NCBI GenBank assembly: GCA_964016885.1
Contig: OZ024744.1
Span: forward strand, 92,628,001-92,692,000
Direction: 5' to 3'
DNA length: 64,000 nt
Origin: Eledone cirrhosa
Lineage: Eukaryota
In this document: positions 1 through 64,000 of the stretch, piece after piece
Numbering within the stretch: the first letter of the stretch is position 1
Layout: every line of letters begins with the position of its first letter
Program-made: the position numbers and the translations under genes
The notes under the pieces: generated by a model
Databases searched by the model: none
What the model was told of the DNA's origin: nothing
Seen by the model: only the letters and a program-made list of their open reading frames with translations

Positions 1-3000
1 AAATAGCAACAACACCAACAACATAAATAGCAACAACACCAACAACATAAACAGCAACAACACCAACAACATAAATAGCAACAACACCAACAACATAAAC
101 AGCAACAACACCAACAACACCAACAACATAAATAGCAACAACACCAACAACATAAACAGCAACAACACCAACAACATAAATAGCAACAACACCAACAACA
201 TAAATAGCAACAACACCGACAACATAGATAGCAACAACACCAACAACATAAATAGCAACAACACCAACAACATAAACAGCAACAACAACAACAACATAAA
301 CAGCAACAACACCAACAACATAAACAGCAACAACACCAACAACATAAATAGCAACAACACCAACAACATAAACAGCAACAACATAAATAGCAACAACACC
401 AACAACATAAATAGCAACAACACCAACAACATAAATAGCAACAACACCAACAACACCAACAACATAAATAGCAACAACACCAACAACATAAATAGCAACA
501 ACACCAACAACATAAATAGCAACAACACCAACAACATAAATAGCAACAACACCAACAACATAAACAGCAACAACAACAACAACAACAACTACATAAATAG
601 CAACAACACCAACAACATAAATAGCAACAACACCAACAACATAAACAGCAACAACAACAACAACAACAACTACATAAACAGCAACAACACCAACAACATA
701 AACAGCAACAACAACAACTACATAAATAGCAACAACACCAACAACACAAACAGCAACAACACCAACAACATAAACAGCAACAACACCAACAACATAAACA
801 GCAACAACACCAACAATATAAACAGCAACAACACCAACAACATAAACAGCAACAACACCAACAACATAAATAGCAACAACACCAACAACATAAATAGCAA
901 CAACAACAACAACAGAAATAGCAACAACACCAACAACATAAACAGCAACAACACCAACAACATAAATAGCAACAACACCAGCAACATAAACAGCAACAAC
1001 ACCAACAACATAAACAGCAACAACACCAACAACATAAATAGCAACAACACCAACAACATAAATAGCAACAACAACAACAACAGAAATAGCAACAACACCA
1101 ACAACATAAACAGCAACAACACCAACAACATAAACAGCAACAACACCAACAACATAAATAGCAACAACACCAACAACATAAATAGCAACAACAACAACAA
1201 CAGAAATAGCAACAACACCAACAACATAAACAGCAACAACACCAACAACATAAACAGCAACAACACCAACAACATAAACAGCAACAACACCAACAACATA
1301 AACAGCAACAACAACAACTACATAAATAGCAACAACACCAACAACATAAACAGCAACAACACCAACAACATAAACAGCAACAACACCAACAACATAAACA
1401 GCAACAACACCAACAACATAAATAGCAACAACACCAACAACATAAATAGCAACAACAACAACAACAGAAATAGCAACAACACCAACAACATAAACAGCAA
1501 CAACACCAACAACATAAATAGCAACAACACCAACAACATAAACAGCAACAACACCAACAACATAAATAGCAACAACACCAACAACATAAATAGCAACAAC
1601 ACCAACAACATAAATAGCAACAACACCAACAACATAAACAGCAACAACACCAACAACATAAATAGCAACAACACCAACAACATAAATAGCAACAACACCA
1701 ACAACATAAATAGCAACAACACCAACAACATAAATAGCAACAACACCAACAACATAGATAGCAACAACACCAACAACATAAACAGCAACAACACCAACAA
1801 CATAAATAGCAACAACACCAACAACATAAATAGCAACAACACCAACAGCATAAACAGCAACAACACCAACAACATAAATAGCAACAACACCAACAACATA
1901 AATAGCAACAACACCAACAACATAAATAGCAACAACACCAACAACATAAATAGCAACAACACCAACAACATAAACAGCAACAACACCAACAACATAGATA
2001 GCAACAACACCAACAACATAAACAGCAACAACAACTACATAAATAGCAACAACACCAACAACATAAATAGCAACAACACCAACAACATAAACAGCAACAA
2101 CACCAACAACATAAATAGCAACAACACCAACAACATAAATAGCAACAACACCAACAACATAAATAGCAACAACACCAACAACATAAATAGCAACAACACC
2201 AACAACATAAATAGCAACAACACCAACAACATAAATAGCAACAACACCAACAACATAAATAGCAACAACACCAACAACATAAATAGCAACAACACCAACA
2301 ACATAAATAGCAACAACACCAACAACATAAACAGCAACAACACCAACAACATAAACAGCAACAACACCAACAACATAAATAGCAACAACACCAACTACAT
2401 AAATAGCAACAACACCAACAACATAAATAGCAACAACACCAACAACATAAATAGCAACAACACCAACAACATAAACAGCAACAACACCAACAACATAAAT
2501 AGCAACAACACCAACAACATAAATAGCAACAACACCAACAACATAAATAGCAACAACACCAACAACATAAATAGCAACAACACCAACAACATAAATAGCA
2601 ACAACACCAACAACATAAACAGCAACAACAACAACAACATAAATAGCAACAACACCAACAACATAAACACCAACAACACCAACAACATAAATAGCAACAA
2701 CACCAACAACATAAATAGCAACAACACCAACAACATAAATAGCAACAACACCAACAACATAAACAGCAACAACAACAACAACATAAATAGCAACAACACC
2801 AACAACATAAACACCAACAACACCAACAACATAAATAGCAACAACACCAACAACATAAATAGCAACAACACCAACAACATAAATAGCAACAACACCAACA
2901 ACATAAACAGCAACAACACCAACAACATAAACAGCAACAACACCAACAACATAAATAGCAACAACACCAACAACATAAACACCAACAACACCAACAACAT

Positions 3001-3325
3001 AAATAGCAACAACACCAACAACACCAACAACATAAATAGCAACAACACCAACAACATAAATAGCAACAACAACAACAACATAAATAGCAACAACACCAAC
3101 AACATAAACACCAACAACAACAACAACAACATAAATAGCAACAACACCAACAACATAAATAGCAACAACAACAACAACATAAACACCAACAACAACAACA
3201 ACAACATAAACACCAACAACACCAACAACATAAACACCAACAACACCAACAACATAAATAGCAACAACACCAACAACATAAATAGCAACAACACCAACAA
3301 CATAAACAGCAACAACAACAACTAC
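1..3325. repeat. 24-bp minisatellite (AAAYAGCAACAACACCAACAACAT)n, extends beyond the window start
   Basis: Tandem 24-nt unit seen directly; it produces the spurious LLFMLLVL 8-aa repeat ORFs. Confidence 0.97.
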
Positions 3326-3370
3326 AGGGACTAGCAGGTCAATAACTTTACCCAATTTTTTTGTGTGCAA

Positions 3371-3405
<35 letters not shown>

Positions 3406-3660
3406 TATTTATTTTACAGAAAAGTTATCATTAAAGCTTGTCTAATTGAAAAGTTTGTTATTGAGCTATTATTGATTGGTGGTGGTGAAGGGGTGAAATC
3501 AATGAAGAGATGTTTGATCTGTGCAGTATTTCTTTTGTTTCACAGATCACTGTGAACTGTGGCAGAAGGTAGGTAGGTATAGATACATGGAGGGGGCGGA
3601 GGAAAACAGGTCTGATAGACAGGGAGACAGGCAGATAAATAGATAGATAAATAGATAGAT

Positions 3661-6320
3661 TTCTTTATTTGCCACAAGGGCGCACAAGAAAAGGGGACAA
3701 TACAAATACATGCCGGGGATTTTACATACAGTCGTGTAAAAAATATAAAACAAACAATTACAACAATCGAAATCCCCAATAGGGGGAGGCTCCACAAATG
3801 GGTTGTTTAATACCCCGTCGATAGAACAACCCTCAACTCCAGGAGCGGATTGTGCAAGTGCTCCTTTCTTCCCTTTGCTCTCTTCTTTAACCTACAGGTT
3901 TATAAACAGAGAAGGCCCAATCACTCGGGCTATTTTCGCTTCATTCACCCACCTTTCAGTAAATTTACAGGGGTGCAGTGCCTCTCTCTCCACTCTGATT
4001 CTCCTTCTAAAGTGATACTTAAAGAAAGGAATCAATTGTTGTCCGGAGAGAAAGGCATCTGTCCTCAGTCCTCTCAATCTCGTCCACCATATCAAATCGA
4101 CCAGGTCAAATCGGCCGATTAACCCCTTGAGATTGTTACCCCCCCCCCCCCCCCTCTATCGGGACATGCCCCTACATAGTCCCAACGTGCATCTAGGATA
4201 CCATTCCAGTCCCCCACTAAAAGTAGGGAGCGGGACGTCCCTAGAAAAGTCTCCAGACGATGGAAGAAGTCCGGCCGCATTGCCCCAAATGGGGCGTAAA
4301 CGGTGACCAGCCTAAAAGCTTCGCCTTCACCACTGCCAAGGTCCAGAACCACTAGTCGACCCTCCGGGTCCAAGTGTAGCGAGACCCAGATGTTTTTGCA
4401 GCAGAACGACAACCCCACCCCCACCACCGGGCTGACAGAGGGATGCGTGCATCTCAAAGTCATCAAAGGTGGGGGCTAGTTGTCGCACGCTGCTGATCCG
4501 GGCCTCGCAAATAACCATCACATTTATACATCGTGACCTGAGGTCATTCAGAAGTTTAGCTTGCTTCCAAGGTGAGCCCAGGCCACGCACATTTAGACAA
4601 CCTACTCTTAACAGCCATGTTGGTGGTAAAGAGAGAGGCACTTACCTCTCTGCGTCCCGGGGTCCGGGCTGTTCAGTTTCCAAGGGGGTGGTGGAGGGGG
4701 TGTTGAGTGGGGGTGGGGGTATTAGTGTGTGGAGGGGTTGGGGTGTTTGGAATTGTGTGGGTGTTTGAGGAGGGGAGGGGAAAACCTTTCAGGAAGACGC
4801 GGTTGTGTGGCTTGGTGCAGGGTGGCCCCACGACCTCAGGGTAAATGTTTTTCAATGTTTTAAAAATGTTAAGTGGGAGGGACCTTCACCATTTTCAGGT
4901 TAGGGAGTCCCATTGCCATTGTAAAATTCGGCCCTTCGGTTTGTACCGAAGGGTTATTGTTTATTTTGTCTATTAAGTTTTTATTGTTTTTGTTTATGTA
5001 TTTGTAGAGTTTTTGTGTTGTTGTGTTTGTTTTTGTTTGTTGTTCTTGAGTGAGCTTGCGTTTTGTTGTATGTGTTGTCAGGTGGGGTTATTTTTGTTTG
5101 TGTGGTGTGTGTACGTTTTTTTCTTTTGACTTTTTGGAAGGGAGCCTCCTCGTCTTCCGAGGATATGAGCTCCTCTTCCGTATTGGAGGGGAGGGGTATA
5201 TTACCAGGTTGTGTTTGCACTGAGTGTGTTTTTGTATTTGTGTCCTGAGGGGAGGGGCTGGGTGGGACCGTGTTTTGGGTTTTTTTCTTGAGCTGTTGTT
5301 GTTGTGGTGGTTGTGGTGGTGTTGGTGGTGTTATTGTTTGTGGTGTTTGTAATAATGGTTTCTTTTTTATCAGTTGAGGGCATGCAGCCCTCAGGTGACC
5401 TCTGCTTGCGCAGTGGTAACACGCGGGTCGCCTACCCTCAACTGAAATATTTATGTAGGTCTCTCCATCTAAATGAATTCTCTGTGGGATCTTCGCTATC
5501 CTTTCTGGGCTCATCTGCACCAGAAGTTCTACGCTGGTCCCACTAAAGACCTCTCTGTGGGACTTTCCACCTGAGATTATAATGTCTTGGTTAAGGTCTA
5601 AAACGCCACCAAAGTAGCCACCAAGTGTCTACTTTGGGTCTTATGCAGTTGAATTTTATTTTTTGAGACCTTCTTCCTATGTAAGAAGGAAAAAAGGTGA
5701 AGTGGATGGATACAATGGGCGCAATAGAATGTTTTTGCGCCGTTTCTTGATCTTTCATAAGCACCGAGATGCTACCGAAGAGTTTTCCTTATTGAATGAA
5801 CAAAATGCTTTCCATTTGGTTCCTTAAAACCAGCTCTATCTCATTCTGAGACGGTTGTACTGGTTTTTTTGTAGCGTCCTGAACACCACCGTGCTCGTGG
5901 CAATTTCTCTTTTTATTTCTTCTGGGGAATTAATGCTGAATGAACAATCGGGTTCGAAAGTCACATACCTTTTTGCTTCTTCCAACTTTTGATTTGCGTT
6001 GGTTAAATCCAAAGGTAGGAACACAGGAACACTTGTGTTTTTTTTACAGTTTCCGCAAGGAAATTTTGTTGTCGTTGTCTTTCTTGTTATTGTTGTTGTT
6101 GTCGCTGTTCACTTTGGTGTTCGTATTGGTATCGATAATTTTTCCGTTGCTGCTATTATTTCCAATTTGTGTCTTTTCGGTTGTTGACTGTTGTTCCTTA
6201 TTAACGTTTTCCGTTAAAGGAAGGGAGGAAGCTGGGCACTTTGTGCTTTCGCCCCAAAAAGGGGCGAAAACAATAATAACCCCCAACGTCTGCAGGCCCA
6301 AACGAGGAGTTAAACTATAT
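3661..6320 (-). mobile_element. Tx1/L1-clade non-LTR retrotransposon, internally deleted and decayed (ORF1, endonuclease start, ORF2 C-terminus, 3'UTR)
   Basis: ORF1 fragments with CCHC knuckle (CYHCASRGHLRAAC), APE start (VGCLNVRGL...LLVGDWNGILD) and ORF2 tail (WWTRLRGL...RVIGPSL), all homologous to the copy at 36662-42296. About 2.7 kb is missing at ~4092. Confidence 0.92.
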
Positions 6321-6477
6321 TAATGATATAAAATGAAATAAAATTAAATGGAATAAGCTGATAAAGAGGAAGAGAAAATGAGAGAAAACACAGGAGAGTG
6401 AGTGTGAGAGAGAGGAAATGGGAGAAAGAGAGAAAAGGGGAAAAGATAATTGAAAAAAAAACAAAACAAATATAAAT

Positions 6478-6568
<91 letters not shown>

Positions 6569-6830
6569 TATATTATGTTTAACATGAAAGAATGAATTGA
6601 TTGAAAAAGTGAACTACTGAAAATATAATTTAAAAAAAGAAAAAGAAAGTTAAAAATAAAATAAAATAATAAAATATAAAATGAATTAATGAATAAATAA
6701 ATAAATAAGCAAATAAATAAATAAATGCATGTTTTTTTTTTTTTCAAGAAAGAAAATAGGCTTGGAAATATAAAATATATTGAAGCACTAACTGGCTCTG
6801 TGCTGTCAAAAATGACGGCTAAATGTAATA

Positions 6831-7170
6831 TCTATACATAATATAAAAAAGAGATGTTTGTTTGTTTGTTGGCTGGTTGGTTCCTTCCCGCTCTAACACA
6901 AATGATACACAAACGCACAGTCAATGTGTGTGTAGCAAAATCACTACACATACAAACACACAGCTGTGACGTATCTTAGAACGCTGGACTTCTAAAGTTT
7001 CTCAACCCCCTCCTTCCTCAATCATCACATAGATATGTGTGTATGTAATAATTATTTTTTCTAAGTGTGTCTCTTTATATATATGTATGTGTAGATACGT
7101 GTAATTCTATTGTCTATGTATCTTTCTAAATAAACACTCACAAACATAGATACCGCACGCCCTCTCAAAT
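6831..7170 (+). mobile_element. Probable 5' part of a non-autonomous Helitron
   Basis: A|TCTATACATAATATAAAAAAGAGATGTTTG start closely matches the 5' end of the Helitron at 63213. No 3' hairpin/CTAG found nearby, so the end coordinate is arbitrary. Confidence 0.5.
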
Positions 7171-7465
7171 CAGCGAGGTTGGGGGGGGGGGGGGGTTAAC
7201 GTGTTCTGATGTTGGGTTTGAATAGTTTTTAGGATTCCCCAGTTCAGCAACCAGTACGTTAAAGAAAATTGATAGTTACAACAATAAAGGCTGAACAGAG
7301 AACACATTTTTAACAAACTTTACAATAATGTGTACAACCGTAATGGACATTCCAAGTAACAGAAAATACATAAATTACATTGTTAGAGCCTCTGAGTATA
7401 CAATATTTTTTGTTCGGCCCTCGGGAGCAAAGATGAAGAGATTGTTTGGCGAGCTCATCCTAGAG

Positions 7466-9529
7466 CAGGGCTTCCCAACGGGGTCCAGGTGGACCCCCAG
7501 GTGTCCATGGCGCGATTACAGGGGTCCACAGAAAAATGCTGAATTAAATGTACATAATGGAATGTACACAATTAAATGTATAATAAATGAGTTGATTTAG
7601 TAAAAGTTATTGCACTTTTTTTAATATTTTCAATTATTTTCTTTCCTTTTCAATTAAATCATTTTAAGTACGGTACATACGTTTTCAAGCATCAAGAAGA
7701 AACGTCTTCATTTCTGGAATTTGACTTGTAAATTGTAAATTTTAAAAAGCTTCTTAATTACATTTTTCTATTTTAGGTTTCTTCCCATAACAATTAAATA
7801 TGAGCAAAAGCAAGAAGAAATGTAGGCAGTATGATCCCTCTTATATTCAATATGGATTTATTAGCAGCAGTAACAATCCATTACTACCACAGTGTCTTAT
7901 TTGTTTGACACAACTGACAAATGCATCAATGAAACCCGCCGAATTTCTTTACACCTCAACAAGTGTCATCCCTCATTGGTCAACAAACCTAAAGAATACT
8001 TCGAAGCGCTCAGTGACAGTACCCGTTCTTCCTCATCAAAATTGAAAGGGTTCCTCATCAAGAGCAATAGCGCTTCTGGACTCACCGCGTCGTATAATAT
8101 TGCGCTTTTGATTGCCAAACAAGGTCGACCGCATACAATTGCTGAGGACCTCAACAAACCTGCAATCATGGAAGCATATAAAGTGGCTAATATTTCTAAT
8201 CCAGAGTCTGTTCTCAAGAGCATACCTTTATCCAACAATACCATTTCATTGCGAATAACTGATTTAGCAGAGGATGTCAAGTCCATCCTTATTCAAGACC
8301 TGCGACACACAAAATTTTCATTGATGAAAGCACCTTTGCAAATCAGTCTGTGCTCCTTGCTCTTGTCCGCTACATCAAAGATTCCAGAATATGTGAGGAG
8401 ATGCTCTTTATGAAAACTCTCATCAACACTACAAGAGAACAAGTGTGCAACGCTGTCACCGGCTTTTTAAAGACAAATGATATTAGCATGGATAATATGA
8501 TCTCCATTTGCACAGATGGTGCGCCGTCAATGATCGGCAAAAGAAAAGGATTTGTGTGCAGATTAATTGAAGATAGAAGCGTGTTTACTATTCATTGTGT
8601 TTTACATCGTGAAAATTTGGTTGCAAAAAATATTGGTAACCGTGATCTTATGGCCATTCTTCAAACGGTTGTTTTATCCGTCAACAAAATAAGAGCACGA
8701 GCCCTTCAAGACAGGATTTTCCAGGATGCTTGTCGTGACGAAAATTTTCATCGGCTGGTTTATTCCACAGACGTACGTTGGCTTTCAATGGGTAACTGTC
8801 TCATGAGATTTGTCGTACTGTTTGACAAAGTTTGGGAATTTTTGCAGAACAGAGGAATTCAATTATTGATTACAAGATTTTTATAGTGTACTTGGAAGAG
8901 ATATTTCGGAAACTCAATGAACTGAATTTATCCATGCAAAACCAGGATATGAACATCGTACGTGTTATCAAGTTATAAAGGCATTCATGAACAAATTGGT
9001 GATTTGGAAAATGAAAGCCATGACGCATGACTTCTGTCATTTTTCTAGTTTGGATGGCAAGGAAATTGATTGTGAGTTACAAACAATTATTGTGGATCAT
9101 TTGTCTTTCTTGCATGATAACTTTCAAACTCGTTTTGAGGATCTTCTACAGTTAAGCATGCCACCTTTTGTCGATTTACTTCATACCATGACAATGGAGG
9201 ATGTCATGAATCAACCTGAATGCGTCCAGATTGAGCTGTGCGAAGCCATTGCTGACGAGCGCTTGATTCAGGCCTCTGAGAAAAATTGGGTCAAAGCGTG
9301 GCTGCAAATCTCGATCAAATATCAAACCTTGTATGAAAAGGTGGAACCATTTATAATTAATCTACCAACGTCCAATTTGGTGGAGAAGGGCTTTTCGCTT
9401 TTACTTCATTCATTCACAAAGCAACAAAGGAGCTTGCACTTGAACGATAATCCAGAAATGAGGCTCCGTCTGAGTGACCTACAACCACGGATTTCTGTTC
9501 TCGTGAGTAATAAACAGCCACAAGGATAA
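7466..9529 (+). mobile_element. hAT (Buster/Charlie-type) DNA transposon, left end plus transposase; right end lost
   Basis: Left TIR-like CAGGGCTTCCCAAC at 7466, preceded by 8-mer TCCTAGAG (fits the NNNTANNN Buster target); transposase follows. Confidence 0.8.
7800..9529 (+). pseudogene. ZBED5/SCAND3(Buster)-like hAT transposase, frameshifted into 4 ORFs
   Basis: Motifs RQYDPSYIQYGF..PQCLIC..SMKP, HTIAEDL, IPLSNNTI, TDGAPSMIG, IHCVLHRENL, VRWLSMG, TSNLVEKGFS. Confidence 0.93.
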
Positions 9530-9843
9530 ATGGAAAAGAATGAAACGAAATTTCATTTCTCACTCTTAGTACGGCTGATATTTAAATGTAAGTATGTATG
9601 TATACGTACATACATATATGAGCACTGTACTGCGTAATTCGGGCTGTTTGTTTACAAACAAACCGAACATTATAATAAATGTTCTGTAAACCCATACGTA
9701 CATATATATATGTGTGCATGTATGTATGTATATACATACTACTGTACGTCTGTATACATATATGTATGTACGTATACATACATACTTACATTTAAGTATC
9801 AGCCGTACTAAGAGTGAGAAATGAAATTTCGTTTCATTATTTT

Positions 9844-9847
<4 letters not shown>
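9530..9847. repeat. Foldback/palindromic element, ~91-bp inverted arms (9530-9620 / 9757-9847)
   Basis: TGGAAAAGAATGAAACGAAATTTCATTTCTCACTCTTAGTACGG... and its reverse complement. A single-arm copy is at ~53948-54048. Confidence 0.88.
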
Positions 9848-9883
<36 letters not shown>

Positions 9884-10421
9884 ATATGTATACATATATA
9901 TATATATAATTAATACAATAATAGAGATAGTTTAAAACTAAACTCTGACTGGTAACCATCTCACTCAACAAACATTAGGTTATATTTAAATATAAACCCA
10001 ATTTTAGTGTTTGGGGTGCTAACAATATGTATAATGTGGAAAAACCAGTTGTATTATTTTATGAGATATAATTAAAGTTAAAGTATATCTCTTTCCAAAC
10101 AATTGTTTCATTATAAGTTTTCTACAAGTTGGGAGAATGTTTCCAGTTTATGTAGAAGCCTAATATATATTCATGTAAGAATATATTTAGGTGGGCACTT
10201 ATAAATCATCAGTGGAAGCCCGTTAAACTTTGATATAAGAAAATAATTTCTTACCGCTGTCAAAAATCGTGTCCGTAAAGTTACTCACTCTCGCCTCGAA
10301 TGACCGCCAAATTTGAAATTCCAGCAGTTTTTGGCTGAGGAAGTATCATAGCGACACGAAGCGGGAAGGGGAGACAACCCACGATCCACGAAATGAGGAA
10401 AAAAAATAATATACACGCGGG

Positions 10422-10485
<64 letters not shown>

Positions 10486-10512
10486 ACATACTATATATAA
10501 TATATATATATA

Positions 10513-10567
<55 letters not shown>

Positions 10568-10574
<7 letters not shown>

Positions 10575-11011
10575 TAAAGTGGTCCTTCATCAGTGATCTT
10601 CCAACCATCATCGGTATTTCTTCGCTTTAAAGACAATATACCTCCGGTTGGTGCGAGCAACGGCTAAAGAAAGTCGTTGGGACATGTAAATAAAGGGAAC
10701 AGCGAGAGTTAGACCTGTACGGAATTCCTTCCTTGCTCACATTTCAACCAGGTTTGATGGTCTTTATTCTCTCTCGTTCACGATTTCACCGAACTTATAT
10801 TCATGGAAATTTTTGGACTTGACTCGCTCTTCCTCACTTTTCGTTGCTTCACCATCTTTGTTTGTTTACACTCTCGCTGTTCCCTTTATTTACATGTCCC
10901 AACGACTTTCTTTAGCCGTTGCTCGCACCAACCGGAGGTATATTGTCTTTAAAGCGAAGAAATACCGATGATGGTTGGAAGATCACTGATGAAGGACCAC
11001 TTTATTCATAT
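10568..11011. repeat. Long inverted repeat, ~142-bp arms (10568-10709 / 10870-11011), ~160-bp spacer
   Basis: Arms are reverse complements; the ORF track shows the identical peptide [31 protein letters not shown] on both strands. Confidence 0.93.
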
Positions 11012-11110
11012 GTAACCCATTTGCAACTCCGCAGCACGTTTATTCTCTCTCTCTATATATATAATAAAATAACAGGAGGCCGGACTGGTGTAATTTCTTA
11101 ACGGTTTATT

Positions 11111-11168
11111 ATACTATGAACATTTCAATGACCGGGTTCAGTATGAATCCGGTGACATCATCAGGTAT
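11111..11168 (-). ncRNA. Type I hammerhead ribozyme motif (minimal stem III)
   Basis: Minus strand reads AUAC-CUGAUGA-[ugucACCGGaUUCA uac UGAAcCCGGUcauu]-GAAA-UGUUCA-UA-GUAU. Complete core, 4-bp stem I. Confidence 0.7.
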
Positions 11169-11204
11169 TCGAAATTTAACAAAGGAATATAAAAGACACA
11201 ATCC

Positions 11205-11338
11205 ATGGGGCTTGCCATTCTGAGTTCAAATCCCGCCGAGGTTAACTTTGCCTTTCATCCTTACGGGGTCGATAAAATAAAGTACCAGTAATGTACTGGC
11301 TAATTGCTGGCCTTGTGCCAAAAAGTAGAAACAATTAT
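11205..11338 (+). mobile_element. tRNA-derived Nin/Deu-domain SINE, 5'-truncated
   Basis: B-box GAGTTCAAATCCC, central TTTGCCTTTCATCCTTACGGGGTCGATAAAATAAAGTACCAG, and tail GGCCTTGTGCCAAAAAGTAGAAACAATTATT. Confidence 0.88.
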
Positions 11339-12019
11339 TTCTTCACAAGTACATTTAAAACTTATAGCCTCGTTTAAATAGTTTTTTATGTGGTTGATTT
11401 ATACTGACTGGGAGAGGAAATACTGTATATATTTTATCTAATGGTTCTTTGGACTTGCATTTTTATACATATATATATTATTCTAGAACCTTCCTCACCT
11501 CGCTCCCTATCATTGTTTATAGCTTGCTCCTGCTCACGCCCCCCCCCCCCCTCACCCCCATTTCTTCTCTCCGCAAGTATAAAATAAACCCTGTAGGGTT
11601 CTAAGGCCAGAATTTATCTATTTAATCTCTCTTTACGGACGATTTGTCGATTTGAGAAATGTAAGAAAAACACTTGTCTTTCCATTTTTCCGCAGTGATG
11701 ACCAGTGTTTTAAACTTTTATTTATACCCGTCTAGAATCTAATCTCTCTTTTTTTCTCTCGGATTTTCAATTAATATATGACATGTTTTTAATAATATGC
11801 CTCGTTCTGTTTGGACCCTTCCTAAAAACTAACCTTCTCCTAAAGTCACCCATTTATCGCCGCCCCTGCGGAATTTGGAAAGTTTGAACACTCAATGACA
11901 ATGTCACATATAATTCACCTCCCGCTGCAGGACGAGAATGCAAGGACCCCTCTTTATTTCAGACATGGATGACCAACATAATTACGCCCCCCCCCCCATC
12001 CATTCCATCCACCCAACTT

Positions 12020-14315
12020 CAGAATTGGTACCATGAACGTAGGCACATTGTAAGGTCGCTCAAATTAGGTTGTAGAGATGCTTGAACGTAAGGATGTTTG
12101 TTGTGTTCAAGAGACTAGGTGGAGAGGGGTCTGCTAGATTTATTGTGGGTAAAAAAACGATGCTATAAACTTTTCTGGGTGGGGAATGACAACGGACTGG
12201 GTGGTGTAGGAATTATGTTAGCTGGAAAATGGGTAGATAAGGTAATTGACGTAAATAGAGTGAATGACAGAATAATTAAATTAAGACTAGTTCTTAATAG
12301 AACTACTGTGACAATAATATCCACTTATGCACCCCAATCTGGTCTACCTGACGTTATAAAGGACAGGTTCTATGAGTCGCTAATGTTCACTACCTCCCAA
12401 ATAACCGACAGTGACTACTTAATTATTGCTGACGACCTAAATGGTCATGTTGGACAACATGGCTATGCTGGAATCCATGGAGGCTATGGTTTTGGTAATA
12501 GAAATGAGGAAGACTTCAGAATCCTGGAATTCTGTGATGCTAGTAACCTATCTATCTGTAACACAAACTTCAAAAAACGAGAAAATCTCTTGATCAGACG
12601 CTCTTTTCCTTGTACGACAACTACAGGTGAAGTACCTAGTTAAAAGTAAACCCCTCTACTTAGCTTTTGTAGACCTGGAGAAAGCCTTTGACAGAGTCCC
12701 CCGCTCCATTATCTGGTGGGCTCTTAGAAAACGAGGTGTAGATGAATGGCTTGTGAGAGCTATACAAGCCATGTATAAAGAAACAGTCAGTAAGGTTAGA
12801 ATTACCAATGAATATTGTGAAGAATTTAGTGTAAAAGCTGGTGTTCATCAAGGCTCTGTCCTTAGCCCCCTCCTATTTATTATTGCCCTTCAGGCTATAA
12901 CAGAGGAGTTCAAGACCGGCTGCCCATGGGAACTCCTATACGCAGATGATCTAACTCTCATAGCTGAATCTATGGCTGAACTAGTGAAGAAATTCCAAAC
13001 ATAGAAGCATGGCCTAGAATCAAAAGGCCTTAAAGTTAACTTGTCTAAGACTAAAGTTCTAGTATGTAGAAAGGAAAATAGGGCACAGGTCCCCTCTGGG
13101 AAATGGCCATGCTCAGTGTGTAGGCAAGGAGTAGGTAGAAATTCTATTTTATGTCCCATATGCAAACTATGGGTACATAAAAGATGTAGTGGGATCACAG
13201 GTAAACTATCTAAGAACGTAGATTTTATATGTGGCCGATGCTCAGGTGCAATAAGTAACAAGTGCCCATAGGACACTAGCTCCTTCTATTGCCCAGATGG
13301 TTCTATAGAAATAGTGGACACTTTCCGTTACCTGGGTGACAAAATCAGCAGTGGTGGAGGGTGCTCTGAAAGTACAGTAGCCAGAGTCAGAACGGGATGG
13401 AAAAAGTTCAGAGAGCTTATACCGCTGTTGGCCACAAAAGGTTTCTATCTAAAAATTGTATGATGCCTGTAGACGAACAGCAATACTACATGTCAGTGAG
13501 ACATGGGCATTGTGTGCAGTGGAGCTACGCAGACTAGATAGGATCGAAGCATGCATGCTCCGTTGGATGTGTAATAGTTATATACATGAACGCAAAACAT
13601 AAATGAACTAAGTGAGAAATTAGGAATGAGAAGGATCAGATGTTGTTTACTTGAGAGAAAACTACGTTGGTATGGTCACGTGATGCGCATGAAAGACGAC
13701 AGCTGTATAAATAAAGTGCAGGGCGATCAAAACTAATGGAAGTTACGGAGTAGGAAGACCCAGAAAAACCTGGGACGAATTGATAAATTCCGACCTTACA
13801 CACTTGCACCTCTCTAAGACAATGTCACTGAACCAAGATCTTTGGCGCTATGCAGTAATACAAAAGATCCGCCTTGCCTAATTCACAAAACGAAACCTAC
13901 AGTCAGTAGGCACCTCTTAACCAAATATACACCCCAATCCACTACCCCAACCCTATCCTCCCACTCCCAATAACACCACCCTTTCTCTGTAAAGTTGGTA
14001 CCACAACATCCAGTCCAAATAAATGAGATAATGAGATCGAGATCAAGATCGTGTAGGTGTCACGACAAAAAAACACAGTCCACGGTGTAATGTGGCCATG
14101 TAGGTAACACGGTAAAAAGTTCCCAGTTCCACACTGTAAATGTGGTTAGTGTTAGGAAGGGCATCCAACCGTAGAAAACCTGCCAGATAGTCCTATATGA
14201 GCGAGATATAGTCACCCGACCAACCTTGCCTCAAATTGGGACAACTCCCGTCTAACCCATGCTAGCGTGGAAGATGGACGTTAAACGATGATGATGATGA
14301 TGATGATGATGATGA
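12020..14315 (+). mobile_element. RTE-clade LINE, decayed, with internal deletion; APE endonuclease + RT + PHD-like finger, (GAT)n tail
   Basis: APE motifs (GTMNVGTL, GVGIML, STYAPQ, DLNGHVG) and RT motifs (FVDLEKAFDRV, GVHQGSVLSPLLF, LLYADDL). 3' end ATGGACGTTAAACGATGATGAT... Confidence 0.9.
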
Positions 14316-14368
14316 TATATATATATACGATATTAAACAAATGGAAACTATATTTATAAAACCATATT

Positions 14369-14434
14369 TATTTCATTATACATATTTCGGGGATACCATA
14401 TTAAAAATATGGCATGCCATCTTCAGATAAAATA
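14369..14434 (-). ncRNA. Type I hammerhead ribozyme motif
   Basis: Minus strand reads UAUUUUAU-CUGAAGA-[uGGcAUGCCAUAUU uuu AAUAUGGUAUcCCc]-GAAA-UAUGUA-UA-AUGAAAUA. 8-bp stem I with one GU pair. Confidence 0.78.
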
Positions 14435-14639
14435 CAATATATAAACAGTTTTAAAAATAATTTTGACGTACCGTAAATATTGAGCAACCGTTATGTAGGA
14501 AGCCAGTTTTATATATATATATATATATATATATGTATTGAAATTTCCGTTGAAAACAGAAAAGGTCATAGAAGTGAAGAGTTCTCTATGTAAGTATCAG
14601 AGCAAAATTTAATGTATAAAAATCAATACAATATAATTA

Positions 14640-14709
14640 CCTCATTACCAGAGGTTTCCCGAATGAGGCGAATACGAAAGAAACGTCTTCATTCGTTCGT
14701 CAGACGAGG
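14640..14709 (-). ncRNA. Type I hammerhead ribozyme motif
   Basis: Minus strand reads CCUCGU-CUGACGA-[aCGAAUGA...UCAUUCGg]-GAAA-CCUCUGG-UA-AUGAGG. 6-bp stem I, stem III ACC/GGU, GUA cleavage triplet. Confidence 0.78.
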
Positions 14710-15385
14710 CTATATAAAACATGGGTAAATACTTAGAAAAACTCATCAAGAAAATCAAAAAAAGATATAGACAAATGAATTAGAAATTGAAATATATAAA
14801 AATCTTTCAAGAAATATAGTTAGGTGTGTGTATATGTATGTATATACGCTCACAGATGTGCATATATGTGTATGCACATATGTATACGTATAGTGAAAAA
14901 GTGTGCGTAAATATAAAATTTAGGGCAAATGTATCTGTATGTCTGTAATCTACAGACAGAATAGATACATCATAAGAATATGAAGGCACGCGCATAAACA
15001 CACCTACACACACGTACACTTAGATGCGGAAGTAAAAGAGGTAAGGGAGTGTAATAATTAAAGGAAAGTATCAATCTCGATATATTTATAAAAATGTAAC
15101 AATAATTTAGAAAGAAAAAATTAAAGAAAAGAAGACAAACATACATACATACACACGTATATCTCACAAAAGAAACGCAAAAATATACATGCTTATATAC
15201 ACACGCACACTTACACATCCATACGTTCGATACGCACACACACACACATACTTACACTCACGCATATTGACCTGTTTGCATGCACACGCATAAAAATGAG
15301 GATGTAAAAACAGGGGGAGAAGAAAAAAGGAACAAAACATAAAACCTAGATGTAAAAACACGGATATAAATACACATACACATGC

Positions 15386-15418
<33 letters not shown>

Positions 15419-15892
15419 CACGCACGTGCGCGCACATACGTAGTCGCTCATGTTCATATATAGAAAGTATACACACATTAAGGCGTTCAGCCACATTGAT
15501 ACAGGGTGTAAAAAACTTGTGGATAAGTAAGTACAACGGTTGCAACGTTTTTTGAAATATCCAGTTCTGCGTTTACAGATTGACTTTAGTTTCAGAATAT
15601 CCCGTTAAGGGTGAAAGCAGCGATTCTTTGCTTAAACTTTAATCTGTTATTTTAATAAATATATATATATATGTAGGAGGTGGGTTTTATTGCAGCAAAA
15701 TAAAGCAATACAAATATCGGATAAGTAGCACTCAACAGTTTATTGGACTTTTTTTCCTTTCTTCCTTTTCCTTACTTTTCTCCTCCTTTCCTTTTTTCCA
15801 ATCTCCTATGTCCTTTTAAATTTATTTATCATATGTTGTTTAGACACTACCTTGCTCACAAGTGTTTTTTTAAGCTTCATATCATGTCTCCC

Positions 15893-15963
15893 TATTTTAT
15901 CTGATGAGAACGCAAATATCGTCCCTGGATGATACTTGTTTTTGAAATGCGCATAATAAAATA
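15893..15963 (+). ncRNA. Type I hammerhead ribozyme motif with palindromic stem III
   Basis: UAUUUUAU-CUGAUGA-[gaacgCAAaUAUCGUCC cu GGAUGAUAcUUGuuuuu]-GAAA-UGCGCA-UA-AUAAAAUA. Perfect 8-bp stem I. Confidence 0.8.
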
Positions 15964-15998
15964 CATGGAACTTTTTTAACCATCTTTTAATTTCTTCT

Positions 15999-16053
<55 letters not shown>

Positions 16054-16110
16054 TTTTTTTTTTTTTTTTTAATTTTTTTTTTTTTTTTTTTTATAATATA
16101 TATATTTGTT

Positions 16111-16230
16111 GGTGAAGGCGTGTGGCTGAGTGGTTAGAGAATTGGATTCGCAATCGTGAAATTGTGAGTTCGATTCCTGGACCGGACGATGCATTATGTC
16201 CTTGAGCAAGACACCATATTTCACGTTGCT
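16111..16230 (+). mobile_element. tRNA-derived CORE-type SINE (OR-like), partial
   Basis: A-box TGGCTGAGTGG, B-box GTTCGATTCC, CORE-like TGTCCTTGAGCAAGACAC. Related copies at 31010-31178 (-) and 62486-62657 (+). Confidence 0.8.
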
Positions 16231-16330
16231 CCTCCTACCTGGAGTTGCGACCGATAGATAGTATTAGCAATTGGAAAGACCAATGGAAACATTGTTTCCT
16301 TGGTCCGATTTGACGAAAGTCGATCGACTG

Positions 16331-16372
<42 letters not shown>

Positions 16373-16409
16373 CAATGATAATAATGATGATCATAATGCA
16401 AAAATCATT

Positions 16410-17295
16410 GCCAACAACACAAACAACAACACCACCACCATCACCATCACCTCTACCATCACCACCACAACCACCACAACCACCACCACCACCATCACCA
16501 TCACAACCATCACCACTACAACCACCACCACAACCACCACCACCACAACCACGGCCATCACCACCATCACCACCACCATCACCATTGCCAACACCAACAA
16601 CATCACCACCACCACCAGCACAAACAACACCACCACCATCACCACCACCATCACCATCTTCACCACCATCACCACCATCACTACCACCACCACCACCACC
16701 ACCACCACCACCACCACCACCACCACCACCACTACAACCAACAACCCCCACCACCATCACCATCATGACCACCACCACTGCCAACAACAACACAATCACC
16801 ACTACCACCACCACCAATATCACCACCATCAACACCAACACCAACACCACCATCACAACCACCACAACCAACAACACCACCACCAACAATACCACCCGCA
16901 CCACCATCACCGCCATCACCTCCATCGCCATCACTAACATCATCACCAGCACAACCAACAATGCCATCACCACCATCACCACCACAAAAACTACATCACC
17001 ACCACCACGACCTCCACCACCACAGCCAAGAACACCACCATCATCACCACCACCATCACCACTGTCACCACCACCACTACCACCACCAACACCACCACCA
17101 CAATCATCTCCACCACCAGCACCTTCACCATCACCATCAGTACAACCAACAACACCACCACCACCATCACCACCACCACCATCATCACCACCATCATCAC
17201 CACCACCACCATCATCACCACCACCACCACCATCACCACCACCAACCACCACCACCACCACCACAACCACCACCACCATCACCATCATCATCGTC
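16410..17295. repeat. Imperfect (CAC/CAT/CAA)n trinucleotide microsatellite
   Basis: Seen directly; gives spurious poly-P/T/H/V/G ORFs. Confidence 0.95.
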
Positions 17296-17454
17296 ATTGA
17301 AACCTGCAAAGATCATTAACAGAAACTAGCAGAAAAAACCACCCTCGAGCAGTTTTCTGCTAGCATGTGTAGTGTGCATATTGGTATTATACGCAAATAT
17401 ATATGCTTATAGATATATGTAAATTGAAAAGTAAATTGACAATATCTTCTTCTT

Positions 17455-18070
17455 CACCCACTTATTTCTGAGAGGGTCGTGGGGGCGGAGTCCTTCTCAA
17501 ACACTCCTTCCAGTGAGTCTGTTAGTAGCAAACATCTGTAACTGATCCAGCTGGATCCCAAAGCGTGACCAGCCAAGCTCATGGATGTTATCCAACTATC
17601 TTGCTCAGGGTCTACCTCTGGGTCTCTTGCCGGTTGGTTTTGCCTGTAAAATGTGTCCAGCAATCTTCTTTACTGAGACATTCTAACTACATGCTCATAA
17701 TATCGGAGTTGTGATCTCTCAATTCGGAGAAGTAGCGGTTCTACCAGGAGTGACACTCTGGTCTCTGAGATATGCACTTTATCGAGTAACGCTACTCCAA
17801 AGACCCTTCGGAGGAACCCCATTTCTGCCGCTGTTATTTTGGTCATTACTCAAGATTCATGATCCTCGGTAAGAGTTGGCAGGAATACCAGGAAGACAGC
17901 AAGTTTGTCTTTTACACCTACCCCTTCATCTGATTGCTGAGGCTGGCGCATTACTGCATCAGCTTTTGCAATTCTTGCACTTAATTCAGCCTCCTGCATT
18001 CCATCACTCATGAACACGGTTCCAAGATACTTGAACTTCTCTAACTGCTTCAGTAGAACTCCATTCACAT
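17455..18070 (-). mobile_element. RTE-like LINE 3' fragment
   Basis: LLKQLEKFKYLGTVFMSDG..ELSARIAKA and RPRGRP-type tail remnants. A related fragment is at 30490-30740. Confidence 0.8.
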
Positions 18071-18204
18071 GTATATAAATGTGAATGTATGTGTGTGTAA
18101 AAGGGATACACACATATATATGTCTAACTTAAAAACACACACACGTGTCTCTAATTTAAGAACGCCGACAAACTCACGCGCGCGCACATACACACACTGA
18201 CCTA

Positions 18205-18720
18205 TTACCACTCAAGGGCTTTGGCCCGGGCAAACATCCCCTCAATTTTGGAACCGTCTGGGTTGTCCTGAATTGATGGGAAAAGACTTGACGGTCTTAC
18301 TCTGTGCTCCTGGTCAAGAGGCAGGTGCCTTACCTGGGACGTCACTGTTACTGACTCTTACTTCTCCCCACATTCTGGATACAGCGGTAAGGGCGCGACC
18401 TACAGCATCCGCAGCTGAACGGAACAAAATCCTAAAATACCGTGTTCTCAGCTAACTTACATTATCCACCCTGTGGCGTTCGAGGGAGTCGGGCTACTGA
18501 CAGCGAGGTTCTTATCTTCACTGGCGGCTCGCCAAACAGAGGTAACTGGTGATGCTCATGAGGACACTTGGTTGTTCCATCACCTCAGCATCGCCATCAC
18601 CCTAGGTAACGCTGCGAGCGTGCTGGCCTGCCTCAAAAATTATTATAGAGGTTTCCCAGTGCTCCTCGCTATATTCTTATCTTTTGCTCTGGTAGCGTCT
18701 CATTAACCACTCTTTCGCCT
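18205..18720 (+). mobile_element. CRE/R2-group (restriction-like endonuclease) LINE 3' fragment
   Basis: Degenerate GKRLDGLTLCSWSRGRCLTWDVTV and WLFHHLSIAITLGNAASVL, typical of this C-terminus. Confidence 0.75.
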
Positions 18721-19582
18721 GCATTTTGTTCTGTGTGGTCTAAGATGTGTGTATTATCTGCTTGTGTATATTTTCTCTTTCTTTCCTTTCCCTTTACTTT
18801 GTATATATTATATTTGTTAGTGTTTGCCTTCTGTAACCATTACATTAAATGAGTTTTAAAAAAAGAGTTAATAAGTAAATGAAACGTTTTACTTGTTTTA
18901 CCTTCCTATTTCCAATTAAACTATCATGACTGTATGTGTGTGTTTGTGTAAATGTATATGTATGAATGTATGTATGTTTGTGAGAAAGTATGTGTGAATG
19001 TATGTATATTTGTGTGAATGTATGTATGTTTGTGTAAATGTATATGTGTGAATGTATGTATATTTGTGTGAAAGTATGTGTATTTGTGTGAAAGTATGTG
19101 TATTTGTTGAATGTATGTGTATTTGTGTGAATTATGTCCATGAGAGTGTATTTTTATAAGTTTGTGTTTGCGCGAATATAGTTATATACTCATAATAGTT
19201 ATATACTCATACATATAGATGTATGTATGTGCACAATCATACGTGTCAGGTGTAGAAAATCATAAACTCTCTATCTCTCTCATCACAAACTCTCTCTTTC
19301 TATATATATGGTAGTTGAAGTGGTGGTGGTGCCGACGATATACCGGAAGTGCAACTTTGAAAAGAAGTCAATTTGAAATTATTTATTTTTACGAAATTAC
19401 CATTAATTATTTATTTTTGTTTACGAAGTTTACTACATAAACTATAAAATACAGTACCAGTAATATACTGGTATAATTGCTGGCCTTGTGCCAAAAGTAG
19501 AAACAATTATTTATTCAAAGTGGTGGATTGGCAGTATCGGTAGAGGGTCGGGCGCCATAGAGTTACCTCCCTTTATGATATG

Positions 19583-19732
19583 CTGTTGTTGTTGTTGTTG
19601 CTGTTGCTGTTGCTGTTGTTGCTGTTGTTGCTGCTGTTGTTGGTGTTGTTGGTATTGTTGTGGTTGCTGTTGTTGCTGCTGTTGCTGCTGTTGTTGTTAC
19701 TGTTGTTGTTGTTGTTGCTGTTGCTGTTGTTA

Positions 19733-19771
<39 letters not shown>

Positions 19772-20120
19772 TTGTTGTTGTTGCTGTTGTTGTTGCTGTT
19801 GTTGCTGTTGTTGCTGTTGTTGTTGTCATTGCTGCGCTGTTGCTGTTGTTGTTGTTGTTGTTGTCATTGCTGTGCTGCTGTTGTTGTTGTTGTTGTCATT
19901 GATGTCTTGTTGTTGTTGTTGTTGTTGTTGTTGCTGTTGCTGTTGCTGTTGTTGTTGTTATCGTTGTGGTTGCTGCTGTTGTTGTTGTTGTTGCTGTTGT
20001 TGTTGTTGTTGTTATTGTTGTGGTTGCTGCTGCTGTTGTTGTTGCTGTTGTTGTTGTTGGTGCTGTTGTTGTTGTTGTTGTTGTTGTTGCTGGTGCTGCT
20101 GTTGCTGCTGTTGTTGTTGT

Positions 20121-20166
<46 letters not shown>

Positions 20167-20229
20167 GCTGTTGTTGTTGTTGTTGTTGTTGTTGTTGTAG
20201 CTGATGTTGTTTTTGTTGTTTTTGTTGTT
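19583..20229. repeat. (TTG/CTG)n microsatellite directly following SINE tail+head fragments (19453-19580)
   Basis: Seen directly. Confidence 0.95.
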
Positions 20230-20384
20230 TTAAAAAGTTAAAAAGAGACAAAGAAAATCCAAACCAAAACCCTATCTGCTACATCAATGTAAATCTGTAA
20301 ATATAATTTGTCTTAACGACCTCCTCTCTCTTACTGTATTAGATATTTCCTCACTGTTTATATAAACATCGTACAATTTAACAG

Positions 20385-22038
20385 CACCACCACTACTACC
20401 ACCTCAAACACCACACCACCACCACCACTACTACTACGACCTAAACCACCACAATCAACAATACCACCACTACTACCACCTCAATACCACCACCACTACT
20501 ACTACTACTACCATGTCAACGACCACAATCAACAATACCACCACCACCACTACTACTACTACTACCTAAACCACCACCACCACTAAAACCACAACAATCA
20601 ACAATACCACCACCACTACCACTACCACAACTACCACTTCAACCACCACCACCACTACCACCACCTCAACCACCACCAACACCACCACTACTACCAATTC
20701 AACCACTACCATCACTACTACTATTACTACTACTACCACCACCTTAACCACCACCACCACCACGACTACTAACACCTCCATCACCAGCACCACCCCTACT
20801 ACCACCTCAACCACCACCACCACAACCACCTCTACCACCAACACCACCACTACTACCACTTCAACCACCACTACCAGCTCAACCACCACCACTACCACCA
20901 CTACTACCACCACTACCACCACTACTATACTACCACTATTACCACCTCAACCACCACCACTACCACAACCACCACCACCACCACCACTACTACCATCTCA
21001 ACCACCACCGCTACCACCTCAACCACCACCACCACTACTACCACCACTACTACCACCTCAACCACCACCACCACTACTACCACCTCAACCACCACTACCA
21101 CCACTACTACCACCACTACTACCACCTCAACCACCACCACTACCACCTCAACCACCACCACTTCCACCTCAACCACCACCACCACCACCACTGCTACTAC
21201 CACCACTACCACCTCAACCACCACCACTACCACCACCACTACCACCACTACCACCACCACTACCACCACTACCTCCACCACCAATACCATCACCACCACC
21301 ACTACCATCACCACCACCACCACTACCACCACCTCAACCTCCACTACCACCTCAACCACCACCACCACCACTAATACCACCACTATTACCACCTCAACCT
21401 CCACCACCACTACCACTACCACCTCAACCACCACCACTACCACCACCACCACCACCACTATTACCACCTCAACCTCCACTACCACCACCACTACCACCTC
21501 AACCACCACCCTAACCACCACTACCACCACCACCACTACCACCACTACCACCACCATTACCACCACTACCACCACCACTACCACCACTACCTCCACCACC
21601 AATACCATCACCACCACCACTACCATCACCACCACCACCACTACCACCACCTCAACCTCCACTACCACCTCAACCACCACCACCACCACTAATACCACCA
21701 CTATTACCACCTCAACCTCCACCACCACTACCACTACCACCTCAACCACCACCACTACCACCACCACCACCACTATTACCACCTCAACCTCCACTACCAC
21801 CACCACTACCACCTCAACCACCACCCTAACCACCACCACCACCACCACTACCACCACCACCACCACTATTACCACCTCAACCTCCACTACCACCACCACT
21901 ACCACCTCAACCACCACCCTAACCACCACTACCACCACCACCACTACCACCACTACCACCACCACCAATACCATCACAACCACCACTACCATCACCACCA
22001 CCACCACCACTACCACTACATCAACCTCCACCAACACC
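20385..22038. repeat. (ACC/ACT)n compound microsatellite with internal larger duplications
   Basis: Seen directly. Confidence 0.95.
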
Positions 22039-22251
22039 AGATGGCCTTCAGATGTATTTAGCCCTTCCAAAACCAAGCCACCCGGATCTGCCCCTGTTTT
22101 TTTTTCACGATATTAGGATGTTTATTCTAAAGTGTTTATATTTATTTAAAAACCTTCCAGCATAATTAATTTTATGTAAGAAACTTTTCCTTAAGTTATG
22201 TTCCAAACACCAGTTTAATAATGTGAAAGTCAGTAATATTATTAAAAGGGA

Positions 22252-22441
22252 GGTGGATTGGCGGTGTCGGTAGAGGGTCTGACGCCATGCTTTGCAGCAA
22301 AGAGTTACGGCCCTTTATGGTCTGAGTTCAAATCCCGCCGAGGTTAACATTGCCTTTCATCCTTACGAGGTCGATAAAATAAAGTACCAGTAATACACTG
22401 GGATAATTGCTGGCCTTGTGCCAAAAGTAGAAACAATTATT
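22252..22441 (+). mobile_element. Nin/Deu-domain tRNA-SINE, full length
   Basis: A-box-like TGGCGGTGTCGG, B-box GAGTTCAAATCCC, central domain and AGAAACAATTATT tail. Confidence 0.9.
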
Positions 22442-22444
22442 AAA

Positions 22445-22775
22445 TCTCTTCAAATTCTTGATTGCAAATCTGTCAGAGAGCGACCCATACTTGGCGAATT
22501 GATCCTCCTCAGCCCGAAATGCAACAGAACCTGGTTTAGTCGCAGACTGCACCGGGTTGCTACTGGAGATTGTGTGTCACTGCAAGTGGCATCCCAGATG
22601 AGAGGTTTACCACTGCAGAACGGGAAGATGGTCATACCTTCTGACCTTTTACCGTCTCCTCAGTACACCCCATCGGCTCGAGCTGGGAGGGGAAGCCTGC
22701 AGCATCCAAGTCATGCTTTATGACCTCGTTGAGGGTAAATATGCAGGCATGCACTTGCGCAGAAATTCAGGTAGG
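22445..22775 (-). mobile_element. CRE-like LINE fragment (REL endonuclease region)
   Basis: [40 protein letters not shown], and [16 protein letters not shown]. Confidence 0.75.
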
Positions 22776-24249
22776 AGACCCCTTGGGGGACAGTAAACCG
22801 ACTTGATAAATGTTGAAGTTGATATCATCAATGCAACAAAACGTCATAACTGCTTGAGTTGGTGTTTGGTTTTCACGAAGCGAGACGTATTGGTTACTCG
22901 TGGCTTATATAGGAAGGTGAACACATGAACTTTTACTTGAACTTATCAAGAGGACCCGGGTGGGATGGGAGGGGGGGGGGATAAGCCCTTTCGACTTAGT
23001 ATTAGTACCTGATAACTTTTGTAGTTTATGTTCGATTTTAACTTTACCGGACACATTGATTACCCATTGCCTAAAGATGATGTTGAAGACACTGTCTATA
23101 CCCGGAACAAGCAAGAGGACCCCTAGGGGGCAGTAAGCCCAGGCGAGTCATTTATTAAATTTGGCTATTGTAATGCAGCAAAGCGTCATAGCTTCGATAA
23201 TTGGTAGTCCAATAAAACGAATTTCGACTTAGTTGTTATTCATGTACTACAGATGAAGATACAGTGAGGCACATTTACTTTCATTTCAATTCAGCAAGAG
23301 GACCCCCTCGGGGACAATGAGCCCAATTCATTAACCTATAAAAGTTCAAACTGCCACAATAAAAAAGCACCATAACTTCGGGAGTTTATACTTGATTCTT
23401 ACAAAAACTAAACGAAATGGTTATTTCCTGCCATAAGATAAAGCACCACACATTTGTTATCACTTGAATTTTGCAACTCCTAACCAAGAAAGCGCGATTT
23501 AACCCAGGTGTAAATTTTAACGCCTACTGTATGTGGATTGTGCTATTTCACACTCATGCCTAAACTGTGCGAATGATTGATTAGTTTTTGCACCCGGTTG
23601 TCTCCCCCGTTTAATTGCACCTCAATTAAGCGTGAAATGAGTTGTGTTCAGTAGATTTCATCACACTTATTTGTATTATCTAACTAATTAGACAACTCGA
23701 GTGTTGTTCATTGAGCGAAATCACTCCTATTTATATCGGTCAAGTCCGACCTAGGATCACTCTTCTTTTTTGGCTTTTGACAAGGGTAGCTTTTTTTACA
23801 TGTGTACTCTCATAAGCTACCCCATGTTTCCGAAACGCCTGCTTCTTCAACATTTGTCACCTTAAAGGGGGTTTAGTTAATGTGTTTATGGTCATAAGGT
23901 TCCAGTTTATCATTCTGTGATTTTGCGGCCATTTTGCATGTGTCCTTTCAATGGTTAGTACTTACTTATTGCTATGTTCGAACTGAACCAACATACTGAC
24001 ACTTATATACCTACTACTGTAGCCACACTATTTAATTTCCTTTATCACAGGTAGTCCGTACGCTGCATTTCCCCTAACTTAAATCCTGAAATTTGACTGG
24101 TACACAAAATCTTGCAAAACATATCCACTTTCTCAGACCACATAGATTTATCACATTTTTTCACAATTTATATCCGTGTTTAGATTTGCTTACTTAAACA
24201 TTATTTGTCTACTATTTATCGTTCTCCCTGGTTAATTTTCTAAAAACAA

Positions 24250-27200
24250 AGCCTCCCAAGAAAGGAACTTTCATTGGTTGATTATCTAATGATGCAAGTA
24301 GGTCTAAGCGAAGGCGTCTCACCGAAGATGTAAATGCGACTGCGATCAGGCTCTCGCAGAATGCTGTGCAGACGGCAGCTGCAGGAGCGGAGGAGGATGA
24401 CAGTCGGCGTGAACTTCGATGGAACAAAGATGCTGTTGCGACTGCTGTTGCTTGCGTTTGAGAGGATGAAGGGCGACGTGCTGTTCGACGAAGTAGGAAC
24501 ACCACTGCAACAGCCGCTGCTTGCGCTCGAGAGGATGAAGAACGACGCACCATTCGACGAAGCAGGGGAGCTGCTGCCACTGCTGCTGCACGAAATACTG
24601 AATCCATAGAGCAACGACGTGGCAGACTTCTGCAAAGTGAACAGCGGCGATCATCGTTACGTGGCATTTCTAGGACTCGCAATTCACGATGGATTTTGAA
24701 GGCCTTTAACTGCGACTCCTCCTCCAGCTACACCGTCCATGCAGATATTCAAATTGGGGAAATGACCTCTACTTGCCAGTTTTGTTGTAAGAAAAAGTGG
24801 CCAGGGGAGAGAGATGGAATGTGTTGTTCAAACGGTAAAGTTAGACTACCTCCTATTCACGACCCTCCAGAGACATTGCAGCTCCTGTTGACACACACGA
24901 CGGAGGAATGATCGAAGTTTCTGCGTAATATCTGCCGCAACAATTCCGCGTTTCAGATGACATCCGTCGGAGCAAAGCTTGCCTCGGAACGTGGGTTCAT
25001 GCCAACTTTCAAGGTCCAGGGGCAGATCTACCACTTGATTGGGTCTATTCAGCCTCTGGCAGAAAATGATCCTCAATTTCTTCAGTTATACTTCGTTGGA
25101 AACTATCAGGAGCAGACAGAGATGAGAAACTCTATTTCGTCCGAAACTAACATTGAAACCATAATAAAATTTCAAGAAATGCTTCATGACAAAAACAGCT
25201 ATGTTCGTAGTTTCAAGTACGCTTTGGAAACAGCCACCGACCCAAACTTTAGTGTGGTCATACATGCTGACCGAAGGCCATCTGGAGAACACGCTGGTCG
25301 GTTCATCGCACCAACATGTAATGAGATTGCTGCGGTTATTTGTGGTGAACAGCACAAGAGAGATATCATTCTAAAGCACCGAGACAGCCCATTACAGCGT
25401 ATCAATGAGACACACAGGTCCTACGATGCACTCCAGTATCCATTGCTATTTGTCAACGGTGAGGACGGATACCATTTCAGCATTCCTCAACATTCAACAG
25501 GCAATGGTGAGGCATATCTTAGCAAAACTGTCACCTGCATGGATTTCTACGCTTTCCGATTTATGGTAAGGGACAATTCATTCAACCATCTACACCGTTC
25601 TCGGGACCTTTTCCAACAATTTGCTGTTGTTATGGCCGTTAAAATGGAGTCCGAGAGATTATGGTTCATTAAATTAAATCAAAAGAAACTTCGATCTGAA
25701 TGCTACATTCATCTACGCGATGGAATTAACAACGACGTATCCCCAGACAATTTAGGGCAAGTGTGTATTTTGCCTTCAACGTTCACAGGGGGACCCCGAT
25801 ACATGCACAAGAGGACTCAGGACGCCATGACTTACGTACAACATTATGGGCGGCCCGACCTTTTCATAACGTTTACATGCAATCCCAAGTGGAAGGAGAT
25901 TACAAACGTACTGTTCCACAGTCAAGCGCCAAGGCACAGGCACAATCTCATAGCAAGAGTGTTTCGCCTGAAATTATCCCAATTAATGGATTTATTAAAG
26001 AAAGGACAGGTTTTTGGGCCTGTCAGGTGCGACATGTACACGGTTAAATGGCAGAAACGAGGGCTGCCGCATGCCCATATCTTGATTTGGTTGGTTACAA
26101 AAATCAATTCAAACTATATCGACAAATTTATTTCTGCCGAACTACCTGATCCATCAATTGACAAGGACCTCTTCTCTATAGTCACATCAAACATGGTCCA
26201 TGGTCCTTGCGGACATGGACTCAATATGACGTCCCCGTGCATACACGACGGAAAGTGTACAAAACGATATTCCAGGCCGTTTTTACAGGAAACACAGACT
26301 GGCGGTGACAGATATCCGTTGTATAGGTGCAGGAGACCTGAAGACGGTGGGTTCACAGCAAATGTTGGCGAACGTGAAATCGACAACAGCTGTATAGTGC
26401 CATATTGCCCCCTCCTCTTCAAAGCATTCAACGCCCATATAAACGTCGAATTATGAAACTCAGTAAAATCAGTTAAATACGTTTGTAAGTACATAAACAA
26501 GGGATTGGATGCTGCCGTCTTTGGTCTTCATCATGAAAACAGTAGAGACGAGGTATCTGACTACCAAGCAGGCCGATACATTAGCAGCAATGAAGCCTTT
26601 TGGTGCATTTTTGGCTTCCCACTGCATCAATGACACCACGTCATTAAACAACTTGCCGTTCACCTTGAAAACGGTCAATGGGTGTATTTCAATGATGCAA
26701 CAGCTGCTCAGCTAGCGATCTCACCAAAGGAAACTACACTCACCACCTTTTTCAAACTTTGTCAACACGACGACCTCGGTCGAACTCTGCTGTATTCTGA
26801 AATACCGTCTTACTATACATGGAACCGGACAAATGGCTACGAAGGAAGGTAAGGCAAGAGGTGGTTGGACATCCAGGCATCAAATTCGACTATTGTCTTG
26901 GGTGAGTTTATACGGTCCACCCTACCCAACACGAATGCTTCTACCTGCGACTTCTGCTTCATGAGGTAAGAGGGCCGACCACCTTCACTGATCTGAGAAC
27001 CGTCGATGGATACATCTGCGGAACGTACAGGGAAGCCTGCTTGAGGCGTCGACTTTTAGAAGATGAGGCACCATGGGATGCAACCTTGACGGAAGCTGCC
27101 ATCTCACAATCATCCCGTAGTCTAGGGGCAGTTTTTGCTATCCTCTTGCACGTCTGTGAATTGAGCGATCCTTACTCTTTATGGCAAAAGTTTAAAGATG

Positions 27201-28822
27201 ATTTCGCAGACGAATATAGGCATCTCGCTCAATTGCAATCTCCAAACTTAGATAAGGGCTTTTCAGACGCTATATATAACAGAGCTCTGATCGATATTGA
27301 AGACAGAGTGGCTTGAATGGGTGGAGATGTCTTGGAGAAATATGGGCTTCCGCAAACACTTCGAGATGCGCCATCTGACATTCCCAACGACATTATACGT
27401 GAAACGTCATATGATGTCGACGAACTCAAAAGGTATGTTGAAGAAAATGAACCAAAACTTCTAATGGATCATAAACAAGCCTATAACATTGTTATTGATT
27501 CCATCCGTAATCGGAGAGGGGGTATATTCTTCCTGGATGCACCTGGAGGCACGGGCAAAACATTTGTAATCAAACTTTTACTCGCTGCAGTGAGGCAACA
27601 CGGAAACATCGCATTGGCCGTGGCTTCTTCTGGCATTGCAGCAACTTTGCTGCCTGGTGGCAGGACGGCCCATTCTGCCTTCAGTCTTCCTCTCAGCGTG
27701 ACATCATCTGAGACACCCACGTGCAACATCAGCAAGTCTTCTGGGAAAGCACTGGTGTTAAAGCGCTGCCTACTAATTGTTTGGGACGAATGCACAAATG
27801 ACCACAAGGCGGCTTTCGAGGCATTAGACCGGTCACTCAGAGACATCAGGGACTGTCAAGAACAAATGGGAGGTGTCACTTTCCTGTTATCTGGAGACTT
27901 CCGACAGACTCTGGCTGTATTCCCAAAAGGTACGTGGGCTGATGAGGTTGGTGCATCCCTTAAGGACTCCCCACTTTGGCGTTATGTAAGAAAGCTGACG
28001 CTTACAACAAACATAAGAGCACAACTGCAAGGTGATACGACATCAGCGGGCTTTGCTGCTGCCATTTTGCCGTTGGGAGATGGCAATGTCCTACTCGACG
28101 GAGATGGTGCAGCGGACCTCACAGGGATGTGCAGATGCGTTAAGTCAATTGCCGAGTAACGGACGTCTGCTTTTTCTAATCTTGAGGAGAACTACACAAA
28201 TCAAGAGTGGTTGTGTGAACGCGCAATATTGGCTTCGAAAAACCACATAGTTGGAAACATCAATGAACAGCTCATGCTGTGCTTGCCTGGAAACCTGCAT
28301 GTCTACAAGTCCCTTGACTCTATGGCTGATCCTGACGAAGTTGTTAATTACCCCACAGAATTTCTTAACTCCCTAGATCCTCCCGGATTGCCACCACACT
28401 TTCTGCGACTTAAGAAAGGTGCCCCTGTCATGTTCCACAAGAATTTGGAACCCCGAAGGCTTTCCAACAGCACGCGTCTGGTCGTCCAAAAGGCGATACC
28501 TCATGTTATTGAGGCAACAATACTTACAGGATGTGGTAAGGAGGATACTGTCTTCATACCAAGGATATCTCTCATTCCATCCGGTAAAGACATTCCTTTC
28601 TCATTCAGAAGGTTGCAATTCCCTCTCCGGCTCAGTTTAGCCATGTCGATTAACAAATCACAGGGTCAGATGCTGACGGTCGTAGGACTTAATTTAGAAG
28701 AACCGTTCTTCTCCCATGGTCAACTATATGTTGGCTGCTCTCGAGTGGGGAGCCGACATAACCTATTTGCTTTTGCAACTCGCGAGAAAACCCAAAATAT
28801 AGTCTATAAGAAAGTTTTATAG
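24250..28822 (+). pseudogene. Helitron Rep (HUH/Y2) - Pif1 helicase, broken by several stops and frameshifts
   Basis: Rep motifs LFITFTCNPKW, WQKRGLPHAHILIW, KSVKYVCKYINKG. Helicase motifs DAPGGTGKT, IVWDEC, GDFRQ, AMSINKSQG, HGQLYVGCSRV. Confidence 0.96.
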
Positions 28823-29169
28823 GCACCCCATCCGCCAACAAGTAATCGCTGTTTTTTTTTTTGTTTTTTTTTTTGTATAAGTGCTTACATTTGCTGTACT
28901 AGATACGCCTCTGAGGTTGCTTTTGCTATACGTTATAAATGTTCAATGTCTCCGTTTTCCGCATTTATATGTTGCTATTACGCTTTGCTATCGATGTTCC
29001 GTAGTTTTAACCTAATTGATCTACTTTCCCTTACATCTTATTTACACATTTTTTTGACATTTCAGCATGATCTTGCCAAGGCCGTTTTTGTGGCCACCGA
29101 CTGTGACATGCTTTTCTAGGTTACAATCTCAAATAACAAGCAAAGCAAATACGACACACCAAATTGGTG

Positions 29170-29582
29170 TGAAGGACTTCTTAAGGGCCACCACCTCTAA
29201 TCGGAGTCGTCTTTGCTGACAGCTCTGCCACTGGGACTTTTAAGAGTGAACGATCCAAGGCCCTCTTCAGGGCCACCAAGTTTAAATTGTTACCATCGGA
29301 TTCATCTTTGCTGGCAGCACCGCCGCTCAGATATTTCAAAGTGAACGTTAAAAGGTCCTCTTCAGGGCCACCAACTATAAATTGTTATCGCTGGATTCGT
29401 CTTTGCTGGCAGCTCTGCCGCTGAGACTTTTAAGATTGAACGATCCAAGGCTCTCTTTAGGGCCACCAACTTTAAATTGTTACCATCGGATTCGTCTTTG
29501 CTGGCAGTACCACCGCAGAGATATTTCAAAGTAAACGTTCAAAGGCCCTCTTTAGGGTCAACACCTATAAATTGTTACTTCT
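29170..29582. repeat. ~95-100-bp imperfect tandem repeats in the Helitron 3' region
   Basis: Recurring AGGGCCACCAA..AAATTGTTA..GGATTCGTCTTTGCTGGCAG units, about 4 copies. Confidence 0.8.
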
Positions 29583-29670
29583 ACAGTCGTGTTTAACGGA
29601 AGTCTTTCGGTTCATTTGAACGACTACTCCATTGAGAGTTATACCGGGCAACGCCGGATAGTTCTGCTAG

Positions 29671-30063
29671 TATTTATCTAAAATAATTTCCATCATAATT
29701 TTATACAAGAACATTCGTTAAGATATATTTCAAACACCAGCTTAGTAATTAGAAAGTTAGTTATATTACTAAATCTCTCCAATATTCTTTTATTATTTTC
29801 AAAATTATTTGAAAACAATAGACAGTGTGTTTCATTAGAAATATGGTAATAAATAATGTTTTTTACATTTATCTAAAAATAACTTCCTTCATAATTTTAT
29901 ACAAGAACATTCGTTAAGATATGTTCCTTCCAGACACGAAGTTAATAATCAGAAAGTTAGTTATGTTACTAAATCTCTCCAATTTTTTTTTATTATTTTC
30001 AAAATAATTTGAAATTTTATGAGCAGTGTCTTTCATTAGAAATATGGTATTGAAATGGTTGAA
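29671..30063. repeat. Two ~196-bp tandem copies of an AT-rich MITE-like repeat; related segments at ~22060-22245 and ~31250-31600
   Basis: ATTTATCTAAAA..TTCC.TCATAATTTTATACAAGAACATTCGTTAAGATAT.. is repeated. Confidence 0.7.
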
Positions 30064-30489
30064 ATATAAATATTTATCTAAAACACATTTGTCAAATCTT
30101 AGGAATACGTACAAATGTAAAAAATGCAAGCGTCTTTTGCGGTTATGAAAACGGAAAAGGAAGGGAAATGCAAGGGCTTTAGGGTCACAGAAGAATGGAG
30201 AGGGGGAAGGGGAGGGGTGATGGACTCTAGGCCTAGGGTGTGGTGGTATTGGGGCAGCACCCTGTGGTCAAGGGCGCAAAAGCATTCTCGTGGACAATGG
30301 CTAGCAACACCCACTGTTACAGCCACCCCACCTTGCAGGGCTCCCTCCTCGGATGGGCTGTTGACGTTCCGATCTTGCGGAGGAGCTCGACTGTGTGGGG
30401 TCCAAGTACACCTGATGTTTTGGGAATATAATGTCAAATTATATTCCAAACATCATCAGCTTCTTCTTCTTCTTCTTCTTCTTCTTCTT

Positions 30490-30965
30490 CATTCACTTAT
30501 TCCTGAGAGTGTCGCGGTGGCAGAGACCTCAAACACTCCTTCCAGCAGGTCCTGTCAGAAGCAACCATCTCCAACTGATCCAGCCAGATCCCCAAGCAAG
30601 ACCAGCTAAACTCATGGATGCTATCCAACCATCTTGCCCATGGTCTACCCCTGGGTCTCCTGCCTGTAAGTTTTGCCCGTAAAATCTGTCCAGTGATTCT
30701 TTCCTAAGATATTCTAACCGCATGCCCATAGTATCAGAGCATATGACTGCATTCCTCGGGACCTGATGTAGAGGGCTGCGCAGAAGTATGGGATTGATGG
30801 TCAGCTTCTTGCTGTCCTGATGTCTCTATATGAATGCCCGAGTCATCATCATCATTTTACGGCTGCTTTTCCCTGCTTGCAAGGGTGGGACGGGAACTGA
30901 TGCTGGCTTGATTTCTACAGCTGGATGCCCTTCCTAACACCAACCTCATTTACAGTGAGTGCTGG
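30490..30965 (-). mobile_element. RTE-like 3' fragments (two families)
   Basis: 30490-30740 is homologous to 17455-17720. 30843-30965 matches the 3'UTR of the RTE at ~14130-14175 (GTGTTAGGAAGGGCATCC). Confidence 0.75.
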
Positions 30966-31009
30966 GTGCTTTTTTTGCCGTGGCACCTCCACAACCACTT
31001 TGCAGTGGA

Positions 31010-31178
31010 ATGATAGGGACCCCAGTCCCTATCATCTCATTTCTACAGCTGAGTAAACTGGAGCAATGTGAAATAAAGTGTCTTGCTCAAGGAAACAACA
31101 CATCACCCGGTCTGAGAATTGAACTCACAACCTTTTGATTGCAAGCCCAATGCTCTAACCACTAAGCCATGTGCCTCC
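31010..31178 (-). mobile_element. CORE-type tRNA-SINE
   Basis: Reverse complement is nearly identical to 62486-62657. Confidence 0.85.
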
Positions 31179-31308
31179 ATGTATTTGTGCTAAATCGAAA
31201 CAATTCAATGTGGGGTAGTCAGGCTCTACCAAGGGTCCATACTGTCACCAAACACTAGCCTAATAATTTTTAAAAAAATCTTTTTTTATTATTTTCAAAA
31301 TGACTAGG

Positions 31309-31541
31309 GTGGTGGATTGGCAGTATCGGTAGAGAGTCAGACACCACGCTTTGCAGCATGGAGTTATGGCCCTTTATGATCTGAGTTCAAATCCCGCTGA
31401 GATTAACTTTGCCTTTCATCCTTACGGGGGGGGGGGGGGGGTGATTGATAAAATAAAGTAACAGTAACATATTGGGGTCGATTTAATCGACTTTCCCCTC
31501 CTCCAAAATTGCTGGCCTTGTGCCTATATAAGAAACCATTA
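31309..31541 (+). mobile_element. Nin/Deu-domain tRNA-SINE, long variant
   Basis: Same head and central domain, extra GGGGTCGATTTAATCGAC..CCCC segment, tail GGCCTTGTGCCTATATAAGAAACCATTATT. Confidence 0.88.
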
Positions 31542-32181
31542 TTTTCAAAATGACTTGAAATTAATAGGTGGCATATTTCATTAGAAATATAATAATAGAA
31601 GAATTAAGTAGAGCCCATTTTGTTGCAAGCAAACAAGCCAGGTAGCTGGTTTGTTGTGATCAACTAAATCAAGGTGGTACTCCAGCATGGCCGTAATTTA
31701 CTGACTGAAACAAATAAAAGAATAAAAGACTAAATAAAAGCCACTTAGAGAACTTCAGCTGCTTAGCTAAAACCTGTGAATGTATGTATGTATGTATGTA
31801 TGTATGTATGTATGTATGTATGTATGTATGTATGCCTCTCTCTTTCTCTTAATTTCGAGTGTATGTAAGTATGTATGTAGTGTGTGTATGTATGTATATA
31901 TGTGTGTATGTATGTGTGTATGTATGTAAGTATGTATGTATGTATGTATTTATGTATGTTCTTCTGGTTTTATAATTTCACAAATTGTTTCCCAATAGAG
32001 AAAGAGTCGGTTTCTAACATAGACACAAGACTCTCATTGGAATTTACACAACATCAACTAGGTATATATGTATGTCTACATGTGTAGATATGGATGTTAT
32101 TGTATGTGTGGATGTGGATGTTTTGAGTTGTATGTGTGCATGTGTATATGCTTTGTATCTGTACATGTGTATATGCAGTTA

Positions 32182-32440
32182 TTAGATGCAAAATTTTTGG
32201 AATGTTTTACATATTTTTACTGTTCCATTAATGGATTGTACTTGTAATTTCCTAACTAGTTGTGTTCTTTCTGTTCCTGTGAAGCCCAGCTTCTCAAGAT
32301 GTGTATTGAGGCAGTTACTAACATACCCCAGTGTCCCAATAATCACAGACATACATCTGAAGGTGTAATCAGGGTGGAGTATCTGCAGATTTCTCATCAG
32401 TTCTGCATAAATATTCTCCTTTTCGCTAATCTTTGATATT
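32182..32440 (-). mobile_element. Dong/R4-type LINE C-terminal fragment
   Basis: KISEKENIYAEL..YTFRCMSVIIGTLG..LQVQSINGTVKICK, resembling the REL-LINE C-terminus. Confidence 0.75.
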
Positions 32441-32471
32441 ATATTGTATGTATGTATGTATGTATGTATGT

Positions 32472-34159
32472 ACAGCCTGTCACATGGTCGGGTCGTTGGC
32501 AACTAAACTGACAACTCCACCAAGTTTACTTGGTGAGAAGGGTGATTTTGGACAGAACCTGACAAAGGGTGGAAGAACTCATAAGAGTTAATGGCCCTCC
32601 AATAATGTGTAAATATGTATATACCTGTGCATGTGTATATATGTATATATGTATATATGTTATACATGTATGTATGTGTTAGTATATACACGAGGACATA
32701 GAAATAATTGGGCTGGATACCCGATCACGCAGTTAAACCTTTGTCAGGGCATTCTTCTAGGAGAAGACAACTCAGGAAACTGGGATAACTCCGATATAAA
32801 ACCTGCGGCTCATTAGTTACCGATGATGTTGATCTTTTCTTCTTTTCGGGTTATAGCTACTGTCGCTCAGAGAGTGGGATTGGCTCAGTGCACAGTCTTT
32901 CCTCTCTTTAAAAAATATCTTCACGCACAGGCATTACACGATAGAATTAATCAATAATTATTAATAATGGTATATCATGCAATGGCCATACTCGAAAACG
33001 AGGGGGCAGCCATCATGTATGTATGTATGCATTTATACATGCATGTATGTATGTATATATCTATGTATGCAACTCATGGCCGGGTCGTCATTGACTAAAC
33101 CAGCTTACTTGGTGAGGAAGGTAATATCTGGACACCCTGCAGGATGAATTACAAGACTCGGCAAAGGGTAGAAGAACTCAGCAGAGTCAACGGCCATCCG
33201 AATAGTAGTTGTTTTGTTTTTTTTCCACCTGGGAGTGAAAGGCCCCCTGTTGTTGTCACAACACCTTTCTAGGAGAGGGGAATTCTGAAAAAAACCTGCG
33301 GCTTCAGAAGTATCTGATGATGTTGACCAGTTCTCCTTTTTGGGTAGTGTTCTCGAAAGGGGCATTGGTCGAGTGCAAGGCCTTTCTCCACTTAAAAATC
33401 CTTCAAAGCATGGGTATTGCGTGTTCAGGATCTGTTACAGGTTCGTGTGGCTGGCTGTAGCCTAAAAGTGCACCAAACTCTATGATGACAAATGAATCTG
33501 ACAAGCAATTACAATACTCTTAGCAGAGTTTGCAGCCATCATGTATGTATGTGTGTTTATGTATGTTTATGTCAGGTCACTCTTGAGTGCTACTGGTAAC
33601 ATGTGACCCAGTACAACCTGTCTCATGGTTGGGTCGTTGGCAACTAAACCAGCAACCCCACCAAGTTTACTTGGTGAGGAGGGTGATTTTGGACACCCTG
33701 TAGGACAAAAAACAAAACCTGACAAAGGGCAGAAGAACTCATAAGAGTCAACGGCCATCCAAAAATGTGTAAATATGTATATACACATGTACATATGTAT
33801 ATGCGCGGGGACATAGAAATAATCAGGCTGGATACCCGATCGCGCAGTTAAACCACTGGAAGTGAAGGACCCCTAACCTTTGACAGGGCATTCTTCTAGG
33901 AGAAGACAACTCAGGAAACTGGGATAACTCCGATATAAAACCTGCGGCTCAGTAGTTACGAATGATGTTGATCTTTTTGTCTTTTCGGGTTATATCTATT
34001 GTCGCTCAGAGAGTGGGATTGGCTCAGTGCACAGTCTTTCCTCACTTTAAAAAATATCTTCACGCTCAGGCATTGCACGAGTGCATTAATTGATAATTAT
34101 TAATAATGTTATATCGTGCAATGCCCATACTACAATGCCCATACGAGGGGGCAGCCATC
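32472..34159 (+). repeat. Three tandem copies of a ~470-590-bp unclassified non-coding element, separated by (ATGT)n
   Basis: Copies at ~32472-33014, 33072-33540 and 33570-34159 share GGGTCGTTGGCAACTAAAC, ACTTGGTGAG, TTCTAGGAGA..AAAACCTGCGGCT and a GCAGCCATC end. Confidence 0.85.
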
Positions 34160-34269
34160 ATATGTATGCATGTATGTATATATTTGTTCATGTATGTACA
34201 TATGTATGCTTATGAATATAAATCTAATCCACATACCACCACAATAAATGAAACTTAAGTGTCAGTCTA

Positions 34270-34520
34270 CCACGTGGTCCTGTCTGACAGGATGGAGTAG
34301 ATATTGCCCCAGATGACAGTGTGAGAGATGTGCTGGAACAGCCACTCCCCCTCGCAGGCCTTGCACCTACAGGCAGCCAACTCCACTCTGATAGCAGTGA
34401 GCAGAGATCTTGTTCAGGGCACCAAGAATGCCAGAAATCTCCACTGCCACAAACCTATCAGAGAGTGGCTCATACTTTGACAGTTTGCCTGCTTTAGTTT
34501 GGTTCCTTTGTGTTCAGACC
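34270..34520 (-). mobile_element. CRE-like LINE 3' fragment
   Basis: KLSKYEPLSDRFVAVEISGILG and WLFQHISHTVIWGNIYSIL, paralogous to 18473-18640. Confidence 0.7.
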
Positions 34521-34746
34521 TGGTGTATATGATTATATTTATTAATCACACCATATGTTACAATTGATATATAGGTAAAATTCTGTTATAACAAATACTA
34601 TTATAACAATTTTTTCAGTATAACAAAATGTTTTTTAAATCCCCAAAGTAATAACAAACAAACGCTCGATTTGTTTCAGTTGATCTCATTATAAAGAACT
34701 TTTTGGAAGTTTTTAGGAAGCCGTAGCTATGTAAACCCTGGTGGTA

Positions 34747-34838
34747 TCCAGCAGAAGCAAGGGGAACAACTGTCTATGCATATCAGGCTTGACTGGCCAT
34801 CGTCAGGACGATGTCTCCCCCTTCTTGCAACTGCTGGA
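34747..34838 (-). ncRNA. Type I hammerhead motif with long extended stem I; core carries a GAAA>GAUA change
   Basis: Minus strand reads UCCAGCAGuuGCAAGaaGGGGgagacaucGUC-CUGACGA-uGGCcagucaaGCCu-GAUA-UGCA-UA-GACaguuguuCCCCUUGCuuCUGCUGGA. Confidence 0.68.
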
Positions 34839-35014
34839 CTTGAAATCAGCGGAGAATATATAGTTTTCTCGTCTGTGTAAATAAGGTGATTAATCTCATT
34901 TGCATATGAAGCTGCATAAGTTGGCTCAACTTATAATAAAAAAAAAAATTTCGCTTCGAGCATAGCTTTATACAATATGTATGGAAGTTTTTAGGAAGCC
35001 GTAGCTATGTAAAC

Positions 35015-36661
35015 ATGTTATGTGAGATATTATGTGAGATAAAACCTTTACTGTGAAAATATGATAGTAAATATAGAGTAATGTAAATGTTATGTGAGAT
35101 ATTATGTGAGATAAAGCCTTTACTGTAAAAATACAATAGTAAATATAGAGTAATGTAAATGTTACGTGAGATATTATGTGAGATAAAGCCTTTACTGTGA
35201 AAATACAATAGTAAATATAGAGTAATGTAAATGTTATGTGAGATATTATGTGAGGTAAAGCCTTTACTGTAAAAATACAATAGTATATATAGAGTAATGT
35301 AAATGTTATGTGAGATATTATGTGAGGTAATGCCTTTACTGTAAAAATACAATAGTAAATATAGAGTAATGTAAATGTTATGTGAGATATTATGTGAGAT
35401 AAAGCCTTTACTGTAAAAATACAATAGTAAATATAGAGTAATGTAAATGTTATGTGAGATATTATGTGAGGTAAAGCCTTTACTGTGAAAATACAATAGT
35501 AAATATAGAGTAATGTAAATGTTATGTGAGATATTATGTGAGATAAAGCCTTTACTGTAAAAATACAATAGTAAATATAGAGTAATGTAAATGTTATGTG
35601 AGATATTATGTGAGATAAAGCCTTTACTGTGAAAATACAATAGTAAATATAGAGTAATGTAAATGTTATGTGAGATATTATGTGAGATAAAGCCTTTACT
35701 GTGAAAATACAATAGTAAATATAGAGTAATGTAAATGTTATGTGAGATATTATGTGAGATAAAGCCTTTACTGTAAAAAAACAATAGTAAATATAGAGTA
35801 ATGTAAATGTTATGTGAGATATTATGTGAGATAAAGCCTTTACTGTGAAAATACAATAGTAAATATAGAGTAATGTAAATGTTATGTGAGATATTATGTG
35901 AGATAAAGCCTTTACTGTGAAAATACAATAGTATATATAGAGTAATGTAAATGTTATGTGAGATATTATGTGAGATAAAGCCTTTACTGTAAAAATACAA
36001 TAGTAAATATAGAGTAATGTAAATGTTATGTGAGATATTATGTGAGATAAAGCCTTTACTGTGAAAATACAATAGTAAATATAGAGTAATGTAAATGTTA
36101 TGTGAGATATTATGTGAGATAAAGCCTTTACTGTAAAAATACAATAGTAAATATAGAGTAATGTAAATGTTATGTGAGATATTATGTGAGGTAAAGCCTT
36201 TACTGTAAAAATACAATAGTAAATATAGAGTAATGTAAATGTTATGTGAGACATTATGTGAGGTAAAGCCTTTACTGTAAAAATACAATAGTAAATATAG
36301 AGTAATGTAAATGTTATGTGAGATATTATGTGAGGTAAAGCCTTTACTGTAAAAATACAATAGTAAATATAGAGTAATGTAAATGTTATGTGAGACATTA
36401 TGTGAGGTAAAGCCTTTACTGTAAAAATACAATAGTAAATATAGAGTAATGTAAATGTTATGTGAGATATTATGTGAGGTAAAGCCTTTACTGTAAAAAT
36501 ACAATAGTATATATAGAGTAATGTAAATGTTATGTGAGATATTATGTGAGGTAAAGCCTTTACTGTGAAAATATAATAGTAAATATAAAGTAATGTAAAT
36601 GTTATGAGATATTATGTGAGATAAAGCCTTTACTGTAAAAATACAATAGTAAATATAGAGT
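35015..36661. repeat. 72-bp satellite, left block
   Basis: Unit ATGTAAATGTTATGTGAGATATTATGTGAGATAAAGCCTTTACTGTAAAAATACAATAGTAAATATAGAGTA; 24-aa periodicity in the ORF track. Confidence 0.97.
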
Positions 36662-36898
36662 GGTTTCTTTATTTGCCACTAGGGCACAAAAGGTAGGGAC
36701 AGATACAAGGGGGGAAGTTTACATATAATTAACGAGTACAAAAATATAACAATGAAATAACAACAACAAACGAAGTCCTCAATAGGGAGGGGGCATTAAC
36801 ATGGGTCGCACACACCCCGGAAAAAATGTGTAACCCTTCTCCTCAGGAGCACAAAGAGTAGGTGCTTCCCTCGTCTCCTCTTTTTCCTCTTCTTTCAC

Positions 36899-39800
36899 CT
36901 ACAGGCTGATATAGAGAGAAGACCCATTCACTCTGGCCATTCTCCCTACTTTCACCCACCTTTCATAAAACTTGCTGGGGTAGAGCACCTCTCTCTCCAT
37001 TCTGATCCTTCTTTTAAAATGGTATTTGAAAAAGGGGACCAGTTGTTGGCCGGAGAGAAAGGTGTCTGACCTCAGCCCTTTCAGCCTCGTCCACCATACA
37101 ACTTCTTTAGCCATGGCTACCACACAGAGAAAAACCGCCTCTCCTTCGTTTTTGAAGGGGGGAGGCGGTTTGATCGTGACAATGGACTCGGTGGTCAACC
37201 GGATTGGTCCCACCCTCGACAGTAGTCGTTCCACATAGCCCCACAGGTCAGCAATGCCTGGGCAGTGTACGAATGCGTGCGCAACGGTTTCGTCATCATG
37301 CACGCATCTCGGACAGATCTTATTCAAAGGATCTCTACCCAGGCTCCCATGCCTGTGGAGCTTGTCTCGAACGGGTAGAGCCCCTCGGTAGCACTGCCAA
37401 GCCAGGGACTTTTGGAAGTTGTCCATCGGTCCAGGGCCAAACGTCCTACCGAACAGACTGGCCAGTTCATCTTCCTCCATGCCTAGAGCTTCTCCGAGAG
37501 CATCGTCGCACCTGCTGCGTACCAACCCTCTATAGAATGTCGAGGTGGAGTCTCCACTGATTGCCGGGTCCGCTTTCCAGAGGGCCGTGAGCGCCTGGGC
37601 ACATTCAATGTGCCAGTCGCCCACTTTTCTCGGTCTTTGCTTGACCCAGGATTGCAGCTCGGTGAGCGAGACGAGTCTGGGAAAGGCTCGCCTCACAAAC
37701 GGGGCCCACACCGGTTGACCGGTGAGGAATACCTGGAGGTGCCGTAGCCTTAATGCGTGTTTACGCATCTGTAGCCACGGCATCCCCAGCCCTCCTTTCG
37801 AAGGGTGTTGACAACAGATGGATCTCCTCACCAAAGGGGTCCGCTTGTTCCAAAGAAATTGGAACAGCGCGCACTCCATTTTGGCGAGTCTTTTCACTGG
37901 GCAAGGCACGACGGTCAAGCGGTAGTAGATGACGGATGCTATATAAGTATTCGCCACCTCCGCTCGACCTTTCAGGGATAGTTTGCACTGGGCCCACTTC
38001 TGGGTGAGTGCAAACACCCTGGCCGTTACCTCGTTCCAGTTTTTCTCCACCTGGAGGTCTGGTCCGAACCAGACCCCAAGCAGCTTCACCGGGCCCTCCG
38101 TCCAGCGTCCGACGACGTCGTTGGAGGGCATCGGTTTGCCTCTCCATGTTCCGAGTTGCAAACCGACGGACTTGTCCCGGTTCAGCTTGGCTCCTGTAAA
38201 CCTTTCATATTCCTCCAGTAAGGTGCCGATCTCACCGATTTGCGAGGTTTTCGACACCATTACTGTCACGTCATCGGCGTAGGCCGACGCCGCTTTCTGC
38301 AATCCCGGTTCCAAAGGGATGCCCTGCAACCGCTCCAACTTCCGCAGTAGTGGCTCAAGAGCCAGCACATACAGTAGGGAGGAGAGAGGGCATCCCTGTC
38401 GGATGGATCGCATGATTTGGAACGGCTCCGAGAGGTGGCCGTTCACCTTGACCCTTGAGCAGACGTTGCTGCTGTGCATCGCAGCAATCCAACCCCTGAA
38501 AACGGGTCCGAAGCCTGCCGCCGCGAGCACCGCATCCAGGTAACGATGGTCAACCCTATCGAAAGCTTTAGATTGATCCAAGTTGATCAGGGCCCCACCA
38601 AAGCCGGGTTCATTCCCTACCCTCTCTATGATGTATCGCATAAGGTGGAGATTGTCGTGAATGGACCTGGACGGGATTGCGCATGTCTGCGCTTCTCCCA
38701 TCAGGTTTCCAACGACAAGCGCCAACCTCTTCGCTAACACCTTGGCCAAAATCTTTAACTCTGTATTTAGCAGAGTTATGGGCCTGAAGTTACTTATGTC
38801 ATCCCCCTTGTTCTCATCCTTCCTCACCAGCGTAACTACGCCCTTGGTCACAGAACTGGGAATTCTCCCGTTCTGCTGCCAGTTGCAGTAGACCGCTTCG
38901 AGGATATCGGAGAACAAGTCCGGCATCGCTACATATAGCTCGTATGGTAGACCATCGAGACCCGGGGATTTGCGTTTGCCGCATTGGCTCAGCGCCGCCC
39001 CTATCTCAGCAGCTGAAATCGTCCTTTCGCAGGACTTCGCCTCCGCGTCCGAGAGGCGCGGCAGACCGTCGAGGTATGGATTGAAATCCATAGTCTCACC
39101 CGGCGCGCCGCCCCTCTCGAACAGTCGTGCAAAGTGCCGCTGAAAGGCCGCACACATCTGCCCAGGTTCAAGGATCACACGCCCATCCTGGTCCTTCAAA
39201 GACCGAATCGTGGACTTGTTCCCACTTTTTGCCTCTGTCACTCGGGCCCAGCTCACAGCTTTGGCTCCCTCATTACCCAGAGCACGTATTTTACTCCTGA
39301 CAACGCAGCCTTCATGCTTCACCTCAAAGAACTGGTCTAAGGCCATTCTTGATGCCAGCACGCCGGCTACATTGCCACTCCTAATCGCCTCTTCTACTCT
39401 ATCTACTAATTCCCTTTCCGTCTTGTTCCTATCCCTTGCTAATTCCTGACTAAAACCTATCGATTCTATTCTAATTGCTCTCTTAAGAGAGCTCCACCAC
39501 CTGTTGTTGACAATTGCCCCTGTCAAACTCTGCTTAACTAACGTGCTAATCCGTTTACTGTAAGCTTTGCTTCTCGGTAAGGACAAGTTCAGCTTCCAGT
39601 AACCGGGTCCCTGTCTATGGGTTCTATCAAGGTTGGCTATGCAGGTCACTAACTTGTGATCCGAATAGTCAACCATGAACATTTTTGGACAGCTAAATGT
39701 GTCCCTATCGTTCTCTCTAACTAGGACCCTATCTAGGTACGACCTAGATGTTCCACTGCGATTGGTCCACGTCCATAGTGGTACAGTCGGAAAATCTAGT

Positions 39801-40337
39801 CGATATCTATCGGCCAGGTCAAATCGGCCGATTAACCTTTTGAGGCTTTTACACCCCCCTCTATTGGCACATGCCCCTACATAGTCCCAACGTGCATCCA
39901 GGATACCATTCCAGTCCCCCACTAAAAGCAAGGAGCGGGACGTTCCCAGAAAAGTTTCCAGACGTTGGAAGTATTCCGGCCGCGCTGCCCAAAAAGGGGC
40001 GTACACAGCTATTAGTCTAAGGGCTCCACTTTCACTACTGCCGACGTCTAAAACCACCAGTCGACCCTCCGGGTCCAGGTGCACCTTCTGTATGGCGAGG
40101 CCCAGGTGTTTTCGCAGCAGAACGACAACTCCACCCCCACCCCCCCGGTTGACAGAGAGATGCGAAGATCTCAAAGTCGTCGAAGAGGGGCGCCAGTTGG
40201 TGCTCGCTGCTGATCCTGGACTCGCAAATAGCCATTACATCCATTCTATGCGACCTGAGATCGTTTAAAAGTTTGCCTTGTTTCCAAGACAGTCCCAGGC
40301 CACGTACATTCAGACACCCAACTCTTATATCAGCCAT
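36899..40337 (-). CDS. ORF2: APE endonuclease + reverse transcriptase + C-terminal zinc-binding motif; one frameshift near 40140
   Basis: MADIRVGCLNVRGL start, then GDWNGILD, SYLDR, SDH, KSPGLDGL, FRPITLLN, DQSKAFDRV, QGCPLS, YADD, CPRC..ETVAHAFVHC. Open for 1091 aa after the shift. Confidence 0.93.
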
Positions 40338-40358
40338 GTTGGTTAAAAGAGGAAGGAC

Positions 40359-42085
40359 CTACCTGTTCGGCTCCTGAGGAGCAGGTTGCACAATATCCAT
40401 GGGCGTATTGGAGGGGTTGTTTGGTGGGGTGTTGTTCTGTGGTGCAGTGGGGGTGTTTGGTGAGGTGTGGGTGGGGAAACGTTTCAAGAGGACGCGGTTA
40501 TAGGGTCGAGTACATGTTTTCCCCACGTCCTCAGGAAAGTTCTCTCTTAGTTTTGCATAGGTGTCCATTGGGAGTCTTATCATTTTTAAATGCGGTTTGT
40601 TGGCCGCGCTTGCAAAGAATTGCCCTTCAGTTTCCACCAAAGGGTCTTTGTGTATTGTTTTTACTAGTTCTTTGTTATTTGTGTTAATGTATGTATACTG
40701 TTTTATTTGTGTTGTGTTTGTTTGTTGTTCTTGTGTGTGCTTACGTTTTGTTGTATGTGTTATGTTTTGGGGTGGGGCGGATTTTGTTTGTTCTGTTTGT
40801 TTTGTTTTTGTTGGTGGTTGTGTGTTTGTTTCGTTTATGTTCGAGTGGTGCTTTCTTTTTTCCTTTTTACAGGTTGGAAGGGTTCCCCCTCTTCGTCACT
40901 AGGTGCCGTTTCCGCTGGGTCCTCGTCCGTGCTGCCGGGTAGTGGTGTATTTTGGGGTTTTGTTGTATTTGTGTGTGTTTTGGGAGTTGTTTTGGGTGGG
41001 GCCGTGTCTTGTGTTATTTTTCCGTGTTGTTTTTGTTGTTGTTGTGGTGGTGGTGGTGGTGGTGGTGGCGGTGGTGGTGTGTGGGGTGTAGGCAAAAGAG
41101 CCTTTTTTTTTGTCAATTGAGGACAAGCAGCCCTTAGATGACCCCTGCTTGAACAGTAGTAACATATGGGCCTCCTACCCTCGGCTGAAATATATATAAA
41201 TGTTTCTCCATCAAGGGACACCCTCTGTGGTATTCTAGCTATTCGTTCTGGTCTCATTTGGACCAGAACCTCCACGCTCAAACCGCCGAAAACGTCTGTG
41301 GTGACTTCTCCTACTGAGAGGATTCCGTCCTCGTCTTCTAAAAATCCTGTTAGTACCCAGGAAATGCATGCATTTGGCCGGATTCCGGAGACCCTTATCT
41401 TCTGCGTTCTTTTCCCTAAATATGTGGGGAAAAATGTATGTAGCTTGGAAACAATTGGTGCCACAGAGTATTTCCTGGCCGTCAATTGATCCTTCATTAG
41501 GACCGTTATATTCCCATAGAGTGGCCCTTTTTGTATGAACGATATATCACTCCACACATTTTTTAGGACCAGCTCAATCTCTTTTTGGGATAATTGAGTT
41601 GGTTTCCTTGTTATGTTGGAAATTGTTCTGAAAGATATCGTTCTTAGCGTCGTGTCTCTTTTGATTTCTTGTGGGGAGGTGATTGTGAAGTCTCCTCCTT
41701 CTTTGAAAGTTACATACTGTTTCGCTTCCTTCATCTTTTCTCTCAGAGTTGTAATGTCCAGTTGCTTGCAGGTTTGTGTTTTCCGGACCGCCTGTGCAAA
41801 GGAGGCACCAGTAGTGGGTTCGCTTTGTTTGGTGTTATCGTTATTTTTTCCTTGGTTGGTGTTGTGACTATTGCTGTTATTGTCGTTGTTGTTTTTGTCT
41901 GCGTTTATGTGACTTTCTGGGTTTTCACCCATTTTTACAAATTTTTCTTTTAATTCCGTGTTCCATGTTTCTTTTGCAGAAGTCAGGAGGGAAGACTTAG
42001 AGCCTTGTGCTTCTAGCTTCTCTGTATCACCTTTCTTAGGGGGCGTGGCTTTCACGTTAGGATGAGATGTGAAAATTCCGTCCAT
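40359..42085 (-). CDS. ORF1 (Gag-like, CCHC zinc knuckle); one apparent frameshift near 40860
   Basis: CYYCSSRGHLRAAC knuckle and Pro/Thr-rich tail; homologous to ORF1 pieces at 4673-6301. ORFs 40835-42178 and 40359-40640 join across an A-rich run. Confidence 0.85.
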
Positions 42086-42296
42086 TTCTATTAGTTTGCC
42101 GTAATAAATTTTTAACTGGAAAATTCGCCCCAAAAAGGGGCGAAAATAAATAAACTCAAAGTTTGACGACCAAGGCAAGGGGTTAACGTATATTACAGTA
42201 TAAAAAAATTAATCAAAACTCACTTTTTGAGTAAGTAAATCCGACTCGGTAGCCGAGCTTGTTCACACACGTCAACACACGTCTCTCGTATACGAG

Positions 42297-43225
42297 ATGT
42301 TATGTGAGATATTATGTGAGGTAAAGCCTTTACTGTAAAATACAATAGTAAATATAGAGTAGTGTAAATGTTATGTGAGATATTATGTGAGGTAAAGTCT
42401 TTAGTGTAAACATATAATAGTAAATATAGAGTAATCTAAATGTTTATGTGAGATATTATGTGAGGTAAAGCCTTTACTGTAAAAATACAATAGTATATAT
42501 AGAGTAATGTAAATGTTATGTGAGTATTATGTGAGGTAAAGCCTTTACTGTAAAAATACAATAGTATATATAGAGTAATGTAAATGTTATGTGAGATATT
42601 ATGTTAGGTAAAGCCTTTACTGTAAAATACAATAGTAAATATAGAGTAATGTAAATGTTATGTGAGATATTATGTGAGGTAAAGCCTTTACTGTAAAATA
42701 CAATAGTAAATATAGAGTAATGTAAATGTTATGTGAGATATTATGTTAGGTAAAGCTTTTACTGTAAAATACAATAGTAAATATAGAGTAATGTAAATGT
42801 TATGTGAGATATTATGTGAGGTAAAGCCTTTACTGTAAAATACAATAGTAAATATAGAGTAATGTAAATGTTATGTGAGATATTATGTGAGATAAAGCCT
42901 TTACTGTAAAAATACAATAGTATATAGAGTAATGTAAATGTTATGTGAGATATTATGTGAGATAAAGCCTTTACTGTAAAAATACAATAGTAAATATAGA
43001 GTAATGTAAATGTTATGTGAGATATTATGTGAGGTAAAGCCTTTACTGTAAAAATACAATAGTAAATATAAAGTAATGTAGATGTTATGTGAGACATTAT
43101 GTGAGGTAAAGCCTTTACTGTAAGTAAATAGTAAATATAAAGTAATGTAAATGAAATATTATGTGAGATAATTACTTTGAAAATATAAGGGTATTTATAG
43201 ATTAATGTAAATGCTAAAGGGTTAA
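42297..43225. repeat. 71/72-bp satellite, right block, ending in ...AATGCTAAAGGG-TTAA
   Basis: Same unit as the left block, more diverged, running into a TIR-like end. Confidence 0.95.
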
Positions 43226-43562
43226 AACAGAAAGATACATTAGATAATGTAGTTTCGGATGACACCATGTATGAATAAAAGATAGAAAGGTCACAGTTGG
43301 TATATCTTGATGATTTCTAGATCATCGTGAACAGGGATGACCTGTTGCTAAACTGTAAATAGAGATCCATTTTGATCATGAATGACCATGGGTTTGCACC
43401 TGGAAGGTTCATCTCTAAGGCATAATCCTGGGTAAGGTGTTTTGTGATAGACCAACAGTTACCCATGCACCCCAGTCACTCTTCTCTGCGGTGTCCAAGG
43501 GAATGGTAAAAGCTGATACAGCTTAGCAATGGATGTATAGTCACAAAGAATGCATGAGGTGT

Positions 43563-43781
43563 TTAACTCTTTAGGATTCACATTACTCTATATATATACT
43601 ATTATATTTTCATGGTAAAGGCTTTACCTCACATAATTATCTCACATAATATCGAATCTATGAGATTTTGAAAGTATTTATTTTGAGAACAATACCTTAA
43701 CATCAGTTTGAGTGACCAGTTACAGCCAGTTTCAACAGAAAGAGGTAGAGAATTCTGGCCGGTTTGAACATTAAAGGTTAA
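43563..43781. mobile_element. TTAA-flanked (piggyBac-like) MITE carrying one inverted satellite monomer
   Basis: TTAA-CTCTTTAGGATTCA ... TGAACATTAAAGG-TTAA; 43579-43650 is the reverse complement of the 72-bp unit. Confidence 0.7.
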
Positions 43782-43839
43782 GAAAAGAAACAGGACTGGA
43801 GCCACAAAAAAAAAAAAAAAAAAAAAATTCGAAACCAAA

Positions 43840-44130
43840 CTATGAACTACAAGTTTTGTCCTTCAGAATAATCCCCCTTGAGTCTAAAACATCCTTCCAT
43901 CCACTCCTGGAAAGATTCTTTCGGGATTCTCTGCAGTTCCATTATCACAGCCCTCTTGATCAATTCCACGTTTGAAAAATGTTTCTCTTTGATGACCCTC
44001 ATGAACTTGGGGAAAAGGAAAAGGAAAAGGAAAAGGAAAAAAAAACTCACACTGAGCCAGGTCAAGTGAGTAGGGAGGTTGCTCCAGTATGGCGATATCT
44101 GTATAGTCACAAAGGATGTAGGTGTTAGCA
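43840..44130 (-). pseudogene. Mariner transposase C-terminal fragment interrupted by (GAAAAG)n
   Basis: LEQPPYSLDLAQCEFF (YSPDLAP-D motif) and ELQRIPKESFQEW..CFRLKGDYSEG. Confidence 0.85.
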
Positions 44131-44215
44131 AAAAAATTCCCACCCACCCAATACTAAAAAAAACAAGAAAAAAACAGTGATCTTTGAATGAAGCCATATG
44201 TGATAAATAATCCGT

Positions 44216-44388
44216 TGGTGAATTGGCAGTATCAGTAGAGGGTCGGACGCCATGCTTTGACGCATGGAGTTATGTCCCTTGCCATCCTGAGTACAAATCC
44301 CGCCAAGGTTAACTTTGCCTTTCATCCTTATGTACCAGTAATGCACTGAGATATTTGCTGGCCTTGTGCCAAAAGTAGAAATAATTAT
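44216..44388 (+). mobile_element. Nin/Deu-domain tRNA-SINE with internal deletion
   Basis: Head, partial central domain and tail recognisable. Confidence 0.85.
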
Positions 44389-44519
44389 AATGTTACCATT
44401 AGAACTACGGTGAACCAGTGATTGACCTGTTTAGAAACATGTAACCAATAAGTGCTATTGTGCACAAATTCTCTCTCTCAGAATGAAGAGTAGTCTGTAT
44501 TTTAATAGAAGCAACTAGG

Positions 44520-45352
44520 CTGTTGGTTGATGAGGGCTGGTGGTTTGGGGCTGGTAGTTTGGGGCTGGAGGCTTGGGGCTGGTGGCTGATGGGTACTGGT
44601 GGTTTGTGGCTGGTGGCTGATGGCTGCTGGTGGTTTGTGGCTGGTGGTAGTTTGGGGATGGTAGCTTGGGGATGGTGGCTTGGGGATGGTGGCTTGGGCT
44701 GGTGGCTGGTGGCTGGTGGCTTGGGGATTGGGGTTGGTGGCTTGAAGTTGGTGACTTGAAGCTGGTGTCTTGGGGTTTGTGACTTGGGGCTGGTGGTTTG
44801 TGGCTGGTGGCTGATGGCTGCTGGTGGTTTGTGGCTGGTGGTAGTTTGGGGATGGTAGCTTGGGGATGGTGGCTTGGGGATGGTGGCTTGGGCTGGTGGC
44901 TGGTGGCTGGTGGCTTGGGGATTGGGGTTGGTGGCTTGAAGTTGGTGACTTGAAGCTGGTGTCTTGGGGTTTGTGACTTGGGGCTGGTGGTTGGTGGCTG
45001 ATGGCTGCTGGTGGTTTGTGGCTGGTGGTGGTTTGGGGATGGTAGCTTGGGGATGGTGGCTTGGGGGTGGTGGCTTGGGCTGGTGGCTGGTGGCTTGGGG
45101 ATTGGGGTTGGTGGCTTGAAGTTGGTGACTTGAAGCTGGTGTCTTGGGGTTTGTGACTTGGGGCTGGTGGTTGGTGGCTGATGGCTTAGGGCTGGTGACA
45201 GGTGTCTTAGGGCTGGTGACAGGTGTCTTAGGGCTGGAGGCTTGGGGATGGTGTCTTGAGGCTGGTGTCTTGAGGCTGGTGGCTTGAAGCTGGTGGCTGG
45301 TGGCTGGTGGCTGGTGGCTTGAAGCTGGTGGCTTGGGGCTAGTGGCTGATGA
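44520..45352. repeat. G-rich 7/14-bp satellite (TTGGGGCTGGTGGC-type), left block
   Basis: Seen directly; contains ~175-bp higher-order duplications. Confidence 0.92.
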
Positions 45353-46640
45353 CTTGTTGCCCTCCTACTCACCGTGGAAGGGGCTTCTGCGTTTATTGCC
45401 TGTCCTGCTCTTGGTAGCAGCGGACCAGGTATTGGAAGGAGAGGGGCCTTCTTCTTCACTGTCTTCTGCGGGCAAAAGGCCCTGAGGTGACCCTTTGACC
45501 CACAGAGATAGGGAGTTGGAGTCCTTCCTCGATGTCTATGATATCGGGGATAGCATCGATACATTCCTGGTCAGTTTGTATAAGCATTTGGATGCCTATA
45601 CCTGACCAGTTCTATCACCCTATTTTCTCTACTTGCAGCATGGTCGTCCTGTCCTCGATTCCAGCAAGGACAGACGCGGCCAGCCAAGGTAGGGGCACGT
45701 CGGGTGGGACCTGGGTCACTTTGACCCTCACAACTTTCTGCTCGCAGTAGGAGGGCACCAAGAATATCTCCTCACTCTTTAGGGTTTCCAAAGAGTGAGA
45801 CTTCACTTCTTGGGGGGTAGCAAAAAGTATGTCTACTGTGGCGTACTTTCTGCCTCGGGTAATGTGGGTTTTGCGTGCCCAGACGCACCCCAAGGCCTTT
45901 AGGATTTGAGCCTCCGTGGCTCTCTCCACCCGATGTGAGATTTTGCTTACGGTGCAGTAAGTCACTGTCCGTAGCTGCTGGTCCTTGAAAAAATTGGGTG
46001 GAGATTTCAGGGAAACTCTATTGGCGTTTCTTGCCACCATGGCCCTTGCGACTGCCATCTCCTCCTCTGTGACTAACACTGTCTCGATATTTCGGGCGAC
46101 ACCTGCAAAAGAAGTGGCCCCCTTTTCAGCAGCACCATTATTGCTGCCGCTACTGGTCTTACTGGTGGTGCTGAGATCGCTGTTACAGGTATCGATGTCA
46201 TTGTTGTTGTTTTCGTTGGTACAGTTGTTGGTGGTGTTGTTGTTGTTTTCGTTGATACTGTTGCTGTTGTTACTGTTATTGTGGCTGTTTTTATTATTGT
46301 TGTTTTTGTTGATATTGTTCCCACTATTATTGTTGTTGTGGCTGTTGTTATTGTCATTGTTATTGTCGTTCTCGACCTTACCGCTATTATTTTTGTTGTT
46401 GCTGTTGTTATTGATGGTGCTGTTGTTGGTGTTATTGTTGGTGTTGTTTGTGTTAGAAATATTTGGTAATTTTAAATCTGTAACAATATCATTAAAAATG
46501 CTATTGTTCCTCTTTTCCTTCGTAATATTTTCGTTTATATTTACCTTCACTGTTTTGTTGATACGTTGACAAAGTCCCCCTCTCTCTCTGTTGTCTGACA
46601 GCTCTCTCTCTCTTTCTCATGTTGAAAGAAATTTTTTTTT
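45353..46640 (-). mobile_element. Tx1-like LINE 5' part (ORF1 of a divergent subfamily)
   Basis: SFAGVAR, LRTVTY, FLVPSYCEQKVVRVKVTQVPP and YLCGSKGHLRAFCP align with the ORF1 at 40359-42085; Asn-rich N-terminus. Confidence 0.82.
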
Positions 46641-46664
46641 TTCAAATAATATTTTTACATAATA

Positions 46665-48550
46665 TGGCTGGTGGCTTGGGGCTGGTGACTTGGGTTGGTG
46701 GCTTGGGCTGGTGACTTGAAACTGGTGGCTTGGGACTGGTGGCTTGGGGCTGGTGACTTGAAACTGGTGGCTTGGGACTGGTGACTTGGGGCTGGTGGCT
46801 TGGGGTTGGTGGCTTGGGGCTGGTGACTTGAAACTGGTGGCTTGGGACTGGTGACTTGGGGCTGGTGGCTTGGGGCTGGTGGCTTGGGGCTGGTGACTTG
46901 GGGCTGGTGGCTTGGGGCTGGTGGCTTGAAGCTGGTGGCTTGGGGCTGGTGACTTGGGGCTGGTGACTTGGGTTGGTGGCTTGGGGCTGGTGACTTGAAA
47001 CTGGTGGCTTGGGGCTGGTGACTTGGGGCTGGTGGCTTGGGGCTGGTGGCTTGGGGCTGGTGACTTGGGGCTGGTGGCTTGGGGCTGGTGGCTTGAAGCT
47101 GGTGGCTTGGGGCTGGTGACTTGGGGCTGGTGGCTTGGGGCTAGTGGCTTGGGGCTGGTGGCTTGGGGCTGGTGACTTGGGGCTGGTGGCTTGGGGCTGG
47201 TGACTTGAAACTGGTGGCTTGGGGCTGGTGACTTGGGGATGGTGGCTTGGGGCTGGTGACTTGAAACTGGTGGCTTGGGGCTGGTGGCTTGGGGCTGGTG
47301 ACTTGGGGCTGGTGACTTGGGGCTGGTGGCTTGGGGCTGGTGGCTTGAAGCTGGTGGCTTGGGGCTGGTGACTTGGGGCTGGTGACTTGGGGCTGGTGGC
47401 TTGGGGCTGGTGACTTGGGGCTGGTGGCTTGGGGCTGGTGGCTTGGGGCTGGTGGCTTGGGGCTGGTGGCTTGGGGCTGGTGACTTGAAACTGGTGGCTT
47501 GGGGCTGGTGACTTGGGGCTGGTGGCTTGGGGCTGGTGACTTGAAACTGGTGGCTTGGGGCTGGTGACTTGGGGCTGGTGGCTTGGGGCTGGTGACTTGG
47601 GGCTGGTGGCTTGGGGCTGGTGGCTTGAAGCTGGTGGCTTGGGGCTGGTGACTTGGGGCTGGTGACTTGGGGCTGGTGGCTTGGGGCTGGTGACTTGGGG
47701 CTGGTGGCTTGGGGCTGGTGGCTTGGGGCTGGTGGCTTGGGGCTGGTGGCTTGGGGCTGGTGACTTGAAACTGGTGGCTTGGGGCTGGTGACTTGGGGCT
47801 GATGGCTTGGGGCTGGTGGCTTGGGGCTGGTGACTTGGGGCTGATGGCTTGGGGCTGGTGACTTGAAACTGGTGGCTTGGGGCTGGTGACTTGGGGCTGG
47901 TGGCTTGGGGCTGGTGACTTGAAACTGGTGGCTTGGGGCTGGTGACTTGGGGCTGGTGACTTGGGGCTGATGGCTTGGGGCTGGTGACTTGAAACTGGTG
48001 GCTTGGGGCTGGTGACTTGGGGCTGGTGGCTTGGGGCTGGTGACTTGAAACTGGTGGCTTGGGGCTGGTGACTTGGGGCTGGTGACTTGGGGCTGGTGAC
48101 TTGAAACTGGTGGCTTGGGGCTGGTGACTTGGGGCTGGTGACTTGGGGCTGATGGCTTGGGGCTGGTGACTTGAAACTGGTGGCTTGGGGCTGGTGACTT
48201 GGGGCTGATGGCTTGGGGCTGGTGACTTGAAACTGGTGGCTTGGGGCTGGTGACTTGGGGCTGGTGGCTTGGGGCTGGTGACTTGAAACTGGTGGCTTGG
48301 GGCTGGTGACTTGGGGCTGGTGACTTGGGGCTGATGGCTTGGGGCTGGTGACTTGAAACTGGTGGCTTGGGGCTGGTGACTTGGGGCTGGTGGCTTGGGG
48401 CTGGTGGCTTGAAGCTGGTTGCTTGGGGCTGGTGGCTTGGGGATGGTGGCTTGGGGCTGGTGGATGGTGGATGGTGGCTGGTGGCTTGAAGCTGGTGGCT
48501 TGAGGCTGGTGGCTGGTGGCAAGTGGCTGGTGGTAAGTGGCTGGTGGCTG
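46665..48550. repeat. 14-bp satellite (TTGGGGCTGGTGRC, with TTGAAACTGGTGGC variants), right block
   Basis: Seen directly. Confidence 0.96.
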
Positions 48551-48886
48551 CTGTTTAAAGTTTCAAGACAGCAAGAGTATAATTCATCTAATATATTTAC
48601 AAGGACGCACAACTAGCTACATTAAAAGGCGGTGCTTCATTGTTTGTTGACTTGAAAAAACAAAACAAAAATATAATAATGATTTTTTTTTATTAGCCAC
48701 AAGGGCCTACATATAGGGGACAATGCAATAGACAGGGACAGTTGGGAAGTAACTTCAGGCTGGCTGGTGACTTGTGGCTGCTGTTTAAAATTTCATTTGT
48801 GTAATTCATTTACCATATCTAGCAGAATGCACAACTAACTAACTAGATGAAAGGGTACTTCATTGTTCTTTACCTTGAAAAAAAAA

Positions 48887-48919
<33 letters not shown>

Positions 48920-48920
<1 letters not shown>

Positions 48921-49043
48921 TGTTTCTACTTTTGGCACAAGGCCAGCAATTACCCAGTGCATTACTGGTACTTTATTTTATCGACCCCGTAAGGATGAAA
49001 GGCAAAGTTAACCTCGGCGGGATTTGAACTCAGAATGGCAAGG
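48920..49043 (-). mobile_element. Nin/Deu-domain SINE, 5'-truncated, between (AAT)n tracts
   Basis: Reverse complement of SINE tail, central domain and B-box. Confidence 0.88.
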
Positions 49044-49097
49044 GATAATAATAATAATAATAATAATAAGAAGAAGAAGAAGAAGAGGAAGAAAACT

Positions 49098-49895
49098 GAA
49101 TTCAGAGATCCACAGACATGGAACTGGTTGAAAAGAGGAGACCTTAAAAAGGCTACAGAAGGAATGTTAATGGCTGCGCAAGAGCAGGCCCTCAAAACGA
49201 AGTGGTTGAAACACCATATTTACAAGGAGGAGGCTAACCCACTGTGTTGTAGGATCTGTGGAGAGAGAGAGGAGACTGTGGCTCACATTGTATCCGAGTG
49301 TAAACACCTAGCCCAGACTCACTATAAAGGCTGGAGACATGATGTGATGGGCAGGGTGATCCACTGGCACCTATGCAAAGTAAACAATTTACCACATTCT
49401 GAGAAGTGGTATGAGCATAAGCCAGAGTGGGTGATAGAAAACGATCAGGTGAAGGTGCTGTGGGATTTTAGGATACAGACGGACAAGAAACTGGAACACA
49501 ATAGACCTGACCTAGTGGTTGTGGATAAAGAAAAAAGATCGTGCCTGATTGTGGATGTGGCCTGCCCATTTGACACGAGAGTGCAAGAGAAGGAGAAGGA
49601 GAAAATTAACCGATACCAGGACTTAAAGTGGGAGGTAAAAAGGATTTGGAACTGCCATGAAGTCAAAGTGGTCCCGATTGTCATAGGCGCACTAGGTACT
49701 ATCTCAAAAAGTTTCCAGGAATGGTTAAAGAAAATTGGCCGCTTCATGCTTTTTGGAACGCTTCAAAAGGCATGCTTGCTGGGAACAGCAAGAACCCTCC
49801 GATACGTCCTGAATATCTGAGGCTGCAGGTAGTGGCTTGATATTCATTTCAACAAACTTTCCAGTTAACTAACATCAATGACTGAGACTCAAAGA
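49098..49895 (+). mobile_element. Dong/R4-clade LINE 3' fragment (CCHC finger + REL endonuclease)
   Basis: TEGMLMAAQEQAL, CRICGEREETVAHIVSEC, RHD, NRPDLVV, VDVACPFD, EKINRYQDL, PIVIGALG; followed by (AAT)n. Confidence 0.92.
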
Positions 49896-49915
49896 ATAAT
49901 AATAATAATAATAAT

Positions 49916-51067
49916 CCAGTTAGATATTGCGTTGAAAACTGCAACAATTGGATTATCTACATATCTAAGGGAATCACATGATTGGATGATCAAACTCATT
50001 TTGAAACACGAAAGCATCAAAAGATCATACTCCATTACAAAAGATGCACAAAGATACAGTAATGGACTATAAATTCCAGAAGTCCCATTTACTGCTGAAA
50101 TGGAAAACACAGAAAAAGCAAAGCAGGTAAAAGTAACTGCAAAGAAAGAACTGCTACAGAAACTGGCTAAGAAATGGCAAGAAAAGCCTCTGTATGGAAA
50201 ATACACAGAAAGAGCTAACAATCCTGATGTTGACAAAACTTTAACCCATCAGTGGTTGGCATCCTCTGGACTGAAATCGGAGACTGAAGGACTGATTATA
50301 TCAGCACAAGATCAGTGTCTGCCAACAAAAAATTACCAAGCCAACATAATAAAAAATGGATGCAACCCATTATGCCATGTATGTAAAAATCAACCAGAGA
50401 CCATTGATCATATAATTTCAATGTGCAGTCCTATAGCTCCAACCAAATACCTAAACAGGCATGACAGAGCTGCACAATACATACATTGGATAATGTGTAA
50501 GCATTTTAACCTGCCCCATCAAAAGAATTGGTGGGAGCATCAACCACCTCCCATACTTGAAAAAGATCACGTCTCAATCTTGTGGAACTTTAGCATCCAA
50601 ACAGACCAAAAAATAGATGCAATACTGAAGGACTTTAAAAAGAGGGTATGCCTGCTAATTGATATGTCCGTTCCAATAGACAAGAATGTATTTATAAAAA
50701 CATTTGAAAAATTGAGCAAGTATAAGGACCTGGAGATAGAAATTGGAAAAATGTGGAAATTGAGAACTAAAACAATACCAGTGGTTGTAGGCGCTCTAGG
50801 AATGATACCTAAGGGGTCTAATGATTACTTATCGCAAATCCCAGGAAACCCGCGTATAAGAGAAATACAAAAGATAGTACTAATGGGAACTGCCCATATA
50901 CTAAGGAAGATTCTGTCAATATAAGTACATCACAAGACTAAACACCTAAAGATGCATGTGTGAGTATGTATGTTCTTTCTTGAACATGGCGGACCTTGTT
51001 GTCTCTTGAGGTCACTGGTTGTGACTTGGTGATAACTCGTATGAACATAAAGCAAGATAAATGCAAC

Positions 51068-51068
<1 letters not shown>
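49916..51068 (+). mobile_element. Dong/R4-clade LINE 3' fragment, second subfamily
   Basis: ETEGLIISAQDQCL, CHVC..ETIDHIISMC, RHD, LIDMSVP, EKLSKYKDL, PVVVGALG; (AAT)n on both sides. Confidence 0.92.
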
Positions 51069-51107
<39 letters not shown>

Positions 51108-51465
51108 CTTTCTTTATTAACCACAAGGGTTCACATAAAGTAGACATTAAGGACAGTACAGGACAATACAGGACGGTACGAATGGGCATTTCTGCGTGTA
51201 AAAAAACAAAAACAGAAGAGAAGAAGAAGAAGAAGAAGAAGAAGAAGAAGAAGAAGAAGAAGAAGAAGAAGAAGAAGAAGAAGAAGAATTGTTTCTACTT
51301 TTGGCACAAGGCCAGCAAATTAACCAGTACATTACTGGTACTTTATTTTATCAACCCCCTATGGATGAAAGTCAAAGTTGACCTCAGTAGGAATTGAACT
51401 CAGACTGTAAAAGGCCGTAACTCTATGCTGCAAAGCATGGCGTCCGACCTTCTACCGATACTGCC

Positions 51466-51466
<1 letters not shown>
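51108..51466 (-). mobile_element. Tx1 3'-end fragment (51108-51215), (AAG)n and Nin-SINE (51289-51466)
   Basis: TTTCTTTATTAACCACAAGGG end; UTR nearly identical to 60314-60430; SINE reverse complement. Confidence 0.82.
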
Positions 51467-51503
<37 letters not shown>

Positions 51504-51790
51504 TTAAAAATAAAAATAATGTATAAAATTAAAAGTAAAACAACTACAAATTATTTTAGTTCAAACAAGAGATGAGGGTGGGAATGGGATGCAGTGAGCA
51601 CAAATTCACATGCCCACCCAGACTGATTAAGTCGATATGCAACTAATGTTCATCTTTAATTGTCTGCAGGTTAACAAACAATGCAACAATGCCTGTAAGG
51701 AAAAATGTGGGCCACGGGTGGGGTGAGGTGGGGATGAGGTGTGGTGGTGGTGGTGGTGGTGTGTAGGGGTGTGTGGTGGGGTGGAGAGGG

Positions 51791-52210
51791 TGTTGTATGT
51801 CTATGGAGGAGAGAACTGCAAGTAACACCACCAACATACTTGCCTTTCTCCCAAGGCCCTCTGCAGTGTAGGTGTGGGGGTGGGGGTGAGAGTGTTGTGG
51901 GGGGGGGGGGTAGTGTTGTATGTCTATGGAGAGAAAACTGCAAGTAGCACCACCAACATTGCCTTTCTCCCAAAGCCCTCTGGAGCGTAGGGGGGGGGGG
52001 GGGGTTGTTGTAAGTGTTTGGAAAGAGAACTGCGAGTAGCACCTCCGTACTTGCCTTTCTTCCAAGACCCCCCCCCCCGTAGCATGGGGGTAGGGTGGAG
52101 AGGTGTATTGCGGGGTGGGATGTATTGGGGTGGAGAGGGCGTTGTAAATGTATGGCGAGAGAAGTGCAAGTAACACCACTACCCTTGCCTTTCCCCCATG
52201 GCCCTCTGGA
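51791..52210. repeat. Four ~70-bp repeats separated by variable G-rich spacers
   Basis: GTTGTA.GT.T.TGG..AGAGAACTGCAAGTA.CACC.CC...ACTTGCCTTTC..CCAAGGCCCTCTG at ~51791, 51914, 52006 and 52141. Confidence 0.8.
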
Positions 52211-52736
52211 ACATGAAGGTGGGGAGAGGGAGAGGGGGCTGGGAAGGGCTGTAGTGCTCTGCAGGACAGGGAATAGGCTTGGGTGAGGGTGTGAGAGACA
52301 GAAAGAAGCCATATTACCAAATTACCCAGATGGACATAGTTATTTCTTTGATGTGCTCTACAATGTTTGAGTGTGTGTGTGTGTTTGGTGGTGGCGTTAT
52401 ATGGGGGGGGGGTAATTGCAGTGTCCACGTGGGTGGGTGTGTGTGTGTTTTGGGGTGAGAGTGTGTGTGTGTGTTTGGGTGGGTGGGGTAGTTGCAGTGT
52501 TCGTGGGGATGGGGAATTAGAGAGGAAAGAGTGAGTGTGTGTGTGTGTGTTGGGTGAGGGTTAGTTACAGTGTCAGTGGGTGGGGAGTGAGAGCAGAAAG
52601 ACAGAGTGTATGTGTGTGTGTGTGTATGTGTGTGTGCGTGTGTGTGGGGGGGGGGTAGTCATAGTGTCTGTGGGGTGGGGAGATAGAGAGGAAAGAGTGA
52701 GTGTGTGTTTGAGTGTAAGGAAAGTGAGAGAAAGAT

Positions 52737-53073
52737 ATTAAGAGGGAGAGAGAAAGAGAGAGTGAGAGAGAGGGGGAGAGAGAGAAGGAGATAGGGAGGG
52801 AGAGAGAGGGGGAGAGAGAAGGAGAGAGGGAGAGAGAGAGAGAGAATAGGGACAGAAAGAGAGAAGGAGAAAAGGAGATGATGGAGAGAGAGGGATGAGT
52901 AAGGAGATGGTGGAAAGAGAGGGATAAGGAAAGAGCGAGAGGGGGAGGAGGAGATATAAGGAGAGAGAGGGAGAAGATGAAAGAGAGAGATGAAGAGGGG
53001 AGGAAGAGAGAGTGGAAAGAGAGAGAAAGAGAGTGAGAAATAGGGAGAGAGTGAAAGAGAGATATAAAGAGAG

Positions 53074-53106
<33 letters not shown>

Positions 53107-53560
53107 TAGGAAGAGCAAGAAAGTTAGGGAGAGATAGGGAGCTGGTGAAAAAGAGAGATAAAGAGAAGAAGGAGAGGGAGAGAGAGAGAGAAAGAGAGTG
53201 ATAGATAGGGAGAGTGAGATAGGGAGAGGGTGAAAAAGAGAGATAAAGAGAAGGAGAGGGAGAGAGAGAGAGAAAGAGAGTGATAGATAGGGAGAGTGAG
53301 ATAGGGAGAGGGTGAAAAAGAGAGATAAAGAGAAGAAGGAGAGGGAGAGAGAGAGAGAAAGAGAGTGATAGATAGGGAGAGTGAGATAGGGAGAGGGTGA
53401 AAAAGAGAGATAAAGAGAAGAAGGAGAGGGAGAGAGAGAGAGAAAGAGAGTGATAGATAGGGAGAGGGTGAAAAGAGAGATAATGAGAAGAAGGAGAGGG
53501 AGAGAGAGAGAAAGAGAATGATAGATAGGGAGAGTAAGAAAGAGAGAGGTGAAGGGGGAA
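52737..53560. repeat. GA-rich low-complexity tract with ~80-bp tandem units
   Basis: Seen directly. Confidence 0.9.
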
Positions 53561-53608
53561 GGGGTGTTAGTGGTAAACCGAAATGAAAAATAACGAAACA
53601 ATTTTAAC

Positions 53609-55681
53609 ATTGGTAGAGTGTCAGACACCATGCTTTCCGGTATAGAGTTACATCCCTTTACAGTCTGAGTTCAAATCCCGCCGAGGTCAACTTTGCCTTT
53701 CATCCTTACGGGGTCAATAAAATAAAGTACCAGTAATGCACTGGGTAATTGCTGGCCTTGTGCCAAAAGTAGAAACAATTATATATTTTTGGATTTAATT
53801 TCCTTTATTGTCCTTTATATTTTCTTTATTTCTTTCTTTTCTTTTCTTCTTTCTGTCTTTATTTTCTTTCCTTCGTTCTTTCTCACTTTATTTATTTATT
53901 TTCTTTCTTCTCTTTGATTTTTGATTTTTAAAAATATATATTATATATTGGAATAGAATGAAACGAAATTTCATTTCTCACTCTTAGTACGGCATTTACT
54001 TAAATGTAAGTATGTATGTATACGTACATACATATATGTATACAGACGTTATATATATATTATATATTATATATTATACATTATATATTTTTTATGGTGG
54101 ATTGGCAGTATCGGTAGAGGGTCGGACGCCATGCTTTCCAGCATAGTTACGTCCCTTTACGATCTGAGTTCAAATCCCGCCGAGGTTGACTTTGCCTTTC
54201 ATCCTTACGGGGTCGATAAAATAAAGTACCAGTAATGCACTGAGTAATTGCTGCCTAAAGTAGAAACAATTATTATATATCATATATTATATATTTTATA
54301 TCATTTATTTTATAATATATATTTTATATTATATTTTTAATATTATATATTTTATATTATATATTTTATATTTTATATTTTATATTATATATTTTATATT
54401 ATATATTATATATTATAGATTTTATATTTTTTAATTTATATTTATTATTATGTATTATATGGGGCGGTGAATTGGCAGTATCGGTAGAGAGTCGGACGCC
54501 ATGCTTTGCAGCATAGTTACGTCCCTTTACGATCTGAGTTCAAATCCCGCCGAGGTTAACTTTGCCTTTCATCCTTACGGGGTTGATAAAATAAAGTACC
54601 AGTAATGTACTAGGTTAATTGCTGGCCTTGTGTCAAAAGTAGAAACAATTATTATGTATTATATATTATATACTAGCAGTGGTACCCGGCGTTGTACACG
54701 ATAAGGTATTGTGAAATATATAACCGCCTTAGCTAAGCTTAGTATTGCCACAACCACGGCTGGCAAAGAAGTAAGGGTCTGGTGGTACTAAGTAAGCAAC
54801 ACTGTAGCTTAAAACGTGAGGAAGAAGTTGTGTGCACTTACCAACTGTTTGGGGAATGAGTGTGAAATTTGTTTTGAGCAAGGGTGGCAGAATAACCGGA
54901 GGCAGCAGACAGCCAGACAACGTTATATGCATGTATCTATCTAAAAAGAGAAAGACTAAGAATTATAGAGAGAGATCGATAAATCGCCTAATGCGGTCCC
55001 TAGGGCATTGAAAATTTGAAATTTTTTTTGGCTCAGAACACTCTCTGAAACATAAGTATTACATGTGTAAAGTTTGAAAACAGTCGGTTGGGTGTTTCTC
55101 TAGTTTTAGGTATTCAAAATCACACACAGACAGACAGACATCCTCAGTTTTATATATATAGATATTGTATTTATTATATGATATTATATATTTGATATTA
55201 TATAATATATATTTTATATTATATTTTTTATATTACATATTTTATATTATATATTTTATATTATATATTATATATTCATTCATCATCATCACCGTTTTAC
55301 GTCCGTTCTTCCATGCTAGCATGGGTTAGACGGGTTGTCCTGTTGTGGGCAGTGTCTAGTCGGCTGACCATGCCTTGCTCATACAGGAACTGATTTTGGC
55401 TTATATTATTATATTATTATATTATTTTATATTTATTATATTATATATTATATATTGCATATTTTATATTATATATTCTATGTATATTTTATGTTCATTT
55501 TGGCAGTATCGGTAGAGGGTCGGACGCCATGCTTTGAAGCATAGAGTTACCTCCCTGTATGATCTGAGTTCAAATCCCGCCGAGGTTAACTTTGCCTTTT
55601 ATCCTTACGGGGTTCGATAAAATAAAGTACCAGTAATGCACTGGTTAATTGCTGGCCTTGTGCCAAAAGAAGAAACAATTA
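53609..55681 (+). mobile_element. Cluster of four same-orientation Nin-SINEs (53609-53781, 54096-54273, 54466-54652, 55500-55681) in AT-rich DNA
   Basis: Each copy has B-box, central domain and AGAAACAATTAT tail. Confidence 0.9.
54673..55162 (-). mobile_element. Non-autonomous Helitron, complete
   Basis: Minus strand starts TCTATATATATAAAACTGAGGATGTCTGTCTG and ends CGTGTACAACGCCGGGTACCACTGCTAG; inserted between A and T. Confidence 0.88.
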
Positions 55682-55949
55682 TATTATATAGCATATATTT
55701 TACATAAGAGTATCCCTGCCCTCCCAGGGGGGGGATCAGTAGCTCCGCTTCAGTAATGACTTAGTTTATGTAGACCTGTTAAACCCTCCCTCACAGAAAC
55801 TAAACGTTAAAACAACAATGATTTTATTTTATATTTTATATTTATTATATTTTATATTATATAGTCATCATAATCATCATCATCACCATCGTCATTTAAC
55901 GTCCATCTTCCACACTAGCATGGGTTAGATGGGTTTGTCCTATTCATTA

Positions 55950-57600
55950 GCACCACCACCATACTACCACCACTACTACCACTACTACCACTACAACCGC
56001 CACAACCACCACTACCACCACTACTACCACCACAACCACTACCACCACTACCACTACTACCACCACTACTACCACCACCACTACCACCACTGCCACCATA
56101 GTTCCACTACCACCACCACCACTACCACCATACTTCCACTACCACCACTACCACCACTACTACCACTACCACCACCACTACCCCCACAACCACCACTACC
56201 ACCACTACTAACACCACTGCCACCACTACCACCACTACTACCACCACCACTACCACCACTGCCACCATAGTTCCACTACCACCACTACCACCATACTTCC
56301 ACTACTACCACCACTACTACCACGACTACCACCCCCACCACTACAACCATACTACCACCATACTACCACCACCACCACCACTACCACCACTACCACTACT
56401 ACCACCACTACTATCACCACCACCACCATACTACCACCACAACCACTACCACCACTACCACTACTACCACCACTACTACAACCACCACTACCACCACTAC
56501 CACCATACTTCCACTACCACCACCACTACCACCACTACCACCATACTTCCACTACCACCACTACCACCACCACTACCACCACTACCACCATACTCCCACT
56601 ACCACCACCACTACCACCACTACCACCATACTTCCACTACCACCACTACCACCACTACTACCACCACCACTACCACTAGTACCACCACTACCACCACCAC
56701 TACCACCACTACCACCATACTTCCACTACCACCACACTTCCACTACCACCACCACTACTACCACCACCACTACCACCACCACCACCACCACCACTACCAC
56801 TACCACCATACTTCCACTACCACCACACTTCCACTACCACCACCACTACTACCACCACCACTACCACCACCACCACCACCACCACTACCACTACCACCAT
56901 ACTTCCACTACCACCACACTTCCACTACCACCACCACTACTACCACCACCACTACCACCACCACCACCACCACCACCACCACTACCACTACTACCACCAC
57001 CACTACCACCACCACCACCACAACCACCACCACCACTACCACTACTACCACCACTACTACCACCACCACTACCACCACCACCACCACTACTACCACTACC
57101 ACCACCACCACCACCACCACCACCACTACCACTACTACCACCACCACTACTACCACCACCACTACCACCACCACCACCACCACTACCACTACTACCACCA
57201 CCACTACCACCACCACCACCACCATCACCACCACCACTACCACTACCACCACCACCACCACCACCACCACCACCACCACTACTACCACCACCACTACCAC
57301 CACCACCACTACCACCACCACCACCACCACCACCACCACCACTACTACCACCACCACTACCACCACCACCACTACCACCACCACTACCACCACCACCACT
57401 ACCACTACCACCATACTTCCACTACCACCACACTTCCACTACCACCACCACTACTACCACCACCACTACCACCACCACCACCACCACCACCACCACCACC
57501 ACCACCACCACTACCACTACTACCACCACCACTACCACCACCACCACCACCACCACCACCACCACCACCACTACCACTACTACCACCACTACTACCACCT
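55950..57600. repeat. (ACC/ACT)n microsatellite
   Basis: Seen directly. Confidence 0.95.
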
Positions 57601-57682
57601 AAACATACCATTCATTAGCACCTATAGAATTTCAAGACAATCAGTTGATCTCCAGACCAAAGAAAAAATATGGTAACAATAA

Positions 57683-58410
57683 AAACACACATACATACAC
57701 ATACATATATACGTGCACACAAACACACACACATACATATACACATACATATACACATACACATTCACACACACACATATGCTTACACATGCACATACTC
57801 TCAAATATGTAGGTACACATACACACATGCATATACACAAACATATAGACGCACATGCATAAATACCCATACATACACATACACACACACACACACATGC
57901 ACATAAGCACACACACAATCACATATATGCTCACACACACACACACTCACATACATATATACACACATATACATATTTAAACACACATATATTCACATAC
58001 ACACACACACGTATATACACACGTACACATACACGCATACATATACACACATGTGCACATACAGACATACTCATATGCACACACACACACACAGATACAC
58101 TCACATACACTAATACACACATACATACATACATACACACATACATACTCATATTCATGCACACATACACACACATACACTCACAGACATATACATAATT
58201 TCACAAACTCACACACATACATAAAACACACAAGTACACAAATTTACACACACGCAGACATTCACATACACACATAAATAAACTCACACAAACCCATGCA
58301 CATACATAAACACACATGCACAGACTCACCCACGCATACACATGTACACAAACTCACGCATACACATTCCCACACACACAGACACACAGACACACACACA
58401 CACACACACA
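57683..58410. repeat. (CA/TA)n-rich low-complexity tract
   Basis: Seen directly. Confidence 0.93.
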
Positions 58411-58425
58411 AAAACAATAACAATA

Positions 58426-58943
58426 ATTGTTTCTACTTTAGACACAAGGCCAGCAATTACCCCAGTACATTACTGGTACTTTATTTTATCGACCCTGTAA
58501 GGATGAAAGTCAAAGTTAACCTCGGCGGGATTTCAAATCAGACCGTAAAGGGCCGTAACTCTATGCTACAAACCATGTTGTCCTCAAGTCTAACGAATCT
58601 GTCAATCCACCACCCATTGATGATGATGACAATAATAATTGTTTCTACTTTAGGCACAAGGCCAGCAATTACCCAGTACATTACTGGTACTTTATTTTAT
58701 CGACCCCGTAAGGATGAAAGGCAAAGTTAACCTCGGTGGGATTTGAACTCAGACCGTAAAGGGACGTAACTATGCTAGAAAGCATGGCGTCCGACCCTCT
58801 ACCGATACTGCCAATCCACCCACCCGACCCCCGTAAGGATGACAGGCAACGTTAATCTCGGCGGGAATTTGAACTCAGACCGTAAAGGGCCGTAACTCTA
58901 TGCAGTAAAGTATGGCGTCTGACACTCTACCGATACTGCCAAT
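58426..58943 (-). mobile_element. Three tandem Nin-SINE copies (58426-58614, 58638-58822, 58826-58943 partial)
   Basis: Reverse complements of the SINE consensus seen elsewhere in the window. Confidence 0.9.
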
Positions 58944-59365
58944 CATACCAAAATAATTATTCAAACACCAAAGTTAATGTATACAATAACAATACAATCC
59001 TTTACATCCAACCAAAAGAATGACTTTAGAATTCTAAAAAAAAATCATCAGAGATCATTTTTTTTTGTTGTGTTGTGTGATTGTTTCTTTTAATGTCTTT
59101 GTATTTTTTTACAATTTTTATTTTTAGGTTTTGTTTTGTTGTTTTCTGCTTTAGTTTTTTTTTTGTCCATTTTTTTTTTTTATATTTTTGTTCTTTTACA
59201 ATTTAAAATTTTTTTTTTTTTTTTTGTTATTTGTATTTTTAGTTGTATTTAATTAATTGCAACGTTCGTTCATATATCTTAATAAACCTGTGAGTATTTT
59301 AGGATGAATGGTATCTCTGCTGTGATCTTAACAATTAGTCGGCCATTAGTAGTTTTATAATAATG

Positions 59366-59422
<57 letters not shown>

Positions 59423-59424
<2 letters not shown>

Positions 59425-59778
59425 TGAGCAAGTATAAGGACCTGGAGATAGAAATTAGAAAAATGTGGAAATTGAGAACTAAAACAATACCAGTGGTTGT
59501 AGGCGCTCTGGGAATGATACCTAAGGGGTCTAACGACTACTTATCGCAAATCCCAGGAAACCCGCGTATAGGAGAAATACAAAAGATAGTACTAATGGGA
59601 ACTGCCCATATACTAAGGAAGATCCTGTCAATATAAGTACATCACAAGTCTAAACACTAAGGATGCATGTGTGAATATGTGTGTTCTTTCTTGAACATGG
59701 CGGACCTTGTTGTCTCTTGAGGTCACTGGTTGTGACTTGGTGATAACTCGTATAAACATAAAGCAAGATAAATGCAAA
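59423..59778 (+). mobile_element. Dong/R4 3' fragment, near-identical to 50712-51068
   Basis: SKYKDLEIEI..ILRKILSI plus the same 3'UTR; flanked by (AAT)n. Confidence 0.92.
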
Positions 59779-59789
59779 TAATAATAATA

Positions 59790-59978
59790 ATTGTTTCTAC
59801 TTTTGGCACAAGGCCAGCAATTACCCCAGTACATTACTGGTACTTTATTTTATCGATCCCCCCCCCCCCCGTAAGGATGAAAGGCAAAGTTAACCTCAGC
59901 GGGATTTGAACTCAGAATGGCAAGGGCCGTAACTCCATGCATCATAGCTTGGCGTCCAACCCACTACCGATACTGCCA
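59790..59978 (-). mobile_element. Nin-SINE
   Basis: Reverse complement of the consensus. Confidence 0.88.
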
Positions 59979-60213
59979 AATGGCTGGTACTGCACACGTA
60001 TTGAGAAGAGCACTATCTCTGTAAGACTGATATCCCTCCTTGTATTTACAATCACATGTGTATATATGTATAGTGTTTTATTATAATCAATGTGCTGTAT
60101 TAACTGGCTTACCAAAGCACACTGTGAATTTATTTGCCCTAGGTGTCAGGAAGACACTCGGCATATATCTCAGAAACAATAATGAAAGAAAATAAAAATA
60201 ATAATAGTAATAA

Positions 60214-60248
<35 letters not shown>

Positions 60249-60270
60249 TTATTATTATTATTATTATTAT

Positions 60271-60313
<43 letters not shown>

Positions 60314-60314
<1 letters not shown>

Positions 60315-61265
60315 AGGGTTTACACAAAGGGTTTACACAAAGTAAGACATTAAGAACAGTACAGGACAATACAGGACAATGCAGGACGGTACAAATGGGC
60401 ATTTCTGCGTGTAAAAAAAACAAAAACAGAGGATGTAACAAAAAAGAAACAATGAAAAATTCCCCAATAGGGGGGAGACTTCCGAGGGCCATCGTGGAGA
60501 AAGCCCATTAAAAAAGCCACGGTGACCCTGACCACCAGGGCAAGTGCCCTCTCCCAGTTTAATTTACAAACATATACTCAGAGTAGGCCCATTCACTCGG
60601 GCCATTCTTGCTTCTCTCACCCATCTTTCAACAAAATGCTGGGAAGAGAGCACTTCCCTCTCTACCCTGATTTTCCTTTTCAAATGAAATTTGAAAAAGT
60701 TAATCAGGGCATCACCGAAGAGGTAAGTGCTTGTCTTCAGCCCTTTCAAATGTGTCCACCATACTATCTCTTTCGCCATGGCCACGAGACAGATAAAAAC
60801 TGCCTGCCCTTCCTGGTTAAAGGAAGAGGGCGGGGCAATACTCACGATGGACTCAGCTGATAGCCGGATCCGTCCTACATGCGACAGCAGGTGTTCGACA
60901 TAAACCCACAAGTCAGCAATGCTTGGACACTGGATGAGTGCGTGTAGGACGGTTTTGTCGCCCTGCACGCATCTTGGACAAGTCCGGCTGACAGCACTTC
61001 CATGCCTGTAGAGTTTATCCCGAACTGGCAAAGCTCCTCGGTAGCACTGCCAGGCCAAGTATTTCTGGAAGTTGTCCATAGGCCTCAGCCCAAAAGTTCT
61101 TCCGAAGAGATTGGCTAGTTGATTTTCGTCGACGCCTAGAGTTTCTCCAAGTACGTCGTCGCTCTTCCCCTCCACTAAGCCTCTATAGAACGCCAAGGTG
61201 GAGTTTCCACCGATCACATTGCCCCACTGGTCGAGGGCTGTGAGCGCCTGAAGATATTCCAGTCT
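60314..61265 (-). mobile_element. Tx1-clade LINE 3' fragment
   Basis: MDNFQKYLAWQCYRGALPVRDKL, CPRC..TVLHALIQC, WWTHLKGL; paralogous to the ORF2 C-terminus at 36899-37560. Confidence 0.92.
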
Positions 61266-61273
61266 CTAATACT

Positions 61274-61455
61274 AATTGTGTCTACTTTTGGCACAAGGCC
61301 AGAAATTATCCAAAGTGTATTACTGGTACTTTATTTTATCGACCCCGTAAGGATGAAAGACAAAGTTAACCTCGGCGGGATTTGAACTCAGACCGTAAAG
61401 GGCCGTAACTCTATGCTGCAAAGCATGGCATCCGACCCTCTACTAATACTGCCAA
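61274..61455 (-). mobile_element. Nin-SINE
   Basis: Reverse complement of the consensus. Confidence 0.88.
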
Positions 61456-61488
61456 TATTAATAATAATAATAATAATAATAATAATGA

Positions 61489-61990
61489 TTTCATTTATTA
61501 GCCACAAGGGCCGACATGTAGGGGACAATACAAAGACAGGGACAGTGGGGGTTTACAATAAGGTGGAGTAAAAGTGCACAATGGCAAGACTAATTTAACA
61601 ATGAAAATATAAAAATATAAAATAAACTATGCATAAATATAACAAAATAAATTCCCCGATAGGGGGTGGACGACCCTGGGGTGATTCGGGTACCCCACCA
61701 ATCCTGAACCACCCTGCGCTTCTAGGGCACCCAGGAGAGCACCCCTCTCCTTAAGTTAGCCAGCCTATAGGCGCATGGTCAGAGTAGGCCCATTCACACG
61801 AGCCATTCTCGCCACATTCACCCACCTTTCAGCAAATGTACTGGGGGGCAGCACTTCTCTCTCCACCCTCACTCTCCTTTCCAGGTGAAACTTGAAGAAG
61901 TTGATGAGGGATTGGCCGAAGAGAAAAGTGTCTGTCTTTAGTCCTTTCAACCTGGTCCACCATATAATCTCTTTCGCAACTGCCACCAGA
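61489..61990 (-). mobile_element. Tx1-clade LINE 3' fragment ending in a foldback
   Basis: AVAKEIIWWTRLKGL..RVNGPTL; 3' end TTATTAGCCACAAGGGCC next to (AAT)n. A short paralogous end is at ~48688-48750. Confidence 0.9.
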
Positions 61991-62023
61991 CAGTTGCGAA
62001 AGAGATTATATGGTGGACCAGGT

Positions 62024-62059
<36 letters not shown>

Positions 62060-62061
<2 letters not shown>

Positions 62062-62240
62062 TGCCCATATACTAAGGAAGATTCTGTCAATATAAGTACA
62101 TCACAAGTCAAAACACCTAAAGATGCATGTGTGAGTATGTATGTTCTTTCTTGAACATGGTGGACCTTGTTGTCTCTTGAGGTCACTGGTTGTGACTTGG
62201 TGATAACTCGTATGAACATAAAGCAAGATAAATGCAACTG
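62060..62240 (+). mobile_element. Dong/R4 3' end, third near-identical copy
   Basis: ACTGCCCATATACTAAGGAAG...AAGCAAGATAAATGCAACT plus (AAT)n. Confidence 0.9.
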
Positions 62241-62485
62241 TAATAATAATAATAATAAATAAATAAATTAAGTTTTGTTTTAAAAAAAATTATGAAAATA
62301 AATAGAATTAAATAAATAAATATATAAAAAAAATAAAAATTAAAAAATCTTTTTTAATTAAAAAATTAAAGAGAAAAAATGGGAATATATTAATAATTTA
62401 TTAAATGAAAAAGAGATATTTCACAGAGACAAAAGTAATATGTCCTCACATCTAGTATTTTATTATTTTACGGTAGATATTTTAT

Positions 62486-62657
62486 GGTGAAGGCGCACGG
62501 CTTAGTGGTTAGAGCATTGGCCTTGCAATCGAAAGGTTGTGAGTTCAATTCTCGGACCGGGTGATGTGTTGTTTCCTTGAGCAAGACACTTTATTTCACG
62601 TTGCTCCAGTTTACTCAGCTGTAGAAATGAGATGATAGGACTGGGGTCCCTATCATT
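62486..62657 (+). mobile_element. CORE-type tRNA-SINE
   Basis: GGCTTAGTGGTTAGAGC..GAGTTCAATTCTC..CCTTGAGCAAGACACTT. Confidence 0.85.
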
Positions 62658-62752
62658 AAATCACCCAAGACACCTCCAACGAGATATATCTCGGAGGAGG
62701 CCAGCTAAACCTGCATAGGTGTGAGCTGTCTCATACAAACCTCACACACATT

Positions 62753-63990
62753 TTGAATTGGACCAAAGAAAAAATAGAGACGTTGGACAGCCTAACACGT
62801 AAGAAAATGGTTGATAATGGAGCATTGTACCCAAAGGCAAATGTCATCAAGCCATGTACACCAACCAAGGAACAGGGAGGTCAAGGACTTGTAAGTGTGA
62901 TAGATTGTGTTGCTAATGAATGCAGGTCCTTGGACTCGGCCAGTAGTAAAGAAGTACTTTAAAGTTCTTCTTTACTTCTGGCTGAGTCCAAGAGCAGAGG
63001 CCTATGCATTGAAACCATTGAAAGTAAAGAAAATTACAAACAGAGGCTGCTAACTGGGAAACTGAACATAAGAAAGAGTATGGAATTATATTGTCAATTT
63101 AAGAGAGAAGGAAAAGAAGTAAAAATAGGATCTTCATGGAATTGGTCAACAAAAGGTGAGAGAGAAAATTTAATAGTAGCTACTCAAGATCAAGCACTAA
63201 ACACAAAGGCAATCTATATATATATAAAAAAGAGATGTTTATTGATTGGTTTAATCACAAGAAAACCACGCATACAAATACATACACACACATCTAAAGA
63301 GAGAGAGACACAGAGGGAGAGACAGAAAGAGAGAGATAGGCTGTTATACAGAGATAGATACAATTAAAGTGTTAGATATTCAGCGAGAGAGAGAGATAGA
63401 GTGACATCCCACAAAAGTATCAGTTGAAGGTTTAACAATATTGTGTTAGCTTTTATAAAGTAGTTTTACAATCTTTGATTTTACAGAACAAAGAAAAATT
63501 GATACTATTTGAAATGAATCTACCCTCCAGCTTTTATCCATATACTACTTACAGTCCGTTCTAACGAAGCAACACTTTGGAAGCAATGTTATGCGGTATA
63601 TTGCTGTGTATCAGATGACGTCATTTGGAGCTGAAAAAGATCATATTGACTATGGTTATTTCACAACATTTAAAATCCAAGGCCAATGCTACCATTTAAT
63701 CAGCAGTTTACTCCCCCAGCCTAATAAGGAAGTTTTAAGATAGTTTTGTTTATGTCTCTTTCTCACACACTCACACACACATTACTGTCTCACCTCATAC
63801 TAGACAACACATCCAATACGTCTTCTCTTAACTATTCCCCTGGTCAAAGCCGGGTACTTCAGCTATTAAGGAATATGTATAACCCTGATGAAACAAATAA
63901 GTGTAGGTTATGTGGGTAGAAGGTAAAAAGTGTGACACATATCATGTGTAACTATGGTATGCTTGCGCTGAGGGAATACAAAATATTTCA
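62753..63990 (+). mobile_element. Old Dong/R4-type LINE fragment interrupted by a Helitron
   Basis: NWTKEKIETLD..GALYPKAN..GGQGLVSV, ENLIVATQDQALNTKA; after the Helitron, NKCRLCG..SVTHIMC. Confidence 0.8.
63213..63866 (+). mobile_element. Non-autonomous (internally deleted) Helitron
   Basis: A|TCTATATATATATAAAAAAGAGATG start; retained Rep remnant QMTSFGAE..FTTFKIQGQCYHLISSLLP; 3' hairpin CCCTGGTCAAAGCCGGG plus CTAT|T. Confidence 0.88.
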
Positions 63991-64000
63991 TTATAAAGGA

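Follow-up and report, generated by a model that had tools for sequence, protein, structure and literature searches.

Four motifs resembling type I hammerhead ribozymes lie within 5 kb of AT-rich DNA in Eledone cirrhosa, inside the 64,000-nt stretch of contig OZ024744.1 that was analysed as a whole and is called the window here. The locus raises the question of whether these motifs are ribozymes, what carries them, and whether copies standing alone would cut. The reading that we consider probable is that type I cores mark the 3′ ends of four independent, 5′-truncated element copies adjoining (TA)n, three of them from Hydra-clade elements, and that cutting takes place only in dimers, within head-to-tail element transcripts, leaving the lone stubs inert.

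The four hammerhead motifs

A descriptor search of the window bore out the four complete type I cores of the preliminary description. The CUGANGA, GAAA and UH core elements are all present, in type I order, at each of the following sites.

11111..11168, minus strand: hammerhead A; 4-bp stem I, 31-nt stem II, stem III strand AUGUUCAU; predicted cut 3′ of 11115
14369..14434, minus strand: hammerhead B; 8-bp stem I, 31-nt stem II, palindromic stem III strand AUAUGUAU; predicted cut 3′ of 14377
14639..14710, minus strand: hammerhead C; 7-bp stem I, 38-nt stem II, 3-bp stem III with a 3-nt loop; predicted cut 3′ of 14646
15893..15963, plus strand: hammerhead D; 8-bp stem I, 36-nt stem II, perfect 8-nt palindrome AUGCGCAU; predicted cut 3′ of 15955

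Motif C was previously placed at 14640–14709; its presence stands, with the span given above. Stem II is 31–38 nt long across A–D, and the cleavage triplets are AUA, AUA, GUA and AUA, respectively. The non-Watson-Crick first pair of stem II, described earlier as a shared trait, is seen in the window copies (U-U, U-C, A-G and G-U) but is not a family rule: among 28 representatives of families B and D the pair is Watson-Crick in 18 and G-U in 7 more. Nor are the stem II sequences all unrelated, as had been supposed, since B and D align as one superfamily.

Covariation among paralogs was found across stem II of the B/D relatives. Two-sided changes occur in 6 of 7 stem II pairs and in 1 of 3 stem III pairs of this superfamily, which is the scope of the cross-subfamily test. 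Of 503 stem-pair cells in the alignment, 96.6% are paired, compared with 89.0% after shuffling and 36–62% in slid controls, with two-sided change at 7 pairs. In C-type copies, each stem I position is paired in 7–8 of 8. Pair 4 of stem II is a conserved C-C or C-U mismatch in the B/D relatives, and a C-pyrimidine mismatch occupies the same position in family A.

The idea of chance matches in AT-rich DNA draws on Rfam, an E-value scan of the window having returned no hammerhead family at these sites among the matches listed; Rfam matches in four loci (best 150 of 308) were all repeat-driven. The window was shuffled 300 times, 150 times by dinucleotide in 500-bp blocks and 150 times in 5-kb blocks, and against the four matches of the real sequence the shuffles gave 1/150 and 0/150, respectively. 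Spaced genome samples totalling 800 kb hold 29 such motifs, about one per 28 kb, compared with 0 in each of 8 shuffles. These counts, the covariation and the fixed place of the motifs in element 3′ ends (see below) rule chance out for practical purposes.

Elements that carry the motifs

Each window motif forms the 3′ terminus of its own dispersed repeat, and these repeats occur with head-to-head inverted partners. The copies, and the remnants between them, are as follows.

11054..11212, minus strand: family A stub; 5′-truncated 3′ end of a ~2.07-kb element, ending at (TA)n; 90–95% blastn identity to long copies L208/L209/L211
12119..13900 (right end approximate), plus strand: remnant of a broken LINE, located between A and B and separate from the ribozyme elements
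14317..14509, minus strand: family B stub; 3′ end of a putative Hydra-clade Penelope-like element, (TA)n on both sides; 93–94% identity to L204/L206
14539..15600 (5′ end approximate), minus strand: family C stub; putative Hydra-clade element, ~1.06 kb of 3′ UTR plus a 68-bp tail (14539–14606)
15655..15749, minus strand: inverted family D tail of 95 bp, matching in reverse the L212 sequence just downstream of D
15750..16000, plus strand: family D stub; 3′ end of a putative Hydra-clade element, ending in (TA)n; 94–96% identity to L214/L212

Searches for families A, C and D gave 1539, 1806 and 1422 first-look candidates, respectively, with 40 scored in each case. Copies terminate at set distances from the ribozyme, and in families A–D their 3′ ends are bimodal, the signature of a tail. 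Families B, C and D combine insertion at (TA)n, a 3′ hammerhead, an inverted partner and an optional tail. The inverted 95-bp D tail is interpreted as what is left of an inverted 5′ partner, as is characteristic of Penelope-like insertions. The LINE remnant has an RVT_1 match (E 2.7e-17) at 12594–13001 and a PHD match at 13005–13268, and its homology in other loci reaches about 14300. The earlier remark that the segments contain no ORF thus applies to the stubs; it does not extend to the LINE RT remnant between A and B, or to the longer B, C and D copies, which carry an ORF.

Open reading frames of families B, C and D

All five fetched family C loci contain a 719-codon open frame (712 aa from the ATG), with the ribozyme on the same strand about 1.2–1.3 kb downstream. 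The encoded motifs are RWK, DKT, CSCRIKSEC (the CxCX5C linker) and, near the C terminus, CTLC (CxxC) and CPH (CxH). In the B long copies L204/L206, ORF and ribozyme are colinear across 3.4 kb. The ORFs of B and D were seen in broken or partial copies and vary at RWK, reading RWR, DKT, CNCRNKSKC, CDLC and CRH in B, and RWI, DKT, CNCPNRTKC, CNLC and CIH in D. Pairwise identity among the three is about 37–53% in the aligned parts. The AlphaFold model of the family C protein has a pLDDT of 91.7, and its best Foldseek matches are telomerase RTs (E 1e-9). The Hydra ORFs had no RT or GIY-YIG match in Pfam, and a sequence search of PDB returned nothing significant.

The single ORF is read as an RT followed by a C-terminal endonuclease, the latter assigned from the published motif description. 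On ORF motifs and architecture, B, C and D are assigned to the Hydra clade of Penelope-like elements. Among the Hydra-clade families of this genome are young ones that retain intact frames.

Families A and E

Family A shares the tail (seen in the bimodal 3′ end), the (TA)n target and the inverted partner, and its tie to Penelope-like elements is one of architecture. No RT-endonuclease ORF was found in 4 long loci by tblastn or with a profile of 60 Hydra proteins; in L084, the ORF lying upstream of A is part of a different repeat. In 2 independent loci the A 3′ end is joined to the same 5′ start, forming a head-to-tail junction. Family A is likely to be a non-autonomous passenger of Hydra-type elements.

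A fifth hammerhead had been proposed further along the window. A homologous core is present there (34772–34809, minus strand), but it is not complete, reading CUGACGA...GAUA with GAUA for GAAA.

34707..35014, minus strand: family E copy; about 1.1 units of a retrozyme-like repeat with a 33-bp terminal direct repeat

Among homologues outside the pattern-selected loci the core is intact in 14 of 16; the window copy is a decayed one. The unit is ~325 nt (327 nt in L226) and is arranged head-to-tail; the tandem pattern had 51 exact matches, compared with 0 in the reversed control. The 20 loci examined contain about 1.2–2.7 units, with inverted partners in 12. Three loci gave no match to the Hydra profile, and no ORF was found. 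By its sequence organization, E is likely a non-LTR retrozyme.

Density in the genome

Extrapolated from the 800-kb sample, the genome contains roughly 110,000 motifs. The expectation is 2.3 motifs per 64 kb, with a probability of 0.20 for four or more; four in the window are therefore ordinary at the sampled density, and a special cluster is rejected. The view of the 5-kb group as a unit gives way to four independent insertions. The group falls in a (TA)n-rich patch and likely reflects this shared target. The broader claim that several ribozyme-bearing retroelement families occur at high density holds up, with both Penelope-like and retrozyme types represented.

Folding, and proposed cleavage and insertion

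None of the A–D stem III strands folds as a hairpin on its own. Self-duplexes of these strands range from -1.8 to -10.5 kcal/mol, those of A and B being weak (-1.8 and -2.2). For C and D, the structure of minimum energy predicted in sequence context departs from the hammerhead shape; stem I pairing in B, again in context, runs well past 8 bp. Heterodimers in cis among A, B and C were rejected, the stem III duplexes being unfavourable; the stem I arms of B and D are compatible, yet the two motifs lie on opposite strands. Dimer cleavage would need a same-strand partner, which the window stubs lack. None of the fetched family C loci holds two complete same-strand ribozymes.

In the proposed mechanism, two ribozymes of a more-than-unit head-to-tail transcript would associate via their palindromic stem III strands and cleave 3′ of the NUA triplet, freeing unit-length RNA. 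The element's RT-endonuclease would nick (TA)n, copying would begin about 40–55 nt or 110–200 nt past the ribozyme site, and early termination would produce short stubs that nearly always retain the ribozyme. Lone stubs are likely inert because cutting likely needs dimers in head-to-tail transcripts; cleavage as dimers, with weak monomers, has been described for Penelope-like (PMC4209133) and axolotl (PMC7229834) ribozymes.

The preliminary description envisaged cleavage of host intronic transcripts, which would require lone copies to cut as monomers within read-through or intronic RNA, with assistance from the long stem II or from a protein. Monomer cutting is known for fungal Penelope-like and coral retrozyme ribozymes, and the anole ribozyme is protein-assisted; here, C can form its short looped stem III and B has the extended stem I. 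The known monomer-active cases, however, have a longer stem III or canonical loop contacts, and the isolated stem III strands are unstable as hairpins. The 94 frames tested, drawn from 40 kb of flanks and the window's first 24 kb, yielded no recognisable host exon, although small exons would escape such a search. We regard this reading as unlikely. A bolder proposal is similarly doubtful, namely that the pair-4 mismatch defines a long-stem-II subtype in which it replaces the loop 2 contact, so that single copies are active and ~100,000 copies cut host transcripts, with A a 2-kb retrozyme moved by Hydra elements.

It is also improbable, in our judgement, that the fold is retained chiefly as a scaffold for binding the element RT or setting its start site, cleavage being incidental. 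The constant spacing of 3′ ends from the ribozyme would fit such a role, and catalytic mutants left insertion unimpaired in PMC11167929. That study found in vitro insertion to proceed without ribozyme cleavage and saw no RNA-seq ends at the site, findings that tell against our preferred reading. Beyond the predicted cut site extend 205 of 209 copies, so that templates would have been uncut or re-ligated, but this count is biased, many copies having come from queries that span the cut site. Against a scaffold, the core letters and UH site are common to unrelated families while the stems vary, although the selection patterns demanded those letters. Dimer-dependent cleavage remains our preferred reading.

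Relation to known elements

The motifs had been called hidden and probably unannotated, which does not hold for the kind: hammerheads in Hydra-clade elements, an octopus family included, were published in 2021 (Craig et al. 2021, PMC8557442), and File S2 of that work lists them, Hydra-1_oBim among them. Shared with that clade are the ORF with C-terminal endonuclease and its RWK, DKT, CxCX5C, CxxC and CxH motifs, the (TA)n insertion, a type I hammerhead close to the 3′ end whose stem III is short and palindromic, the inverted 5′ partner and the optional tail. The printed Hydra-1_Obim protein has, judged by eye, many motifs in common with family C. The listed Hydra-1_oBim ribozyme differs in sequence and has a 7-bp stem II, compared with 31–38 nt here, and the C-pyrimidine mismatch at pair 4 sets B/D and A apart from it. 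The 3′ UTRs here are 1.2–1.7 kb and the tails 70–140 bp, those of PMC8557442 being 30–40 bp. The window families are thus different families of a known kind.

Minimal Penelope-like hammerheads (Cervera and De la Pena 2014, PMC4209133) are likewise type I, with an enlarged stem II and a palindromic stem III region; they are mostly solitary in truncated elements, number thousands per genome and occur in opposite-strand pairs 100–700 bp apart. They have no stem III or nearly none, whereas the strand here is 8–9 nt, and they keep G10.1-C11.1, whereas the first stem II pair varies here. The estimated count here exceeds the highest of that survey (about 9,000) more than tenfold, with descriptors that differ.

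Family E resembles non-LTR retrozymes (PMC7229834; bioRxiv 10.64898/2026.07.22.740005) in its ~325-nt head-to-tail unit, its apparent lack of an ORF, its canonical-size type I hammerhead and its short palindromic stem III, but has 1.2–2.7 units and frequent inverted partners in place of long arrays. The 2.07-kb unit of family A is far above the ~300-bp monomers of described non-LTR retrozymes.

A literature search, covering sources other than subscription journals, found no survey of cephalopod hammerheads or retrozymes. The gain is one of annotation more than of surprise, as Rfam misses the ribozymes and Pfam the ORFs. The families form a natural panel, with visible covariation, for the role of Penelope-like hammerheads, and the pair-4 mismatch is a structural oddity open to testing. 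In axolotl, 126,247 hammerhead motifs have been counted (Cervera and De la Pena 2020, PMC7229834).

Hammerhead motifs in the window

The window was scanned with a descriptor requiring CUGANGA, a closing stem II of 8–60 nt (−3 kcal/mol or below), GAAA, a paired stem III, UH, and a stem I of at least 4 bp. Exactly four matches were obtained, denoted A to D:

11111-11168, minus strand, hammerhead A
14369-14434, minus strand, hammerhead B
14639-14710, minus strand, hammerhead C
15893-15963, plus strand, hammerhead D

Shuffling the window in 500-bp blocks gave 1 match in 150 shuffles, and in 5-kb blocks 0 in 150. The four complete cores of the preliminary description are thus borne out (four matches against 1 in 300 shuffles); the motifs are real, and are further members of an already known type, with no hammerhead family among the Rfam matches listed for the window. 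The fifth core described there, E (34747-34838, minus strand), features GAUA where GAAA is expected; the core is unbroken in 14 of 16 homologues outside the pattern-selected loci, so the copy in the window has decayed.

The window, from a genome of 3.0 Gb, is a graveyard of transposons. Its repeat types, and a resemblance to an octopus element in the literature, suggest a cephalopod host. Host genes were sought by Pfam in 94 frames of positions 1-24000 and 40 kb of flanks, a search that small exons would escape; only reverse transcriptase (RT), endonuclease, PHD and C2H2 matches were returned, which are read as transposon remnants. Self-cleavage of host intronic transcripts, suggested in the preliminary description, is hypothetical. 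Other features include a repeat 3′ end at 15540-15672 with a hammerhead-like layout, a variant or a dead motif, whose first box departs from CUGANGA, being CAGAAGA in most copies. A fold-back element between (TA)n tracts (10572-11045) has the inverted layout of Penelope-like elements, and contains a CUGAUGA box with no matching GAAA box nearby. After a largely intact Helitron coding region (24912-28819; Helitron_like_N) come four 95-bp repeats, at 29200-29578, that match the histone 3′ stem-loop only weakly and score under the Rfam cut-off. A LINE open frame of 1111 codons (36902-40234, minus strand) contains endonuclease, RT and zf-RVT domains.

Stem structure and covariation

Relatives of B and D were chosen by stem I and core letters, leaving stem II unused, to give 28 representatives of at least 26 nt. 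Stem II pairs 1–3 and 5–7 are paired in 25–28 of the 28, with A-U/G-C and U-A/C-G swaps, and pair 4 is mismatched in 27 (C-C in 15, C-U in 11). Direct reading of hammerhead A shows C-C at the equivalent pair; hammerhead C lacks it. At the first position of stem II, 18 of the 28 have a Watson-Crick pair, and the proposed non-Watson-Crick first pair is therefore not a family mark.

Covariation among paralogues, named in the preliminary description as a check on the stems, is found in B/D. In an alignment of 26 representatives (L008 and L042 excluded) and both window copies, 96.6% of 503 cells are paired, compared with 89.0% on shuffling, stem I having been used in selecting the rows. Seven pairs show changes on both sides, and slid controls are 36–62% paired. 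The rows come from few lineages, and so represent fewer events than cells.

Density and clustering

Eighty evenly spaced 10-kb stretches (799,800 bases, 19 stretches from the window's chromosome) contain 29 strict motifs, against 0 in each of 8 shuffles. The anticipated excess over shuffled sequence holds in these spaced samples of the genome. Extrapolation from this sample, which leaves out some chromosomes and every small contig, gives approximately 109,000 motifs genome-wide (interval 67,000–157,000). At this density four motifs per 64 kb are unremarkable (P 0.20); four inside 4.9 kb have a P of 0.0014 per window in a Poisson model, which predicts about 66 such windows genome-wide. The flanks (40 kb) contain 2 more motifs. 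(TA)n makes up 4.8% of the cluster patch, 0.7% of the window and 1.8% of the median sample.

Repeat families and parent elements

Each motif belongs to a separate repeat. First-look searches of the genome returned 1539 (A), 1211 (B), 1806 (C), 1422 (D) and 2356 (E) candidates, of which only 40 per family were scored; best-copy identity among these is 97–99% for B, C and D, 95–96% for A and 83–92% for E. The copies are spread over many chromosomes, often paired head-to-head with an inverted partner, and have a common 3′ end, at (TA)n, with variable 5′ ends. Additional hammerhead families, with a stem II of 48–51 nt and palindromic stem III strands, were seen at loci L247, L287, L289 and L217.

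Walking upstream from the C ribozyme leads to an ORF, for which a 180-residue query gave 150 scored matches at 95–100% out of 59,779 candidates. A 719-codon frame (712 residues from the first ATG) is present in all five loci fetched for such a frame, with the ribozyme downstream on the same strand; the cut site lies 1274 and 1287 nt past the stop in the two loci measured. A second ORF is colinear with the B ribozyme across 3.1–3.5 kb (three loci), and a third, of family D, is known from broken copies. The marks of the Hydra clade of Penelope-like elements are RWK, DKT, CxCX5C, and CxxC with CxH near the end (PMC8557442). All are present in the three ORFs, RWK being varied to RWR in B and RWI in D, which suggests that the parents of B, C and D are of Hydra type. 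Of 8000 database proteins scored, 1670 reach E 1e-30 or better; among the 120 of the matches listed, each of these ORF motifs occurs in 116–118. Pfam and PDB sequence searches with the ORFs were blank. The nearest structures to the C protein model (pLDDT 91.7) are telomerase RTs (E 1e-9, TM ~0.35), as expected for Penelope-like RTs; its endonuclease domain is putative, assigned by motifs.

Family A extends to a unit of ~2.07 kb, whose 3′ end is joined to the same 5′ start in two independent loci; no ORF remnant was found in four long loci. In one A body (L208) the ORF-less unit contains two related, GC-richer segments of ~270 bp. Family E is a head-to-tail unit: its tandem pattern gave 51 exact matches, against 0 for the reversed control. 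The unit is 327 nt in locus L226, and copies span about 1.2–2.7 units in 20 loci, fitting the description of non-LTR retrozymes in PMC7229834. Eight near-identical segments ~60 kb apart at G000:C12:17.0-17.5 Mb (L093-L098, L100, L103), each with one E copy, make up a large segmental tandem repeat.

3′ ends and proposed mechanism

The 3′ ends of A–D are bimodal relative to the predicted cut site. They lie 40–59 (19/52) or 160–209 nt (26) past it in A, 40–69 (32/58) or 130–149 (23) in B, 30–49 (9/40) or 100–129 (30) in C, and 30–59 (47/56) or 120–149 (8) in D. Copies extend beyond the site in 205 of 209 cases, a count biased by queries that spanned it. The ribozymes probably cut as dimers within tandem transcripts, as reported for related hammerhead motifs (PMC4209133, and a review); RT would begin copying at either of two internal positions, as for an anole element (PMC11167929), and truncation would leave ribozyme-bearing stubs. 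None of the stem III strands folds by itself, and their self-duplexes have energies of −1.8 to −10.5 kcal/mol. The window stubs have no same-strand partner of the same family, good heterodimers cannot form among them, and two complete same-strand ribozymes were found in none of five family C loci. The anole study counts against a catalytic role, reporting that cleavage was dispensable in vitro and that RNA ends at the site were not found. At locus L201 the 5′ UTR and ORF are immediately preceded by the end of the C tail sequence, as expected if the template exceeds one unit.

Relation to known elements

Hydra-1_Obim and its hammerhead are listed in PMC8557442; solitary and opposite-strand motifs, thousands per genome, are described in PMC4209133, and 126,247 motifs in axolotl in PMC7229834. 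A 2026 preprint (bioRxiv 10.64898/2026.07.22.740005) derives retrozymes from Penelope-like elements. In the portions of the literature searched, the present families, the long stem II with a pair-4 mismatch, the motif density and cephalopod retrozymes seem unreported. At L315 (G000:C28:110000001-110010000), a ~422-bp unit repeated head-to-tail fills the entire 10 kb as a long, retrozyme-like array, in which a type I hammerhead of a different family is matched 21 times.
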